From Acidobacteriota bacterium (GTDB taxonomy: Bacteria; Acidobacteriota; UBA890; WLXD01), in contig CAXWPH010000012.1 of the NCBI GenBank assembly GCA_963666055.2, positions 32,001 through 96,000 of the forward strand: a stretch of DNA of 64,000 nucleotides, read 5' to 3'. Positions within the stretch are counted from its first letter, which is position 1. Every line of letters starts with the position of its first letter. Below are positions 1 to 64,000 of the stretch, piece after piece. Below the pieces are notes generated by a model, which worked only from the letters and a program-made list of their open reading frames with translations, did not search any database and was not told where the DNA came from. Made by a program: the position numbers and the translations under genes.

Positions 1-29
1 GCGATTCATGAGCTTGTAGGCAGCCGACA

Positions 30-1763
30 ATGCGACATAACCTTGCGGCGCATGAGCAGCGCAGCGCGACTCTCATCGGGACACGTCGGCAAGCACGGGG
101 CACGAATGTGACGCGCTCGGTGCCTCTAGAGCAATCGGAAGAGGGACGCGCCTTCCTTCAGCGTCGTGTGGCGTTGGCCGGCCTGTTCGGTGGTGTCGTC
201 GGCCTTGCGTTCCTGATGCTTCGCACCGGCGAGGCGCTGCTTCACCAGCACCTGCAGGAATTCAGCTCGCCGGACTACTGGCTTCACATCGGCGGCACGC
301 TGAGTATGGCGTCGGTGTGGCTGATCTGCGCCACCGGCCGTCGTGCGGTTCAGGTAGTGCGGGCGGCCGAGACCATCGGCCTCCTTGCGGCGTGCATCTT
401 CTATTCGGCGATGGCTTCGTACCTTCCAGAGTGGCAGATGCCACACTACATCGTCTTGCTGGCGCTGCAGGTGACCTTCGTGGCACGAGCGATCTACGTA
501 CCGAGCACAGCTCTCCGCACGTTCTCGCTCACGATCGCCGCTGGTGTTCCGATCCTCGCCGCCACCTACTGGACGTACGTCGATATCGACGTCGACGATT
601 GGCGTCACTTCGAGGGAATCGCCCGGGATGCGACCGCATCGATGCTGGCGCTCGGCGCCACGGCGTCGGCTGCTCTCTGGTGGGCAGCAACCGTGGCGAT
701 GTGCGCCGGAGCATCGAGGGTGATCTACGGCCTGCGCAGGCAAGTGCGCGACGTGCGCAAGCTGGGGCAGTACGAGCTGGTACAGAAGCTCGGCGAAGGA
801 GGCATGGGTGTGGTGTACAGGGCCGAGCACGCGATGCTGCGCCGACCGACAGCGGTCAAGCTGTTGCCACCCGACAAGGCCGGAGAGCCCACCCTTGCGC
901 GCTTCGAGAAGGAAGTGCAGCAGACCGCTCGCCTTACCCACCCGAATACGGTGACGGTGTTCGACTACGGGCGTACCCCTGAGGGGGTCTTCTACTACGC
1001 GATGGAGTATCTCGAGGGTGCAACGCTGAGCGAGATCGTCGAGATGGACGGACCTCAGCCAGCGGCCCGCGTGGCCCACGTACTGGAGCAGGCCGCGTGC
1101 GCTCTTGCTGAGGCCCACGGTGTGGGGCTGATCCACCGCGACATCAAGCCGGCCAATATCATGCTGGTGAAGCAGGGCGGCGAGCTCGACGTCACCAAGA
1201 TCCTTGACTTCGGGCTGGTCAAGGAGCTGAGCCCCCAGGGCGACCTGGCGCTGACCCAGGCAGATACGATCACCGGAACGCCGCACTATCTGTCGCCCGA
1301 GGGTATCAACCAACGGGTCGAAGTCGACGCACGGAGCGACCTATATGCTCTGGGCGCCGTGGGTTACTTCCTGATCACTGGCAGCCACGTGTTCCCCGGC
1401 AGCACCATCGTCGAGGTACTCGCCATGCATTTGCATACCGAGCCGGAGTCACCATCGAAACGGCTCGATCGGCAGCTGCCCAGAGACCTCGAGGCTCTGA
1501 TTCTGCAATGTCTGTCCAAGGCCCCTGGCCAACGACCACGCTCCGCGTTGGAATTCGTGCGCGGTCTGCGCGCTTGTCGCGATTTCGACCGGTGGACGCC
1601 GGAGGACGCCGATCAGTGGTGGGAACGGTGTGGCGGCGTTCTTGCCGAGCGACACGCAAGCGAGGCGGACACCGTGACCGGTAGGACACTGGCCATCGAT
1701 CTTGCGCACCGCGAGGGCCTGAAAGCCGTGGCGGAATTGCCCGCAAGTCGTCGATTCGATTAG
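30..1763 (+). CDS. Membrane-anchored Hanks-type Ser/Thr protein kinase (multi-TM N-terminus)
   Basis: Motifs LGEGGMGVVY, AVKLL, IHRDIKPAN, DFGLVK, GTPHYLSPE, SDLYALG; several hydrophobic helices in the first ~235 aa. True start may be downstream of 30. Confidence 0.93.
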   Translation: MRHNLAAHEQRSATLIGTRRQARGTNVTRSVPLEQSEEGRAFLQRRVALAGLFGGVVGLAFLMLRTGEALLHQHLQEFSSPDYWLHIGGTLSMASVWLICATGRRAVQVVRAAETIGLLAACIFYSAMASYLPEWQMPHYIVLLALQVTFVARAIYVPSTALRTFSLTIAAGVPILAATYWTYVDIDVDDWRHFEGIARDATASMLALGATASAALWWAATVAMCAGASRVIYGLRRQVRDVRKLGQYELVQKLGEGGMGVVYRAEHAMLRRPTAVKLLPPDKAGEPTLARFEKEVQQTARLTHPNTVTVFDYGRTPEGVFYYAMEYLEGATLSEIVEMDGPQPAARVAHVLEQAACALAEAHGVGLIHRDIKPANIMLVKQGGELDVTKILDFGLVKELSPQGDLALTQADTITGTPHYLSPEGINQRVEVDARSDLYALGAVGYFLITGSHVFPGSTIVEVLAMHLHTEPESPSKRLDRQLPRDLEALILQCLSKAPGQRPRSALEFVRGLRACRDFDRWTPEDADQWWERCGGVLAERHASEADTVTGRTLAIDLAHREGLKAVAELPASRRFD

Positions 1764-2047
1764 GGTGCTCCGACGACTCGGCGGAAGCTTGTCTCGCGCG
1801 GCGCGGGTCTCGTCCTGCTCGGATCAGATCTGTGGGGGAGGGCCCAACGACCACAGCGTCGTCGCCATGCCCTCACTCCAGACCGAACGCCAACAGCACG
1901 GGTGCCGGGTTCCATGGCGCTCCCGAGGCAGGGTGGGTGAGCGCCTGCAGACTATCGCCGGAGTCGGCGAGATCCAACGGAGGCACCGGTCAGGAGCCTC
2001 CCCAGCGTCAACGGGCCTGACCCCCGATCCGGGAAGGGCGGGAGTGT

Positions 2048-2175
2048 CCTATATATAGGGAGACGCTGTACCCGACGCCAAGTACGTCGATTCCATAAGT
2101 TACTCGCCGACCCCCAGACCGACCCCCACAACGGCAGGCTCCAGAGCGACTGGCTGTAAGTTATTGAATCTAAAG
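2048..2175. other. Putative att-site remnant / integrase arm-type repeats at the tRNA-Thr 3' end
   Basis: CCGACCCCCA direct repeat at 2107-2116 and 2119-2128; TAAGTTA at 2096 and TAAGTTATTGA at 2157; palindrome CCTATATATAGG at 2048-2059. Confidence 0.5.
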
Positions 2176-2247
2176 AGCCGGCGCGCGGATTCGAACCGCG
2201 GACCTGCTGATTACGAATCAGCTGCTCTCCCACTGAGCTACGCCGGC
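2176..2247 (-). tRNA. tRNA-Thr (anticodon CGT), CCA not encoded
   Basis: Minus strand reads GCCGGCGTAGCTCAGTGGGAGAGCAGCTGATT-CGT-AATCAGCAGGTCCGCGGTTCGAATCCGCGCGCCGGCT. Acceptor stem, D-arm and TTCGAAT T-loop present; followed by CTTT, not CCA. Confidence 0.95.
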
Positions 2248-2460
2248 TGGCCGAAGTGGAGTCTACCGACGCGGAAAAGGGGTCGCAAACCGTCTTGGTG
2301 CCAGACTGCCGACGCGGACTGGATCGGCCTTTTGCCTCCTCGGCGACACAAGTCGACCGTGGTACACTCGCCGCCGGTGGGACGAAAGCGGAGCGAGGGG
2401 GTCTCGGCTGGCGCATCGTCTGGGGCGCCCGCCATCGGGTGGAACAACGACTGGAGGTAG

Positions 2461-5379
2461 GTGCCCGTGTGGCGTCTATCGAAGCTCGATATCTGCGGCT
2501 TCAAATCGTTCGCCGACGCATCTGAGCTCGTGTTTCCCGAGGGGATTACGGCGGTTGTCGGTCCCAACGGGTGCGGCAAGAGCAACATCTCCGACGCCAT
2601 AATGTGGGCACTGGGGGAGCAGAGCACGAGTCTGCTGCGGGCGCAGCGCATGAAGGACGTGATCTTCCAGGGTAGTGCGGACCGCAAACCAACTAGCACC
2701 GCCGAGGTAACCCTGCATCTGACGCCGCGCCCGAAGCCTGAGGTTGACCTATTCACGGTCAGCGCCGAGGGTGATGCAAACGGTCGCCGGGCGGCTACGA
2801 ACGGGGGCGCTGGTGGGGGGACATCCCGCACCGGCAGCAGCGAAGATCTCGAGGATGAGTTGGTGATCGCCCGCCGGCTGTTCCGCTCCGGCGACAGCGA
2901 GTACCTGCTGAACGGCAAGAAGTGCCTGCTACGGGACGTTCGTGAGCGGCTGCTGGGAACCGGCCTCGGTTCGCGCGCCTGCTACACGATTGGCCAGGGG
3001 CGCATCGATCAGATTCTCTCGGCGAGCCCAATGGAGCGCCGCGCCCCCATCGAGGAGGCGGCCGGGATTTCGCTGTATCGCCGGCACCGGCATGGCACCA
3101 ACCTGAAGCTCGAGGCGACGGCCCAAGATCTGGCGCGCCTCGACGACATCTGCCAGGAGGTTGCCCGGCAGATGCGGAGCCTCAAGCGGCAGGCGGGGCG
3201 GGCGCGTCGCTACCGTGAGCTGCGCGAACGACTGCGTGATCTGGAACGAAGGTGGTTCAGCATGCGGTTGATTGCGGCCCAGAGCGGGGCGCGAAGCGCC
3301 GCTGCGGCGGTAGAGGCGGCCAGCCTGGGGGAGCAGGTCGCCCGCGACCAGCTCGAGAGCGCGACACGAGCGTGGGAGCGCGCTCGTCAGGCTGGACGCG
3401 AGCAGAGGCAGGAGCGTGAGCAATGCCGGCAGAAGCTCTACCACGCCCAGGTGGAGCACGAACGGGCCAGGTCGGAGGCATCGCGGCAACGTGATCGCGC
3501 CGCGTTCGTCCTGGAGCGCCAGGAGGAGCTGCAGCGCAAGCTACAAGCTCTGCAAACCGCCCGTGAGGAAGCCCGCTCGATCGCCGACGCGAGACGCATT
3601 GCATCCAACGAGGGGGATCAAGCGGCGCGGTCGGCGGAGCGTCTGCTAGAAGAAGCGCGCCAGCGCCTGGACCCGATCACGCATCTTGACGCCAGGGCGG
3701 CGGGCGACAACGTTTTGCAGCTGAGCACGCTGGCGGCCAGTATCCAGGTGGAGCCGGAGCTTCGTGGTGCGGTCGCCCTAGCGCTGGGCGACAGCCTGAG
3801 GTTGCCGATGCTGTCGGCGAAGCAGATCGATGTTTGGTTGAAGGCCGCCGAGGCGCGCCGCGGGGTGTCGGCCGGGCTGCGCCCTCCCGGTACAGCGAGG
3901 TCCGTGAACGGAGCGCCTGAGCCGGATCTCGAGCCCCTGGGCGCGGCAGCGCGTGGGCGGGACACCGCCGCGCAGACGGTTCTTGAGGACCTCATGGCCG
4001 ATACCTGGCTGGTGGCTACGCCAGATGATGCGCTGCGCCTGGCGGCCGAGAATCCGGCGCACGGCTTTGTGGATACCCACGGCCAGGTCTGGGCCCGGGG
4101 CGCGGAGATCCGATACCGCAACGAGTCGGTCGACCGCATCGCCGAGGGAGCGAGCGCCGGAGTCCGCGTCGAGCTCCCTGCCACCGCGACGGAAGCGGTG
4201 CCCTCGGCACCAGTGGAGGCCCTGCGCCTGCAGGTAGATCGAGCGGAGACATCGCTCGGGGCGGCGCGTGCACAGGCTGCCGCTGGGGCCCGCGAGCTCC
4301 AAGTAGCGGAAGCGGGCGTGCGGCGACAGGACACCGAGATTACCCGCTCATACGCCGATGCCAAGGCGCTGGTAGCGAGCGGCGCCGCTGCCGAAGCGAG
4401 CGCTGGAGCCGCCGACCAGCGGGCCCAAGAGTGCAGCAAGCGGTGCGCTGAGCTCGAGGCAGGACTGCGGGAAGATGATGGCAGCGACCTGACCGAGGAG
4501 TTCGAGCTGGCGGCGTTGGAGTGTGCCGTTGGAGCGCACCGCAGCGCACTCGAGCGTGCCCAATCACGTTGCTCGGCCCATGAGGTGCATGCCGCCGAGG
4601 TGCGTATCGAGCGCCAGCACCTGCACGAGCAGATTCGTGAACGATTGGATACGGACGCGGCGCAGTTGCTGGCCTCGGTCTGCACCGAGACCCACGAGGA
4701 TGATCGATCGGACGCCGCCACGGAGGCACCCAACGAACCCGCCTTGGATGAGGAGATCGGGCAGGTTCGCGCCGCGATCGATCGGCTGGGCCCGGTGAAC
4801 CTGGTGGCCTACCAGGACTACGAGTCGCAGAAGGATCGTTTCGAGGAGCTCAACAGCCAGCGAGCCGACCTCCACGGGGCGACCACGAACCTGCGCGAGG
4901 CCATAAAGAAGATCGACGCGGAGTGCGTCGGGCGGTTCGCCGAGGCGTTCGAGGCCATCGACGGCTACTTCAACCGCATCTTCCGGCAACTGTTCGGCGG
5001 CGGCCGCGCCGGAATGCGACTCGAGTGCCCAGACGATCCGCTCAATAGTGGCATCGAGATCACGGCGCAACCGCCCGGCAAGACGCTCCAGAGCATCCGC
5101 CTGATGTCGGGTGGGGAGCGCTCGATGATCGCCCTGGCGTTGATGTTCGCGATCTTCGAATACCATCCGGCGCCGTTCTGCATTCTCGACGAGGCCGACG
5201 CGGCGCTCGACGAAACCAACGTGGCGCGTTTCATCCGCACCTTGCACCACTTCCAGGACCGGGCGCAGTTCATCATGATCACCCATAACAAGCTCAGCAT
5301 GGAGATCGCCGACCTGCTGTACGGCGTGACTATGGAAGAGAGCGGCGTCTCCAAGCTGGTGTCGGTTCGTTTGAACTGA
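2461..5379 (+). CDS. smc: Chromosome segregation protein SMC (short coiled-coil arms)
   Basis: GFKSF, Walker A VGPNGCGKSN, Q-loop IGQG, signature MSGGE, Walker B/D-loop FCILDEADAALD, central hinge-like region. Start may be GTG 2467. Confidence 0.93.
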   Translation: MPVWRLSKLDICGFKSFADASELVFPEGITAVVGPNGCGKSNISDAIMWALGEQSTSLLRAQRMKDVIFQGSADRKPTSTAEVTLHLTPRPKPEVDLFTVSAEGDANGRRAATNGGAGGGTSRTGSSEDLEDELVIARRLFRSGDSEYLLNGKKCLLRDVRERLLGTGLGSRACYTIGQGRIDQILSASPMERRAPIEEAAGISLYRRHRHGTNLKLEATAQDLARLDDICQEVARQMRSLKRQAGRARRYRELRERLRDLERRWFSMRLIAAQSGARSAAAAVEAASLGEQVARDQLESATRAWERARQAGREQRQEREQCRQKLYHAQVEHERARSEASRQRDRAAFVLERQEELQRKLQALQTAREEARSIADARRIASNEGDQAARSAERLLEEARQRLDPITHLDARAAGDNVLQLSTLAASIQVEPELRGAVALALGDSLRLPMLSAKQIDVWLKAAEARRGVSAGLRPPGTARSVNGAPEPDLEPLGAAARGRDTAAQTVLEDLMADTWLVATPDDALRLAAENPAHGFVDTHGQVWARGAEIRYRNESVDRIAEGASAGVRVELPATATEAVPSAPVEALRLQVDRAETSLGAARAQAAAGARELQVAEAGVRRQDTEITRSYADAKALVASGAAAEASAGAADQRAQECSKRCAELEAGLREDDGSDLTEEFELAALECAVGAHRSALERAQSRCSAHEVHAAEVRIERQHLHEQIRERLDTDAAQLLASVCTETHEDDRSDAATEAPNEPALDEEIGQVRAAIDRLGPVNLVAYQDYESQKDRFEELNSQRADLHGATTNLREAIKKIDAECVGRFAEAFEAIDGYFNRIFRQLFGGGRAGMRLECPDDPLNSGIEITAQPPGKTLQSIRLMSGGERSMIALALMFAIFEYHPAPFCILDEADAALDETNVARFIRTLHHFQDRAQFIMITHNKLSMEIADLLYGVTMEESGVSKLVSVRLN

Positions 5380-5435
5380 GGCTTCGCTGCAACCTCGGCA
5401 CTCCCGTGTCGCCCGGAGGCCGCTGAGCGCGGCGC

Positions 5436-7517
5436 ATGCAGCTAGCGGACGGTGTCCAGTCAGTCCCCGGGGTCGGTCCGCGTCGCACCGAACAGCTGCG
5501 CCGCGCCGGGGTGCTGACCGTGGGCGACCTGCTGACGTTTCTCCCGCGACGCTACGAGGACCGTTCGCGCCTCGTTCCGGTTTCCGATCTCGTCGTCGGT
5601 GAAGCGGCCTGCGTCGATGTCGTGGTGCGCTCATCGCGGCGCGTCGGGGGTGGCGGGAGGCGCGCGCGCGCCGAGCTGCGTGCCACCGACGCCAGCGGTT
5701 CGATCCATGCGGTCTGGTTCAATCAGGCGTACGTGGCCGATGCTCTGCCGACCGGCAGCCGCGTCCGCCTATATGGCCGCGCGCAACTACACGACCGTGG
5801 GTTGCAGATGGTGAACCCGGTACATGAGTTGATCGAGGACGGTAACCCGCAGTCCCCTCATATCGGACGCCACGTTCCGGTATACCCCAGGGCGGGCGGC
5901 CTCGGCTCGGGCCCCATGCGTCGCCTGCTGGTGGCGGCGCTCGACGACCTAGATGAGCTCTTGGATCCGCTGCCGGAGTTCTTGGTCGGTCCGGGCAAAC
6001 TGCTCGATCTGCGCACCGCGCTGCGACACGTCCACTACCCACCAGCCGACGCCGACCTGGAGATATGGAACGCCCGCCGCTCGCCGGCTCACCGCCGCCT
6101 CATCATGCAGGAATTCATCGACTACCAGGCGGCACTCATGCTGCAGCGCCGACGTGCTGCACGCGAGCCCGGCATCGAGCGCCGGCTCGACGACAATGGC
6201 CGACGACGTATCGAGGCGACATTGCCGTTTCGGATGACCGCAGCACAGCAGCGCTGCACGAGCCAGATCATGGCCGACCTCTGTGCTCCAAGCTCGATGC
6301 ACCGGCTGCTGCAGGGCGATGTGGGTTGCGGCAAGACGGCTGTAGCGGCGTGCGCCATGTTCGCTGTGGCGTTGCATGACGAGCAGGCGGCACTGCTGGT
6401 GCCGAGCGCCATCGTCGCCGACCAACACGCGCGGAACCTGCAGGCTTGGGGCACCAGTCTCGGCATCGAGGTCGCGTCACTGACCGCGGCCACGGATGGT
6501 GCCCGCCGCCGCGAGGTTCTCGCAGCCCTCGAGGACGGGCGCTGCAAAGTCGTTGTCGGCACCCAGGCTTTGCTGCAGCCGCGGGTGCGATTCAAGCGGA
6601 TCGGCCTCGTGGTGGTCGACGAACAGCACCGGTTCGGTGTTGCTCAGCGAGCCTTGCTAGGGGCGAAAGGACGTCAACAACACGCCCAGCCCGACCTGCT
6701 GGTGATGACCGCCACGCCCATTCCCCGGAGCCTGGCGCTGTGCTTGTACGGCGATCTCGAGGTGAGCCATGTCGACGAGCTACCGCCGGGGCGCACCGAG
6801 GTGACGACGCGGTGGATCCGCGAAGCCGAGCCCGGTGCGGTGGATCGCGAACTTCGACGAGTTGCCAGAGCCGGAGAACGCGCCTTCGTGGTGGTGCCAC
6901 GCATCGACGAAGCCGAGACCGGCGGCATCTCGGCCGTCGAGTTGGCTCGGCAGCTCCAGGAGCGGATTCCAGATGTCGGCGTCGGCCTGGTGCATGGTGA
7001 TCTGGACGGAGAGGGTAAGGCGCGTGCTATGCGCCAGTTTGTCACCGGGGATACCCCAGTGCTGGTCGCAACGACGGTTATCGAGGTTGGCGTCGATGTA
7101 CCGGAGGCCACGCTGATGGTGATCGAAGACGCTGAACGCTTCGGTCTGGCGCAACTGCATCAACTCCGGGGTCGCGTGGGCCGGGGGGCGCTCCCCGGCC
7201 GCTGCTGGCTGATCTCGCGCGGCCCTCTGAGCGAGATCGCGACGCAGCGCTTGCGTACGCTGTGCGATACGCACGACGGGTTCCGTATCGCCGAGGAAGA
7301 CCTGCGGCTGCGTGGCCCCGGCGAGGTGCTCGGAACACGCCAGGCCGGCCCCGTGGAGCTGAGGATGGGGGACCCCTATGCGCATGCGGATTGGGTCGAA
7401 GAAGCTCGGGGCATCGCTCGGACATTGGTCGAGAGCGATGACGCGGCCGCGACTCGCTATCGCGAGCAGCTACGAAGCGCCTGGCGTACACGCATGCGGC
7501 TGGCTCGGGCGGGTTGA
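5436..7517 (+). CDS. recG: ATP-dependent DNA helicase RecG
   Basis: RLLQGDVGCGKT, DEQHRFGV, MTATPIPR, QLRGRVGRG, DGFRIAEEDLRLRGPG. Confidence 0.96.
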   Translation: MQLADGVQSVPGVGPRRTEQLRRAGVLTVGDLLTFLPRRYEDRSRLVPVSDLVVGEAACVDVVVRSSRRVGGGGRRARAELRATDASGSIHAVWFNQAYVADALPTGSRVRLYGRAQLHDRGLQMVNPVHELIEDGNPQSPHIGRHVPVYPRAGGLGSGPMRRLLVAALDDLDELLDPLPEFLVGPGKLLDLRTALRHVHYPPADADLEIWNARRSPAHRRLIMQEFIDYQAALMLQRRRAAREPGIERRLDDNGRRRIEATLPFRMTAAQQRCTSQIMADLCAPSSMHRLLQGDVGCGKTAVAACAMFAVALHDEQAALLVPSAIVADQHARNLQAWGTSLGIEVASLTAATDGARRREVLAALEDGRCKVVVGTQALLQPRVRFKRIGLVVVDEQHRFGVAQRALLGAKGRQQHAQPDLLVMTATPIPRSLALCLYGDLEVSHVDELPPGRTEVTTRWIREAEPGAVDRELRRVARAGERAFVVVPRIDEAETGGISAVELARQLQERIPDVGVGLVHGDLDGEGKARAMRQFVTGDTPVLVATTVIEVGVDVPEATLMVIEDAERFGLAQLHQLRGRVGRGALPGRCWLISRGPLSEIATQRLRTLCDTHDGFRIAEEDLRLRGPGEVLGTRQAGPVELRMGDPYAHADWVEEARGIARTLVESDDAAATRYREQLRSAWRTRMRLARAG

Positions 7518-8086
7518 TGCGAGTGATTGCCGGGCGGGCGAGAGGGCGGCGGTTGCGTGTCCCCGATCTGGCTCGAGTACGCCCCACCAGCGACCGCGCC
7601 AGGGAGACGCTTTTCAGCGTGCTGCAGCCGCTCTTGGATGGGGCTCGCGTGCTCGACTTGTTCGCCGGTTCCGGGGCACTGGGCCTCGAAGCAGTAAGCC
7701 GCGGAGCGCGCAGCGCCACCTTTGTCGAACGCCACCGCAAGGTCGTCGCCGCGCTACGCGCCAACATCGTTCACTGTCAGCTGGAATCCGAGTGTGAGGT
7801 GATCGTTGCCGACTATCGCGCCGCACTACAGCGGCTCGGGGCCAGCGAGGCTTCGTTCGATCTCGTTTTCATCGATCCAGCATACGGTTCGGGACGCGGC
7901 ACAGAGTGCCTCGAGCTTCTGAGCACACATGGGCTCGACACGCAGGGCGCTCGCGTGGTTCTGGAGCAGCGTCGCGATGAAAGCACCGAGCTGCCTGAAG
8001 AATGGTCGGCGGTGCGAACCCTACGGATAGGGCAGACAGTGTTTCTGATCTGTAGCCGCGTAGAGCCCGACGGTGCGCCCTGCTAA
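7514..8086 (+). CDS. rsmD: 16S rRNA m2G966 methyltransferase RsmD
   Basis: MRVIAG, RPTSDRARETLF, LDLFAGSGALGLEA, DP(A)Y; recG-rsmD-coaD synteny. Confidence 0.93.
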   Translation: MMRVIAGRARGRRLRVPDLARVRPTSDRARETLFSVLQPLLDGARVLDLFAGSGALGLEAVSRGARSATFVERHRKVVAALRANIVHCQLESECEVIVADYRAALQRLGASEASFDLVFIDPAYGSGRGTECLELLSTHGLDTQGARVVLEQRRDESTELPEEWSAVRTLRIGQTVFLICSRVEPDGAPC

Positions 8087-8126
8087 AGTGCGACGGTAGC
8101 TTCCGAATCAGGGGTGGAGGCTAGCA

Positions 8127-8633
8127 ATGGGATCCGAGATCGTGAACACCGCCGCCATATACCCGGGGTCCTTCGACCCCGTCACCAACGGACATTTGGA
8201 CATCATCCGGCGATCCCGGCAGGTGTTCTCGCGTCTGATTGTGGCGGTGCTACGCAACACACGCAAGGACGCAATGTTCCCAGTTGCAGCGCGGGCAGCC
8301 ATGCTCGAGGGGCTGCTCGCTGACGACGACTGTATCGAGGTAATCAGCTTCGATGGGCTGCTAGTCAAGGTGGCGCAGGAGCGCGGTGCCAGCGTCATCA
8401 TCCGCGGTCTGCGCGCCGTGACGGATTTCGAATATGAGTTTCAGATGGCCATGATGAACCGGCACCTCGATGGTCAGATCAAGACCATGTTCATGGTGCC
8501 GCACGAAGACTACACCTACCTCTCATCCAGTTTGATCAAGGAAATCTACGAGCTCGGAGGTACTGTGACAGGCATGGTCCCTGCCGAGGTCGAGGAGCAG
8601 CTACGTGAGCATTTCACCTGCCCAAAGGAGTAA
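8127..8633 (+). CDS. coaD: Phosphopantetheine adenylyltransferase
   Basis: YPGSFDPVTNGHLDII, RGLRAVTDFEYE, SSSLIKE. Confidence 0.96.
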   Translation: MGSEIVNTAAIYPGSFDPVTNGHLDIIRRSRQVFSRLIVAVLRNTRKDAMFPVAARAAMLEGLLADDDCIEVISFDGLLVKVAQERGASVIIRGLRAVTDFEYEFQMAMMNRHLDGQIKTMFMVPHEDYTYLSSSLIKEIYELGGTVTGMVPAEVEEQLREHFTCPKE

Positions 8634-8637
8634 CGCC

Positions 8638-9822
8638 TTGCGACTCAGCAGCACCGTGTCGCGCATTGGCGCGTCGGCTACGCTCGCCGCCAGCGAAAAG
8701 GCCCGGCAGCTTCGCGCCGAGGGCGTCGATGTACTCGACCTCGGCCCCGGCCAGCCTGACTTCGATACACCGGAGGCGATCTGCGCGGCCGGCATCCGAG
8801 CAATCCGCGAAGGGCGTACCCGTTACACCTCGGTAGCCGGTATCCCCGAGCTACGCGAGGCGGTCGCCAATCTCTATAGCACGCGCGAGGGGGTGCCCTA
8901 CCGAACCGACGAAACAATGATCACGGCGGGTGGCAAGCAAGGTCTGCACAACTTCTTCATGAGCGTGCTCGACCCAGGCGACGAAGTGATCGTCCCGACA
9001 CCCTACTGGGTAAGTATCCCGGAGCAGGTGAAGCTGGCAGGTGGGGCACCCGTAACCGTCGACACCGACGAGGCCGATGGCTTCGAGTTGCATGCCGACA
9101 CCATCGCTGCGGCGTGCACGGAGCGTACCCGTGTGATCGTCGTGAACACGCCGAACAATCCCAGCGGCGCGGTCATCGACGGCGGTGAAATGCTCAAGCT
9201 GGCCGAGCTCGCGCTCGAGCGCGGTGTGCTGTTGCTGGTTGATGAGTGCTACGCCGCTTTGGTATACGAGGGTGCCGAGCACGTGACCCCCCTGTGCTTG
9301 GGCGAAGAAGCCAAGGACATCACCGTCGTATGCGGCTCGTGTTCCAAGAGCTACGCCATGACCGGATGGCGCATCGGCTACCTCGCGGGTCCGCGTGAGA
9401 TCATCGCCGCCTGCGTTCGCCTGCAGGGTCATACGACGTCGAACCCTTCGTCGGTTAGCCAGTACGCTGCGCTCGAGGCGATGACCGGCGATCAAACGCC
9501 AGTTCGTCAGATGCTGGCCACGTTCGCGGAACGACGGGATCGAGTCCTGCCGCGTATCCGGGCCCTTCCCGGCGTGGAGTGTGTCGAGCCAAAGGGTGCT
9601 TTCTACGCCTTTCCGAACGTCTCGGCCCTGTTCTCGGAGCAGTACCCGACATCCGCCGAGCTGGCGGGCTATTTCATCGATCATGCCCATGTGGTCACCG
9701 TTCCGGGGACAGCGTTCGGCCGCGACGGCTTCCTGCGCCTGTCGTATGCGACGTCGATGGAAACGCTCGAGCGCGCGCTCGACCGACTCGAGACGGCGTG
9801 TGCGACCCTGGCGGCAGGTTAG
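8638..9822 (+). CDS. PLP-dependent aminotransferase class I/II (aspartate aminotransferase-like)
   Basis: [33 protein letters not shown] start chosen behind AAGGAG. Confidence 0.9.
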
Positions 9823-9875
9823 ACGGCGCACAGAGTGATGGCCAGCGCGATGCTGCACCCTCTGCGGTTGCCGCG

Positions 9876-11882
9876 ATGAGCTCCACCATCGCCGGGGACC
9901 AGTTCCGTCTAACAGCTGATTTCGAGCCCCAAGGCGATCAGCCTCAGGCCATCGAGGAGCTCGAGGCAGGGCTCGCTGCGGGCGCGGCGAACCAGGTCCT
10001 GTTGGGGGTCACCGGCTCCGGCAAGACCTTCACAATGGCGCAGATCATCGCGCGCCGGCAGCGTCCCGCCCTGGTCATCGCACACAACAAGACGCTGGCA
10101 GCGCAACTGTACCAGGAGTTTCGTGACTTCTTTCCTGACAACGCGGTGGAGTATTTCGTCTCCTATTACGACTACTACCAGCCCGAGGCCTACCTTCCGT
10201 CGACCGATACGTATATCGCCAAGGAAACGCTGGTCAACGAAGAAATCGATCGGATGCGGCACTCGGCGACGCGGTCTTTGTGGAGCCGTCGTGACGTCGT
10301 GATCGTGGCGTCAGTGTCCTGTATTTACGGTCTCGGAGCACCGGATTCTTACTACGGGCTCATGCTGCCGTTGGAAGTGGGGACGCGTCTGGACCGGCAG
10401 GACTTCCTGCGGCAACTCGTGGAGTTGCACTACACAAGGCGAGCGCACGGTCTCGAACGTGGCAGCTTTCGCGTACGCGGCGAAGAGGTGGAGGTTCTTC
10501 CCACCTACGGCGAGGAAGCGTTGCGCGTCACTTTCGATGATATGGAGGTCGTCGGGCTGGCCGAAATCGACCCGCTCATGGGGGAGACGCTGCGCCAGCA
10601 CACGAAGCTCGGCCTCTTTCCGGCATCGCACTACGTGACCACCTTGGAACGCCGCACAGAGGCGATCAAGACGATCAAGGCGGAGCTCGATGACTGGCTG
10701 CCAAAGCTCCATTCCGAGGGCAAGATGCTGGAGGCACAGCGGTTGCATCAACGCACGATGTTCGATCTCGAGATGATGCAGACGGTGGGCTACTGTCACG
10801 GTGTCGAAAACTACTCGCGACACCTGACGGGTCGCGAGCCAGGCGAACCCCCGCCGACGCTGATCGAGTATCTGCCGGAGGATCACATCGTCTTCATCGA
10901 CGAATCGCACATGACGGTGCCTCAGCTACGGGGCATGTACGAGGGCGACCGATCGCGAAAGACTACTCTGGTTGAGCACGGGTTCCGCCTGCCCTCAGCC
11001 CTCGACAATCGACCTCTGAACTTCAACGAGTTTCAGGGCCTCGTCGGGCAGGCTATCCACGTGTCGGCCACTCCGGGACCCTGGGAGCTCGAGGAGAGCG
11101 GCGGGGTCGTAGTCGAGCAGATCATCCGGCCCACCGGGTTGACCGACCCGGGTATTGACGTGCGTCCGGCTTCCGGGCAGGTAGATGACCTGCTTGCGGA
11201 GGTGCGAACCCGTGTCGACCGCTCCGAGCGCGTGTTGGTGACGACGCTAACCAAGCGCATGTCCGAGGAGCTCACCGACTACTACGGCGATCTGGGCGTT
11301 CGGGTGCGCTATCTGCACAGTGACATCGATACGCTCGACCGCATCAAGCTGCTGCGTGACTTCCGCCGCGGCGACTTCGACGTCCTCGTTGGGGTGAACT
11401 TGCTCCGCGAAGGACTCGATCTACCCGAAGTAACTCTCGTCGCAGTCTTGGACGCCGACAAGGAAGGCTTCTTGCGGTCGGCAACGGCACTCATCCAGAC
11501 AACCGGTCGCGCGGCTCGTAACGTCGCGGGGAAGGTCATCTTCTACGCCGATCGCGTTACCGCCTCGATGCAACATGCCATCGGCGAGACGACTCGTCGG
11601 CGCGCTATCCAGCAGGCCTACAACGACGAGCACGGCATCGTTCCCGAGACCATAGTGAAGCGGATCTCGGACATCTTTGGGCAGTTCTACGCTCGCGATT
11701 ACGTCGACCTCAACGTGGCCGAGGAACCGGAGCTTCCGATGGATAGCGTGAGCCTACACGAGCGCCTTGGCGAGCTCGAGAAGCAGATGTTGGCAGCCGC
11801 CGAGGAGCTCGACTTCGAGCAGGCGGCCGAGATTCGCGACCGCATGCAGGAGCTGCGCCGGCGGCAGCTCGGCATTTCATGA
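9876..11882 (+). CDS. uvrB: Excinuclease ABC subunit B
   Basis: [36 protein letters not shown]-terminal UVR domain; ATG at 9876. Confidence 0.97.
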
Positions 11883-11904
11883 AACGCCGCCGAAACCGCC
11901 CCTG

Positions 11905-13713
11905 ATGCCGATCGACGCGATCCGCGAGCTCGTCGGCAACCTGCCAGCGAAGCCGGGCGTTTACCTCTTCAAGGATGCTCGAGGTCGCACAATCTACGTC
12001 GGCAAAGCCAACCGTATTCGTGACCGCGTACGATCGCATCTCACCAGCGGCGGGGAGGAACGCCGTCAGCAGCGCATGCTCCACGAGGCCGTCGATGTGG
12101 AGGTGATCGTTACCGATTCCGAGGTCGAGGCACTGACGCTCGAGAACAGCCTCATCAAGCAGAGCGCACCACGGTTCAACGTGCTGCTGCGCGACGACAA
12201 GAACTATCCGTACTTGCGCTTGACCGAGAGTGAGAGGTTTCCCCGCCTGCAGCTGGTGCGCGGCATGAAACAGGACGGCGACGAGTACTTCGGCCCCTAC
12301 ATCCCAAACACCCGGGCGCGCCTCATGCAGGTGGTGGTGTATCGAAACTTCGGTCTGCGTCCGTGCAACATCGACATCGACGGCTCGTGGGAGCGCGCCT
12401 GCCTCTACTACGACATCGGCGAGTGTGCCGGCCCGTGCGTGCGTGCCTTTTGCGACGAAGAGCGTTACTCCGAGATCGCCAAGGAGGTGAAGCTGTTCCT
12501 CCAGGGAAAGGGCGAAGACCTGGAGGGCGATCTGGAAGCCAAGATGCTGAGTGCGTCATCAAACCAGCAATTCGAGCGCGCCGCTCATTATCGCGATCTT
12601 CTGGAGACCGTCCGGACCTCCTCGCGTGAGCAGAAGATGGCCTCGAAAGACCTCGGCAATCGTGACCTGTTCGCCTTTTATCGTGAGGGGCAGCGTGCCG
12701 CGCTGCAGGTCTTCCTGGTGCGCGATGGCCTCGTCGTCGAACGGCGTCAGTATTTCTGGGACGACGTAAAGGGCGCCGACGAGCAGGAGCTTCTGACTAC
12801 GAGTTTGCAGCAGTACTATCACGGCGGCACCACGATTCCGCCCGAGGTATGCGTACCAACGGCGCTTGATTCGGCCGACGTGCTGATGGAGTGGCTAAGA
12901 AACGCTCGTGGAGGAGCGGTCAAGTTGGTGGTTCCGCAGCGCGGGCCCAAGCGGCGATTGCTCGAGCTGGTAGTGCAGAACGCCAAGCTCGCGTACGCGC
13001 ATCGGTACGAGCGTGGCGCGGCAGAACGCGGCGCCCAGCGGTTGCAGGAATTGCTGGACTTGGACCATCCGCCGCAGCTGATCCAATGTGTTGATGTGTC
13101 GAATCTGCAGGGGGGACAGATCGTTGCCAGCTTGGTGTCGCTGCGCGATGGTAAACCCGATAAGTCGAGTTACAAGCGGTTCCGTATCCGCGACTTGGCT
13201 GGACAGGACGACTTCGAGTCCATTGCCCAGGTAGTTCGGCGACACTTTCAGCGGGTGCTGGACGGCGAGTTGCCAGCGCCCGACCTGTTGTTGATCGACG
13301 GTGGCAAGGGGCAACTGTCATCGGCGTATGCGGCATTGACGGAGCTCGGCATGCAGCAGCAGGCGGTGGCTGCAATCGAGAAGGGCGAGGAGAAGCTCTT
13401 CCTCGCGGGGCGCGCCGCTCCTGTTCCGTTGCGACCGCATGCGGATGCGCTCAAGTTGGTGCAGAGAGTGCGCGACGAGGCCCACCGCTTTGCGATCACC
13501 TACCATCGTTCACTGCGTAGCAAGTCGGTGCTGCGGTCAGAATTGAGCGAGATCCCCGGCGTCGGACCGAAGCGCCAACGCGCTTTGCTCCGTAGGTTCG
13601 GGTCCCTTGCCGGGGTGCGCACGGCTTCCGAGGCGGAATTGGCCGAGGTCGTCGGCATCAACCTCGCCGGGTCGATCCGCGACGTTCTAGCACCGACCAG
13701 ACCGGCGGGATAG
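11905..13713 (+). CDS. uvrC: Excinuclease ABC subunit C
   Basis: GIY-YIG (PGVYLF...IYVGKA), LRDDKNYPY, DGGKGQL, RDEAHRFA, HhH motif. Confidence 0.96.
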   Translation: MPIDAIRELVGNLPAKPGVYLFKDARGRTIYVGKANRIRDRVRSHLTSGGEERRQQRMLHEAVDVEVIVTDSEVEALTLENSLIKQSAPRFNVLLRDDKNYPYLRLTESERFPRLQLVRGMKQDGDEYFGPYIPNTRARLMQVVVYRNFGLRPCNIDIDGSWERACLYYDIGECAGPCVRAFCDEERYSEIAKEVKLFLQGKGEDLEGDLEAKMLSASSNQQFERAAHYRDLLETVRTSSREQKMASKDLGNRDLFAFYREGQRAALQVFLVRDGLVVERRQYFWDDVKGADEQELLTTSLQQYYHGGTTIPPEVCVPTALDSADVLMEWLRNARGGAVKLVVPQRGPKRRLLELVVQNAKLAYAHRYERGAAERGAQRLQELLDLDHPPQLIQCVDVSNLQGGQIVASLVSLRDGKPDKSSYKRFRIRDLAGQDDFESIAQVVRRHFQRVLDGELPAPDLLLIDGGKGQLSSAYAALTELGMQQQAVAAIEKGEEKLFLAGRAAPVPLRPHADALKLVQRVRDEAHRFAITYHRSLRSKSVLRSELSEIPGVGPKRQRALLRRFGSLAGVRTASEAELAEVVGINLAGSIRDVLAPTRPAG

Positions 13714-13722
13714 CATCACTCT

Positions 13723-14373
13723 ATGGAGGGAGCCGGCCTCATCGTCACCCAGATCGTCGCGCTGCTGTTCGCGATCTCGTTTCACGAGTCGGCGCACGCC
13801 TGGTCGGCCGACCGACTCGGCGACCCGACGGCACGGATGCTTGGCCGAGTGACCATGAACCCGCTCGCCCATATCGATCCGATAATGACGATCTTGTTCC
13901 CGGCCATGATGATCTTCGCCGGGCTGCCACCGTTCGGTGCTGCGAAGCCGGTGCCGGTCAATACGGCCAACCTGCTCCGTCCGAAGCGAGATCACGCCTG
14001 GATTGCCGCCGCGGGGCCGCTGAGCAACGTGCTCTTAGCGGTGATTTGCGTGTTCTTGATACGTTTGATGCGTGCCAACCAGGAAGTGCTCGTCGGCCTT
14101 GTCTCAGCAAGCGTGTTTCTGCCAGTCCTGCAGTTGCTGGTGGCTTCCTTGCTGATCAATTTGCTGCTGGCCGCCTTCAACATGATCCCGATTCCGCCGC
14201 TGGACGGCTCGTGGATCCTCTCGGCGACGCTGTCCGGCTCGGTGGCGCGGTTCTACCGCTCCATACAGCCATACGGCTTCTTCATCCTGATCGCGCTGAT
14301 ATGGCTCGGCGCCTTACGGGTGTTCATCTTGCCGGTGATCCGTTTAGGGCAAACCCTTGCGGGCCTCGGATAG
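13723..14373 (+). CDS. Site-2 protease family (M50) membrane metalloprotease
   Basis: HESAH zinc motif, AAGPLSN, FNMIPIPPLDG. Confidence 0.92.
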   Translation: MEGAGLIVTQIVALLFAISFHESAHAWSADRLGDPTARMLGRVTMNPLAHIDPIMTILFPAMMIFAGLPPFGAAKPVPVNTANLLRPKRDHAWIAAAGPLSNVLLAVICVFLIRLMRANQEVLVGLVSASVFLPVLQLLVASLLINLLLAAFNMIPIPPLDGSWILSATLSGSVARFYRSIQPYGFFILIALIWLGALRVFILPVIRLGQTLAGLG

Positions 14374-14389
14374 GCGCGACGATCCGATC

Positions 14390-15157
14390 GTGGCCGATGA
14401 AAACTCAACCCCGTTTCTCGTTCATACGGAGTCTTTTGACGGACCACTCGACCTGCTGCTCCACTTGGTGCGCCGCCATGAGGTTGCGATCGAACAGGTG
14501 CCGCTGGCGCAGATCACCGCTGAGTATGTCGAGACCCTCGAGCTCATGGCCGAGCTCGAGCTGGAGCCGGCTGCAGAGTTCTTAGAGGTCGCGGCCACGT
14601 TGATGCGCTTCAAGGCCCGGGCCCTGCTGCCGCGCCCAGCGGTTCCAGAAGACCCTGAGCTCGCTGCGCAAGAGGAAGCCGTACTACTTCAGCAGCTCGT
14701 AGAGCACCAGGTCGTTCGCCTGGCAGCACAGCAGCTACGTCACCGCGAAAACCAAGCCGCGGCGGTGTGGTTCCGAGGCGAGGTCAGCCCCGCCGGCATC
14801 GAGGCCACCGACAGCGAGATCGTCGAGGCTGACCTGTTCACTCTGGTGACGGCATTCCGCAATGTCGTGGCTGGTCTCGAGGAGCCTGCTGCCTTCGAGG
14901 TTCCGCGTGAGGAGTTCTCCGTGGCCGAATGTTCCGCCGAGATCCGCGCCAAGCTCGCCTTGGGCGTGCCAGTACCGTTCCTGGAGCTCTTCGAGTCAGG
15001 AGCACCGCGCGGCAAGTTGATCGCGACGTTTCTGGCACTACTGGACCTGATACGCGGCTCCATGGTGCGCGCGTTCCAGGACGGGCCGCTGGGCACGATC
15101 TTGGTCTTTTCCACTGACGCTGACGATGATGTCGGCACCAACGAGACGACCGCATGA
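14390..15157 (+). CDS. scpA: Segregation and condensation protein A
   Basis: FDGPLDLLLHLV, C-terminal ATFLALLDL; next to scpB. Confidence 0.93.
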   Translation: MADENSTPFLVHTESFDGPLDLLLHLVRRHEVAIEQVPLAQITAEYVETLELMAELELEPAAEFLEVAATLMRFKARALLPRPAVPEDPELAAQEEAVLLQQLVEHQVVRLAAQQLRHRENQAAAVWFRGEVSPAGIEATDSEIVEADLFTLVTAFRNVVAGLEEPAAFEVPREEFSVAECSAEIRAKLALGVPVPFLELFESGAPRGKLIATFLALLDLIRGSMVRAFQDGPLGTILVFSTDADDDVGTNETTA

Positions 15158-15726
15158 CCGAGTCCGCGGATTCTGTTGAGCTGCTCAGCACTATCGAAGC
15201 GGTGCTTTATGCCGCCGATCAGCCGGTATCGGCGGACCGGTTGGTGGAGCTCGTCTCGAAAGCGTGTGACGGGGATGGGGACGCCAACCTCGACGTGGAC
15301 ACGGTGCGCTCGGCATGCCTGGAACTGGAGGAGCGCTATCGAGCCAACGCCTCAGCGCTACAGGTCATGGAGATTGCTCGAGGATACCGTCTCGGTACCC
15401 GGCCGCATTTCGATGCCATTATTCGTCTACTGCGACAGGTCGAGCGGCCCACCCAGCTGTCGTTGCCGGCACTCGAAACGCTGGCCGTGGTCGCCTACCG
15501 CCAGCCCACCACAATTGCTGAGATCCACTCGATCCGTGGCAAGGACCCCGGGGCTGCCCTACGCCGGTTACGCGATCTGCGGTTGGTGCGAATCACAGGC
15601 CGGCGCCGAGCGGTTGGACGTCCGTTTACATATGGCACCACAGATCGTTTTCTGGAGCTCTTCGGCCTCCGAGACCTCACGGAGCTGCCGTCGGAGGAGG
15701 AGTTCCAAGAGTTGCTCGAAGCCTGA
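15154..15726 (+). CDS. scpB: Segregation and condensation protein B
   Basis: IEAVLY, LSLPALETLAVVAYRQP, GRPFTYGTTDRFLELFGL. Confidence 0.94.
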   Translation: MTESADSVELLSTIEAVLYAADQPVSADRLVELVSKACDGDGDANLDVDTVRSACLELEERYRANASALQVMEIARGYRLGTRPHFDAIIRLLRQVERPTQLSLPALETLAVVAYRQPTTIAEIHSIRGKDPGAALRRLRDLRLVRITGRRRAVGRPFTYGTTDRFLELFGLRDLTELPSEEEFQELLEA

Positions 15727-16488
15727 GTGCCCGCCGCGATGCCATCGGCGCGACTCCAGAAGCTCATCGCCGCCGCCGGGCTCACCTCGCGCCGCAAGGC
15801 CGAGGGACTGATAGTCAATGGGCGGGTGACGGTAAATGGCGCCGTGATCTCGGACCTCGGCGCCAAAGCCGACGTCGACCTTGATGATGTGCGCGTTGAC
15901 GGCCAACCCCTGCCGCGTCCACGGCGCGTATACCTGGCGCTCAACAAGCCGCGCGGGGGGGTGAGCTCGCTGCATGACCCGTATGCGCAGCGCGTCATTA
16001 CCGATCTACTGGGGAGCGACATCCAGGAGCGCGTCTATCCGGCGGGCCGGCTCGACCGCGAGAGCGAGGGGCTTATCCTGTTGACCAACGACGGGGCGCT
16101 CATGCAGGCCATGACCCGACCGGGCGGCGGGGTGGAAAAAGTCTATACAGTGCACGTCCGTGGGGTCCCGAATGAAGCCGATCTCGATCAGCTGCGCGCC
16201 GGCACGCGGCTGAATGGGCACCGCCTGTTGGCGTGCAGCGTCGAACCCTTGCCAGGGTCCGCCCCGCAGCAATCCGTGTTCCGTGTGATCCTGCACGAGG
16301 GGAAGAAGAACCAGATTCGACGGATGTTCGGCGATCTCGGCTACTGCGTGGAGAAGCTGGTTCGCACGCGGATCGGCCCCGTCAGACTCGGCGATCTGCA
16401 GCCCGCGTCGTACCGCAGGCTAAGCAAGCGTGAGGAGACCGTCTTGAAGCGGCAGGCCCTGCGACAGGCGCCGAATGAGGCGCGATGA
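15727..16488 (+). CDS. rluB: rRNA pseudouridine synthase (RluB/RsuA family)
   Basis: S4 domain RLQKLIAAAGLTSRRKAE, GRLDRESEGL, EGKKNQIRRM. Start may be ATG 15739. Confidence 0.88.
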   Translation: MPAAMPSARLQKLIAAAGLTSRRKAEGLIVNGRVTVNGAVISDLGAKADVDLDDVRVDGQPLPRPRRVYLALNKPRGGVSSLHDPYAQRVITDLLGSDIQERVYPAGRLDRESEGLILLTNDGALMQAMTRPGGGVEKVYTVHVRGVPNEADLDQLRAGTRLNGHRLLACSVEPLPGSAPQQSVFRVILHEGKKNQIRRMFGDLGYCVEKLVRTRIGPVRLGDLQPASYRRLSKREETVLKRQALRQAPNEAR

Positions 16489-17138
16489 GCGATCATCCCT
16501 TGCGCATAGCCATCGACGGACCGAGTGGGGCAGGCAAGTCGACCTTGGCACGGGCTCTCGCTCGAGCCTTGGGCCTGCGCTACCTCGACACCGGATCGAT
16601 GTACCGCGCCGTCGCCTGGAAGGCCATGCAGGCCAGCGCGCTAGATTCCGACGACGTCGTGGCACTGCTCGACGGCATGGATCTACAGGTGACCGCGGAC
16701 CCGGAGAACTTCCGGGTCCGAGTCGGGGGGATCGACGTAACCGACGAGCTGCGGACCCCGAGCATCGGCCGCCGCGCTTCCGAGGTGGCTCAGATTGCCG
16801 CAGTGCGTGCTTGGTTGCTGCAGCGGCAGCGCGACGAGGCGGAGCACGGCGCGGTCCTCGAGGGACGCGATATCGGCAGCGTGGTGCTTCCCGACGCCGA
16901 TGCCAAGTTTTTTATCACGGCGCCCGAAGCGGAGCGCCTAGAGAGACGCGCCCGCCAGCTCGGCGGGGCCAGCTCTGCCGAGGTCGCCGAGGATGTCCGC
17001 GATCGCGATCGGCGCGACGAGCAACGCGCCGCATCACCGCTGCGAGTCTCGCCCGGGGCAACCGTCATCAATACCGGCGGCGAGGACGAGGAGACGAGCC
17101 TGAAGCGGCTCCTGCGTGTGGTCCGCGCGTCGCGTTGA
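16485..17138 (+). CDS. cmk: Cytidylate kinase
   Basis: IAIDGPSGAGKST, YLDTGSMYRA, EGRDIG. Confidence 0.95.
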   Translation: MSDHPLRIAIDGPSGAGKSTLARALARALGLRYLDTGSMYRAVAWKAMQASALDSDDVVALLDGMDLQVTADPENFRVRVGGIDVTDELRTPSIGRRASEVAQIAAVRAWLLQRQRDEAEHGAVLEGRDIGSVVLPDADAKFFITAPEAERLERRARQLGGASSAEVAEDVRDRDRRDEQRAASPLRVSPGATVINTGGEDEETSLKRLLRVVRASR

Positions 17139-17163
17139 CAGTCACCCGAGACCCCCCTAGGAT
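17135..17163 (+). promoter_or_regulatory. Sigma70-type promoter for rpsA
   Basis: TTGACA (17135-17140), exactly 17 bp, TAGGAT (17158-17163); overlaps the cmk stop. Confidence 0.75.
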
Positions 17164-17234
17164 TAGGGGCTGCCCCCGTAGGGCATAGGTGTGCCCAGAG
17201 GGCAAATTCCGCGTTCAGGAGGATACCCAACCCC

Positions 17235-19064
17235 ATGTCGGTCCAGACGGAAGAAGAACCAAACTCGCGCCCCTTGGACGATTTGCTCGCCCAGCTCGAC
17301 GCCATGGAAGGCGGGCAGATCGACCCCAAGCTCATGATGCAGCTCTACGAAGAGAGCCTGCAGGATCTCGCAGAGGGCGAAGTTGTCAACGGAAACGTAC
17401 TCGAAGTACGCGAGAACGACGTCCTCATAGATATCGGCTACAAGTCGGAAGGTCTCGTCGACATCAACGAGTTCCGCGATCCCCTCGGCGAGTTGCTGGT
17501 TGCCGCCGGCGACCAGGTCGAGGTGCTGCTCGTCCGACGCGAGGATCAGAACGGTAACGTCATCGTCTCCAAGGACAAAGCGGAGAAGATGAAGGTATGG
17601 GGCAAGATCGAGGAAGCCTACCGCGATGAGGCGACGATCAAAGGAATCGTCACGGACCGCGTCAAGGGTGGCCTGTCAGTTGACATCGGGGTGCGCGCCT
17701 TCCTGCCAGGCTCCCAAGTCGACCTGCGCCCGGTGCGCAACCTCGAGGCAATGCGCGGCGAGGAAATCGAGTGCCGCGTCATCAAGGTAAACAAGCGCCG
17801 CGCCAACGTCGTCGTGTCGCGCAAGGCGGTGCTCGAAGAGGCTCGCGCCGAAGAGAAGAAGGGCACGCTCGGCAAGCTCATCACTGGCAATATCCTTCCC
17901 GGTGTAGTCAAGAACATCACCGACTACGGGTGTTTCACCGATCTGGGTGGTATTGACGGCTTGCTGCATATTACCGACATGTCCTGGGGACGCATTTCGC
18001 ACCCCACTGAGATGTTCAAGATCGGCGATGAGATCAAGGTCGTCATCCTCAGCTTCGACCCGGAGCGCGAGCGCGTGTCGCTGGGCTGCAAGCAGCTCAC
18101 GCAGGATCCTTGGATCGGAGTGACCGAGAAGTATCCAGTCGGATCGCGACTCCAGGGGAAGGTCGTCAGCCTTACCGACTATGGCGCCTTCGTGGAGCTC
18201 GAGGAGGGCGTCGAGGGGCTCGTCCACATCTCGGAGATGACCTGGAAAAAGCGCATCAAGCACCCCTCCAAGCTGGTGCAGATCGCCGACCCGGTGGACA
18301 TCGTCATTCTTGACGTCGACGAGGACAACCGTCGCATCTCGTTGGGCATGAAACAGACTGAGCCCAACCCCTGGCGCGTCATTGCCGACAAGTATCATGA
18401 GGGTCAGGTAATCACTGGCCGGGTCCGAAACCTGACCGACTTCGGTGCCTTTGTAGAGATCGAGGATGGCATCGACGGCTTGATCCACATCTCCGACATG
18501 TCGTGGACCAAGCGCGTCGAACACCCTTCTGAGGTCCTGCAAAAGGGGCAGGAGGTTGAGGTCGCGGTGCTGAATGTCGACGTTGAGCGACAGCGCCTGT
18601 CGCTCGGTCTCAAGCAACTGCGGCCGAACGTCTGGGACCAGTTCATCGAGAAACATCACGTGGGCGACCAGATCAGCGGGCAAGTAACCAAGCTGACCAA
18701 CTTCGGTGCGTTTGTGGAACTGCAGGAGGGCCTCGAGGGACTCCTGCACGTTTCCGAGATCGCGGATCGGCACGTGAAGGACCCGGCAGACGAGCTGAAG
18801 GTCGGAGATACCGTCGACGTACGCATACTCAAGATCGAAACCGACGCTCGAAAGATCGCCCTCTCTCTGCGCGAAGGAGACAGCGCGGCACCGCCGCGTG
18901 ACTACGAGCCGGTCGCACCGGCTGAGCCCACCAGCCGTTACGAGAAGGACGGCACGATGACGCTCGGGGACATGGTTGGGAACATCTTCGGCTCCAGATC
19001 CGACGCGGCGTCAGAATCCGACGACGACGCGCCGCCGGACGAGCCAGACGTGGACGAGGAGTAG
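17235..19064 (+). CDS. rpsA: 30S ribosomal protein S1
   Basis: Tandem S1 repeats (DYGAFVEL...GLVHISEM); AGGAGG upstream; cmk-rpsA-ihfB synteny. Confidence 0.97.
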   Translation: MSVQTEEEPNSRPLDDLLAQLDAMEGGQIDPKLMMQLYEESLQDLAEGEVVNGNVLEVRENDVLIDIGYKSEGLVDINEFRDPLGELLVAAGDQVEVLLVRREDQNGNVIVSKDKAEKMKVWGKIEEAYRDEATIKGIVTDRVKGGLSVDIGVRAFLPGSQVDLRPVRNLEAMRGEEIECRVIKVNKRRANVVVSRKAVLEEARAEEKKGTLGKLITGNILPGVVKNITDYGCFTDLGGIDGLLHITDMSWGRISHPTEMFKIGDEIKVVILSFDPERERVSLGCKQLTQDPWIGVTEKYPVGSRLQGKVVSLTDYGAFVELEEGVEGLVHISEMTWKKRIKHPSKLVQIADPVDIVILDVDEDNRRISLGMKQTEPNPWRVIADKYHEGQVITGRVRNLTDFGAFVEIEDGIDGLIHISDMSWTKRVEHPSEVLQKGQEVEVAVLNVDVERQRLSLGLKQLRPNVWDQFIEKHHVGDQISGQVTKLTNFGAFVELQEGLEGLLHVSEIADRHVKDPADELKVGDTVDVRILKIETDARKIALSLREGDSAAPPRDYEPVAPAEPTSRYEKDGTMTLGDMVGNIFGSRSDAASESDDDAPPDEPDVDEE

Positions 19065-19103
19065 CGGCGCCGGCCGGTGGCCGAACAATACGCCCGTGTA
19101 GCG

Positions 19104-19379
19104 ATGACCAAAGCGGACCTGATCGAAGAGGTAGCGGTGGTTTCCGAGCTCAGCAAGAAGAGTTCGGAGGTCATCGTGAACACTTTCTTCAACAGCATCG
19201 TCGAGTCGCTAACGCGGGGCGACAAGGTCGAGCTCCGTGGCTTCGGCACCTTCAAGTTGCGCCGCCGCCGAGCACGCATTGGCCGAAATCCGAGGACCGG
19301 CGAGCGCGTTGACGTGCCGGCCAAGGTGGTGCCGTTCTTCAAGCCGGGCAAGGAGCTTCGCGAGCTCGTCAATCGCTAG
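19104..19379 (+). CDS. ihfB: Integration host factor beta / HU family
   Basis: MTKADL, VELRGFGTF, GRNPRTGE, FKPGKEL. Confidence 0.88.
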   Translation: MTKADLIEEVAVVSELSKKSSEVIVNTFFNSIVESLTRGDKVELRGFGTFKLRRRRARIGRNPRTGERVDVPAKVVPFFKPGKELRELVNR

Positions 19380-19424
19380 CCCCTGTTCCTAAACGCCGCC
19401 AGTCGAGTCTGGTCGCAGGGGTAG

Positions 19425-20501
19425 GTGGCGCATGCGGGAACCAACGTGAACCCACTGCTGAGTGTTATCGAGCAACAGGTGCGTGATCAGGCAAGAGACC
19501 TGGCCCTCGAGCACGTTGCACCTCGGGCGGCGGTTATCGATAGCTCCGGTTGCTGCCCGGACGAGCTCGTGCAGCGGCTCTGTGCGCTGATCTCCGACCA
19601 CGTCGACGGCGCCTGCCCGACGCCGATGCACCTGGCCTTGCGTCTGGAACAAGTGGCTCGCCACAGCGCCGCAGCGGCGGCCATTGCGGCGGCCCACGGG
19701 GTCGGGAGCTTCATCGCACGCGACCACGGCAAGCTCGACGCGCCGGTGGCCGACAATGGCCCCATCTACGTTGCTGTCTACGGCGGCACCGCCCTTTCGG
19801 CGGAGGCGTCCGACGATGGAGTGGTGTTGCAGGGAACCGTCGACCTGGCACCGGGCGCAGCCTACGCGACGGCCTTCGTGGTGGCCTGCGAGCAAGGAAG
19901 CGCCGCCGGTGTCTTCGTCGTTCTCGCCAACGCCGACGGCGTCTCCGTCGGACCTACGGAGGTCTTGATGGGCCTGGCGGGCAGCGGCACGGCTTCCATC
20001 ACGTGGGCAGGGGCCCGGCTGACGCCGTCCGCGCGGGTGGGGGATCTAGAACAGGTCTCGAGGCTCCTGGACGCCACGCGTATCGCTCACGCAGCCCAAG
20101 CGGTGGGGATCGCAACGGGCGCGCTGGACGCCGCTTTGACGCACTTGGCCTCTGCCAACACTGCCGAGGATATGCGCCAGCCGCCGCAGTCAACTCAGTG
20201 GATGCTGGCCGATATCGCCACCGAGTCGGAGGCGGCGCGGCTGTCGCTGTGGCACGCTGCGCTGGAGCTCGGTACCGGCAACGCGTACGAGGCCGGTGCG
20301 ATGTGCCGCCTGCTGGCAGCCGAGGCCGCCGTCGCAGCCAGCCGCCGCGCCATACAGATAGTCGGGGAACAAGGTACCCTGCGCGCCTCGGTGTTCGAGC
20401 GCCTCTACAGGGATGCGAAGGTCATGGAGGTGCTGGGCGGTACGAACGAAGACCAGCTTGGAATCATCGCCGACGGGCTGCTACCTACCCTGCCGCGCTA
20501 G
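19425..20501 (+). CDS. Divergent acyl-CoA dehydrogenase family protein (probably non-catalytic)
   Basis: C-terminal ACAD helices (RIAHAAQAVGIA, QWMLADI, ERLYRDAK); TEPxxGSD motif absent; LGGT in place of YEGT. Confidence 0.75.
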   Translation: MAHAGTNVNPLLSVIEQQVRDQARDLALEHVAPRAAVIDSSGCCPDELVQRLCALISDHVDGACPTPMHLALRLEQVARHSAAAAAIAAAHGVGSFIARDHGKLDAPVADNGPIYVAVYGGTALSAEASDDGVVLQGTVDLAPGAAYATAFVVACEQGSAAGVFVVLANADGVSVGPTEVLMGLAGSGTASITWAGARLTPSARVGDLEQVSRLLDATRIAHAAQAVGIATGALDAALTHLASANTAEDMRQPPQSTQWMLADIATESEAARLSLWHAALELGTGNAYEAGAMCRLLAAEAAVAASRRAIQIVGEQGTLRASVFERLYRDAKVMEVLGGTNEDQLGIIADGLLPTLPR

Positions 20502-20776
20502 CAGGCCGTGGTGAAAGTGTGGTGGGTCTGGCGACAGGGTCTTGCGAAGTGCAGGCAAGGAGAGAGGAGGAGGCGATGGTTACCCCATCGTTGACGAGGA
20601 ACGACGCAGGATACGCGCGCAACCCCCTGTCGCCCGAAGGGTTACGGCGATTTGGGGCCATTCGCAGCGTTGGCCTTCCTCAACGATGGCTAGGGCATCG
20701 CCTGTGTCAGGCCGCCTTGCATCTGGCCCCAACTCACCGTAACCAGACCCACCACACTTTCACCACGGCCTGCTAG
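20498..20776 (+). mobile_element. 279-bp MITE-like element, copy 1
   Basis: Perfect 34-bp TIRs CTAGCAGGCCGTGGTGAAAGTGTGGTGGGTCTGG (20498-20531 / 20743-20776); near-identical copies at 42910 and 58980. Confidence 0.9.
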
Positions 20777-20828
20777 GGACGAAGCGCCGACGACCTGGCA
20801 CGCATCTTCCCGATAGGACCGTAGAGAC

Positions 20829-22004
20829 GTGGACTGGCAGCTAACACCGGATCAACAGATGATCCGGCACACAGTGCGCGAGTTCGTCGATGCCAAGGTG
20901 GCGCCTGTAGCAGCGGACTGGGACCGCCAGAAGCGCTTCCCGGCGGAGACCTTCACGCAGCTTGGCGAGCTCGGCTTGTTCGGCATGATCGTGCCCGAGG
21001 AATGGGGCGGCGCCGGGCTCGACGGCACCGCCTACTGTCTCGCCCTCGAGGAACTGGCACGTGGCGATGCCTCGACCTGCGTGGCGATCAGCGTCACCAA
21101 CTCGGTGTTTTGCGCTCCGCTGAACAAGTACGGCAGCGACGAGCAACGCGAGCGCTGGCTTCGTCCGTGCGCCAGCGGCAAGTGGCTCGGCTCCTTTTGC
21201 CTCTCCGAGCCCGAGGCCGGATCCGACGCCGCCGCAATCAGGACGCGTGCCGAGCGCAACGGCGGTGACTACGTGCTCAACGGGGCGAAAGCATGGGTTA
21301 CCAGCGGCGCGGTGTGCGGAGCCATGCTGGTATTCGCGGTTACCGATCAGAAATCCGAACGACGTCGCATCTCGGCATTCATCGTGCCGCGCGACCATCC
21401 GGGGGTAAAAGTGCTCGGTGAGGAGGACAAGCTGGGGCTGCGCTCGTCGCGCACCAATCAGGTGAGCTTCGAGGATGTCGTGCTACCGGTATCGCATCGG
21501 CTTGGAAAGGAAGGAGACGGCCTCGGTATCGCTCTCGACAGCCTCGATGGGGGGCGCGCCGGGATCGCCTCGCAGGCCGTCGGCATTGCCCAAGCAGCTT
21601 TCAACGCGGCCCGCGACTATTTGCTGGAGCGCGAGGCGTTCGGCCGCCCGCTGGCGCACTTCGAGGGGCTGCGCCATCAGCTGGCTCGCATGGCCGCGGA
21701 GATCGGCGCTGGACGGCTGCTATACCTACGAGCCGCGGCGCTACGCGATCACGGCGCTCGCAACACCAAGGCAGCGGCAATCGCCAAGCTCTTCGCCAGC
21801 GAAGCAGCGAACCGGATCGCCTACCAGGCGATGCAAATGCACGGCGGCTACGGCTACGTGGCCGACTATCCGGTCGAGCGTTTCTATCGAGATGCTCGGG
21901 TCACCACCATTTACGAGGGGACTTCGGAGATCCAGCGACTCGTTGTTGCGCGCACGCTGCTCGCTGCCGCGGCGACAGCTGCGACCGGACCGCCAACTGT
22001 GTAG
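20829..22004 (+). CDS. Acyl-CoA dehydrogenase (short/branched-chain type)
   Basis: [38 protein letters not shown] with catalytic Glu. Confidence 0.95.
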
Positions 22005-22166
22005 TCGGTCTCCGAGGTCTGTGGGATACTCCAAGCTTCAGACAACAGAGGGCCGATCGCGACACCCTTATCAAAGAATAGGGGGCGCGCCAACGAGCAT
22101 GGCGGGTTTGGCCAGCCGGGGTTTGGCGCGGTATCGGGCCACACGAGAACAGGGAAGAGGCGATTT

Positions 22167-22502
22167 GTGAGCGATGGCACCATCGAGCTGACGACGGAGA
22201 ACTTCGAGAACGAAGTGCTGCAAAGCGACCTCCCGGTATTGGTCGACTTTTGGGCTGTTTGGTGCGCCCCGTGCCGCATGATCGCCCCGCTTGTAGAAGA
22301 GCTTGCCGGGTCCTATGCGGGCAAGGTCAAAGTCGGCAAGCTCAACGTCGACGATCACGGTGACGTGGCAACGCGCTACAACGTCCGTGGCATTCCCACC
22401 CTGCTGCTGTTCCATGATGGCGAGGTACAGAACCAGATGGTTGGGGCTGCATCGCGCGACACCATCATGGAAATGCTCGACAAGGTGACCGCCGTAGCCT
22501 AA
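22167..22502 (+). CDS. trxA: Thioredoxin
   Basis: VLVDFWAVWCAPCRMI, GIPTL. Confidence 0.95.
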   Translation: MSDGTIELTTENFENEVLQSDLPVLVDFWAVWCAPCRMIAPLVEELAGSYAGKVKVGKLNVDDHGDVATRYNVRGIPTLLLFHDGEVQNQMVGAASRDTIMEMLDKVTAVA

Positions 22503-22694
22503 GCAGGCGGTGATGGAAGTCTGGCGGGCCTGGCGGCAGGGTCTTGCGCGGCGGCGGCAAGGAGAGAGGAGGAGGCGATGGTTATCCCATCGTTGACGAC
22601 GAACGACGCAGCATACGCTCGCAGCCCCCTGTGGCCCGAAGGGTTACGGCGATTTGGGGCCATCTGCGATGTTACTTCCCCCACCGCCTGCTAG
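22500..22694 (+). mobile_element. 195-bp variant of the MITE-like element, copy 2 (second arm absent)
   Basis: Shares the GGGTCTTGCG...GCAAGGAGAGAGGAGGAGGCGATGG...GGGTTACGGCGATTTGGGGCCAT core. Has its own 19-bp terminal IR (17/19 paired) and ends in CCTGCTAG. Confidence 0.82.
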
Positions 22695-22696
22695 AC

Positions 22697-23212
22697 ATGC
22701 GGGTCCGGATCGCCACTCTGGAGGACGGGCCGTGTCGGTTTGCCGGCACCGTGGCAATGTCTTCCGATGGGCACGACGTCAGCCTGGCCGCTCCGATAGC
22801 CTTCGCTGCGACTGTAGCGCTCGACGGCGACTCGATACGGGTCAAGGTCACGGGATGGCTTCACTCGACGGTCCGCGTGCCGTGCGCTCGCTGCCTCGAG
22901 CCCACGCCCGTGGTAGTAGATCGTGAACTCGAGCTGGTCTTCCACTCGGCGGAAAAGGCACCGCCGCCGGACAACACCGAGCTTGACGCCCAACGGCTCG
23001 AAGTCGATTATTACGCGGGTGGCGCTTTGGATCTGCGGTCCGTGTTGACCGAGCAGGTTCTACTCGACCTTCCGATGAAGCCACTTTGCAGCAACGAATG
23101 TCAGGGGCTCTGTCCGCAGTGCGGCGCGAACCGTAGCAAGCAGGCTTGTAATTGCCAACCTGCTGTGGATGCACGGCTCTCACCGTTGGCCGCGTTGCGG
23201 GATCGTCGGTAA
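22697..23212 (+). CDS. yceD: YceD/DUF177 family protein
   Basis: CARCL and PMKPLC..C.GLCPQCG motifs; upstream of rpmF. ATG lies 2 nt after the element end. Confidence 0.9.
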   Translation: MRVRIATLEDGPCRFAGTVAMSSDGHDVSLAAPIAFAATVALDGDSIRVKVTGWLHSTVRVPCARCLEPTPVVVDRELELVFHSAEKAPPPDNTELDAQRLEVDYYAGGALDLRSVLTEQVLLDLPMKPLCSNECQGLCPQCGANRSKQACNCQPAVDARLSPLAALRDRR

Positions 23213-23271
23213 TTTATTGTGCGGCTAGCGCGCATAGGCACGTTGCTCGCGCCAACCTGAGGAAATAACCC

Positions 23272-23457
23272 GTGGCACTTCCCAAGCGACGACACTCGCG
23301 TACGCGTCGCGACAAGCGGCGCACGCACGACGCTCTGAAACGCCCTCCGCAGTCCCTGTGTCCCGAATGTGGCCGAGCCAAGCAGCCCCACCGCGTGTGT
23401 GCTCACTGCGGCACCTACCGGGGACGACAGGTGATTTCGTCTAGCGACGAAGGCTGA
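23272..23457 (+). CDS. rpmF: 50S ribosomal protein L32
   Basis: MALPKRRHSRTRRDKRR, CxxC...CxxC, GTYRGRQV. Confidence 0.96.
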   Translation: MALPKRRHSRTRRDKRRTHDALKRPPQSLCPECGRAKQPHRVCAHCGTYRGRQVISSSDEG

Positions 23458-23514
23458 GCTCACTCGTTTCGCGCTCCGGACCCTGAGGTCAAGCGCTCTG
23501 CTCGCGGAGGTCAC

Positions 23515-24543
23515 ATGAGGATCGCCGTTGATGCGATGGGCGGGGATCACGCTCCGGAACACCCGGTGAACGGCGCCGTAATGGCAGCCCGGGACCCCGA
23601 GGTGAAGATTGCCCTCGTTGGCGATAAGGCCATACTCGCACCGCTGCTGGCGCGTCATGGCTCCCCGGATCGCGTCGACATCGTCCACGCCGACGAAGCC
23701 ATCGGGATGGATGAGCCAGTCGTCGTAGCGGTGCGACACAAGCGTCGGTCATCCATTCATGAGGCCGCCCGTCTACTCCGCCGCGGCGAGGTGCAGGGCC
23801 TCGTCTCGGCCGGCAACACCGGTGCGGTCATGGCCGTGTCCAAGGTAATCGTCGGGACCCTGAGCGGCGTCGATCGACCCGCATTGGCGGTTGTCCTACC
23901 GACGCAAACGGGCCGCGCGATGGTGCTTGACGTCGGCGCCAACGTATCGCCCAAGAGCCGGCACCTGGTGCAGTTTGCGGTGATGGGCGCCCACTTCGCG
24001 AGCGTGATCCTCGGAGTCGAGCGACCGCGGGTAGGCTTGTTGTCGATCGGAGAGGAAGCCGGAAAGGGCACCGAGTTAGTGCGCAACGCGTACACCGCGC
24101 TGCAGGGCTCCGCACTGAACTTCATTGGCAACGTCGAGGCACGCGACCTCTATCGTGGTGGTGCCGACGTCGTGGTGTGTGACGGTTTCACCGGCAACAT
24201 CTTGTTGAAAACCAGTGAGGCCGCGGTCGAGACGCTGAGGGTCCTGATGCGTTCCGAGTTTACTCGTACCTGGAGGGGCCGCTTGGCTGGCCTGTTGGGT
24301 CGCGGTGCCTTCCGCCGGTTGAGAGACAGGGTCGACTACGCGGGGTTCGGTGGCGCGCCACTGCTGGGCCTTCGCGGCCTGGCGGTAATCTGCCACGGAC
24401 GCTCCAACCCGCGGGCGATCTGCAATGGTGTGCGAGTGGCTGTCGAATACGGCCAGCATGGCGTCGATCAACGGATCGAGGCGGCACTGGCCGAGATGCA
24501 AGCGCCGGCGGCTACCTCCGCCAGCGGCAGCGCTACGACATGA
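23515..24543 (+). CDS. plsX: Phosphate acyltransferase PlsX
   Basis: IAVDAMGGDHAP, SAGNTGA, DGFTGNILLK. Confidence 0.96.
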   Translation: MRIAVDAMGGDHAPEHPVNGAVMAARDPEVKIALVGDKAILAPLLARHGSPDRVDIVHADEAIGMDEPVVVAVRHKRRSSIHEAARLLRRGEVQGLVSAGNTGAVMAVSKVIVGTLSGVDRPALAVVLPTQTGRAMVLDVGANVSPKSRHLVQFAVMGAHFASVILGVERPRVGLLSIGEEAGKGTELVRNAYTALQGSALNFIGNVEARDLYRGGADVVVCDGFTGNILLKTSEAAVETLRVLMRSEFTRTWRGRLAGLLGRGAFRRLRDRVDYAGFGGAPLLGLRGLAVICHGRSNPRAICNGVRVAVEYGQHGVDQRIEAALAEMQAPAATSASGSATT

Positions 24544-25487
24544 ACGGCCCGTCATCCGTCGCGTTCCTGTTCCCGGGGCAGGGAGCGCAGTACATCGGCA
24601 TGGGCAAGGAAGCGCACGATGCGTTCCCGGAGGCAGCGTCGGCGTTCGCCGAGTCCGACGACGCGTTGGGCTTTTCCCTTTCGCAGCTGTGCTTCGCCGG
24701 CGATGCAGACGAGCTTCGGCGCACCGAGAACACGCAGCCGGCGATCTTGACCGTAAGCATTGCGTTACAGCGTACCCTCGCCGCGCGTGGAGTAGAGGCC
24801 AGGTGGATGGCCGGGCACTCGTTGGGCGAATACAGCGCCCTGGTCGCTGCCGGCAGCCTGGAGCTTACTGATGCCGTGCGCTTGGTGCGGGCTCGAGGGC
24901 GCTATATGCAGGAGGCGGTTCCGGTCGGCGAAGGGGCCATGGCGGCTGTGCTGGGTCTCGATGACGACGCCATCATCGCTACCTGCGAGGAGGCCTCGCG
25001 CCAGACCGAACCGGTCGAACCGGCGAACTTCAACTCGCCCGGCCAGGTGGTGATCGCCGGTGCCACGCAAGCAGTAGAGCGTGCCGTGGAAATGGCAAAG
25101 GCCCGGGGTGCCCGCCGTGCCCTCATGCTAGAGGTATCGGCACCGTTCCACTGCTCGTTGATGGCCCCCGCCCAGCAGCGACTTGCGGCCGACCTGCAGT
25201 CTGTTCCCCTCGCGCCGCCGCGGGTGCCTGTCGTTTGCAACGTACGCGCCACGCCCCTGTCGACTGCCGACGAGGTGCGTGAAGCCCTCATCCAACAGGT
25301 CACGGCGGCCGTCCGGTGGGTGGACAGCCTGCGCTGGCTCGCCGATGCCGGTGCCACGACCTATGTGGAGGTCGGGCCAGGTAGAGTACTCGCGGGTCTG
25401 GCGAAGCGGACCCTGGAAGCACCCCAGATACGCTCGGTGCAAGGGCCGACCGATGTGGACGCGCTACTCGCCTTGGTGGCGGGTTGA
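24540..25487 (+). CDS. fabD: Malonyl CoA-ACP transacylase
   Basis: FPGQGAQ, GHSLGEYSA, VSAPFH. Confidence 0.96.
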   Translation: MNGPSSVAFLFPGQGAQYIGMGKEAHDAFPEAASAFAESDDALGFSLSQLCFAGDADELRRTENTQPAILTVSIALQRTLAARGVEARWMAGHSLGEYSALVAAGSLELTDAVRLVRARGRYMQEAVPVGEGAMAAVLGLDDDAIIATCEEASRQTEPVEPANFNSPGQVVIAGATQAVERAVEMAKARGARRALMLEVSAPFHCSLMAPAQQRLAADLQSVPLAPPRVPVVCNVRATPLSTADEVREALIQQVTAAVRWVDSLRWLADAGATTYVEVGPGRVLAGLAKRTLEAPQIRSVQGPTDVDALLALVAG

Positions 25488-25513
25488 CTCCAACTCCTCG
25501 ACGGAGGGCAAGA

Positions 25514-26260
25514 TTGTCCGGCAGCTTGCAGGACCGGGTCAGCATCGTTACCGGGGCCTCGCGCGGCATCGGTAAGGCTATCGCCCTAAGCCTCGCGAGC
25601 CAGGGGTGCCATCTAGCGATCGGAGCACGTACGGCCGCGGCATGCGAGTCGGTTGCGGAGGAGGCTCGGACGCACGGCGTAGACGTCCTTCCGTTGGAGA
25701 TGGATGTCGGCGAACCCGACTCCGTCAAGGCTGCCGTCAAGGCCGTCCTGGATCACTTCGGGCAGATCGACAACCTGGTCAACAATGCCGGGATCACACG
25801 TGATGGACTGCTCCTGCGACTCAAGGACGACGCCTGGAACGACGTGCTCCGGACCGACCTGACTGGCGTCTTTCTGTGCTCGCGCGCCGTGCTAAGATCG
25901 ATGCTTCGCCGACGAGAGGGCCGGATCGTCTCGATCAGTTCGGTCGTCGGGCTGCTCGGCAATCCCGGCCAAACGAACTACGCCGCCGCTAAAGCCGGAG
26001 TGCACGGTTTCACGAAGGCACTCGCGCGCGAGGTGGCGTCGCGCGGCATTACGGTGAACGCTGTGGCTCCGGGTTATGTCGAAACGGACATGACCCACGG
26101 CCTGCCCGAGGAGGCCAAGCGGCAGCTAAAGGAACAGATTCCGCTCAACCGGCTCGGGACCGGTGACGACGTCGCCGGGACGGTCAGCTTTCTTCTGTCT
26201 GATGACGCCGCCTACATCACCGGCCAGGTGATCAGCGTCGACGGCGGTATGTGTATGTGA
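25514..26260 (+). CDS. fabG: 3-oxoacyl-ACP reductase
   Basis: TGASRGIG, NNAGITRD, YAAAK. TTG 25514 follows GGAGG. Confidence 0.95.
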   Translation: MSGSLQDRVSIVTGASRGIGKAIALSLASQGCHLAIGARTAAACESVAEEARTHGVDVLPLEMDVGEPDSVKAAVKAVLDHFGQIDNLVNNAGITRDGLLLRLKDDAWNDVLRTDLTGVFLCSRAVLRSMLRRREGRIVSISSVVGLLGNPGQTNYAAAKAGVHGFTKALAREVASRGITVNAVAPGYVETDMTHGLPEEAKRQLKEQIPLNRLGTGDDVAGTVSFLLSDDAAYITGQVISVDGGMCM

Positions 26261-26340
26261 ATCCTGGTTTCGGAGTCACGGGCGCCTGCTATTGCACGCG
26301 TCATCCAAACTACCTGTAACCTGCTGTGCTGGAGGAAGGC

Positions 26341-26574
26341 ATGGACGTCGAAGCAAAGGTAAAGGAGATCATCGTCGAGCAACTCGGTGTGGATGCTGAG
26401 GAAGTGACCACTGGGGCCTCGTTCATCGAGGATCTCGGCGCCGACTCTCTGGATACGGTCGAGCTCGTGATGGCCTTGGAGGAGGAGTTCGACCTCGAGA
26501 TCCCCGACGAGGACGCCGAGAAGATTGCCAAGGTCCAAGACGCCGTCTCCTACATCACGAGCAAGGTCGGCTGA
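26341..26574 (+). CDS. acpP: Acyl carrier protein
   Basis: [20 protein letters not shown]. Confidence 0.97.
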
Positions 26575-26603
26575 CAGCACAGCTGGCGGAGGATGGGGGA
26601 TTC

Positions 26604-27842
26604 ATGGATCGTCGCGTCGTCGTTACGGGCGTTGGACTGATCACGCCGGTCGGTCTGACCACCGACATCACCTGGAGCGCTCTGCTCGAGGGTCGTAGCG
26701 GTGTGGGTCCAATCACCAAATTCGATGCCACCGGCTACGCGGTCACGATCGCCGGCGAGGTACGTGACCTAACCGCCACCGACTTCGTCCCGAAGAAAGA
26801 CCTCAAGAAGATGGACCTGCATATCGTCTACGCCTTGGCGGCCACGGCCGACGCGTGGGCAATGTCCGGTGTCGAGGGCGCCTATGCTGCGGCACGAATC
26901 GGCACCATCATCGGATCGGGAATCGGCGGCCTCAACATCATGCAGAAGTTCCACGAGGTTCAGCTCCGGCGAGGGCCCGGTCGGGTCAGCCCGTTCTTCA
27001 TTCCGGCGCTCATCGTGAATCTCGCCTCCGGGTGGGTTTCCATGCGGTACAAGCTCCGGGGGCCGAACTCTTCCGTATGTACCGCCTGTTCGACTGGCAA
27101 CCACGCCATCGGCGATGCCTTCCGGGTGATCGCCCGCGGAGATGCCGACGCTATGGTCTGTGGCGGTACGGAGGGGGTCATATGCTCGCTCGCCATCGAC
27201 GGGTTCAGCGCCATGCGCGCCCTCTCGACGCGCAACGACGATGCGGCCCGGGCGAGTCGACCGTTCGACTCCGAGCGCGATGGATTCGTGCTGGGCGAAG
27301 GCGCCGGGATCCTGGTTCTTGAGGCCGAGGAGAAAGCCAGACAGCGGGGGGCCACCATCCTCGCCGAGATCGTCGGCTATGGCATGACCGCGGACGCCTA
27401 CCATATCTCCACGCCGCCCGAGGATGGAGACGGGGCCGTGCGCGTGATGCAAGCGGCGCTCGACGATGCTGACCTCGAGCCGAGCACGATCGACTACGTC
27501 AATGCCCACGGCACCTCCACACCGGTGGGCGATGCGGCAGAGGTGAAAGCGATCAAGTCGGTCTTCGGCGACCACGCAACCAACCTGGCCGTATCCTCGA
27601 CCAAATCGATGATGGGGCACCTGCTCGGCGCTGCAGGCGGCGTAGAAGCCGGCGTTACGATACTGGCGCTAAAGCATGGCCGGGTCCCCCCGACGATCAA
27701 CTACGAGAATCCCGATCCCGCGTGTGATCTCGACTTCGTCCCTAACGAGGCGCGGGCGATAGATCTCGAATACGGCCTCTCGAACTCGTTCGGATTCGGC
27801 GGCACGAACGCAGCACTGATCTTCAAGCGCTACGCCGGCTGA
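26604..27842 (+). CDS. fabF: Beta-ketoacyl-ACP synthase II
   Basis: TACSTG, NAHGTST, GHLLGAAG, NSFGFGG. Confidence 0.97.
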   Translation: MDRRVVVTGVGLITPVGLTTDITWSALLEGRSGVGPITKFDATGYAVTIAGEVRDLTATDFVPKKDLKKMDLHIVYALAATADAWAMSGVEGAYAAARIGTIIGSGIGGLNIMQKFHEVQLRRGPGRVSPFFIPALIVNLASGWVSMRYKLRGPNSSVCTACSTGNHAIGDAFRVIARGDADAMVCGGTEGVICSLAIDGFSAMRALSTRNDDAARASRPFDSERDGFVLGEGAGILVLEAEEKARQRGATILAEIVGYGMTADAYHISTPPEDGDGAVRVMQAALDDADLEPSTIDYVNAHGTSTPVGDAAEVKAIKSVFGDHATNLAVSSTKSMMGHLLGAAGGVEAGVTILALKHGRVPPTINYENPDPACDLDFVPNEARAIDLEYGLSNSFGFGGTNAALIFKRYAG

Positions 27843-27880
27843 ACGGCGTCTCCACGAGCCCCTCTCAGCGAGAGCTGAAT

Positions 27881-29356
27881 ATGGTCGAAGCCGACTTGTT
27901 GGAATCCCGCCGGCGCAAGCTTGCCGCGTTGGAAGCGGCGGGAGTCAATGGTTTTCCCAGCCGATTTCCAGTCGATGGCACCCTGCAGCAGCTGAGTGCC
28001 GCCCACGGCGGTGCGACGGCGGAGGAGCTGCAAGAGGCGCAACCGGCCGTGCGAATCGCGGGACGCCTCGTGGCGGTGCGCGAGCACGGCAAGTCTGTCT
28101 TCGCTGACCTCGACGACGGCAGCTCCAAGCTTCAATGTCACGCACGGCAGAAGGTGCTCGGCGAAGATCGCTTTCGGGCCTGGCTAGACTTGGATCTGGG
28201 CGACTTCGTCGGCGTCGAGGGCGTGCTGTTCCGCACACGGACGGGCGAGCTGACCGCCCGGGTCGAGGACTACCGACTGCTGTCGAAAGCGTTGCGGCCG
28301 ATGCCGGAGAAGTGGCATGGGCTGCGCGATACCGAGGTGCGCTACCGACAGCGATACCTCGACTTGATGGCGAACCCGGAGGTGCGGGCGGTCTTCGTGC
28401 GTCGTGCCGAGATCGTCCGGACCCTGCGGGCCCACCTCGATTCGAACGGCTTCCTCGAGGTCGAGACGCCGACCCTGCAGCCTCTGTATGGCGGCGCCAC
28501 GGCGCACCCGTTCAAAACGCATCACAACGCGCTCGACATGGACCTCTACCTTCGAATTGCGCCTGAGCTATATCTCAAGCGGCTCCTCGTAGGCGGATTC
28601 CAGCGGGTCTACGACCTGAATCGGAACTTCCGCAACGAAGGAATCTCCCGGCAGCACAATCCGGAGTTCACCATGCTGGAGTTCTATGCCGCCTACTGGG
28701 ACTACGAGCGCATGATGGAGTACGCCGAAGATCTGCTTTGCGCCGCCCTCGGTGGCGCCGGGCACGAGGCCCGAATCCCCTACCAGGACCATGAGATCTC
28801 GTTGCAACGCCCCTGGAGGCGGATGCCGCTGCGCCAGGCACTCCTCGACATCGGCGGACTCGAGTCGGAGCTAGTCGATGACGCGTCGAAACTCTCCGAT
28901 TGGTTGCGGACAAAGGACATACCAACGGCGGGTATGGGTCTAGGGGCGCTGCGCGAGGCTGCGTTTGACAAGACCGTCAAGCCGCAGGTCAGCTCGCCGT
29001 TGTTCATCACCGACTACCCGCTAGAGCTCTCACCGCTGTCCAAAGCTCGCCCCGACGACCCCGATACGGTCGAGCGTTTCGAGCTTTTCATGGGTGGGAT
29101 GGAGGTGGCCAATGGTTATTCGGAGCTGAACGATCCACGCGAGCAGCAGCGCCGTATGCAGGAACAAGTGGACGGGCGAGAAAACGACGGAGAGATCCCG
29201 CCCGCCGTCGATGCCGATTACATCACCGCGCTTGAGCATGGTATGCCCCCGGCAGCAGGTATCGGCATTGGTGTGGACCGCCTTGTAATGCTGTCCACTG
29301 ACTCACCAACGATTCGAGACGTGATCTTATTCCCATTATTACGCCGAAGGAATTAG
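27881..29356 (+). CDS. lysS: Lysine--tRNA ligase (class II)
   Basis: RYRQRYLDL, FRNEG...HNPEFTMLE, GIGVDRL. Confidence 0.97.
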   Translation: MVEADLLESRRRKLAALEAAGVNGFPSRFPVDGTLQQLSAAHGGATAEELQEAQPAVRIAGRLVAVREHGKSVFADLDDGSSKLQCHARQKVLGEDRFRAWLDLDLGDFVGVEGVLFRTRTGELTARVEDYRLLSKALRPMPEKWHGLRDTEVRYRQRYLDLMANPEVRAVFVRRAEIVRTLRAHLDSNGFLEVETPTLQPLYGGATAHPFKTHHNALDMDLYLRIAPELYLKRLLVGGFQRVYDLNRNFRNEGISRQHNPEFTMLEFYAAYWDYERMMEYAEDLLCAALGGAGHEARIPYQDHEISLQRPWRRMPLRQALLDIGGLESELVDDASKLSDWLRTKDIPTAGMGLGALREAAFDKTVKPQVSSPLFITDYPLELSPLSKARPDDPDTVERFELFMGGMEVANGYSELNDPREQQRRMQEQVDGRENDGEIPPAVDADYITALEHGMPPAAGIGIGVDRLVMLSTDSPTIRDVILFPLLRRRN

Positions 29357-29490
29357 TCTAATTAACTAAAAGTCACTATTAGTTAGTCATAGATTTTTAA
29401 GTTCTCCCTTGACTGCTACAGTCTATGTGGAGTCTTCGAAAGCAGGCCCACCGAGGTGTTGACCTCAGTTAGGCACTCGACGAGGGCAGG

Positions 29491-30768
29491 ATGCGGGAGA
29501 GCGAACCCCTATGGCTGGCGAGCCGATTCCAGCTGTATATCGCACTACGCTACTTCAAGGCGCGCCGCCAGCAGGCGTTCACGTCGGTCGTGAGCGTCGT
29601 TTCGATCCTCGGCGTGGGCGTCGGGGTGGCAGCGCTGATCATCGCGCTGGCGCTGCTTACCGGCTTCCAGGAAGACATCCAGGACAAGATCATCGGCGCC
29701 AACGCGCACGTCTTCGTGCAGCCGTTCGGCCCCTATCTGGACGACCACGCGTATGTCGTAGACACGGCCCGATCGGTGAGCGGCGTGATCGATGCGGCGC
29801 CGGCCTTGCTGACGCCTGGTCTCATGGAGGGGCGTTCGCAGACGCCGCGCTTCGTCAATCTCAAGGGTGTCGATGCCGGCGGCGAGGCCCGCACCACGAG
29901 GCTTCTCGATCGGATGGTGAAGGGCAGCGCCGAGGGCCTGATAGCACGAGGCGCAAGCTCATCGGGCCGTCCCGGCGTGGTGCTCGGCAACGAGCTGGCC
30001 GCGAGTCTCTTCGTCGACGTTGGCGACCAGGTGAAGGTCAGCGTTCACTCCAGCGGCATGATTACCCCATTCGGCGGCAGTGGCGGGATCAAGATCGTTC
30101 GCTTCGACGTAGTGGGGATCTTCGAGGCGGGTATGTACGAGTACGACAACACCTGGGCCCTCATTCCCCTCGAGACCGCGCAACGCATGGTCGAGGCGGG
30201 GGATGGGGTGACCTTGGTGCAGGTCCGCGTCGAGGATGCCTTCAACACCGCTCCAGTGGTCGAAGAACTGGGGGACCGTCTCGGCGAAGGCTACTTCTTG
30301 ATGGACTGGCAGAGCATGAACCGCGCCTACTTCGCGGCGCTGCAGCTGGAGAAGCTCGCTCTCTTCGTCACCATCAGCCTGATCACCGCGGTAGCCGCAC
30401 TGAACATCGCCGCCAGTCTGGTGCTGATGATCAAGGACAAGCAACGCGATATCGGCATCCTGATGTCGCTCGGGACTACGCGGCGGCATATCCGACAGAT
30501 CTTCATGATCCAGGGCGTGATGATAGGGCTCATCGGCACCGCACTGGGGTGCATTCTCGGCGTCGCTACTTCCTTGACGCTGGACCACTACGAGCTCATC
30601 CGGTTGGAGGCGCAAGTCTATTACTTGGCGTACGTGCCGTTTCACGTACGCTCGGTCGACCTCGGCCGCGTCTGCCTGGTCGCCGTGGTCATCTCCCTCG
30701 CCGCGACGCTCTATCCGGCACTGCGCGCGTCACGCCTCGACCCGGTCGCCTCCCTTCGCTACGAGTAG
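29491..30768 (+). CDS. lolC: Lipoprotein-releasing ABC transporter permease LolC/E
   Basis: IALRY, TM1 GVGVGVAALII, periplasmic domain, YPALRASRLDPVASLRYE. Confidence 0.9.
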   Translation: MRESEPLWLASRFQLYIALRYFKARRQQAFTSVVSVVSILGVGVGVAALIIALALLTGFQEDIQDKIIGANAHVFVQPFGPYLDDHAYVVDTARSVSGVIDAAPALLTPGLMEGRSQTPRFVNLKGVDAGGEARTTRLLDRMVKGSAEGLIARGASSSGRPGVVLGNELAASLFVDVGDQVKVSVHSSGMITPFGGSGGIKIVRFDVVGIFEAGMYEYDNTWALIPLETAQRMVEAGDGVTLVQVRVEDAFNTAPVVEELGDRLGEGYFLMDWQSMNRAYFAALQLEKLALFVTISLITAVAALNIAASLVLMIKDKQRDIGILMSLGTTRRHIRQIFMIQGVMIGLIGTALGCILGVATSLTLDHYELIRLEAQVYYLAYVPFHVRSVDLGRVCLVAVVISLAATLYPALRASRLDPVASLRYE

Positions 30769-30770
30769 TC

Positions 30771-31475
30771 ATGCATGACGCTGAAGAGTTCCTCACCGTC
30801 GAAGGGATCGATAAGAGCTACCGCTCCGGCGACCGCCGACTACAAGTTCTGTCGGACTGCGACTTACGTCTGGCGGCAGGCGAACGTATCGCCATCATCG
30901 GCCAGAGCGGCGTCGGCAAGAGCACGCTGCTGCACCTGCTGGCCGGACTGGATCGTCCCGACAGCGGCAGCATCCGCTTCCGCGGCCGCGAGCTGCGATC
31001 GCTGTCCGAGCCCGACCTGGCGGCGTTTCGAGGTCGTCACGTGGGCCTCGTCTTTCAGTTCTACCACCTGCTTCCGGAGTTCAGCGCCCTGGAGAACATC
31101 ATGATGCCGCTACTGATCAACGGCGACGTGGATGGGGCACAGGAGCGCGCCACGGGTCTGCTGGCGGACGTTGGGCTGGCCGATCGGGCACACCATTTCC
31201 CATCCGAGCTATCCGGCGGTGAGTGCCAGCGGGTTGCCATTGCGCGCGCCCTCGTCCGGCAGCCCGAGGTCCTGCTTGCTGACGAGCCTACCGGCAACCT
31301 CGACCGCGACAACGGCAGGCGAGTCCTGGAGATCTTCTTGCGACTTCACGAGAGCTATGGCAACGCCATGGTGCTGGTTACGCACAACCCCGAGTTGGTG
31401 GCCGACTTCGACCGCGTTCTGGTGATGGAGTTCGGCGGCCAACTCAGGGCGCATGTATCAGGAGAACGTCAATGA
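30771..31475 (+). CDS. lolD: Lipoprotein-releasing ABC transporter ATPase LolD
   Basis: GQSGVGKST, VFQFYHLLPEF, LSGGE, DEPTGNLD. Real start ATG 30771 lies inside the 654-aa track ORF. Confidence 0.92.
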   Translation: MHDAEEFLTVEGIDKSYRSGDRRLQVLSDCDLRLAAGERIAIIGQSGVGKSTLLHLLAGLDRPDSGSIRFRGRELRSLSEPDLAAFRGRHVGLVFQFYHLLPEFSALENIMMPLLINGDVDGAQERATGLLADVGLADRAHHFPSELSGGECQRVAIARALVRQPEVLLADEPTGNLDRDNGRRVLEIFLRLHESYGNAMVLVTHNPELVADFDRVLVMEFGGQLRAHVSGERQ

Positions 31476-31561
31476 ACCGCGCGCCGAGGGAACGGTTGCC
31501 TGTGACGTGCCCATCAGCGGCGTGGATCCCCGATTGGGTACCGCGCATGACTGCTAACGTC

Positions 31562-31591
31562 TTGGCGGCTGGAAAATCGCTCCGCTATACT
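31562..31591 (+). promoter_or_regulatory. Candidate sigma70 promoter for clpC
   Basis: TTGGCG, 18 bp, TATACT. Confidence 0.45.
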
Positions 31592-31700
31592 CGAAACCAA
31601 GCGGCGCCCTTTGGCGTCGCCCTTTGCGACAGGAGACCCAACGGACGCGGCGCCACGGCACGCGGCCTGCGGGGGGGCTCCTGCGAATGGGGCTGGGTCG

Positions 31701-34145
<2,445 letters not shown>

Positions 34146-34293
34146 ACCGGACCGTTGGAGCATGCGGGGGTACGAAGGCAGTAAGCTGGTCGGGCCACAA
34201 GCGGGCCGATGCGGTATCATCCTTCGTATGGTGTGCTCGCGACCCGCCGCGTGGGCGCGAGACGTACAAACTCCCCCTGCGCCCGAAGACGCC

Positions 34294-36789
34294 ATGGACC
34301 TTCTCCCGAGCGATCAGTCACGCTATCTCTTCGCCCTCCGGGCAACGGCCTTGGCGGTGCTCGTGATCCTCGTGGTCGACTCGAGCCTGCTACTCGCGGC
34401 TCCCACCGCCCAGCTGCCGCCCGCACAGGTCGCCGCTGCCGCGCGCGGTCCACAAGGCCGGAACATCGAAGAGATCCGCATCATCGGTAACGAGCGATTC
34501 GATTCCGACACGATCAGCTTCTACATGGCGAGCCGTACCGGGGCGCCTTTCGATACCGCCACCGCAGAGCTCGACTACATGTCGCTGTTCAATACGAACT
34601 GGTTCTACAACCTGGTAATGAGCTGGGAAGAGGGAACCAACGGCAGCATCGTGCTCGTCATCGACGTGGAGGAGCTACCCCTGCTTCGGCAGGTCCGCAT
34701 CGAAGGAACCCGCAAGGTACGCCTGGACGACTTCTTCGAGCGCCTCGATCTGATCGAGCGCCACGTGACCATCAACGACCCGATCGACGAGCAACTGCTG
34801 CGTGACAACATCGAAGTGCTGACGTTCATGCTGCAAGGCGACGACGGGTTGCAGTTCGTGCAGATCGACCTCGAGGTCGTGGAGTCAGAGCTCGGTGCCG
34901 GGGTGGACGCGATCTACCGGGTCATCGAGGGCGACTCCGTGCGCATCGCGCTGGTGCAGTTCGAAGGCAACACTGTCTTCAGCGATCAGCAGCTGCGATG
35001 GGCGATGAAACGCACCGCCGAGCACCACTTCATGTCGTTCCTCAGCAAGAGCGATCGTTTTTCGCGCGCCGGCTACGAGTTCGACATGGTCGAGCTTCAG
35101 AAGCTATATCACCGCAACGGCTACCTGGAGTTCGATGCCGACGAGCCGCGCATCGAGGTGTTTACCGAAAACCGATCGCTGTGGTTTGACGATCGGGAAC
35201 GACTGGCGATAACGATTCCGATTTATGAGGGCACGCAGTATCACATCGGCGACATCAGGATCGAAGGAAACACCGCTTTCAGCGACGAAGAGCTTATCCG
35301 GGAGATCGGGCTCCGTCCCGGCGACATTCTGAATATCGAGGAAGTTCAGGCGGCAAACCAGGCGCTTGCCGACAAATACACGAACGCTGGATATCTACAG
35401 GTCGCCATTGCTCCGATTCCCTATCAAGACCCGTCGACCGGCCTCGCCAACCTGACCTACCAGGTGCAGGAGAACGCCATCTATCGGGTAAACCGAATCG
35501 AGTTTTCGGGCAATACAAACACGCGCGACTTCGTCCTCCGACGAAACCTCAACCTGCACGAGCTGGCGCAATGGGATCAAAGCCGCTTCGACACCAGTCT
35601 CAACCGACTATGGCGTCTCGGCTATTTTCAGAACGTCGAGCATAACCTCGCTAGCGCCCCCCCCGGGGAGTCCCTTGATCCTGCAGTGCCGGCCGATCCG
35701 CAGTTCGGCTCTGTGGATGTCGACTTGAGAGTCGCGGAGATCGGTCGCAACCAGATCTCGTTCGGCGGCGGTGTATCAGCGCTCGAAGGCGGCTTCGTCC
35801 AGTTCGGCTATTCGACCCGCAATCTGTTCGGCTATGGGCAGACGGTGTCGATCAACGGGCAGGTTGGAAAGCTCCGTCAGAACGTACGGCTATCGTTCTC
35901 GGATCCATATTTCCTCGGCAAGCGCGTGCGCTTCGGTGTCGACATATTCCGCGATGCCATTGATTTCCCCGACTTTCAACGGTCAGGCACCGGCGGGGCG
36001 ATCCGCTTCGGCCTGCCGCTGAACGTCAACGAGACGATCGCCGCGTTCCTCGAGTACAACTACGAGGTCATCGATATCGGCAACGTCAGCAGCTCACTAG
36101 GGAGCATCTCGTCGCCGCTGTTCCAGGCACTCTTCCTGACCCGGGGGCGCCGCGTCACCAGCTCGATACGACCGTTCGTGTTCCATTCCAATCTCGACAA
36201 CCCTTTCATGGCATCGCGCGGCAGCCGCACGAGTGCCTCGTTCGAGTACGCTGGCGGACCTCTCGGTGGCACGCTCGACTTCTGGCGCGCCAGCCTGCGC
36301 ACCACCTGGTACATCCCCACCGCGACCCGCTCCGGGTTCATTCGCACCCCCAAGCAAATCCTGGTGCTCAATGTCAGGGCCGACTATGCCGAGCCGCTGG
36401 GGGATCTCGTGGAGCTGCCGATCTTCGAGCGCTTCTTCTTGGGCGGAACCAACTCGGTTCGGGGTACGCGGCTGCGGTCGATTGGCCCGATTGACGAGTT
36501 CGGCAACATTCTCGGCGGCACCAAGGGGCTGCAGTACAACCTCGAGTACATCTTCGCTCTCACCCCGGCACTGCGCGTGAAGGGGTTCCACGACGCTGGA
36601 CAGGCCTGGTTATCAGACGACGACATCAGCATCCGGGACATGCGTCGTACGGTGGGGCTGGAGTTCGAGATCTTCGCGCCCGTCTTCAATATACCGATGC
36701 GCTTCTTCTGGGCCTACAACTTCGATCCCCTGGAGATCTTCGGGGAGCAGAGGTCGACGTTCGAGTTCGCGATTGGCTCGACGTTCTAG
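34294..36789 (+). CDS. bamA: Outer membrane protein assembly factor BamA
   Basis: POTRA repeats (GNTNTRDFVLRR), beta-barrel FFLGG..SVRG, C-terminal Phe; precedes lpxD. Confidence 0.93.
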   Translation: MDLLPSDQSRYLFALRATALAVLVILVVDSSLLLAAPTAQLPPAQVAAAARGPQGRNIEEIRIIGNERFDSDTISFYMASRTGAPFDTATAELDYMSLFNTNWFYNLVMSWEEGTNGSIVLVIDVEELPLLRQVRIEGTRKVRLDDFFERLDLIERHVTINDPIDEQLLRDNIEVLTFMLQGDDGLQFVQIDLEVVESELGAGVDAIYRVIEGDSVRIALVQFEGNTVFSDQQLRWAMKRTAEHHFMSFLSKSDRFSRAGYEFDMVELQKLYHRNGYLEFDADEPRIEVFTENRSLWFDDRERLAITIPIYEGTQYHIGDIRIEGNTAFSDEELIREIGLRPGDILNIEEVQAANQALADKYTNAGYLQVAIAPIPYQDPSTGLANLTYQVQENAIYRVNRIEFSGNTNTRDFVLRRNLNLHELAQWDQSRFDTSLNRLWRLGYFQNVEHNLASAPPGESLDPAVPADPQFGSVDVDLRVAEIGRNQISFGGGVSALEGGFVQFGYSTRNLFGYGQTVSINGQVGKLRQNVRLSFSDPYFLGKRVRFGVDIFRDAIDFPDFQRSGTGGAIRFGLPLNVNETIAAFLEYNYEVIDIGNVSSSLGSISSPLFQALFLTRGRRVTSSIRPFVFHSNLDNPFMASRGSRTSASFEYAGGPLGGTLDFWRASLRTTWYIPTATRSGFIRTPKQILVLNVRADYAEPLGDLVELPIFERFFLGGTNSVRGTRLRSIGPIDEFGNILGGTKGLQYNLEYIFALTPALRVKGFHDAGQAWLSDDDISIRDMRRTVGLEFEIFAPVFNIPMRFFWAYNFDPLEIFGEQRSTFEFAIGSTF

Positions 36790-36802
36790 ATCCATCGCCG
36801 GG

Positions 36803-37837
36803 CTGCGGCTGACCGCGCTTGCGGACCTCGTCGACGGTACATTGGAAGGCGATCCCGAACGTATCGTTGCGGGCGTGGCAGAGATCGAACTGGCGACCGA
36901 ACGCGACATCGTATTCGTCACCGACAGCAAGCGAGCCAGGGCACTGGCGACCACGTGTGCCGCCGCGGTGCTCGTACCGCAGGAGTTGGAGGTCGCACAA
37001 CACACGCCAGGCAAGGGAATCAATCTGATACGGGTCGAAGATCCGTATTGCGCCGTCGCCCTCGTTCTCGATGCGCTGTATCCCCTCCAGCCGACAACAA
37101 GCGGAATCCACGCTAGCGCCAGGATCGATCCGGGGGCGGACCTGGCGACCGACGTGGCCGTGGGCGCCCACGTGGAGATCGGTGCCGCGGCCGTAATCGG
37201 AGCCCGCAGCCAAATCGGCCATGGCTGCACGATCGCGCCGGGCGTGCGCCTGGGTGAGGATTGCACGCTCTATCCGAACGTCACTGTCTACGAGGGCACA
37301 CGGATCGGCGACCGCGTCGTACTTCACGCCGGCGTGGTGATCGGCGCGGACGGCTTCGGATTCGCGCGCCACGGATCACATCAGAGGAAAATCCCGCAGA
37401 TTGGTGGGGTCATACTCGAGGACGACGTGGATATCGGCGCCAACTCCTGCATCGATCGCGGCACGCTACGCGACACGCGGGTGGGCGCCGGGACCAAAAT
37501 CGACAACCTGGTGCAGATCGGCCACAATTGCGACATTGGTCGGCATTGTGCGATCAGTGGCCAGGCTGGCCTCTCCGGCAGCACGGTGCTGGAGGATGGC
37601 GTCATCGTCGGTGGCAACGTCGGCACCTCGGGCCACCAGGTGATCGGAGCCGGCTCGATGCTTGCCGCCAGAAGCGGGGTCCACGGCGACCTGCCTCCGG
37701 GTTCGGTCGTCGGAGGCTCTCCGCATATGGAAATTGGCTTGTGGCGACGCGTTGTCGGTACGCTCACCAAGCTTCCGGAGTTGCGGCGGCGCGTACGGCG
37801 ACTGGAGAAGGCGGCCGAGAGCCGCGGCGAGGAGTAG
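36803..37837 (+). CDS. lpxD: UDP-3-O-acylglucosamine N-acyltransferase
   Basis: Hexapeptide repeats, GADGFGF, IDRG, KIDNLVQIGHN. Start uncertain (CTG 36803 or TTG 36773). Confidence 0.93.
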   Translation: MRLTALADLVDGTLEGDPERIVAGVAEIELATERDIVFVTDSKRARALATTCAAAVLVPQELEVAQHTPGKGINLIRVEDPYCAVALVLDALYPLQPTTSGIHASARIDPGADLATDVAVGAHVEIGAAAVIGARSQIGHGCTIAPGVRLGEDCTLYPNVTVYEGTRIGDRVVLHAGVVIGADGFGFARHGSHQRKIPQIGGVILEDDVDIGANSCIDRGTLRDTRVGAGTKIDNLVQIGHNCDIGRHCAISGQAGLSGSTVLEDGVIVGGNVGTSGHQVIGAGSMLAARSGVHGDLPPGSVVGGSPHMEIGLWRRVVGTLTKLPELRRRVRRLEKAAESRGEE

Positions 37838-37840
37838 GCT

Positions 37841-38296
37841 TTGACCGTCGACATCGCAGGCATCATGGCGGCACTGCCACATCGTTATCCGTTCTTGCTG
37901 GTCGACCGCATCGTCGAGATGGATCCCGGTGAACGGGTCGTCGGGATCAAGAACGTTACCGTGAACGAACCGTTCTTTCCCGGTCACTTCCCGGGCAGCC
38001 CGGTAATGCCCGGAGTGCTGATCGTCGAGGCGATGGCGCAGACTGGGGCTGTCATGGTGATTCGCGACGGCGGCGAAGCCCTCGCCGGCAAGTTTTTCTA
38101 CCTTGCTGGTGTCGACAAGGTGCGCTTCCGTCGGCCCGTTGTCCCCGGCGATCAACTACGGATGGAGCTCACGGTTCTTTCTATGCGTCGACGCGCGTGC
38201 AAGATGGCTGGCCGGGCGACGGTCGACGGAGAGCTCGCCGCCGAGGCTATTCTACTGTCATTGATGGTCGATCCGGGAACCGGTGTGGCGCGATGA
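37841..38296 (+). CDS. fabZ: 3-hydroxyacyl-ACP dehydratase
   Basis: [26 protein letters not shown]. Confidence 0.96.
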
Positions 38297-39078
38297 GCGT
38301 GCAGGTAGAGTGCCATCCGACGGCTATCGTATACGAGGGAGCAGAGCTCGGCGTCGGCGTCAAGCTCGGGCCGTATGCCATCGTTCATCCGACCGCAGCA
38401 ATCGGCGACAGATCGGAGATTGGCGCCTTCGCGGTGGTGCACGATCACACTACTCTGGGCGCGCAGACGCGCGTCTTCCCGCACGCCTCGGTCGGGTCCG
38501 AGCCCCAAGACCTGAAGTTCGATGGCGAGATGTCGTTCTTGGACTCCGGCGAGGGCAACACGTTCCGCGAGTTCGTAACAGTGAATCGGGGTACCGAAGG
38601 CGGGGGCGGCGTGACCCGGATCGGTTCGGGCAACATTTTCATGGCCTACTCGCACGTGGCGCACGATTGCCAGGTCGGCAATCACACTATCTTCGGCAAT
38701 TCCGCCACCCTGGCGGGACACGTCGAGGTCGGCGACTACGCGATCCTCAACGCTTTCTGCGGCATCCAACAGTTCGTCCGTGTCGGCGCACACGCCTTCC
38801 TGGCGGCGCAGGCCGGGATTACCAAGGACGTCGTGCCTTTCGCCCGGGCACGCGGCAACCACGCGCGCATCCTGGGCTTGAATTCGGTAGGTCTGCAACG
38901 CCGCGGCTTCGACGATGCGGTATGCCGCGACCTCAAGCGAGCCTTCCGCATCTTATTCCGTGAGAAGCTCAACACCACCCAGGCGCTGGCAAAGATCGCC
39001 GCAGTCGGGCTCGCGGGTCCCGAGCTTGACCAGCTGGTGTCATTCGTAAAGAGCAGTGAGCTCGGAATCGCCAAGTGA
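38293..39078 (+). CDS. lpxA: Acyl-ACP--UDP-GlcNAc acyltransferase
   Basis: [29 protein letters not shown]. Confidence 0.95.
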
Positions 39079-39892
39079 GCCGCTGGCGCTGATCGCCGGC
39101 AGCACACAAATGCCCGTGTTGGTCGCCCGCCAGGCTCGACAGGCCGGCAGGCGCGTTGTTGCCGCTGCCATCCACGGCATCACCGATCCTGCGCTCGAGG
39201 CGCACGTCGACGGCGTCCAGTGGCTCCATTGGGGAGACCTGCCCGCTTTCTTCAGCGTGCTCGATGGTTGGCGGCGGGATGGCATCACCGAAGCCATCAT
39301 GGCGGGAAAGGTCGAACAGAAGCGCATGTACGAGCGCGATGCTGACGGCGGAATGCAGGCGATGTTAGCCGAGCTCCCATCCGGCCACACGGACCAGCTG
39401 CTCGGCGCGGTGGCGAAGGTGCTGGAGTCGGCCGGGATTCGTCTGGTCGAGTCGACGCGTTATCTACGCCAGTTGATGCCGGCGCCGGGGTGGACTGCCT
39501 GGCGCCAGCTGACGGCTGCCGAGGACGCCGACATCCGACACGGCTGGCGGATCGCCAAGGCTCTCGGCGAGCACGACATCGGGCAAACCGTCGTGGTCAA
39601 GGAGAAAGCCGTATTGGCCGTGGAGGGAATGGAAGGGACGGACGCCTGCGTCCGAAGAGGCGGCGAGCTCGGCGGCCCCGGCTCGGTGGTTGTGAAAGTG
39701 GCCAAGCCAGATCAAGATCTGCGATTCGACGTGCCCGTGGTCGGCGCACGTACGCTGGAGAACATGCATGCGGTCGGCGCCTCGGCGCTAGCGATCGAAG
39801 CGGACATGACGGTCCTGTTCGACCGCGCACGCGTCGAAAAGCTGGCGCAGGAATTGGACATCGCGTTGATCGCTAGAGCTGACGATGCCTGA
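39056..39892 (+). CDS. lpxI: UDP-2,3-diacylglucosamine pyrophosphatase LpxI family
   Basis: LIAG, DIGQTVVV, AVEGMEGTD, QDLRFDVPVVG; follows lpxA. Confidence 0.9.
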   Translation: MSSESPSEPLALIAGSTQMPVLVARQARQAGRRVVAAAIHGITDPALEAHVDGVQWLHWGDLPAFFSVLDGWRRDGITEAIMAGKVEQKRMYERDADGGMQAMLAELPSGHTDQLLGAVAKVLESAGIRLVESTRYLRQLMPAPGWTAWRQLTAAEDADIRHGWRIAKALGEHDIGQTVVVKEKAVLAVEGMEGTDACVRRGGELGGPGSVVVKVAKPDQDLRFDVPVVGARTLENMHAVGASALAIEADMTVLFDRARVEKLAQELDIALIARADDA

Positions 39893-40847
39893 CCGGGTAC
39901 GCGTCGGCGTCGTCGGAGTAGGCTCCATTGGCCGACACCACGCGCGCATCTATGCCGATAGCGACGCGGCACATCTGGTTGGCGTATACGACCTTCACGC
40001 AGATCGGTCAATCGAGTTGGCGCGAACCACGGGATGCAGGGCCTTCGACGAGCTCGCCACCCTGCTCGATAGCGTCGACGCGGTCAGCGTAGCAGTGCCG
40101 ACGCTGGCTCACGAGGACGTAGGGCTGCGCTGCCTCCAGGCCGGCTGTGATGCGTTGATCGAGAAACCTATCGCCAACAGCATCGACGCCGCCGACCGAC
40201 TCATCGCCAGCGCTGCGGAAGAAGACCGACTGCTGCAGATCGGGCATGTGGAGCGCTACAACCCGGCCGTCGAGGCGTTGCTGAGCCGTGTCGAGCGGCC
40301 GGGCTTCGTCGAGATTCATCGCCTTGGTTCATTCGCGGCGCGAGGCCTCGAAGTCGATGTAATCCTCGACCTTATGATCCACGACATCGACATCGTCCAC
40401 GCCATGGTCCAGGGCGATATCGACGAGGTTCGCGCCGTCGGTGTTCCCGTGCTGTCGGACGAGATCGACATCGCTAACGCTCGCCTCGAGTTCAGCGGCG
40501 GCTGCATCGTAAACATGACCGCCAGCCGGGTGAGTCTAAAGCGCGTCCGCAAGGTCCGGATCTTCGCACCTTCCGGGTATCTCTCGGTTGACTATTCTGC
40601 CCAGGAGGTAGCGCACTACCGGCTCGGCCACGAGGGGGGCCGCCCCAGTATCGAGGCCGTCCCGGTAAAGGTCGACCGAGCCGAGCCACTGGCTTGTCAA
40701 CTGAACGATTTCCTGGCCTCAGTGCGGACCAGGGATGCGCCGCGCGTCGACGGAGCCTCTGGTCGTCGAGCCCTGGAAACAGCGCTTCGCATCCGCGACG
40801 CGATGACGCGGCGGGCCGTTGCCCACCAGCCTGTCGCCAAGGGATAG
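39885..40847 (+). CDS. Gfo/Idh/MocA oxidoreductase (GnnA-like UDP-GlcNAc 3-dehydrogenase)
   Basis: GVGSIGRHH, EKPIA, GHVERYNP, DLMIHDID, DIANARL; located in the lipid A operon. Confidence 0.82.
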   Translation: MPDRVRVGVVGVGSIGRHHARIYADSDAAHLVGVYDLHADRSIELARTTGCRAFDELATLLDSVDAVSVAVPTLAHEDVGLRCLQAGCDALIEKPIANSIDAADRLIASAAEEDRLLQIGHVERYNPAVEALLSRVERPGFVEIHRLGSFAARGLEVDVILDLMIHDIDIVHAMVQGDIDEVRAVGVPVLSDEIDIANARLEFSGGCIVNMTASRVSLKRVRKVRIFAPSGYLSVDYSAQEVAHYRLGHEGGRPSIEAVPVKVDRAEPLACQLNDFLASVRTRDAPRVDGASGRRALETALRIRDAMTRRAVAHQPVAKG

Positions 40848-40967
40848 AGAGGTGCTGGGCACGATCCGGCATTGCGGCGTTGAGCGTGGCGTGGGCTCTC
40901 TCGGCCGACCACGAGCCCCATGGTAAACTCTCGCGCTTCCTGAGTGCCTTTCGTGGTTCACGAGACG

Positions 40968-42110
40968 ATGAAATACCGCTACAACGCGAGCCCGCGTCCG
41001 ACCGTCGGTGTCGAAGAGGAGTACCAGATTTGTGACCCGAGCACGGGAGATCTAGTACCGCGGGTCAACGAGCTGATGGCCCATGCCGATGAGGGCACGG
41101 CGCGTTTTCTGGCCCACGACCTTATTCAGGGACTGATCGAAGCGGTCACGGATATCGCCGAGACGGTCGACGAGGCAGCCGCTGACCTGGCCGCGAAGCG
41201 CCGGCTTGTGCTCTCGTATGCGGAAGCGGAAGGCTGCACGCTGGGCATCACCGGGGCACATCCGTACGCCGATCCGCGCGAGACTGCATTCGTCGATACC
41301 GAGTCATACCGTTGGGTCCGTGACCAACTGCGCTACATCGCCGGACGCAATCTCTCGTTCGGCCTCCACGTTCACGTCGGCGTGGACGATGCGGAGCGTG
41401 CCATCTACGTGGCCAACCGGCTGCGGCGATGGATTGGGCCGCTGATCGCAGTAGCCGCCAACTCGCCGTTCCTCGACGGTGTCGATACCGGCTGGGATTC
41501 GGCGCGCTCGGTTGCCTTCGGCAGCTTCCCGCGCTCCGGAGTTCCTCCACACTTGCGGAGCTGGGCGCACTACGAACAGGTCATGGGAGGGCTTCAGGCG
41601 GCCAACAGCATCAAGACACCACGCCACGTGTGGTGGAACGTGCGCCCTCATCCGACGTTCGGCACCGTCGAGATTCGCGCCTGTGACGTGCAGATGTCGT
41701 TGCGTCGCACCACTGCGATCGCTGCTCTTTGTCAGGCGCTGGTGGTGGGATACGGCGAGCGCCATCGGGCCGGAGAGGCCGAGCCGGCCCAGGATCAGGA
41801 GTTTCTCGATGACGGGCGGTTCAAAGGCATGCGTTTCGGCCTCGACGCTACAGTAATCGACGCGGAGACGCATGAGATCATGTCGATGCGGGAGATGGCC
41901 CGACTCATGGTGGCAGACGCTGGCGAGGCGAGTGCCTCGCTCGGCACCGAGTCGCATCTCCGCACGCTGTCGGAGATCATCGAATCCGGAAACGGGGCGA
42001 CGTACCAACGGGCGCTGGCGGAGGAGCTCGGAGGCGATCTGGTAGCGGTGCAGCTCCGACTGTTGGACGAGGCACGCTCTCTGGTGCTAGAACCCGACGT
42101 TCCCCTCTGA
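40968..42110 (+). CDS. YbdK-family carboxylate-amine ligase (GCS2)
   Basis: TVGVEEEYQI, FGLHVHVG, ANSPF, WWNVRPHPTFGTVEIR. Confidence 0.9.
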   Translation: MKYRYNASPRPTVGVEEEYQICDPSTGDLVPRVNELMAHADEGTARFLAHDLIQGLIEAVTDIAETVDEAAADLAAKRRLVLSYAEAEGCTLGITGAHPYADPRETAFVDTESYRWVRDQLRYIAGRNLSFGLHVHVGVDDAERAIYVANRLRRWIGPLIAVAANSPFLDGVDTGWDSARSVAFGSFPRSGVPPHLRSWAHYEQVMGGLQAANSIKTPRHVWWNVRPHPTFGTVEIRACDVQMSLRRTTAIAALCQALVVGYGERHRAGEAEPAQDQEFLDDGRFKGMRFGLDATVIDAETHEIMSMREMARLMVADAGEASASLGTESHLRTLSEIIESGNGATYQRALAEELGGDLVAVQLRLLDEARSLVLEPDVPL

Positions 42111-42130
42111 GCCGGAGCTGACGCGTCAAC

Positions 42131-42913
42131 GTGTTGCGGATTCATGTCCTCGGCTCGGGCAACGCTGCCGCCGGGCGCCGCCGTGACACCACTGCCCTGG
42201 CGGTGGAAGCCGGCGGCGAGTGGACCCTGGTGGACTGCCCCGGTGGAGCAGTGCACAAGCTGGCGTGCCTGGGCGCCGATCTCGCCGACCTGCGGCGCCT
42301 GCTGGTGACACACAATCACGTCGATCACGTCTACGGCTTCGTCCATCTGGCGCACGCTCTAGTTTTGTCAGCAGAGCAATCGCCCCTCGTCGTGCATGCG
42401 CCTGAGCAGACCCTAGAAACACTACGCGCCATGCTTCAGATTCACGGGCTCGATGCCGCGTGCGCCGATCGCCTCGACCTGCGAAGTGTGGCGCTGCGAC
42501 CGGATACCGAGGTTACCGCCTCTCCGGCCGGCCGCATTGTTGCGACACCGGCGGCCCACAGCCGCGACACCCTCGCGTTACGCTTCGAGCAAAGCGGCCG
42601 GGCGTTTGTCTACGCCTCGGACACCGGTCCCAGCGACGCGGTGGCCGCCTTGAGCTCCGACGTCGATCTCCTCATGCATGATTGTGCCGGGCTGCACCGG
42701 GATCTCGCAGCCTTCGAAGGGCAGCACTCGAGCGCCCGCCAGGCCGGTGAGATCGCCGCAGCAGCCCGGGTCGGGGAACTGAGCCTGACCCATCTGGGAG
42801 AGGCGAGCGAGCACACCGAGGCCGATCTGCTACGCGAGGCGAGCGAACGCTTTAGTGGCCCCGTGGTTGCTGCCGCGGATGGTGATACGTATACCCTGGC
42901 GCCAATCGCCTAG
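42131..42913 (+). CDS. MBL-fold metallo-hydrolase, short RNase Z/AtsA-like
   Basis: LGSG, DCPGG, THNHVDH, SDTGP, HSS, LTH; no exosite arm. Confidence 0.85.
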   Translation: MLRIHVLGSGNAAAGRRRDTTALAVEAGGEWTLVDCPGGAVHKLACLGADLADLRRLLVTHNHVDHVYGFVHLAHALVLSAEQSPLVVHAPEQTLETLRAMLQIHGLDAACADRLDLRSVALRPDTEVTASPAGRIVATPAAHSRDTLALRFEQSGRAFVYASDTGPSDAVAALSSDVDLLMHDCAGLHRDLAAFEGQHSSARQAGEIAAAARVGELSLTHLGEASEHTEADLLREASERFSGPVVAAADGDTYTLAPIA

Positions 42914-43188
42914 CAGGCCGTGGTGAAAGTGTGGTGGGTCTGGTTACGGCGAGTTGGGGCCAGATGCAAGGCGGCCTGACACTGGCAATGCCCTAGCCAT
43001 CGTCGAGGAAGGCCAACGCTGCAGATGGCCCCAAATCACCGTAACCCTTCGGGCGACAGTGGGTTGCGCGCGTATCCTGCGTCGTTCCTCGTCAACGATG
43101 GGGTAACCATCGCCGCCTCCTCTCTCCTTGCCTCCACTTCGCAAGACCCTGTCGCCAGACCCACCACACTTTCACCACGGCCTGCTAG
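42910..43188 (-). mobile_element. 279-bp MITE-like element, copy 3 (inverted)
   Basis: Same 34-bp TIRs; interior is the reverse complement of copy 1 with a few substitutions. Confidence 0.9.
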
Positions 43189-43381
43189 GATCGAGCCGCC
43201 AATCAGGTGCGGTACCCTCTTCAAGCATGCTCCCTGGAACGGCTAGGTATGGATCGATCGAGCGTACAGCAAGCGTATCCAACTTGATCGAGCATCGCCG
43301 ATGTCGCCGTCGGATGCGGCACCGCATACCGGCCACAGTAGGTCCCGATACGGGGATCGCGCTGCGGGTGGGAAGTTTGAC

Positions 43382-44404
43382 GTGAGCGGCTGGGTGGCGA
43401 GCGCACCGTTGCGGGCGGATCTTGCAGGAGGAACGCTCGACCTGTGGCCCCTGTACTTGCTCCATGCAGATTCCTCGACGGTTAATGTGGCACTTGCCCT
43501 GCGCGCGCGCGCCACGTACGAGCCCGGCGGTCGACTCTGGGAGTTACGAGCCGGCGATCACGGAGCGCGGCTCCAGTTCGCTGCATCCGCGCTTGCTGAC
43601 GCCGCTACCGAAAGCCGGGACGGCGACCCGTTCGCCCTCGTGCTCCGCGTCCTGGCGCATACCGGGCTGCGGCAGGCCGGACGGCTAACGACCACCGTTG
43701 ACGGCCCTCCGGGTGGCGGCATAGGGGGCTCATCGGCATTGCTGGTGGCGCTCTACGGTCTCGCTTGCCGCGCCACTGGGCGACCACTGCGGCGCCAGGA
43801 GCTAGCGAGCCTGGCACGCGATCTAGAAGCCCAGGTGCTGGGATTCCCGACTGGCGTTCAGGACTACTACCCGGCCATCTACGGCGGGGCGCTGCAGCTC
43901 CACTATCGTCCCGGCAGGACTCGAATGGAGCGACTTCCGGTGGATTTGGACGCGCTAGAGGAGCGCCTGTTGCTGGTGTACAGCGGCCAGCCACATGCTT
44001 CGGCACCGTCGAACTGGAGGCTCTACCGGCGCCGCATCGAGGGGGACCCGGCAGCACGCGACGGGTTCGAGGCGATCGCTCGTGCCGCTCTCGCTGCTGG
44101 AGAGGCGATGCGCCACGGCGACTGGGGCGGCCTCGGACACGCCATGAGCGACGATTGGAAGGCGCGCCAGGGTATCGACGCAACGCTAGCGCCACCCGAC
44201 CTGCGTCGCTTGGAGCGCGCCGGTTTGGAGGCCGGAGCAGCTGCGGCGAAGGGCTGTGGTGCGGCGTCCGGAGGATGCATGTTGTTCTTGCTGCGCGATC
44301 CACAGGACCGCCAGACCGTTACCGCCGCCGTCGAGGCAGTCGCCGGCCGGGTCCTCCCGGTGCGTATCGCTCGCAGCGGGCTGCGCGTCCAGCGCGCCAA
44401 CTAG
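43382..44404 (+). CDS. GHMP-family sugar kinase (HddA-like)
   Basis: APLRADLAGGTLD, PPGGGIGGSSA, GVQDYY, K.CGAASGG. Alternative start ATG 43301. Confidence 0.82.
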   Translation: MSGWVASAPLRADLAGGTLDLWPLYLLHADSSTVNVALALRARATYEPGGRLWELRAGDHGARLQFAASALADAATESRDGDPFALVLRVLAHTGLRQAGRLTTTVDGPPGGGIGGSSALLVALYGLACRATGRPLRRQELASLARDLEAQVLGFPTGVQDYYPAIYGGALQLHYRPGRTRMERLPVDLDALEERLLLVYSGQPHASAPSNWRLYRRRIEGDPAARDGFEAIARAALAAGEAMRHGDWGGLGHAMSDDWKARQGIDATLAPPDLRRLERAGLEAGAAAAKGCGAASGGCMLFLLRDPQDRQTVTAAVEAVAGRVLPVRIARSGLRVQRAN

Positions 44405-44417
44405 TGGCCTGTAACAG

Positions 44418-45254
44418 ATGATCGAATGGGCGGTGATCCCGGTGGCCGGACACGGCAAGCGCATGCAGCCGGCTGCCGCGGTCGTACCGAAGGCGCTACT
44501 GCCGGTGGGCACCTGGCCGATCTTGCACTGGGCGCTCGTCGAAGCGATTCGAGCCGCCATACCCGGCATCATCGTGGTCGTCGGGCCCGACCAACAGCTT
44601 GTTCGCGATTATCTGGACGCCGCACTAGAGGCCGGGCGACGCAACGAGAAGACGGACCTGGGATGCCTCGGACGCGGTCTGCTCGATCGCGACATTCGCT
44701 TCATCGAGCAAGCGGAGCCGCTCGGCGTCGGCGATGCTTTCGTGCGCTGTCGTGAGGTAACAGGTCAGGACGTCTTCGCGGTGTTGCTCCCGGACAACTG
44801 GTTCGACGCCACTACACCGGCGATCGAGCAGGTCGCACGGGCCTACGCGCAGACCGGCTTGTGCAGCCTGGGGCTAACCGAGGTCGCTGCCCAAGAGCGT
44901 GCTCTATTCGGCAACGTTGGCGGCGTTGGCCTGCGGCGGCTGGATGGTGATTGCTACCGAGTGCTGACGCTACAGAACAAGCTCCCCGGGGTGTTCGCGC
45001 CCGAAGGAAAGAGTCCGGTTCTGCGCGGCTGCGCGCGCTACGTCGTCGACACGCGGTTCTACGATGCGCTCCTGGCGACCGGTCCGCCGAGCCAAGGCGA
45101 GTGGGACGACGTTCCCGCCTTCCAGCATTTGATCGACCACGCCGGGCTCGCAGCCTACCGGATCGACGGGCGCCACTACGACGTGGGGCACCGACGCGGC
45201 TATCTGGCCGCGGCAGCGTACCTCGGCCGCTGTGCCGCGGAAGAGGAACGATAG
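44418..45254 (+). CDS. Sugar-phosphate nucleotidyltransferase (GalU-like)
   Basis: AVIPVAGHGKRM...PKALLPV, EQAEPLGVGDA, LLPDN, YDVG. Confidence 0.85.
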   Translation: MIEWAVIPVAGHGKRMQPAAAVVPKALLPVGTWPILHWALVEAIRAAIPGIIVVVGPDQQLVRDYLDAALEAGRRNEKTDLGCLGRGLLDRDIRFIEQAEPLGVGDAFVRCREVTGQDVFAVLLPDNWFDATTPAIEQVARAYAQTGLCSLGLTEVAAQERALFGNVGGVGLRRLDGDCYRVLTLQNKLPGVFAPEGKSPVLRGCARYVVDTRFYDALLATGPPSQGEWDDVPAFQHLIDHAGLAAYRIDGRHYDVGHRRGYLAAAAYLGRCAAEEER

Positions 45255-45847
45255 TGGCGCACTAACCCCACCACCACGCCGCGAACACGCACCTGAGATT
45301 CCGGCAGGTAGAGCGGTTCGCCGGCACCGTGACTCGGCTCGAGCCGCACGTGGCCCGGCTCCTGAAAGAACCTGCCGACAGCGGCAAGTTGATCCCCGAG
45401 CACCAGGACGACGGTGTCCCCGTCCGTGGCGACACTGCGATCCTCGATCACCAGGAGGTCGCCGTCCAAGAGGAGCTCGTCGGACAACGAGTTGCCCTTC
45501 ACGCGCAGTGCGTACAGCGGGCCCCCGGTAGCAAAGGACGAAGGCAAGTTGACGCTCTCGGCGGGCCGAATTGGCTCGAGAGGACGGCCGCCAGCGATCT
45601 GACCCAGCAACGGCACCTCGACGCCGCGGGCCAGCTCGGTATCGACGAGCTGAATCCCACGGCCTTGGTGCTTCGCCTTGCTGATGTAGCCCTTCTGTAC
45701 GAGTTGCTGGACGTGCTTGTAAACGGTGGCGGGCGACGAGAGACCAAAATGGGCGCCGATCTCCTCCAGCGTCGGAGCGTACCCCTCAGCCTTCAGATAG
45801 CCGCTGATGTAGTCGAGAATCTCTTTCTGGCGCTTGGTCAGATACAT
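45200..45847 (-). CDS. lexA: LexA-family repressor (autocleavage residues altered)
   Basis: LTKRQKEILDYI...PTLEEIG...SPATVYKH wHTH plus S24-like C-domain; IAGG and AVGR replace AAG and TVKR. Confidence 0.85.
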   Translation of the reverse strand: MYLTKRQKEILDYISGYLKAEGYAPTLEEIGAHFGLSSPATVYKHVQQLVQKGYISKAKHQGRGIQLVDTELARGVEVPLLGQIAGGRPLEPIRPAESVNLPSSFATGGPLYALRVKGNSLSDELLLDGDLLVIEDRSVATDGDTVVLVLGDQLAAVGRFFQEPGHVRLEPSHGAGEPLYLPESQVRVRGVVVGLVRHYRSSSAAQRPRYAAAAR

Positions 45848-45940
45848 GATGCTCGGAGCGACACGATGGGCGAAACGACGCCACTGACGGTTCGATATGC
45901 GGGACCAAATGTCAAGGGAGGGCGATGGTACCCTGACCCG

Positions 45941-46375
45941 ATGGTTTACCTGTGTCTGGACATGGGCGCGCGCCGTATTGGCGTGGCGGTTTCTGACCCC
46001 ACTGGCATGCTTGCGCGACCCCTCGATACGCTGCCGGGCGGCGAGCCAACCGCCGCGTTCGCAGAGCGCTTGCGCCCACTCGTCCGCGACACCGACGCGC
46101 AGCGGCTGGTGATCGGACTGCCAAAGCGGCTCAGCGGTGTCCGGGGACCCGAGGCCGTTGCCGTCGAGACGGTCGCCACCGAGCTGCAGGAGCTGCTTCG
46201 CATGCCTGTCATCCTATGGGACGAGCGTCTTTCGACGGTCGAGGCGACCCGGCGCTTGGTCGAATCAGGCGTGCGCCCGAAGCGTCGCAAGCAACTGGTG
46301 GACCGTGTCGCGGCAGCGCTCATTCTGCAGAGCTACCTCGACTCACTCGGCCCCCCAGTGCAGCTACCCTCGTGA
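45941..46375 (+). CDS. ruvX: YqgF/RuvX RNase H-fold nuclease
   Basis: LDMGARRIGVAVSD, WDERLST, DRVAAALILQSYLD. Confidence 0.93.
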   Translation: MVYLCLDMGARRIGVAVSDPTGMLARPLDTLPGGEPTAAFAERLRPLVRDTDAQRLVIGLPKRLSGVRGPEAVAVETVATELQELLRMPVILWDERLSTVEATRRLVESGVRPKRRKQLVDRVAAALILQSYLDSLGPPVQLPS

Positions 46376-47379
46376 AGCCACTCCGCCTGGCGATAGCGGC
46401 GGCGCTGCTGGCCGCCGCAACGGCCGCAGTCGCAGTGGTAACTCTGCAGCGCCACGTGCGGGCGCCGTTCCAAGGTTACGAGGGCGCCCACATGGACGTC
46501 GTCGTACGTCCCCGAATGCCGGCGCGCCAGATCGCCGATTTACTGGAGGAGGCCGGTGTCGTGGAGTCGGCGGCGCTACTCACCGGCTGGTTGTGGTGGA
46601 CCGAGCGAAGTGGCGACGTGCAGGCAGGAGAGTACCGCTTTGTCGGGCCCACCTCGGTGCTAGAGGTCACTGAAGTCGTTACGTCGGGTCGAGTACGCCT
46701 CTACTCGGTGACGATCACCGAGGGATCCACTCGCTGGCAGGTGGCCGAAGCGATTGCCGCCGCAGGCTTCGGTTCCTACGAGGCGGCGTTGGTGGCTACC
46801 GGCCGCATCGACTTGATTGAAGATCTCGACCCGGTGGCGGATACGCTCGAGGGATACCTGTTTCCGGAAACCTACCTGGCGCCGCGGAGCGACGATGCAG
46901 AGGACCTGGTCGTCCGTATGGTCGAGGCATTCCACCAGGTCTGGACACCGGCCTACCAACGCCGCGCGGCCGAGCTGGAGATGAGCGTGCGCGCGGTGGT
47001 GACCCTGGCGTCGCTGATCGAGGCGGAGACGCTGACGCCGGCAGAACGCCCCGTCGTCTCGGGAGTGTTCCACAACCGGTTGGCGCGCGGCATGTTGCTG
47101 CAAACGGACCCGACTGTAATTTACGCCCGACACCTGGCGGGCCGCGAAGGCCGTACCATCTATCAGTCAGACCTGCGTCGAGATTCTCCATACAATACGT
47201 ATCTCTACCCCGGGTTGCCGGTCGGTCCGATCGGGAATCCACGACTGGCGAGTGTCGACGCCGCGCTTCTTCCGGCCGACGTCGATTTCCTGTACTTCGT
47301 ATCGCGCAATGACGGCACACATGCCTTCTCGCAAACGCTTGCAGAACACAACGAGCTTGTTGACCGCTACCAACGGTGA
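46372..47379 (+). CDS. mltG: Endolytic transglycosylase MltG
   Basis: LEGYLFPETY, LASLIEAE, LQTDPTVIY, SPYNTY. Confidence 0.94.
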   Translation: MKPLRLAIAAALLAAATAAVAVVTLQRHVRAPFQGYEGAHMDVVVRPRMPARQIADLLEEAGVVESAALLTGWLWWTERSGDVQAGEYRFVGPTSVLEVTEVVTSGRVRLYSVTITEGSTRWQVAEAIAAAGFGSYEAALVATGRIDLIEDLDPVADTLEGYLFPETYLAPRSDDAEDLVVRMVEAFHQVWTPAYQRRAAELEMSVRAVVTLASLIEAETLTPAERPVVSGVFHNRLARGMLLQTDPTVIYARHLAGREGRTIYQSDLRRDSPYNTYLYPGLPVGPIGNPRLASVDAALLPADVDFLYFVSRNDGTHAFSQTLAEHNELVDRYQR

Positions 47380-47382
47380 GCC

Positions 47383-47868
47383 ATGAGCCAGGCCCGATCC
47401 ACCAACCCGCTGCGCAGCGACGCCGCTAGTGGTCTGCGCTTCGCGGTGGTGGTCAGTCGGTTCAATGAGACGCTAACCGACCGGCTGCGGCAGGGGGCGT
47501 TGAGCGCCTTGCTCGAATACGGGGCTGCCCAATCCGACATCACCACGACCTGGGTCCCAGGCGCCTTCGAGCTCCCGATAGCCGCAGCGCACCTGGCTTC
47601 GACGAATCATTTCGACGCCATCGTATGCTTGGGCGCCCTCATCCGTGGCGAAACAATCCACTACGACGTGCTGGCCCACTCCACCGCCTCCGGATTGCAG
47701 GACGTCGCACGCCGGAGCGGACTGCCGATCACCTTCGGCGTCCTGACCTGCGAGACCGTCGAGCAGGCGGAGGCGCGCGCCGGAGGCAAGCACGGAAACA
47801 AGGGCATCGACGCCGCCGTCGCAGCGATCGAGATGGCCGTCCTGTTCAGCGCCGGCTCCGGAAGGTAG
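47383..47868 (+). CDS. ribH: 6,7-dimethyl-8-ribityllumazine synthase
   Basis: SRFN, VPGAFELP, IRGETIHYD, GNKG. Confidence 0.96.
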   Translation: MSQARSTNPLRSDAASGLRFAVVVSRFNETLTDRLRQGALSALLEYGAAQSDITTTWVPGAFELPIAAAHLASTNHFDAIVCLGALIRGETIHYDVLAHSTASGLQDVARRSGLPITFGVLTCETVEQAEARAGGKHGNKGIDAAVAAIEMAVLFSAGSGR

Positions 47869-47871
47869 GCG

Positions 47872-48338
47872 ATGGGATACCGCCATCGTGCTCGTGAGCG
47901 CGCATTGCAGTGCCTGTATCAATGGGAGAGCACCGGTGCGGAGCTCGACGGGCTTCTTGAACGATTCTGGAGGGCGCAGCCGGAACCGCAGCGAGTGCGC
48001 GACTTCGCCGAAGTGTTGGTAAGAGGCACGGTAGATGCCGTGCTCCGCATCGACCCTTTGATCGAGCAGCAGGCGGAGAACTGGCGTCTGGAGCGTATGG
48101 GCTGTGTCGATCGCGGCATCCTGCGGCTGGGGGTCTATGAGCTTCTCGATCAGTCCGACACCCCTGCGGCGGTGGTCATCGATGAGGCGATCGAACTAGC
48201 GAAGCGCTACAGCGGCGAGCAGGGAGGCACGTTCGTCAACGGCGTGCTCGACGGAATCTATCGACGGCTCCAGCGGCAACCAGCCAACGGCGACCTAGGC
48301 CTCGAGCCGCAACCTGGTCGAAGCAAGGCAACCGGCGC

Positions 48339-48342
<4 letters not shown>
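47872..48342 (+). CDS. nusB: Transcription antitermination factor NusB
   Basis: RHRARERALQ.LY, IDEAIELAKRY, FVNGVLD. Confidence 0.95.
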
Positions 48343-51116
<2,774 letters not shown>

Positions 51117-51135
51117 GGACATGGGGGTTGGGGGG

Positions 51136-51684
51136 ATGAACGGAAGACATCGCAACTGCGGACGACCGGCCTGGCGCGCTCGTGTGGCGGTGGTAGTGGC
51201 GCTGGCGGCGTGCCTGTCGTGCGGCTACACCCTGGTTGGCTCTGGTGCGTTTCTTCCCGACTACATCCGCGTCGTTGCCATTCCGACGTTCGTGAACCTG
51301 ACGCCACGTTTCGAACTGGAGGTACGCGTCACCGACGCGGTGACCCGCGAGTTCGTGTCGCGCGGCAACTACCGCGTAGTAGCCAGCCAAGCGGGCGCCG
51401 ACGGCGTTTTGCAGGGCGAGATCCATTCGTTCACCGTAACCCCGATCGGGCTCAATCCACGCGACCGAGCCGATACGTGGCAAGTAACGATTCGAGCACG
51501 CGTCACCTTCACCGACCTCGTCGCCAACGAGGTGCTCTTTACCAACAGTGCCTTCCAGTACCAGGAGCAGTTCGAGTTCCCGGCGTCATCGGAGGGGCAG
51601 GTCGATATTGAGGTGTCGTCGATCGACGAGATCTCGGTGGAGTTCGCCCGGGCCGTGGTGTCGAGCATTCTCGAGGGCTTCTGA
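51136..51684 (+). CDS. lptE: LPS assembly lipoprotein LptE family
   Basis: Lipoprotein signal ending ...LSC-GY; leuS-lptE-holA synteny. Confidence 0.8.
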   Translation: MNGRHRNCGRPAWRARVAVVVALAACLSCGYTLVGSGAFLPDYIRVVAIPTFVNLTPRFELEVRVTDAVTREFVSRGNYRVVASQAGADGVLQGEIHSFTVTPIGLNPRDRADTWQVTIRARVTFTDLVANEVLFTNSAFQYQEQFEFPASSEGQVDIEVSSIDEISVEFARAVVSSILEGF

Positions 51685-51699
51685 GGGCGGTTCCCCGGC

Positions 51700-52755
51700 G
51701 TGGCCAGCAGCAAGCCGATAACGATCCCGGAGGTCCGCCGTTCCTTGAGCGAGGGTCGCATCGCGCCCGTGTACCTTGTGCTGGGGCAGGAGGACGCGCT
51801 TCGACGCCACGTGGCTGAGGCTTTCTTCGACGCGTTCGAGCAGCGCGCTGACGGTCCCGGCGCCATAGACCGGATCGATGGGGCGAACGCTTCGCTCGCC
51901 GACATGATCGACGCGGCGCGTTCATTGTCGCTGTTCGCAATGGCGGCGGACGGCCCCGCTCATCTGGTCTGGGTGTCACGCTTCGAACACATGGATCTCG
52001 CGCATATCGACGAGTTGTCCACATACCTGAGCCATCCGGTCGACGCGACTTGTCTCGTATTGGAGGCCTCGAAGCTCGACAAGCGCAAGCTCGCGTACAA
52101 GACGGTTGCGGCGGCGGCCACCGTGGTCGACTGTGAGCCACCGCGCCGGGAGGAGGACGTGCGGCGCTGGCTCGAAGGGAGCGCACGGGCGCGCGGGTAC
52201 GAGATTGGTGCCGACGCGCTCGACTACATGATCGCGATGGCTGGAACAAGCATCACAGCGCTCGAGCAGGAGCTCGAGAAGGCGATGCTGTACGTCGGTG
52301 ATGGCGGCCAGATCCGCGCCAAGGATCTCGAGGGCCTCTTGGGGCGCAGCCGGGAGCACTCGGTGTTCGAGCTTACCGACGCCCTGGTGCGAGCTGATCC
52401 TGAAGGGGCCCTACGACTGCTCAACGTGCTGTTGGATGATGGTGAGGAGCCGTCCAGGGTGCTGGCGATGATTGCCTGGATCACACGACAGCTGGTGATC
52501 GCGCACGACGTTGCCGCCTCCGGCGCCTCAAGGCGCCAAAGCATGGAAGCCATCGGCGGCCGCTGGCAGCAACGCGGCGACGTACTGGATCGGGCCCAGC
52601 GCGCGGCTCGCGGGGGCCTCACGGAGGCGATCGGTGCCTGCGCGGACACCGATCTGTTCATCAAGCGGCTACGCGATGTGCGCCCCGGAGCGGACAGACT
52701 GAGGCCAGCCCGGGGGAAGCTGGAGGCGCTTTGCCGTCAGATCTGTGCCGCCTAG
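51700..52755 (+). CDS. holA: DNA polymerase III delta subunit
   Basis: PVYLVLG, QELEKAMLY, SVFELTDA; synteny. Confidence 0.88.
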   Translation: MASSKPITIPEVRRSLSEGRIAPVYLVLGQEDALRRHVAEAFFDAFEQRADGPGAIDRIDGANASLADMIDAARSLSLFAMAADGPAHLVWVSRFEHMDLAHIDELSTYLSHPVDATCLVLEASKLDKRKLAYKTVAAAATVVDCEPPRREEDVRRWLEGSARARGYEIGADALDYMIAMAGTSITALEQELEKAMLYVGDGGQIRAKDLEGLLGRSREHSVFELTDALVRADPEGALRLLNVLLDDGEEPSRVLAMIAWITRQLVIAHDVAASGASRRQSMEAIGGRWQQRGDVLDRAQRAARGGLTEAIGACADTDLFIKRLRDVRPGADRLRPARGKLEALCRQICAA

Positions 52756-52797
52756 CGGTGAACGCGGCTACCGACGGCACCGACGTCGGCTCTGGCC

Positions 52798-53064
52798 CTA
52801 CCTACCGATCGCCCGGATTCTTCGGGCCAGGCGCGACTTTTTCCGCGCTGCGAGATTGCGATGGATGATTCCGCGTTGAGCGGTCCGATCGAGCAGCGTT
52901 TGCGTCTCCGTCCAGCGCTCGCGCACACGCTCGAGGTCACCCGCTTCGATGGCCTCGTCGAGCAGGCGAAGCGCGGAGCGCAGGCGTGACCGATGTGCCC
53001 GTTTGCGACCCCTCCGGACCTCGCCTTGGCGCATGCGCTTCTTGGCAGATGCATTGTTCGGCAT
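52798..53064 (-). CDS. rpsT: 30S ribosomal protein S20
   Basis: MPNNASAKKRMRQ, GIIHRNLAARKKSRL. Confidence 0.95.
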   Translation of the reverse strand: MPNNASAKKRMRQGEVRRGRKRAHRSRLRSALRLLDEAIEAGDLERVRERWTETQTLLDRTAQRGIIHRNLAARKKSRLARRIRAIGR

Positions 53065-53098
53065 ATTCAGAAAAACTCCTTGATCGGCCGCGTGAGAC

Positions 53099-54754
53099 AT
53101 GAAGGTTAGGCCGCCGGACGCCGACGGTCAAACACCCTCTGGGACCTCGACCAGCCACCTCATGCGGTCTGCGGGAGCTGTCGGCGCCCTGACGCTGCTG
53201 TCGCGGGTATTCGGTCTCCTACGCATGGCGGTGATCACCGCATTGCTCGGAACGGGAAGCGCCGCCGACGCTTGGGCAATCGCCTTCATGTTGCCCAATT
53301 CGCTACGACGGCTCGTGGGCGAAGGGAACATCTCGGCTGCGTTCGTGCCCATATTCACTCGCTTGGGGCGCCAGCGCGAGGAGCGCAGGACCTGGGAACT
53401 GGCACAACGGTTTCACACAGCGGTCGCCATCGGGGCAGTCGTCGTCGCCCTCGCCGGCGCGCTGGCGGCGCCCGTCCTGGTGCGCTGGTTCGCGTCAGGT
53501 TTCGCTGCCGTTCCGGGCAAGGTCGAGCTCACCGTCCAGCTGACACGATTCGTATTCATATTTCTCGTGTTCATCTCGATGGCCGCTGTTCTGGTAGCGG
53601 TACTCAACTCTCGCGACCGCTTCGCGGCGGCGGCGTTCGTTCCTGTGCTCCTCAACATCAGCATCGTGGGCGCGGGGTTGGCCGCCTGGTGGCTAGGCAT
53701 CACCGAGCCCGCCCGCGCCGTCTGGGTTGTGGCCGGCGCAGCGGTGCTGGGTGGGGCAGCCCAGTATTTGTTCCTGATTCCCTACGCCCGCAGGCTGGGT
53801 ATGAGGATTCGCCCACTCAGACCGACGGGCGACCCTGCTCTGCGCGAGATCGGCCGCCTGATGGTGCCGGGGCTATTCGGCGTGGGGATCATCCAGATCA
53901 ACATCATCGTCGGACGCACGCTGGCGAGTCAGCTCGGCGAAGGTGCCGTCGCCTCGCTCGACTACGCGGCGCGCATCAACGAGCTGACCCTGGGTGTCTT
54001 CGCCATTTCGGTAGCAACGGTGGTGCTGCCCCTGATGTCCCGCCAGGGAGCAGCCACGGACCTCGCGGCGCTCGGCAACACGCTGGTGTTCGCACTGCGG
54101 CAAATCAGCCTGGTGACAGTACCGGCGGCGGTGGGCATGATCCTGCTGCGCCACGAGATCGTGGAAGTGCTGTACCAACGCGGCCAGTTCGACGTAGATT
54201 CGACCCGCCTGACCGCCGCTGCTCTGTGGGGGTACGCCGTCGGTTTGGTGAGTGTAGCCACCGTGCGCGTCGTGGCTCCGGCGTTTTTCGCCCTGCGCGA
54301 CACCGTGACCCCCGTCCGCGTGGCCGCCGTCGCCATGCTGGTGAACATCGTCGCGTGCCTTGCGTTGCGCTCGGCGCTCGGTAACGCCGGAATCGCTCTC
54401 GCCAACTCGATCGCCGCCGCCGTGAACTCGGTGCTCCTTCTGATCCTGTTTCGACGCCGCGTCGGCGCGTTGCCGCTATGGAGTCTGACAACAAGCCTGG
54501 CGCGCGTCGCGGCCGCGACCGCGGTCATGGGCTGGGTCGTGGACGCGGTCCGACAGGTCGCCTGGCACGACGGTACAGGCAGCGGACTCATCGATCTCGG
54601 CAAGCTGCTGGCGGTGATCGCCGTCGGCGTCCTCACCTACTTGGCCGCACTGGTGGCCATGCGCGCACCGGAGATAGGGGAGCTACGATCGGTCACTCGA
54701 GGCGGAGTACCTGATACCCTCAGCGATCAAGGGGAGGCTTCCGGGGAGGAGTAA
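53099..54754 (+). CDS. murJ: Lipid II flippase MurJ
   Basis: LSRVFGLLR, PNSLRRLVGEG..SAAFVP; multi-TM; divergent from rpsT. Confidence 0.93.
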   Translation: MKVRPPDADGQTPSGTSTSHLMRSAGAVGALTLLSRVFGLLRMAVITALLGTGSAADAWAIAFMLPNSLRRLVGEGNISAAFVPIFTRLGRQREERRTWELAQRFHTAVAIGAVVVALAGALAAPVLVRWFASGFAAVPGKVELTVQLTRFVFIFLVFISMAAVLVAVLNSRDRFAAAAFVPVLLNISIVGAGLAAWWLGITEPARAVWVVAGAAVLGGAAQYLFLIPYARRLGMRIRPLRPTGDPALREIGRLMVPGLFGVGIIQINIIVGRTLASQLGEGAVASLDYAARINELTLGVFAISVATVVLPLMSRQGAATDLAALGNTLVFALRQISLVTVPAAVGMILLRHEIVEVLYQRGQFDVDSTRLTAAALWGYAVGLVSVATVRVVAPAFFALRDTVTPVRVAAVAMLVNIVACLALRSALGNAGIALANSIAAAVNSVLLLILFRRRVGALPLWSLTTSLARVAAATAVMGWVVDAVRQVAWHDGTGSGLIDLGKLLAVIAVGVLTYLAALVAMRAPEIGELRSVTRGGVPDTLSDQGEASGEE

Positions 54755-54784
54755 CTCATGTTTCTGCCTGGGCGCTAGCGACTC

Positions 54785-55270
54785 GTGATCTCGGTCGTGC
54801 AGCGTGTACGCTCCGCGCACGTGATTGCGGAGGCGCAGGAGGTCGGCCGCATCGGTCTCGGTCTCCTGGTGCTGGTGGGTGCGGTCCGCGGCGACAGCGA
54901 ACGGGATGTCGAGTATCTGGCGCGGCGTCTCGCTACCCTGCGTGTGTTTCCCGACGCACGAGCACGCATGAACCTCTCGCTGCACGACGTCGATGGCTCC
55001 GTTCTCCTGGTCTCACAATTCACCCTCGCTGCCGATACGCGCAAGGGTCGCCGTCCGTCGTTCGGTCGAGCGCTGCCGCCAGACAAGGCGGAAGCGCTTA
55101 TCATCAAGTTGGTGGAGCGCCTACGAAGAGACCGGATTGAGGTTCAAACCGGGGTCTTCGGCGCGCCGATGCAGGTCCACCTGGTAAACGACGGTCCGGT
55201 AACCCTCCTGCTTGATTCGCGTCAACCGCAGCGCGCCGACGAGCAGCTGGCGGATGGTGACGATGCCTGA
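54785..55270 (+). CDS. dtd: D-aminoacyl-tRNA deacylase
   Basis: VVQRV, SQFTL, KGRRPSF, NDGPVT. Confidence 0.96.
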
Positions 55271-56174
55271 CGCCGAATCATGGCTTGGTGGCTGGGAGCT
55301 TGACTACCTGGAGCGTCTTCGGGTCGAGCGCGGCCGTTCGCCGCGCACCGTCGAAGCATATGCCTCGGACCTGGCACAGTTCGGCAAGTGGTGCGAGAGC
55401 CGGCACCTCAGCGCACTCGGCGTCGATGTGCGATCGTTGCGCGATTGGCTCAGAAGTCTGGAGACCAGCGGCATCAGTGCCCGCTCGCGGGCGCGCAAGC
55501 TGTCGGCGTTGCGTGGCCTGTACCGGTACTTGGTCGAGGCAGGGCGCATCGACAGCGACCCCAGTGAGTTGCTGAGAGCGCGCGAGCGACGGCGATCGTT
55601 GCCGCGCACACTCGAGCCGGAGGAAATCGAGCGGCTGATGGCGCAGCCGGACACGGAGATCCCCGACGGTCTACGTGATCGCGCCATGCTCGAGGTGGCA
55701 TACGGCTGTGGCTTGCGAGTGTCGGAGCTCGTCGGCTTGCGTATCGTCGACCTGGATCTGGAGGAGGGGGTCGTGCGTTGCCGTGGAAAGGGCGGAAACG
55801 AGCGCCTGGTGCCGATTGGCGACGAGGCCGCGCACTGGCTTGATCGCTACCTGGAGGGAGGCCGGGAGCGATCGGCAAGGACCGCCACCGAAGGCGCAGT
55901 TTTCCTGACCCGCCGTGGTCGCCCGCTATCTCGCCAATGGTTTGCCAAGCTGCTGAAGCGATATGGGGTGCAGGCCGGGATCGCCTCGCAGCGTATCAGC
56001 CCACACGTTCTGCGTCACAGCTTCGCTACCCACCTGCTTGAGGCGGACGCCGACCTGAGGGCGGTGCAGGCGATGCTGGGGCATGCGCGGATCTCCACCA
56101 CCGAGGTCTATACGCACGTCAATCGACGCCGGCTGCGAAGCGTGTACGACCGCCATCATCCGCGTGCGCGGTGA
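55263..56174 (+). CDS. xerD: Tyrosine recombinase XerD
   Basis: [40 protein letters not shown]. Confidence 0.9.
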
Positions 56175-57457
56175 CCGTCACGGACAGCTTGCTCGAACGC
56201 CTCGATGCTCCCACGCGTGAGCTGCTAGGTGTTTGTGGGCGCCTCGCTTCGGAGCGCGGCGAGCGAGCTTATCTCGTGGGTGGGCGTGTCCGGGACCTGC
56301 TGCTTGGCCGTGATTCCATGGACATCGACATTGTGGTCGTCGGCGACGGCATGGCCGTCGCGCAGGCGCTATCGCGGCGTAACGGCGGAAAGCTGACCCG
56401 GTTCCACAGCTTCGGAACTGCGCGCGTCGATCTCAACGACGGACGCGTGGTCGATTTTGCCAGTGCCCGGCGCGAATGCTACGCAAGCCCCGGGGAGCTG
56501 CCTCAAGTGCAGGGGGGCACACTGTATGAGGATCTCGCGCGTCGCGATTTTTCGATCAACGCGATGGCATTGTCGCTCAGCCCCGAAGCGGCAGGTGAGC
56601 TTGTTGACGAGTTCGGAGGTGCCGCTGATCTCGACGCCGGCCTCGTACGCATCCTGCACGCTGGTTCGTTCGCCGATGACGCGACGCGGTTGCTACGAGC
56701 CATCCGTTTCCGGCTCCGACTTCACTATCGGCTCGAAGCCGGCACCGCGAGAGCGCTCGCCGAGGGCGTTCGCGGAGGCTACCTCGAGTCGATCTCCGGT
56801 GACCGTTTGCGCCGCGAGCTGCGCAAGCTCTACACCGAGGCACCGGTGGAGGGCCCACTGGCACTGGCAGAAGCCGGCCTCCTGGAGCCCATCCAGTCGG
56901 ACCTGGAGGCACGTCGTGACGCACTCGAGTCGTTGTCTGCCGAGCTGGAGCGCCGGCCGGCAGATAGCCAGGCAGAGGCCTGGTCGCTGGTACTGGCGGT
57001 TACGGCCACCGAACTGACGCCGCAGCAAAGATGCGACCTAGTACGCCGACTACGACTGTCGCGGTCGGGGAGGCAGGCGCTGATGGATTCGGGGGCCACC
57101 TGGGAACGAGCTCGCGCGGCGCTGTCGAAGTTCCATAGCCCTGGCGAACGCGCCACCGTTCTCGACCAGCTCGCTCCGGACAGCCTTCGCGTCGTGATCG
57201 CAATCGACGCGGCGGTCGACGGCGGGGTCGGCGGCGCCATCCGCCGGTACCTGGACCATGATCGCCACGTCACCCCAGCGCTCGACGGAACAGGTGTGCA
57301 GAGCATGGGCTGTCCGGAGGGGCCCGCGGTTGGGGAGATCTTGCGCGCCCTGCGCGTGGCGCGCATCAACGACGTAGTTCTTGACAGGTCGGACGAGGAG
57401 CGCCTGGCACGACGCCTCATCAAGGCCCGCTTAGAACAGGGTGCTGAGAAACTCTGA
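56171..57457 (+). CDS. Class II tRNA nucleotidyltransferase / poly(A) polymerase family
   Basis: VGGRVRDLLLG, DIDI, DLARRDFSINAM, SFADDATRLLRA. Confidence 0.88.
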   Translation: MTVTDSLLERLDAPTRELLGVCGRLASERGERAYLVGGRVRDLLLGRDSMDIDIVVVGDGMAVAQALSRRNGGKLTRFHSFGTARVDLNDGRVVDFASARRECYASPGELPQVQGGTLYEDLARRDFSINAMALSLSPEAAGELVDEFGGAADLDAGLVRILHAGSFADDATRLLRAIRFRLRLHYRLEAGTARALAEGVRGGYLESISGDRLRRELRKLYTEAPVEGPLALAEAGLLEPIQSDLEARRDALESLSAELERRPADSQAEAWSLVLAVTATELTPQQRCDLVRRLRLSRSGRQALMDSGATWERARAALSKFHSPGERATVLDQLAPDSLRVVIAIDAAVDGGVGGAIRRYLDHDRHVTPALDGTGVQSMGCPEGPAVGEILRALRVARINDVVLDRSDEERLARRLIKARLEQGAEKL

Positions 57458-57665
57458 CCCAGCAGAGTTCTTCGGCACCCTGCCAAATTGATCGCCTGGG
57501 AGGCGCATGATAGCGTGCGTGGGCTTCTGCAATTCTTCTTGACGGCTGGCAACTGGCCCCCGTGCGGCTATCTCAGCGCGGCCGATCCCGCTTTCAACGC
57601 CGCGCCCCACGCACACGCGAATCGCTCTCGGCGCCTGTTCTGCGGCGACGACCAAAAGGAATCCA

Positions 57666-58820
<1,155 letters not shown>

Positions 58821-58979
58821 GGCTCTTTCCTCTTTCGCTGCTGGCGCGGCTGCTCTCGCCACATTTCGTGCCCTGCGAAGAATCGACCTGCACGCCATGC
58901 TCCTGATTCGCGCGCTGGCGGACGAGGGTTCGGTTCGTCGGGTGCATTCTGGCGTCCGTCCCGATCGAGACGCTGCAAT

Positions 58980-59258
58980 CTAGCAGGCCGAGGTGAAAGT
59001 GTGGTGGGTCTGGCGACAGGGTCTTGCGAGGCGCAAGCAAGGAGAGAGGAGGAGGCGATGGTTACTCCATCGTTGAGGAGGAACGACGCAGCGTACGCGC
59101 GCAACCCCCTGTCGCCCGAAGGGTTACGGCGATTTGGGGCCATCTGCAGCGTTGGCCTTCCTCGACGATGGCTAGGGCATCGCCTGTGTCAGGCCGCCTT
59201 GCATCTGGCCCCAACTCGCCGTAACCAGACCCACCACACTTTCACCACGGCCTGCTAG
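58980..59258 (+). mobile_element. 279-bp MITE-like element, copy 4
   Basis: Same TIRs (one mismatch in the left TIR); about 12 substitutions versus copy 1 by manual count. Confidence 0.9.
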
Positions 59259-61630
59259 GTGCGTACCCCGAGCGCCTGGTAACCGCCGAGCGACAGGAAC
59301 ATGAGATGCGGCGCCCAGGCCGCCAGCCCCGGCGGCAGCTGGCCGGCATAGCCAAGGGCACGAAACACTCCGAAGGCGATCCAGTAGACGGCCACCAGGG
59401 CGATGGCGATTCCAACGCCGGTGAGAGCGCCCTGCCGGCCCATCCGGAAGGCGAACGGTATGCCGACGACGGTCATCACGAAGACGATCGCCGGCGTGGC
59501 AGCCTTCATGTTCAGATCGACCAGAGCTCGATGCGTCTCATAGCCTCGCTGCCGCAACAGCTCGACGTGCTGTTGCAACTCGAGCGTCGACATCTGCTCG
59601 GGTTGACGAGGGCTCTCTCCGAAGTAGGCCGGGGTGAGCTCGATCGGTAACACGGAGAAGCGGAATTCTTCGAGCTCGGTGGGCGATAGGTTGGCGGACT
59701 CGTCCTCGGCGACGAAGTAGCGGCGCCAGCCGTCGTGCCCCTCCCAGCGGCCGTTGGTGAACTCAGCGCGATCGGCGAACTCCATCCGCGCAATGCCGCC
59801 CGTACCGTCGTCGAGGTAATAAACACGTAGCCCGAGGAGCTGCGGTGGCTCGGCCACGTACTCGGCGAAGTGGAAGACCCGGCCACCCTCGGAAAACACC
59901 CAGGTCTGATCGCGCTGCAAGCTGACGGCGCCGGTGGGGTTCATCTGCTCCTCCACGATGGCCGCCTGCTGCGCTGCCACAGGTAACACGTAGTCCTGCA
60001 CGCCGTACTGAGTAGCAGTCAGCGCCACTGCCGGCAGCAGGATCGGCAGCATCAACCGATAAAGGCTGACGCCGCCTGCGAGCGCCGCCACCACCTCGTT
60101 GCGCTTCGCCATGAGACTGAAGGTGGCGAGCACCGTGACCACTGCCGACATGGGCAGAACATTGAAGACGATCTCCCAGATCTGGAACTTCATGTACGTG
60201 GGGATCATCTCCGGATGGGTCACGTACGACGCCTTGTCGATCCATGTCGTGGTAGCAAAGATGGTCACGAAGGCGGCGAACGTAAGCACCCAAATGGCAA
60301 CGTAGCTGCGCAGTACGTAGCGATCGAGGAGACGCGGAAAACTGGCACCGCGGCGGCGTCCGGCGCGCCGTGCCGGTCGGCGGAGCAGGTCGCGGAAGCG
60401 CTGCACCAGGGCGCTGCGGCGCTCGAGCAACGGTTGTATTCGGCGGACGATGCCGAAGTCGACCTCGCGACTCTTCTTCCACAACAGCACCAGCGCCACT
60501 GTACCCATGATCAAGTTGCCGGCCCACATGCCCAACCACGGCTGGATGTTGCCGACATCGCCCTGCTGCTCGCCGTTCTGGAGGAAGAAGTAGTAGACGA
60601 CGATCACCACTGTGCCGATGCCAAAACCGGCCGCCGTGGTCTGTCGTTGGGTCGATATGCCGAGCGGCAGTGAGATGAGTCCCATGACGATGCAGGCAAA
60701 CGGGAAGGCGTACTTCTTGTGAACTTCGACCTGCAGGTCGTAGGCGGGGTCGCCGACTTGCTGACGGTCCTTGATGGCCCGTCGCAGTTCCGTCAACGTC
60801 ATCGAACGCCCGTCCTTGCCAAGCTGCCCTAGTACCGACCCGTCCTCTTCCTCGGAGTAGATCAGCATCGTCTGGCGTTCGAAGCGTGTCACCGTGGCTT
60901 CGAGCGGGTCCTTGGCCGACCCGATCAGGGTGCCGTTCTCGAGGAGCAAATAGGTCTTACGCGTATCCTCGTCGATACGCAGGAAACCCCGCTCGGCACG
61001 GACAATATTCGGCGGGTCGTTGTCTGTCCGCGCCGCGAAAACTCCACGCCACTCGCGCCCGTCGTCGACAATGTCCTCGATGTACAGCACCAGGCCGGGA
61101 AAGTCCTCGATGAACACACGTGGCTTGATCTCACCGGAGAAAGCGCGCTTGGTGATCGTTTCCCAGTTCATCTCCCGCAAGCTCGTATTGCCCCACGGAA
61201 GCGACACCATGAAGACGTAACTGGTCACCGCCCAAGCGATGCCGGCCAGAATCAACACCGGAGGCATCAGATGCAGAAGGCTGACTCCCGAGGCCCTGAG
61301 GGCGACGATCTCGAAATCCGACGACATGCGACCGAACGCAATCAGACCGCCAACGAGCAGTCCCATCGGAAGGGTCAGCACAACGATGAACGGCAGGCTG
61401 TAGACGATCGCCCACAGCACCGTTGCCAGCTCGGCGCCGTACTGAATCCAGATCTGCGAGATGCGCAATAGGAAGCGCATCAGCATGAGAAACGTGAACA
61501 CTCCGAAGCCAAGCAACGTGGGAGCGATCATCTCCTGGATAACGTGCCGCCACAGGATGAACGCCGGCCTGAACCGACCTGCCACCCGGCTGAGGCCGCT
61601 CACCGGAGCCTCATGTGCCAGCGTGCTCAT
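59255..61630 (-). CDS. Fused LPS export permease LptF-LptG
   Basis: Two tandem YjgP/YjgQ units (GRMSSDFEIVALRASGVS; KRNEVVAALAGGVS; AAWAPH). Confidence 0.9.
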   Translation of the reverse strand: MSTLAHEAPVSGLSRVAGRFRPAFILWRHVIQEMIAPTLLGFGVFTFLMLMRFLLRISQIWIQYGAELATVLWAIVYSLPFIVVLTLPMGLLVGGLIAFGRMSSDFEIVALRASGVSLLHLMPPVLILAGIAWAVTSYVFMVSLPWGNTSLREMNWETITKRAFSGEIKPRVFIEDFPGLVLYIEDIVDDGREWRGVFAARTDNDPPNIVRAERGFLRIDEDTRKTYLLLENGTLIGSAKDPLEATVTRFERQTMLIYSEEEDGSVLGQLGKDGRSMTLTELRRAIKDRQQVGDPAYDLQVEVHKKYAFPFACIVMGLISLPLGISTQRQTTAAGFGIGTVVIVVYYFFLQNGEQQGDVGNIQPWLGMWAGNLIMGTVALVLLWKKSREVDFGIVRRIQPLLERRSALVQRFRDLLRRPARRAGRRRGASFPRLLDRYVLRSYVAIWVLTFAAFVTIFATTTWIDKASYVTHPEMIPTYMKFQIWEIVFNVLPMSAVVTVLATFSLMAKRNEVVAALAGGVSLYRLMLPILLPAVALTATQYGVQDYVLPVAAQQAAIVEEQMNPTGAVSLQRDQTWVFSEGGRVFHFAEYVAEPPQLLGLRVYYLDDGTGGIARMEFADRAEFTNGRWEGHDGWRRYFVAEDESANLSPTELEEFRFSVLPIELTPAYFGESPRQPEQMSTLELQQHVELLRQRGYETHRALVDLNMKAATPAIVFVMTVVGIPFAFRMGRQGALTGVGIAIALVAVYWIAFGVFRALGYAGQLPPGLAAWAPHLMFLSLGGYQALGVRT

Positions 61631-62310
61631 CTTGCGATCTCGTAGTAGCGCGCCAGGCGATCAGGCCGCATTCCTAGCGCGTACATGGCGCGCAGTGCCC
61701 ACATACGCACGATCGTGCGCCAGGGCCCCAGCTGGTCCCACCGCCGCGCCGAAGTCACCACGGTGGCCTCCACCGGCACCAAGCTACCGAACTGCTTCAG
61801 ACGCTGCGTGAACTCGACGTCCTCGAACAACGGCAACGGCGCGTAGCCACCGGTAGATTCGAATACTTGTCGGGTGACAAAGAGCCCTTGGTCACCGGTT
61901 GCCACGCCCGTCAATCGACTGCGGAGGGTGATCAAGCGCCCCACGACTCGCAAGATCCATCGCGGAGAGTCGAGGTGCAGGCGAAAGAATCCACCGACGT
62001 AGCCGGATTCGATCGCCTGGATGACGACGGCCCCCCAGTTGGCAGGTAGTCGCGTATCGGCGTGCAGAAACAGAAGTACGTCGCCGGCGGTGGCGGCGGC
62101 ACCGGCATTCATTTGCGCCGCCCGGCCGCGCGCCGAGGCTATCCAAGCGACGCCGGATTCGCGCAGCAGTCGCTCGGTGCCGTCGCTGCTACCACCATCC
62201 ACGAACACTAGCTCGCAGTCGGGCTCGGCGCATTGCTCGCGGAGTTCGCCCAGCAGGGCGGGTAGGGCAGACTCCTCGTTCCAAACCGGGACGATGACAC
62301 TCAGGCGCAC
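61627..62310 (-). CDS. GT2 glycosyltransferase (TIGR04283-like)
   Basis: SVIVPVWNEE, VDGGSSD, GRAAQMNAGA, FLHADT, GDQG, TSARRW; GTG start at 62310. Confidence 0.85.
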   Translation of the reverse strand: MRLSVIVPVWNEESALPALLGELREQCAEPDCELVFVDGGSSDGTERLLRESGVAWIASARGRAAQMNAGAAATAGDVLLFLHADTRLPANWGAVVIQAIESGYVGGFFRLHLDSPRWILRVVGRLITLRSRLTGVATGDQGLFVTRQVFESTGGYAPLPLFEDVEFTQRLKQFGSLVPVEATVVTSARRWDQLGPWRTIVRMWALRAMYALGMRPDRLARYYEIAR

Positions 62311-62497
62311 GTGAGCTTCGACAGGCCAAGGAGGGTGACCGGCACCTCGGTGAGGTGCACGCTGGTTGCAGGAGCACTCTGCCCGTCCAGTGTATCTCAG
62401 CACGTCGCGGTGCCGCTCGAATCCGCTCATCGCGGGCCCCCGCCGCCGCTCGGACGTCATTAGCGGCGGTCCTGGGGCTGGGATACCATCCGATGCC

Positions 62498-63400
62498 ATG
62501 TTCCGCGTCGTGATTCTTGGGAGCGGTGCGTCGCTGCCCACCCTTTACCGGCAGCCCGCTGCGGTCGCCGTGCAGTTCGAGGGGGACGTCTATCTGTTCG
62601 ACTGTGGCGAAGGTACCCAGCTGCAGTGGCGCCGCGCCGGTCTGCGCTTCGGGCGCCTGCGAGGGATCTTCATCTCGCACCTGCACGGGGACCACCTCAA
62701 CGGCCTGGTCGGGCTGCTGCAAACCCTTTCTCTGAGTGACCGCTCCGAACCGCTTCGATTATTTGGGCCACCGGGCATCGCCGACTACTGGGCGGCCCTC
62801 GGCCGGTTCCAGGGAGTCCGGCTGGGATACCCGCTGAAGATCGTCGAGGCTGACGGGGGCCGGCTCCTCGACGGCACCAATCACCACATCGAATCCGCCA
62901 GCCTGGACCACGGGATCCCGACCCTGGGCTTCGCCCTGGTGGAGTCCGACAAGCCCGGACGCTTCGACGTGGAAGCCGCGACGTCCCTTGGGGTGGAGCC
63001 AGGTCCGTTGTTTGGGACTCTTCAGGGCGGGGAGAATGTGGTGCTGAGCGACGGCCGGGTGATCATGCCTGACCAGGTGCTGGGAGCAGCGCGCCCCGGC
63101 AGACGGGTGGCGTATTGTGTCGACACGCGACCATGTCGCGCCGCTGTGGAGCTGGCCCGAAATGCCACCTTGTTCCTCTGCGACTCGACATTCGGTAGCG
63201 AGCTCGTAGAGGAAGCGCATAGTCGAGGGCACTGTACCGCTGCGCAAGCAGCCGAGATGGCTACACAGGCCGGAGCCAAGCGCCTGGTGCTCACCCACGT
63301 GTCGGCGCGATACCACGACGCGAGGCCATTGCTCGCCGAAGCCGCTGCGGTCTTCGCCGAAACCGCCATCGCCAGCGATCTGATGGAGGTCATCCTTTGA
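62498..63400 (+). CDS. rnz: Ribonuclease Z
   Basis: FDCGEGTQ, SHLHGDH, exosite KPGRFD...GP, HCT, THVSARY. Confidence 0.93.
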   Translation: MFRVVILGSGASLPTLYRQPAAVAVQFEGDVYLFDCGEGTQLQWRRAGLRFGRLRGIFISHLHGDHLNGLVGLLQTLSLSDRSEPLRLFGPPGIADYWAALGRFQGVRLGYPLKIVEADGGRLLDGTNHHIESASLDHGIPTLGFALVESDKPGRFDVEAATSLGVEPGPLFGTLQGGENVVLSDGRVIMPDQVLGAARPGRRVAYCVDTRPCRAAVELARNATLFLCDSTFGSELVEEAHSRGHCTAAQAAEMATQAGAKRLVLTHVSARYHDARPLLAEAAAVFAETAIASDLMEVIL

Positions 63401-63918
63401 GCGAGGATTCGCAAGCCAGCCCGTCGCCTGGTCCCTCCGATCAGCGCCGACCGACCGGCACGATGCGTGCCACTGCCGTACGCATGACACAGATCGTCAT
63501 GCCGAACGACAGCAACCCGCACGGTACGGTAAGCGGCGGTCGCGTCATGCACCTGATCGACATTTGCGGCGCGGTCGCCGCCCTTCGCCATGCCAGGCGT
63601 CAGGTGGTTACGGCGTCGTTCGACGACGTGGCGTTTGTCGCTCCGGTGCCGGTGGGGCATATCTTGATCCTGGATGGCATGGTCACCTGTACGGGCAGCA
63701 CGTCGATGGAGGTGCGCGTAATCGTGCACGGCGAGAACCCGATCACCGGAGATGTACGGCAAACAACCACCGCGTTCCTCACCTTCGTCGCCCTCGATGA
63801 CGACGGCCAGCCAGCCGCCGTCCCGGAGCTCATCGCGGAGACCGACGAGCAACGCGAGCTGATGTTGGAGGCCACGCGGCGGCGCCGCACGCGGCTTGCT
63901 CGCTATGACCACAGGTAA
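63397..63918 (+). CDS. Acyl-CoA thioesterase (hotdog fold, YciA-like)
   Basis: VMPNDSNPHGTVSGG, VVTAS, GSTSMEV, FVALD. Confidence 0.9.
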   Translation: MSEDSQASPSPGPSDQRRPTGTMRATAVRMTQIVMPNDSNPHGTVSGGRVMHLIDICGAVAALRHARRQVVTASFDDVAFVAPVPVGHILILDGMVTCTGSTSMEVRVIVHGENPITGDVRQTTTAFLTFVALDDDGQPAAVPELIAETDEQRELMLEATRRRRTRLARYDHR

Positions 63919-64000
63919 GCTGTCGGGGCCACGATCCGCGGCCATTGACACGGCACTCGTGCCCGCCAGGAGCCTGCTAGACTCACGCCTCTCGCACCGT

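Follow-up and report, generated by a model that had tools for sequence, protein, structure and literature searches.

Directly behind an acyl-CoA dehydrogenase gene of an Acidobacteriota genome lies a 279-bp sequence that can be drawn as a Y, with CTAG at both of its ends and once more in the loop of one arm. What kind of element is this, how does it move, and what are its two similar arms for? We analysed it in the window, i.e. the whole stretch of 64,000 nt under study, in the host genome (G000, 5.73 Mb) and in related genomes. We regard it as almost certain that the element is a non-coding MITE of this Acidobacteriota genome. No transposase ORF is present inside the 279 bp, and Rfam searches with the window and with 12 loci (the latter in E-value mode) gave no match to the element at the gathering threshold. 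In the literature, most subscription papers being outside the coverage of our search, we found no description of this element family or of a core common to MITE shells.

The element and its copies

A preliminary description of the locus, made from the sequence alone, had proposed a nested Y-shaped fold composed of two homologous, oppositely oriented arms. The fold and all of the stems named there were recovered: the terminal inverted repeats (TIRs) are perfect (34/34), the stems of arm A and arm B are complementary at 15 of 17 and 19 of 21 positions, respectively, the tips at 6/6 and 5/5, and the two arms are separated by a 5-nt linker, CGAAG. The nested Y is the MFE structure with z = -9.0, and an equally good folding was obtained in none of 100 shuffles; it is the MFE structure under DNA parameters as well. 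When arm A was aligned with the reverse complement of arm B, 59 of the 105 columns were identical, a score reached in none of 1,000 shuffles, which bears out the proposal that the element consists of one module in two inverted copies. The variants of loop A and the CTAG of loop B in the three full copies of the window were also as claimed. The features are summarized in Table 1.

Table 1. Features of the focal element and its other copies in the window
Feature	Position	Strand	Remarks
Complete MITE copy including both terminal CTAG	20498..20776	.	Net insertion 275 bp; based on empty orthologous sites and genome copies
Left CTAG	20498..20501	+	Provides the TAG stop codon of the acyl-CoA dehydrogenase gene upstream (19425-20501)
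Left TIR	20498..20531	+	34 bp; trunk of the Y
Outer 17 bp of left TIR	20502..20518	+	Equals the left end of the IS1182-like IS in G011 (17/17 and 16/17); predicted transposase site
Arm A	20530..20634	+	Hairpin module, sense on + strand
5' half of conserved basal internal loop of arm A (GCAAGGA)	20555..20561	+	Opposite GACGC at 20603-20607
Zipper of arm A	20567..20597	+	Lone G-C pair between two tandem G·A (20567-20571 with 20593-20597); closes apical hairpin
Inter-arm junction CCC-NNN-GGG	20633..20641	.	Present too in most doublets across the phylum
Arm B	20640..20744	-	Second module copy, sense on - strand; basal motif at 20713-20720 and 20667-20672
CTAG in arm B loop	20690..20693	.	Genus-specific; insertion target in other copies; not a guide
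Right TIR	20743..20776	-	34 bp
Degenerate single-arm copy	22500..22694	+	195 bp
Full copy	42910..43188	-	At stop codon of ORF 42131-42913; matching G002 site lacks the element
Full copy	58980..59258	+	Right CTAG contains the stop codon of - strand ORF 59255-61630

The assignment of the host to the Acidobacteriota agrees with 16 above-cut-off matches in G000 to a VWFA family of Acidobacteria type and with the occurrence of the doublet in named Acidobacteriota records. The host genome contains 84 full-length copies with a mean pairwise identity of 93.7%. They belong to the 114 paired elements found by a scan of G000 for the TIRs, which also returned 143 unpaired ends. Matches to the element occur in 20 of 25 genomes of the same order; some of them are full-length, with identities as low as about 70%. 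None of the four congeners has the element at the focal site; a single CTAG is present there in G002 and G004, and CTGA and CTAA are found in G001 and G003, respectively. Five of 110 G000 elements could be placed on 390 kb of G002, where three sites are empty, one holds a 37-bp remnant and one is filled. Placed on G000, eight of nine G002 elements gave two filled sites and six sites scored as empty, although two of these six scores are matches to sister-family loops and not orthologues.

By crude gene calls, 66 of 130 elements stand at a CTAG located at a stop codon, compared with 539 of 2,368 non-genic free CTAGs. No element was called inside a gene, a count that has to be read with the caveat that the insertion itself would split the called gene. 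Plasmid searches gave no match to the element and, for one arm, only weak matches at chance level, and a scan of viral contigs gave no match. G000 also harbours many mini-derivatives of 30-50 bp in which one TIR half and the CTAG-bounded end are retained (e.g. C10:124085, C12:130401 and C15:265413), and the locus L189 (G000:C11:160026-160413) consists of four to five tandem 83-bp repeats of the element tail, each beginning at the loop-B CTAG. A small contig contains a near-perfect inverted duplication of 13 kb (G000:C8:29538-66961), which is possibly a feature of the assembly. Elsewhere in the window, a tRNA gene is located on the minus strand at 2176-2247.

Target site and candidate transposase

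By the focal insertion one CTAG becomes two. A variant terminal 4-mer was found in 24 of 110 G000 elements, in 23 of them on one side and in one mirrored; counted per base from the outermost inward, the variants number 16, 7, 4 and 6. One G002 copy has the ends CTAG/CTCG, and its empty site reads CTCG. Among 25 copies of autonomous ISs, three have a variant on one side only and one more deviates at both ends. Part of this pattern is later mutation; as a whole it agrees badly with a 4-bp duplication made by filling in, and would suit a blunt or carried-over target better. Target use of this type is described for the IS5-related Spy group, whose DDE enzymes insert into the middle of a palindromic target without duplication (PMC4122938). 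This is one reading of the focal ends as well; Spy transposons, however, are eukaryotic and use an AAATTT target, whereas for the focal element the no-duplication reading is only suggested. MITEPsy1 uses CTAG next to an IS5-family partner, and a 4-nt duplication is reported for it (PMC3189936); in the focal family, by contrast, variant targets are mirrored in only 1 of 24 cases.

A search for DUF772 proteins identified in one relative, G011, an IS1182-like IS of about 1.5 kb, of which the ends match the outer 17 bp of the element at 17/17 and 16/17 positions, plus CTAG, so that the outer 21 bp of the element match its end. This IS is present in four copies in G011 and has no arms. It encodes a 472-aa DUF772/DDE transposase belonging to a very large family; the protein matches PF05598 above and PF13751 below the cut-off and stays below every NCBIfam cut-off, the best match being the IS1182 family model NF033551 with 158.6 bits against a cut-off of 270. 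Close copies of the IS were found neither in G000 nor in the 39 other genomes searched (41 genomes including G011), and the long TIR pairs of G000 contain no transposase remnants. Judged from these matching ends, the likely mobiliser of the element is an IS1182-like DDE transposase acting in trans, which would recognise the outer 17 bp. Since the cognate IS is absent from the G000 assembly, we infer that mobilisation takes place in bursts, brought about by a passing IS. Very large expansions of CTAG-bounded DUF772 ISs were observed in G007 and G039 (106 and 84 matches, respectively), and the IS end of G039 is identical in sequence to the TIR of doublets in named Acidobacteriota records.

Other ways of movement were considered. 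The IS5-type element of G000 was rejected as mobiliser, having different ends and TTAA sites, and the single IS630 of G000 was rejected as well. Movement by an IS630 transposase, with duplication of the central TA, would draw on the CTAG-bounded ends of this IS630 and on the outermost base of the terminal CTAG being the most variable, as fits a target narrower than 4 bp; but the IS630 end resembles that of another G000 end family (16/20, by eye) and not that of the focal family, to which the IS1182-like end matches exactly, and central-TA variants mirrored on both sides do not occur, so that we consider this reading very improbable. Still less can be said for transposition in single-stranded form by an HUH (RAYT) enzyme, as with REPIN doublets, the system to which the preliminary description had likened the element. 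REPINs and BIMEs are indeed inverted doublets of one unit in which singlets and doublets coexist, and the focal family has the same architecture with both forms side by side. Its units, however, are 100 nt long as against 20-40 nt, its true TIRs match DDE insertion sequences, and a Y1/RAYT-type transposase (PF01797) was found in only one of 25 same-order relatives and not in G000. As a mechanism the analogy was therefore abandoned.

The preliminary description had further noticed the CTAG in the arm B loop, the same sequence as the putative target, and had speculated that the loop might act as a guide specifying the target. The CTAG is indeed present in all three full copies of the window, but it occurs in only 57 of the 84 full G000 copies, and in 7 of 9 copies from the genus versus 0 of 34 from other genera, even though the ends of these 34, which had been chosen by CTAG at one end at least, are CTAG. 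Apart from the 57 copies, the guide reading can call upon a single G002 copy with CTCG both in the loop and at the right end, the only point of this kind. Against it, loop and end sequence show no association in the 84 copies (Fisher p = 0.77), and autonomous ISs without an arm also use CTAG. We therefore give practically no credit to a guide, and membership in the guide or bridge RNA systems (IS110-like) was rejected, the target sequence not being tracked by the loop sequence. The loop CTAG is itself an insertion target. A scan returned 15 insertion junctions at it, of which 14 were accepted by eye. One of these is a complete nested insertion, and several are products consisting of a full copy plus an 88-bp tail, which are expected from recombination between nested copies. 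The rate per site is about four times that of the whole genome, the tandem tails being non-independent events.

The arm module

Covariation analysis argues that the arm is conserved as a single-stranded fold, as the preliminary description had supposed. In 26 full elements from 13 genomes, double-sided changes were found at 53 of 100 predicted pairs. For 57 arms, each taken in its own orientation, 89.1% of the cells were paired as compared with 67.5% after shuffling, and the covariation was 0.52 as compared with 0.17 after shuffling and at most 0.115 in slid controls; as the arms are related sequences, these counts overstate their independence. From the outside inward, the arm consists of a 19-bp outer helix, a helix of 2-3 bp, an AAG/GC internal loop and a 5-bp helix, followed by a lone C-G or G-C pair with tandem G·A on either side, and then by a 7-bp apical helix carrying a free loop. 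The lone pair is C-G in 45 and G-C in 7 of the 57 arms; four of the G·A oppositions are kept in 53-55 and the fifth in 37 arms, and one mismatch alternates between C·A and A·G. In the 84 full G000 copies the substitution rate is 9.7% in the tip loops, 3.8% in the TIRs, 1.8% in the arm stems and 1.2% in the G·A/AA motifs of arm A. We are rather confident that the arm hairpin of about 100 nt is a selected single-strand fold. Read in the arm's own sense, the 57 related arms contain 82 G·U and 34 A·C oppositions. The G·T wobble and tandem G·A are stable in DNA too, and for this reason RNA and ssDNA cannot be told apart by the strand signal.

The same arm is found between unrelated ends. An arm profile detected 167 loci in G000, with at least three end families, each comprising doublets of about 279 bp and singlets of about 175 bp. 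One of these families matches the IS5/IS1182-type ends of G005 and G007 (16/17). A covariance model of the arm, a search suggested by the preliminary description, gave matches in 41 of 121 genomes of the phylum, 31 of them outside the order. The 23 phylum loci examined comprise 16 doublets, one singlet and six loci without a called TIR, with about 10 end types by eye; whatever the ends, 15 of the 16 doublets are 269-284 bp long, and the remaining one measures 341 bp. In metagenomes, at least 80 loci with at least 82 matches to the basal motif were recovered; 16 are structured elements with further end types, including singlets of 121-126 bp. The doublet is present in named Acidobacteriota records as well; the scan of named genomes was made with a pattern one N too long and returned four loci, from which the taxonomic range cannot be read.

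Two lone arms without TIRs were encountered. In G006, which has no other match to model R1, a well-formed arm is found immediately past the 3' end of the tmRNA, on the other strand (L214:1501-1603), perhaps as a domesticated copy or as a relic. In G001, an arm lies in frame within the N-terminal part of a 598-aa ORF (L205:1501-1602), which resembles an ImuB-type Y-family polymerase. Composite forms occur in G000. In the hybrid at C15:429325-429600 the left end and arm A come from the focal family, and arm B and the right end from the CAGGGTGCTGAA family. At 12 sites (e.g. L190) elements have inserted into each other's terminal CTAG, within one end family or between different ones, giving tandem arrays.

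Hybrids with F1 and F3 halves and the 12 tandem junctions would also be expected if the arms were inherited baggage of one ancestral MITE of which the ends were swapped by recombination, with the compensatory changes produced by template switching and not by selection. Template switching can yield such changes and homogenises the arms of inverted repeats (PMC8604942). It would, however, erase mismatches, whereas here the G·A oppositions and the AAG/GC loops are the most conserved positions and the helices turn over completely; moreover, within the genome the arm stems vary less than the TIRs. We thus hold the baggage explanation to be improbable, and prefer a selected fold.

Several described families share some of these properties. 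Type II MITEs, which insertion sequences mobilise in trans, are alike in being non-coding, shorter than 500 bp, dispersed, polymorphic and stably folded, with only the ends in common with an IS; as far as the cited accounts describe them (PMC10969869, PMC3189936), the focal element differs in that its interior is not a decayed IS but a conserved covarying module common to families with unrelated ends. The bcr1 repeat of the Bacillus cereus group is mobile and has a trunk and two internal stem-loops kept by compensatory changes; it differs, in a comparison made by description, in being about 155 bp long with 5-bp direct repeats, and the cited passages report no arms under other end types (PMC3184786). 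The preliminary description had suggested a resemblance of the core to repeats of some Deltaproteobacteria, for which no sequence confirmation was obtained: a Geobacter repeat family with a central palindrome resembles the 126-bp singlets in a comparison by eye of its figure legend with the singlets (PMC2700814), and motif searches in part of the Geobacter repeat supplements, where the alignments may be pictures, returned nothing.

Resemblance to ERIC and possible role of the arms

The closest likeness is to the ERIC (IRU, RU-1) repeats of Enterobacteriaceae. As seen from the parts of the ERIC literature cited here (PMC2229807, PMC3696847) and from E. coli copies, these form a long hairpin in which the outer stem is topped, at the same height, by the AAGG-stem...stem-AACGC internal loop of the focal arm. 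They are intergenic, and have G·A pairs beside the apical hairpin. The differences are considerable. ERIC is a single arm of about 127 bp with TA ends and is described in the same parts with no doublet, a short TIR only and no named partner IS, whereas the focal element is a 279-bp doublet with CTAG ends; the apical part of ERIC is 56 nt long and that of the focal arm 35-40 nt, without detectable similarity between them.

We compared the arm with E. coli K-12 repeats from the rpsB-tsf region, which contain the published ERIC primer sequences (PMC3696847). A weight matrix of the basal motif, made from acidobacterial arms only, had its best site inside the ERIC repeat in 7 of 15 loci, against an expectation of about 5% per locus. 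Model R1 ranked the repeats first and second in 52 kb, with a best E of 0.027. With model R2, seven of the top eight matches were repeats (best E = 1.3e-4); this result is partly circular. Five rows of R2 are in the wrong strand, and about 19 of its arms come from loci found with a pattern that had been designed after inspection of ERIC. ERIC and the 126-bp singlets from metagenomes can be aligned in register. On the whole E. coli K-12 genome R1 and R2 found nothing, a profile of 12 E. coli ERIC copies matched no module in G000, and profiles of the inner or apical part gave no cross-match between arm and ERIC. Such comparisons give weak to moderate support to a recurrence of the basal motif in E. 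coli ERIC repeats, and the chances that arm and ERIC are homologous appear about evenly balanced. In addition, one E. coli ERIC copy (L232:1494-1617) matches Rfam RF02818, the Vibrio antisense RNA AS5, with E = 3e-7, below gathering, and RF02818 may have been built on an ERIC-like repeat.

As to the function of the arms, we incline slightly to a role as RNA rather than as ssDNA. The possible precedent is again ERIC, which is reported to affect mRNA stability in an orientation-dependent way (PMC2229807, PMC10969869). The RNA runs are shallow; one contig extends from the gene into the TIR, and transcription, ends and strand are not readable at such depth. Single-arm copies show no orientation bias with respect to the incoming gene (12 sense and 9 antisense), which counts against an RNA signal, because an orientation-dependent signal might be expected to give a bias. 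Doublets are biased 30:9 in G000; other genomes do not show this bias (10:8), and it also parallels GC skew.

The main rival to the RNA reading is a role of the arms in transposition of the same MITE as single-stranded or cruciform DNA, in end synapsis, nuclease protection or recruitment of a host factor. This would explain why unrelated transposase families favour one core. It would also agree with the Y being the DNA MFE fold, with the narrow length range of the phylum doublets irrespective of their ends, with the doublet placing one arm on each DNA strand, and with the lack of orientation bias in singlets. On the other hand, the autonomous IS that shares the ends of the element lacks an arm, single modules without TIRs exist (L214, L205), and cut-and-paste DDE transposition acts on duplex DNA. 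We regard a DNA role as rather unlikely, though it is clearly the strongest of the competing explanations.

By a narrow margin of belief, we favour the reading as a whole that the element is a CTAG-inserting miniature transposon, likely mobilised by an IS1182-like IS, with arms that form a single-strand fold likely acting in the host transcript. Passage of the cognate IS through the genome would cause bursts of mobilisation, and copies would survive mainly just behind stop codons, where they would be transcribed by read-through. With a doublet, either strand would, when transcribed, carry one hairpin in the correct orientation, and the internal loops rich in G·A could serve as a recognition surface for an RNA-processing or RNA-binding factor of the host. 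Such a factor would make insertion cheap, and families with the hairpin would persist while their ends are exchanged.

MITE interiors are usually taken as decayed IS DNA, from which the interior of this element differs. More constrained than the ends, it is common to different transposase families, so that something selects for it. The G011 transposase is a candidate partner of known sequence, and is relevant to whether the IS5-related group can dispense with a classical target duplication on insertion. If the basal motif is the ERIC core, the function of the conserved centre of ERIC would be testable in E. coli through defined invariant G·A positions. A wider proposal, which we put forward tentatively and with some doubt, is that the arm is a universal bacterial MITE module, a G·A-zipper hairpin that would be homologous to the ERIC core, interact with a conserved host factor and take its ends from at least two unrelated transposase superfamilies, IS1182/IS5-like and IS630. 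If this is true, the persisting unit would be the fold, the transposon ends would be replaceable, and ERIC would be a member of a cross-phylum family.
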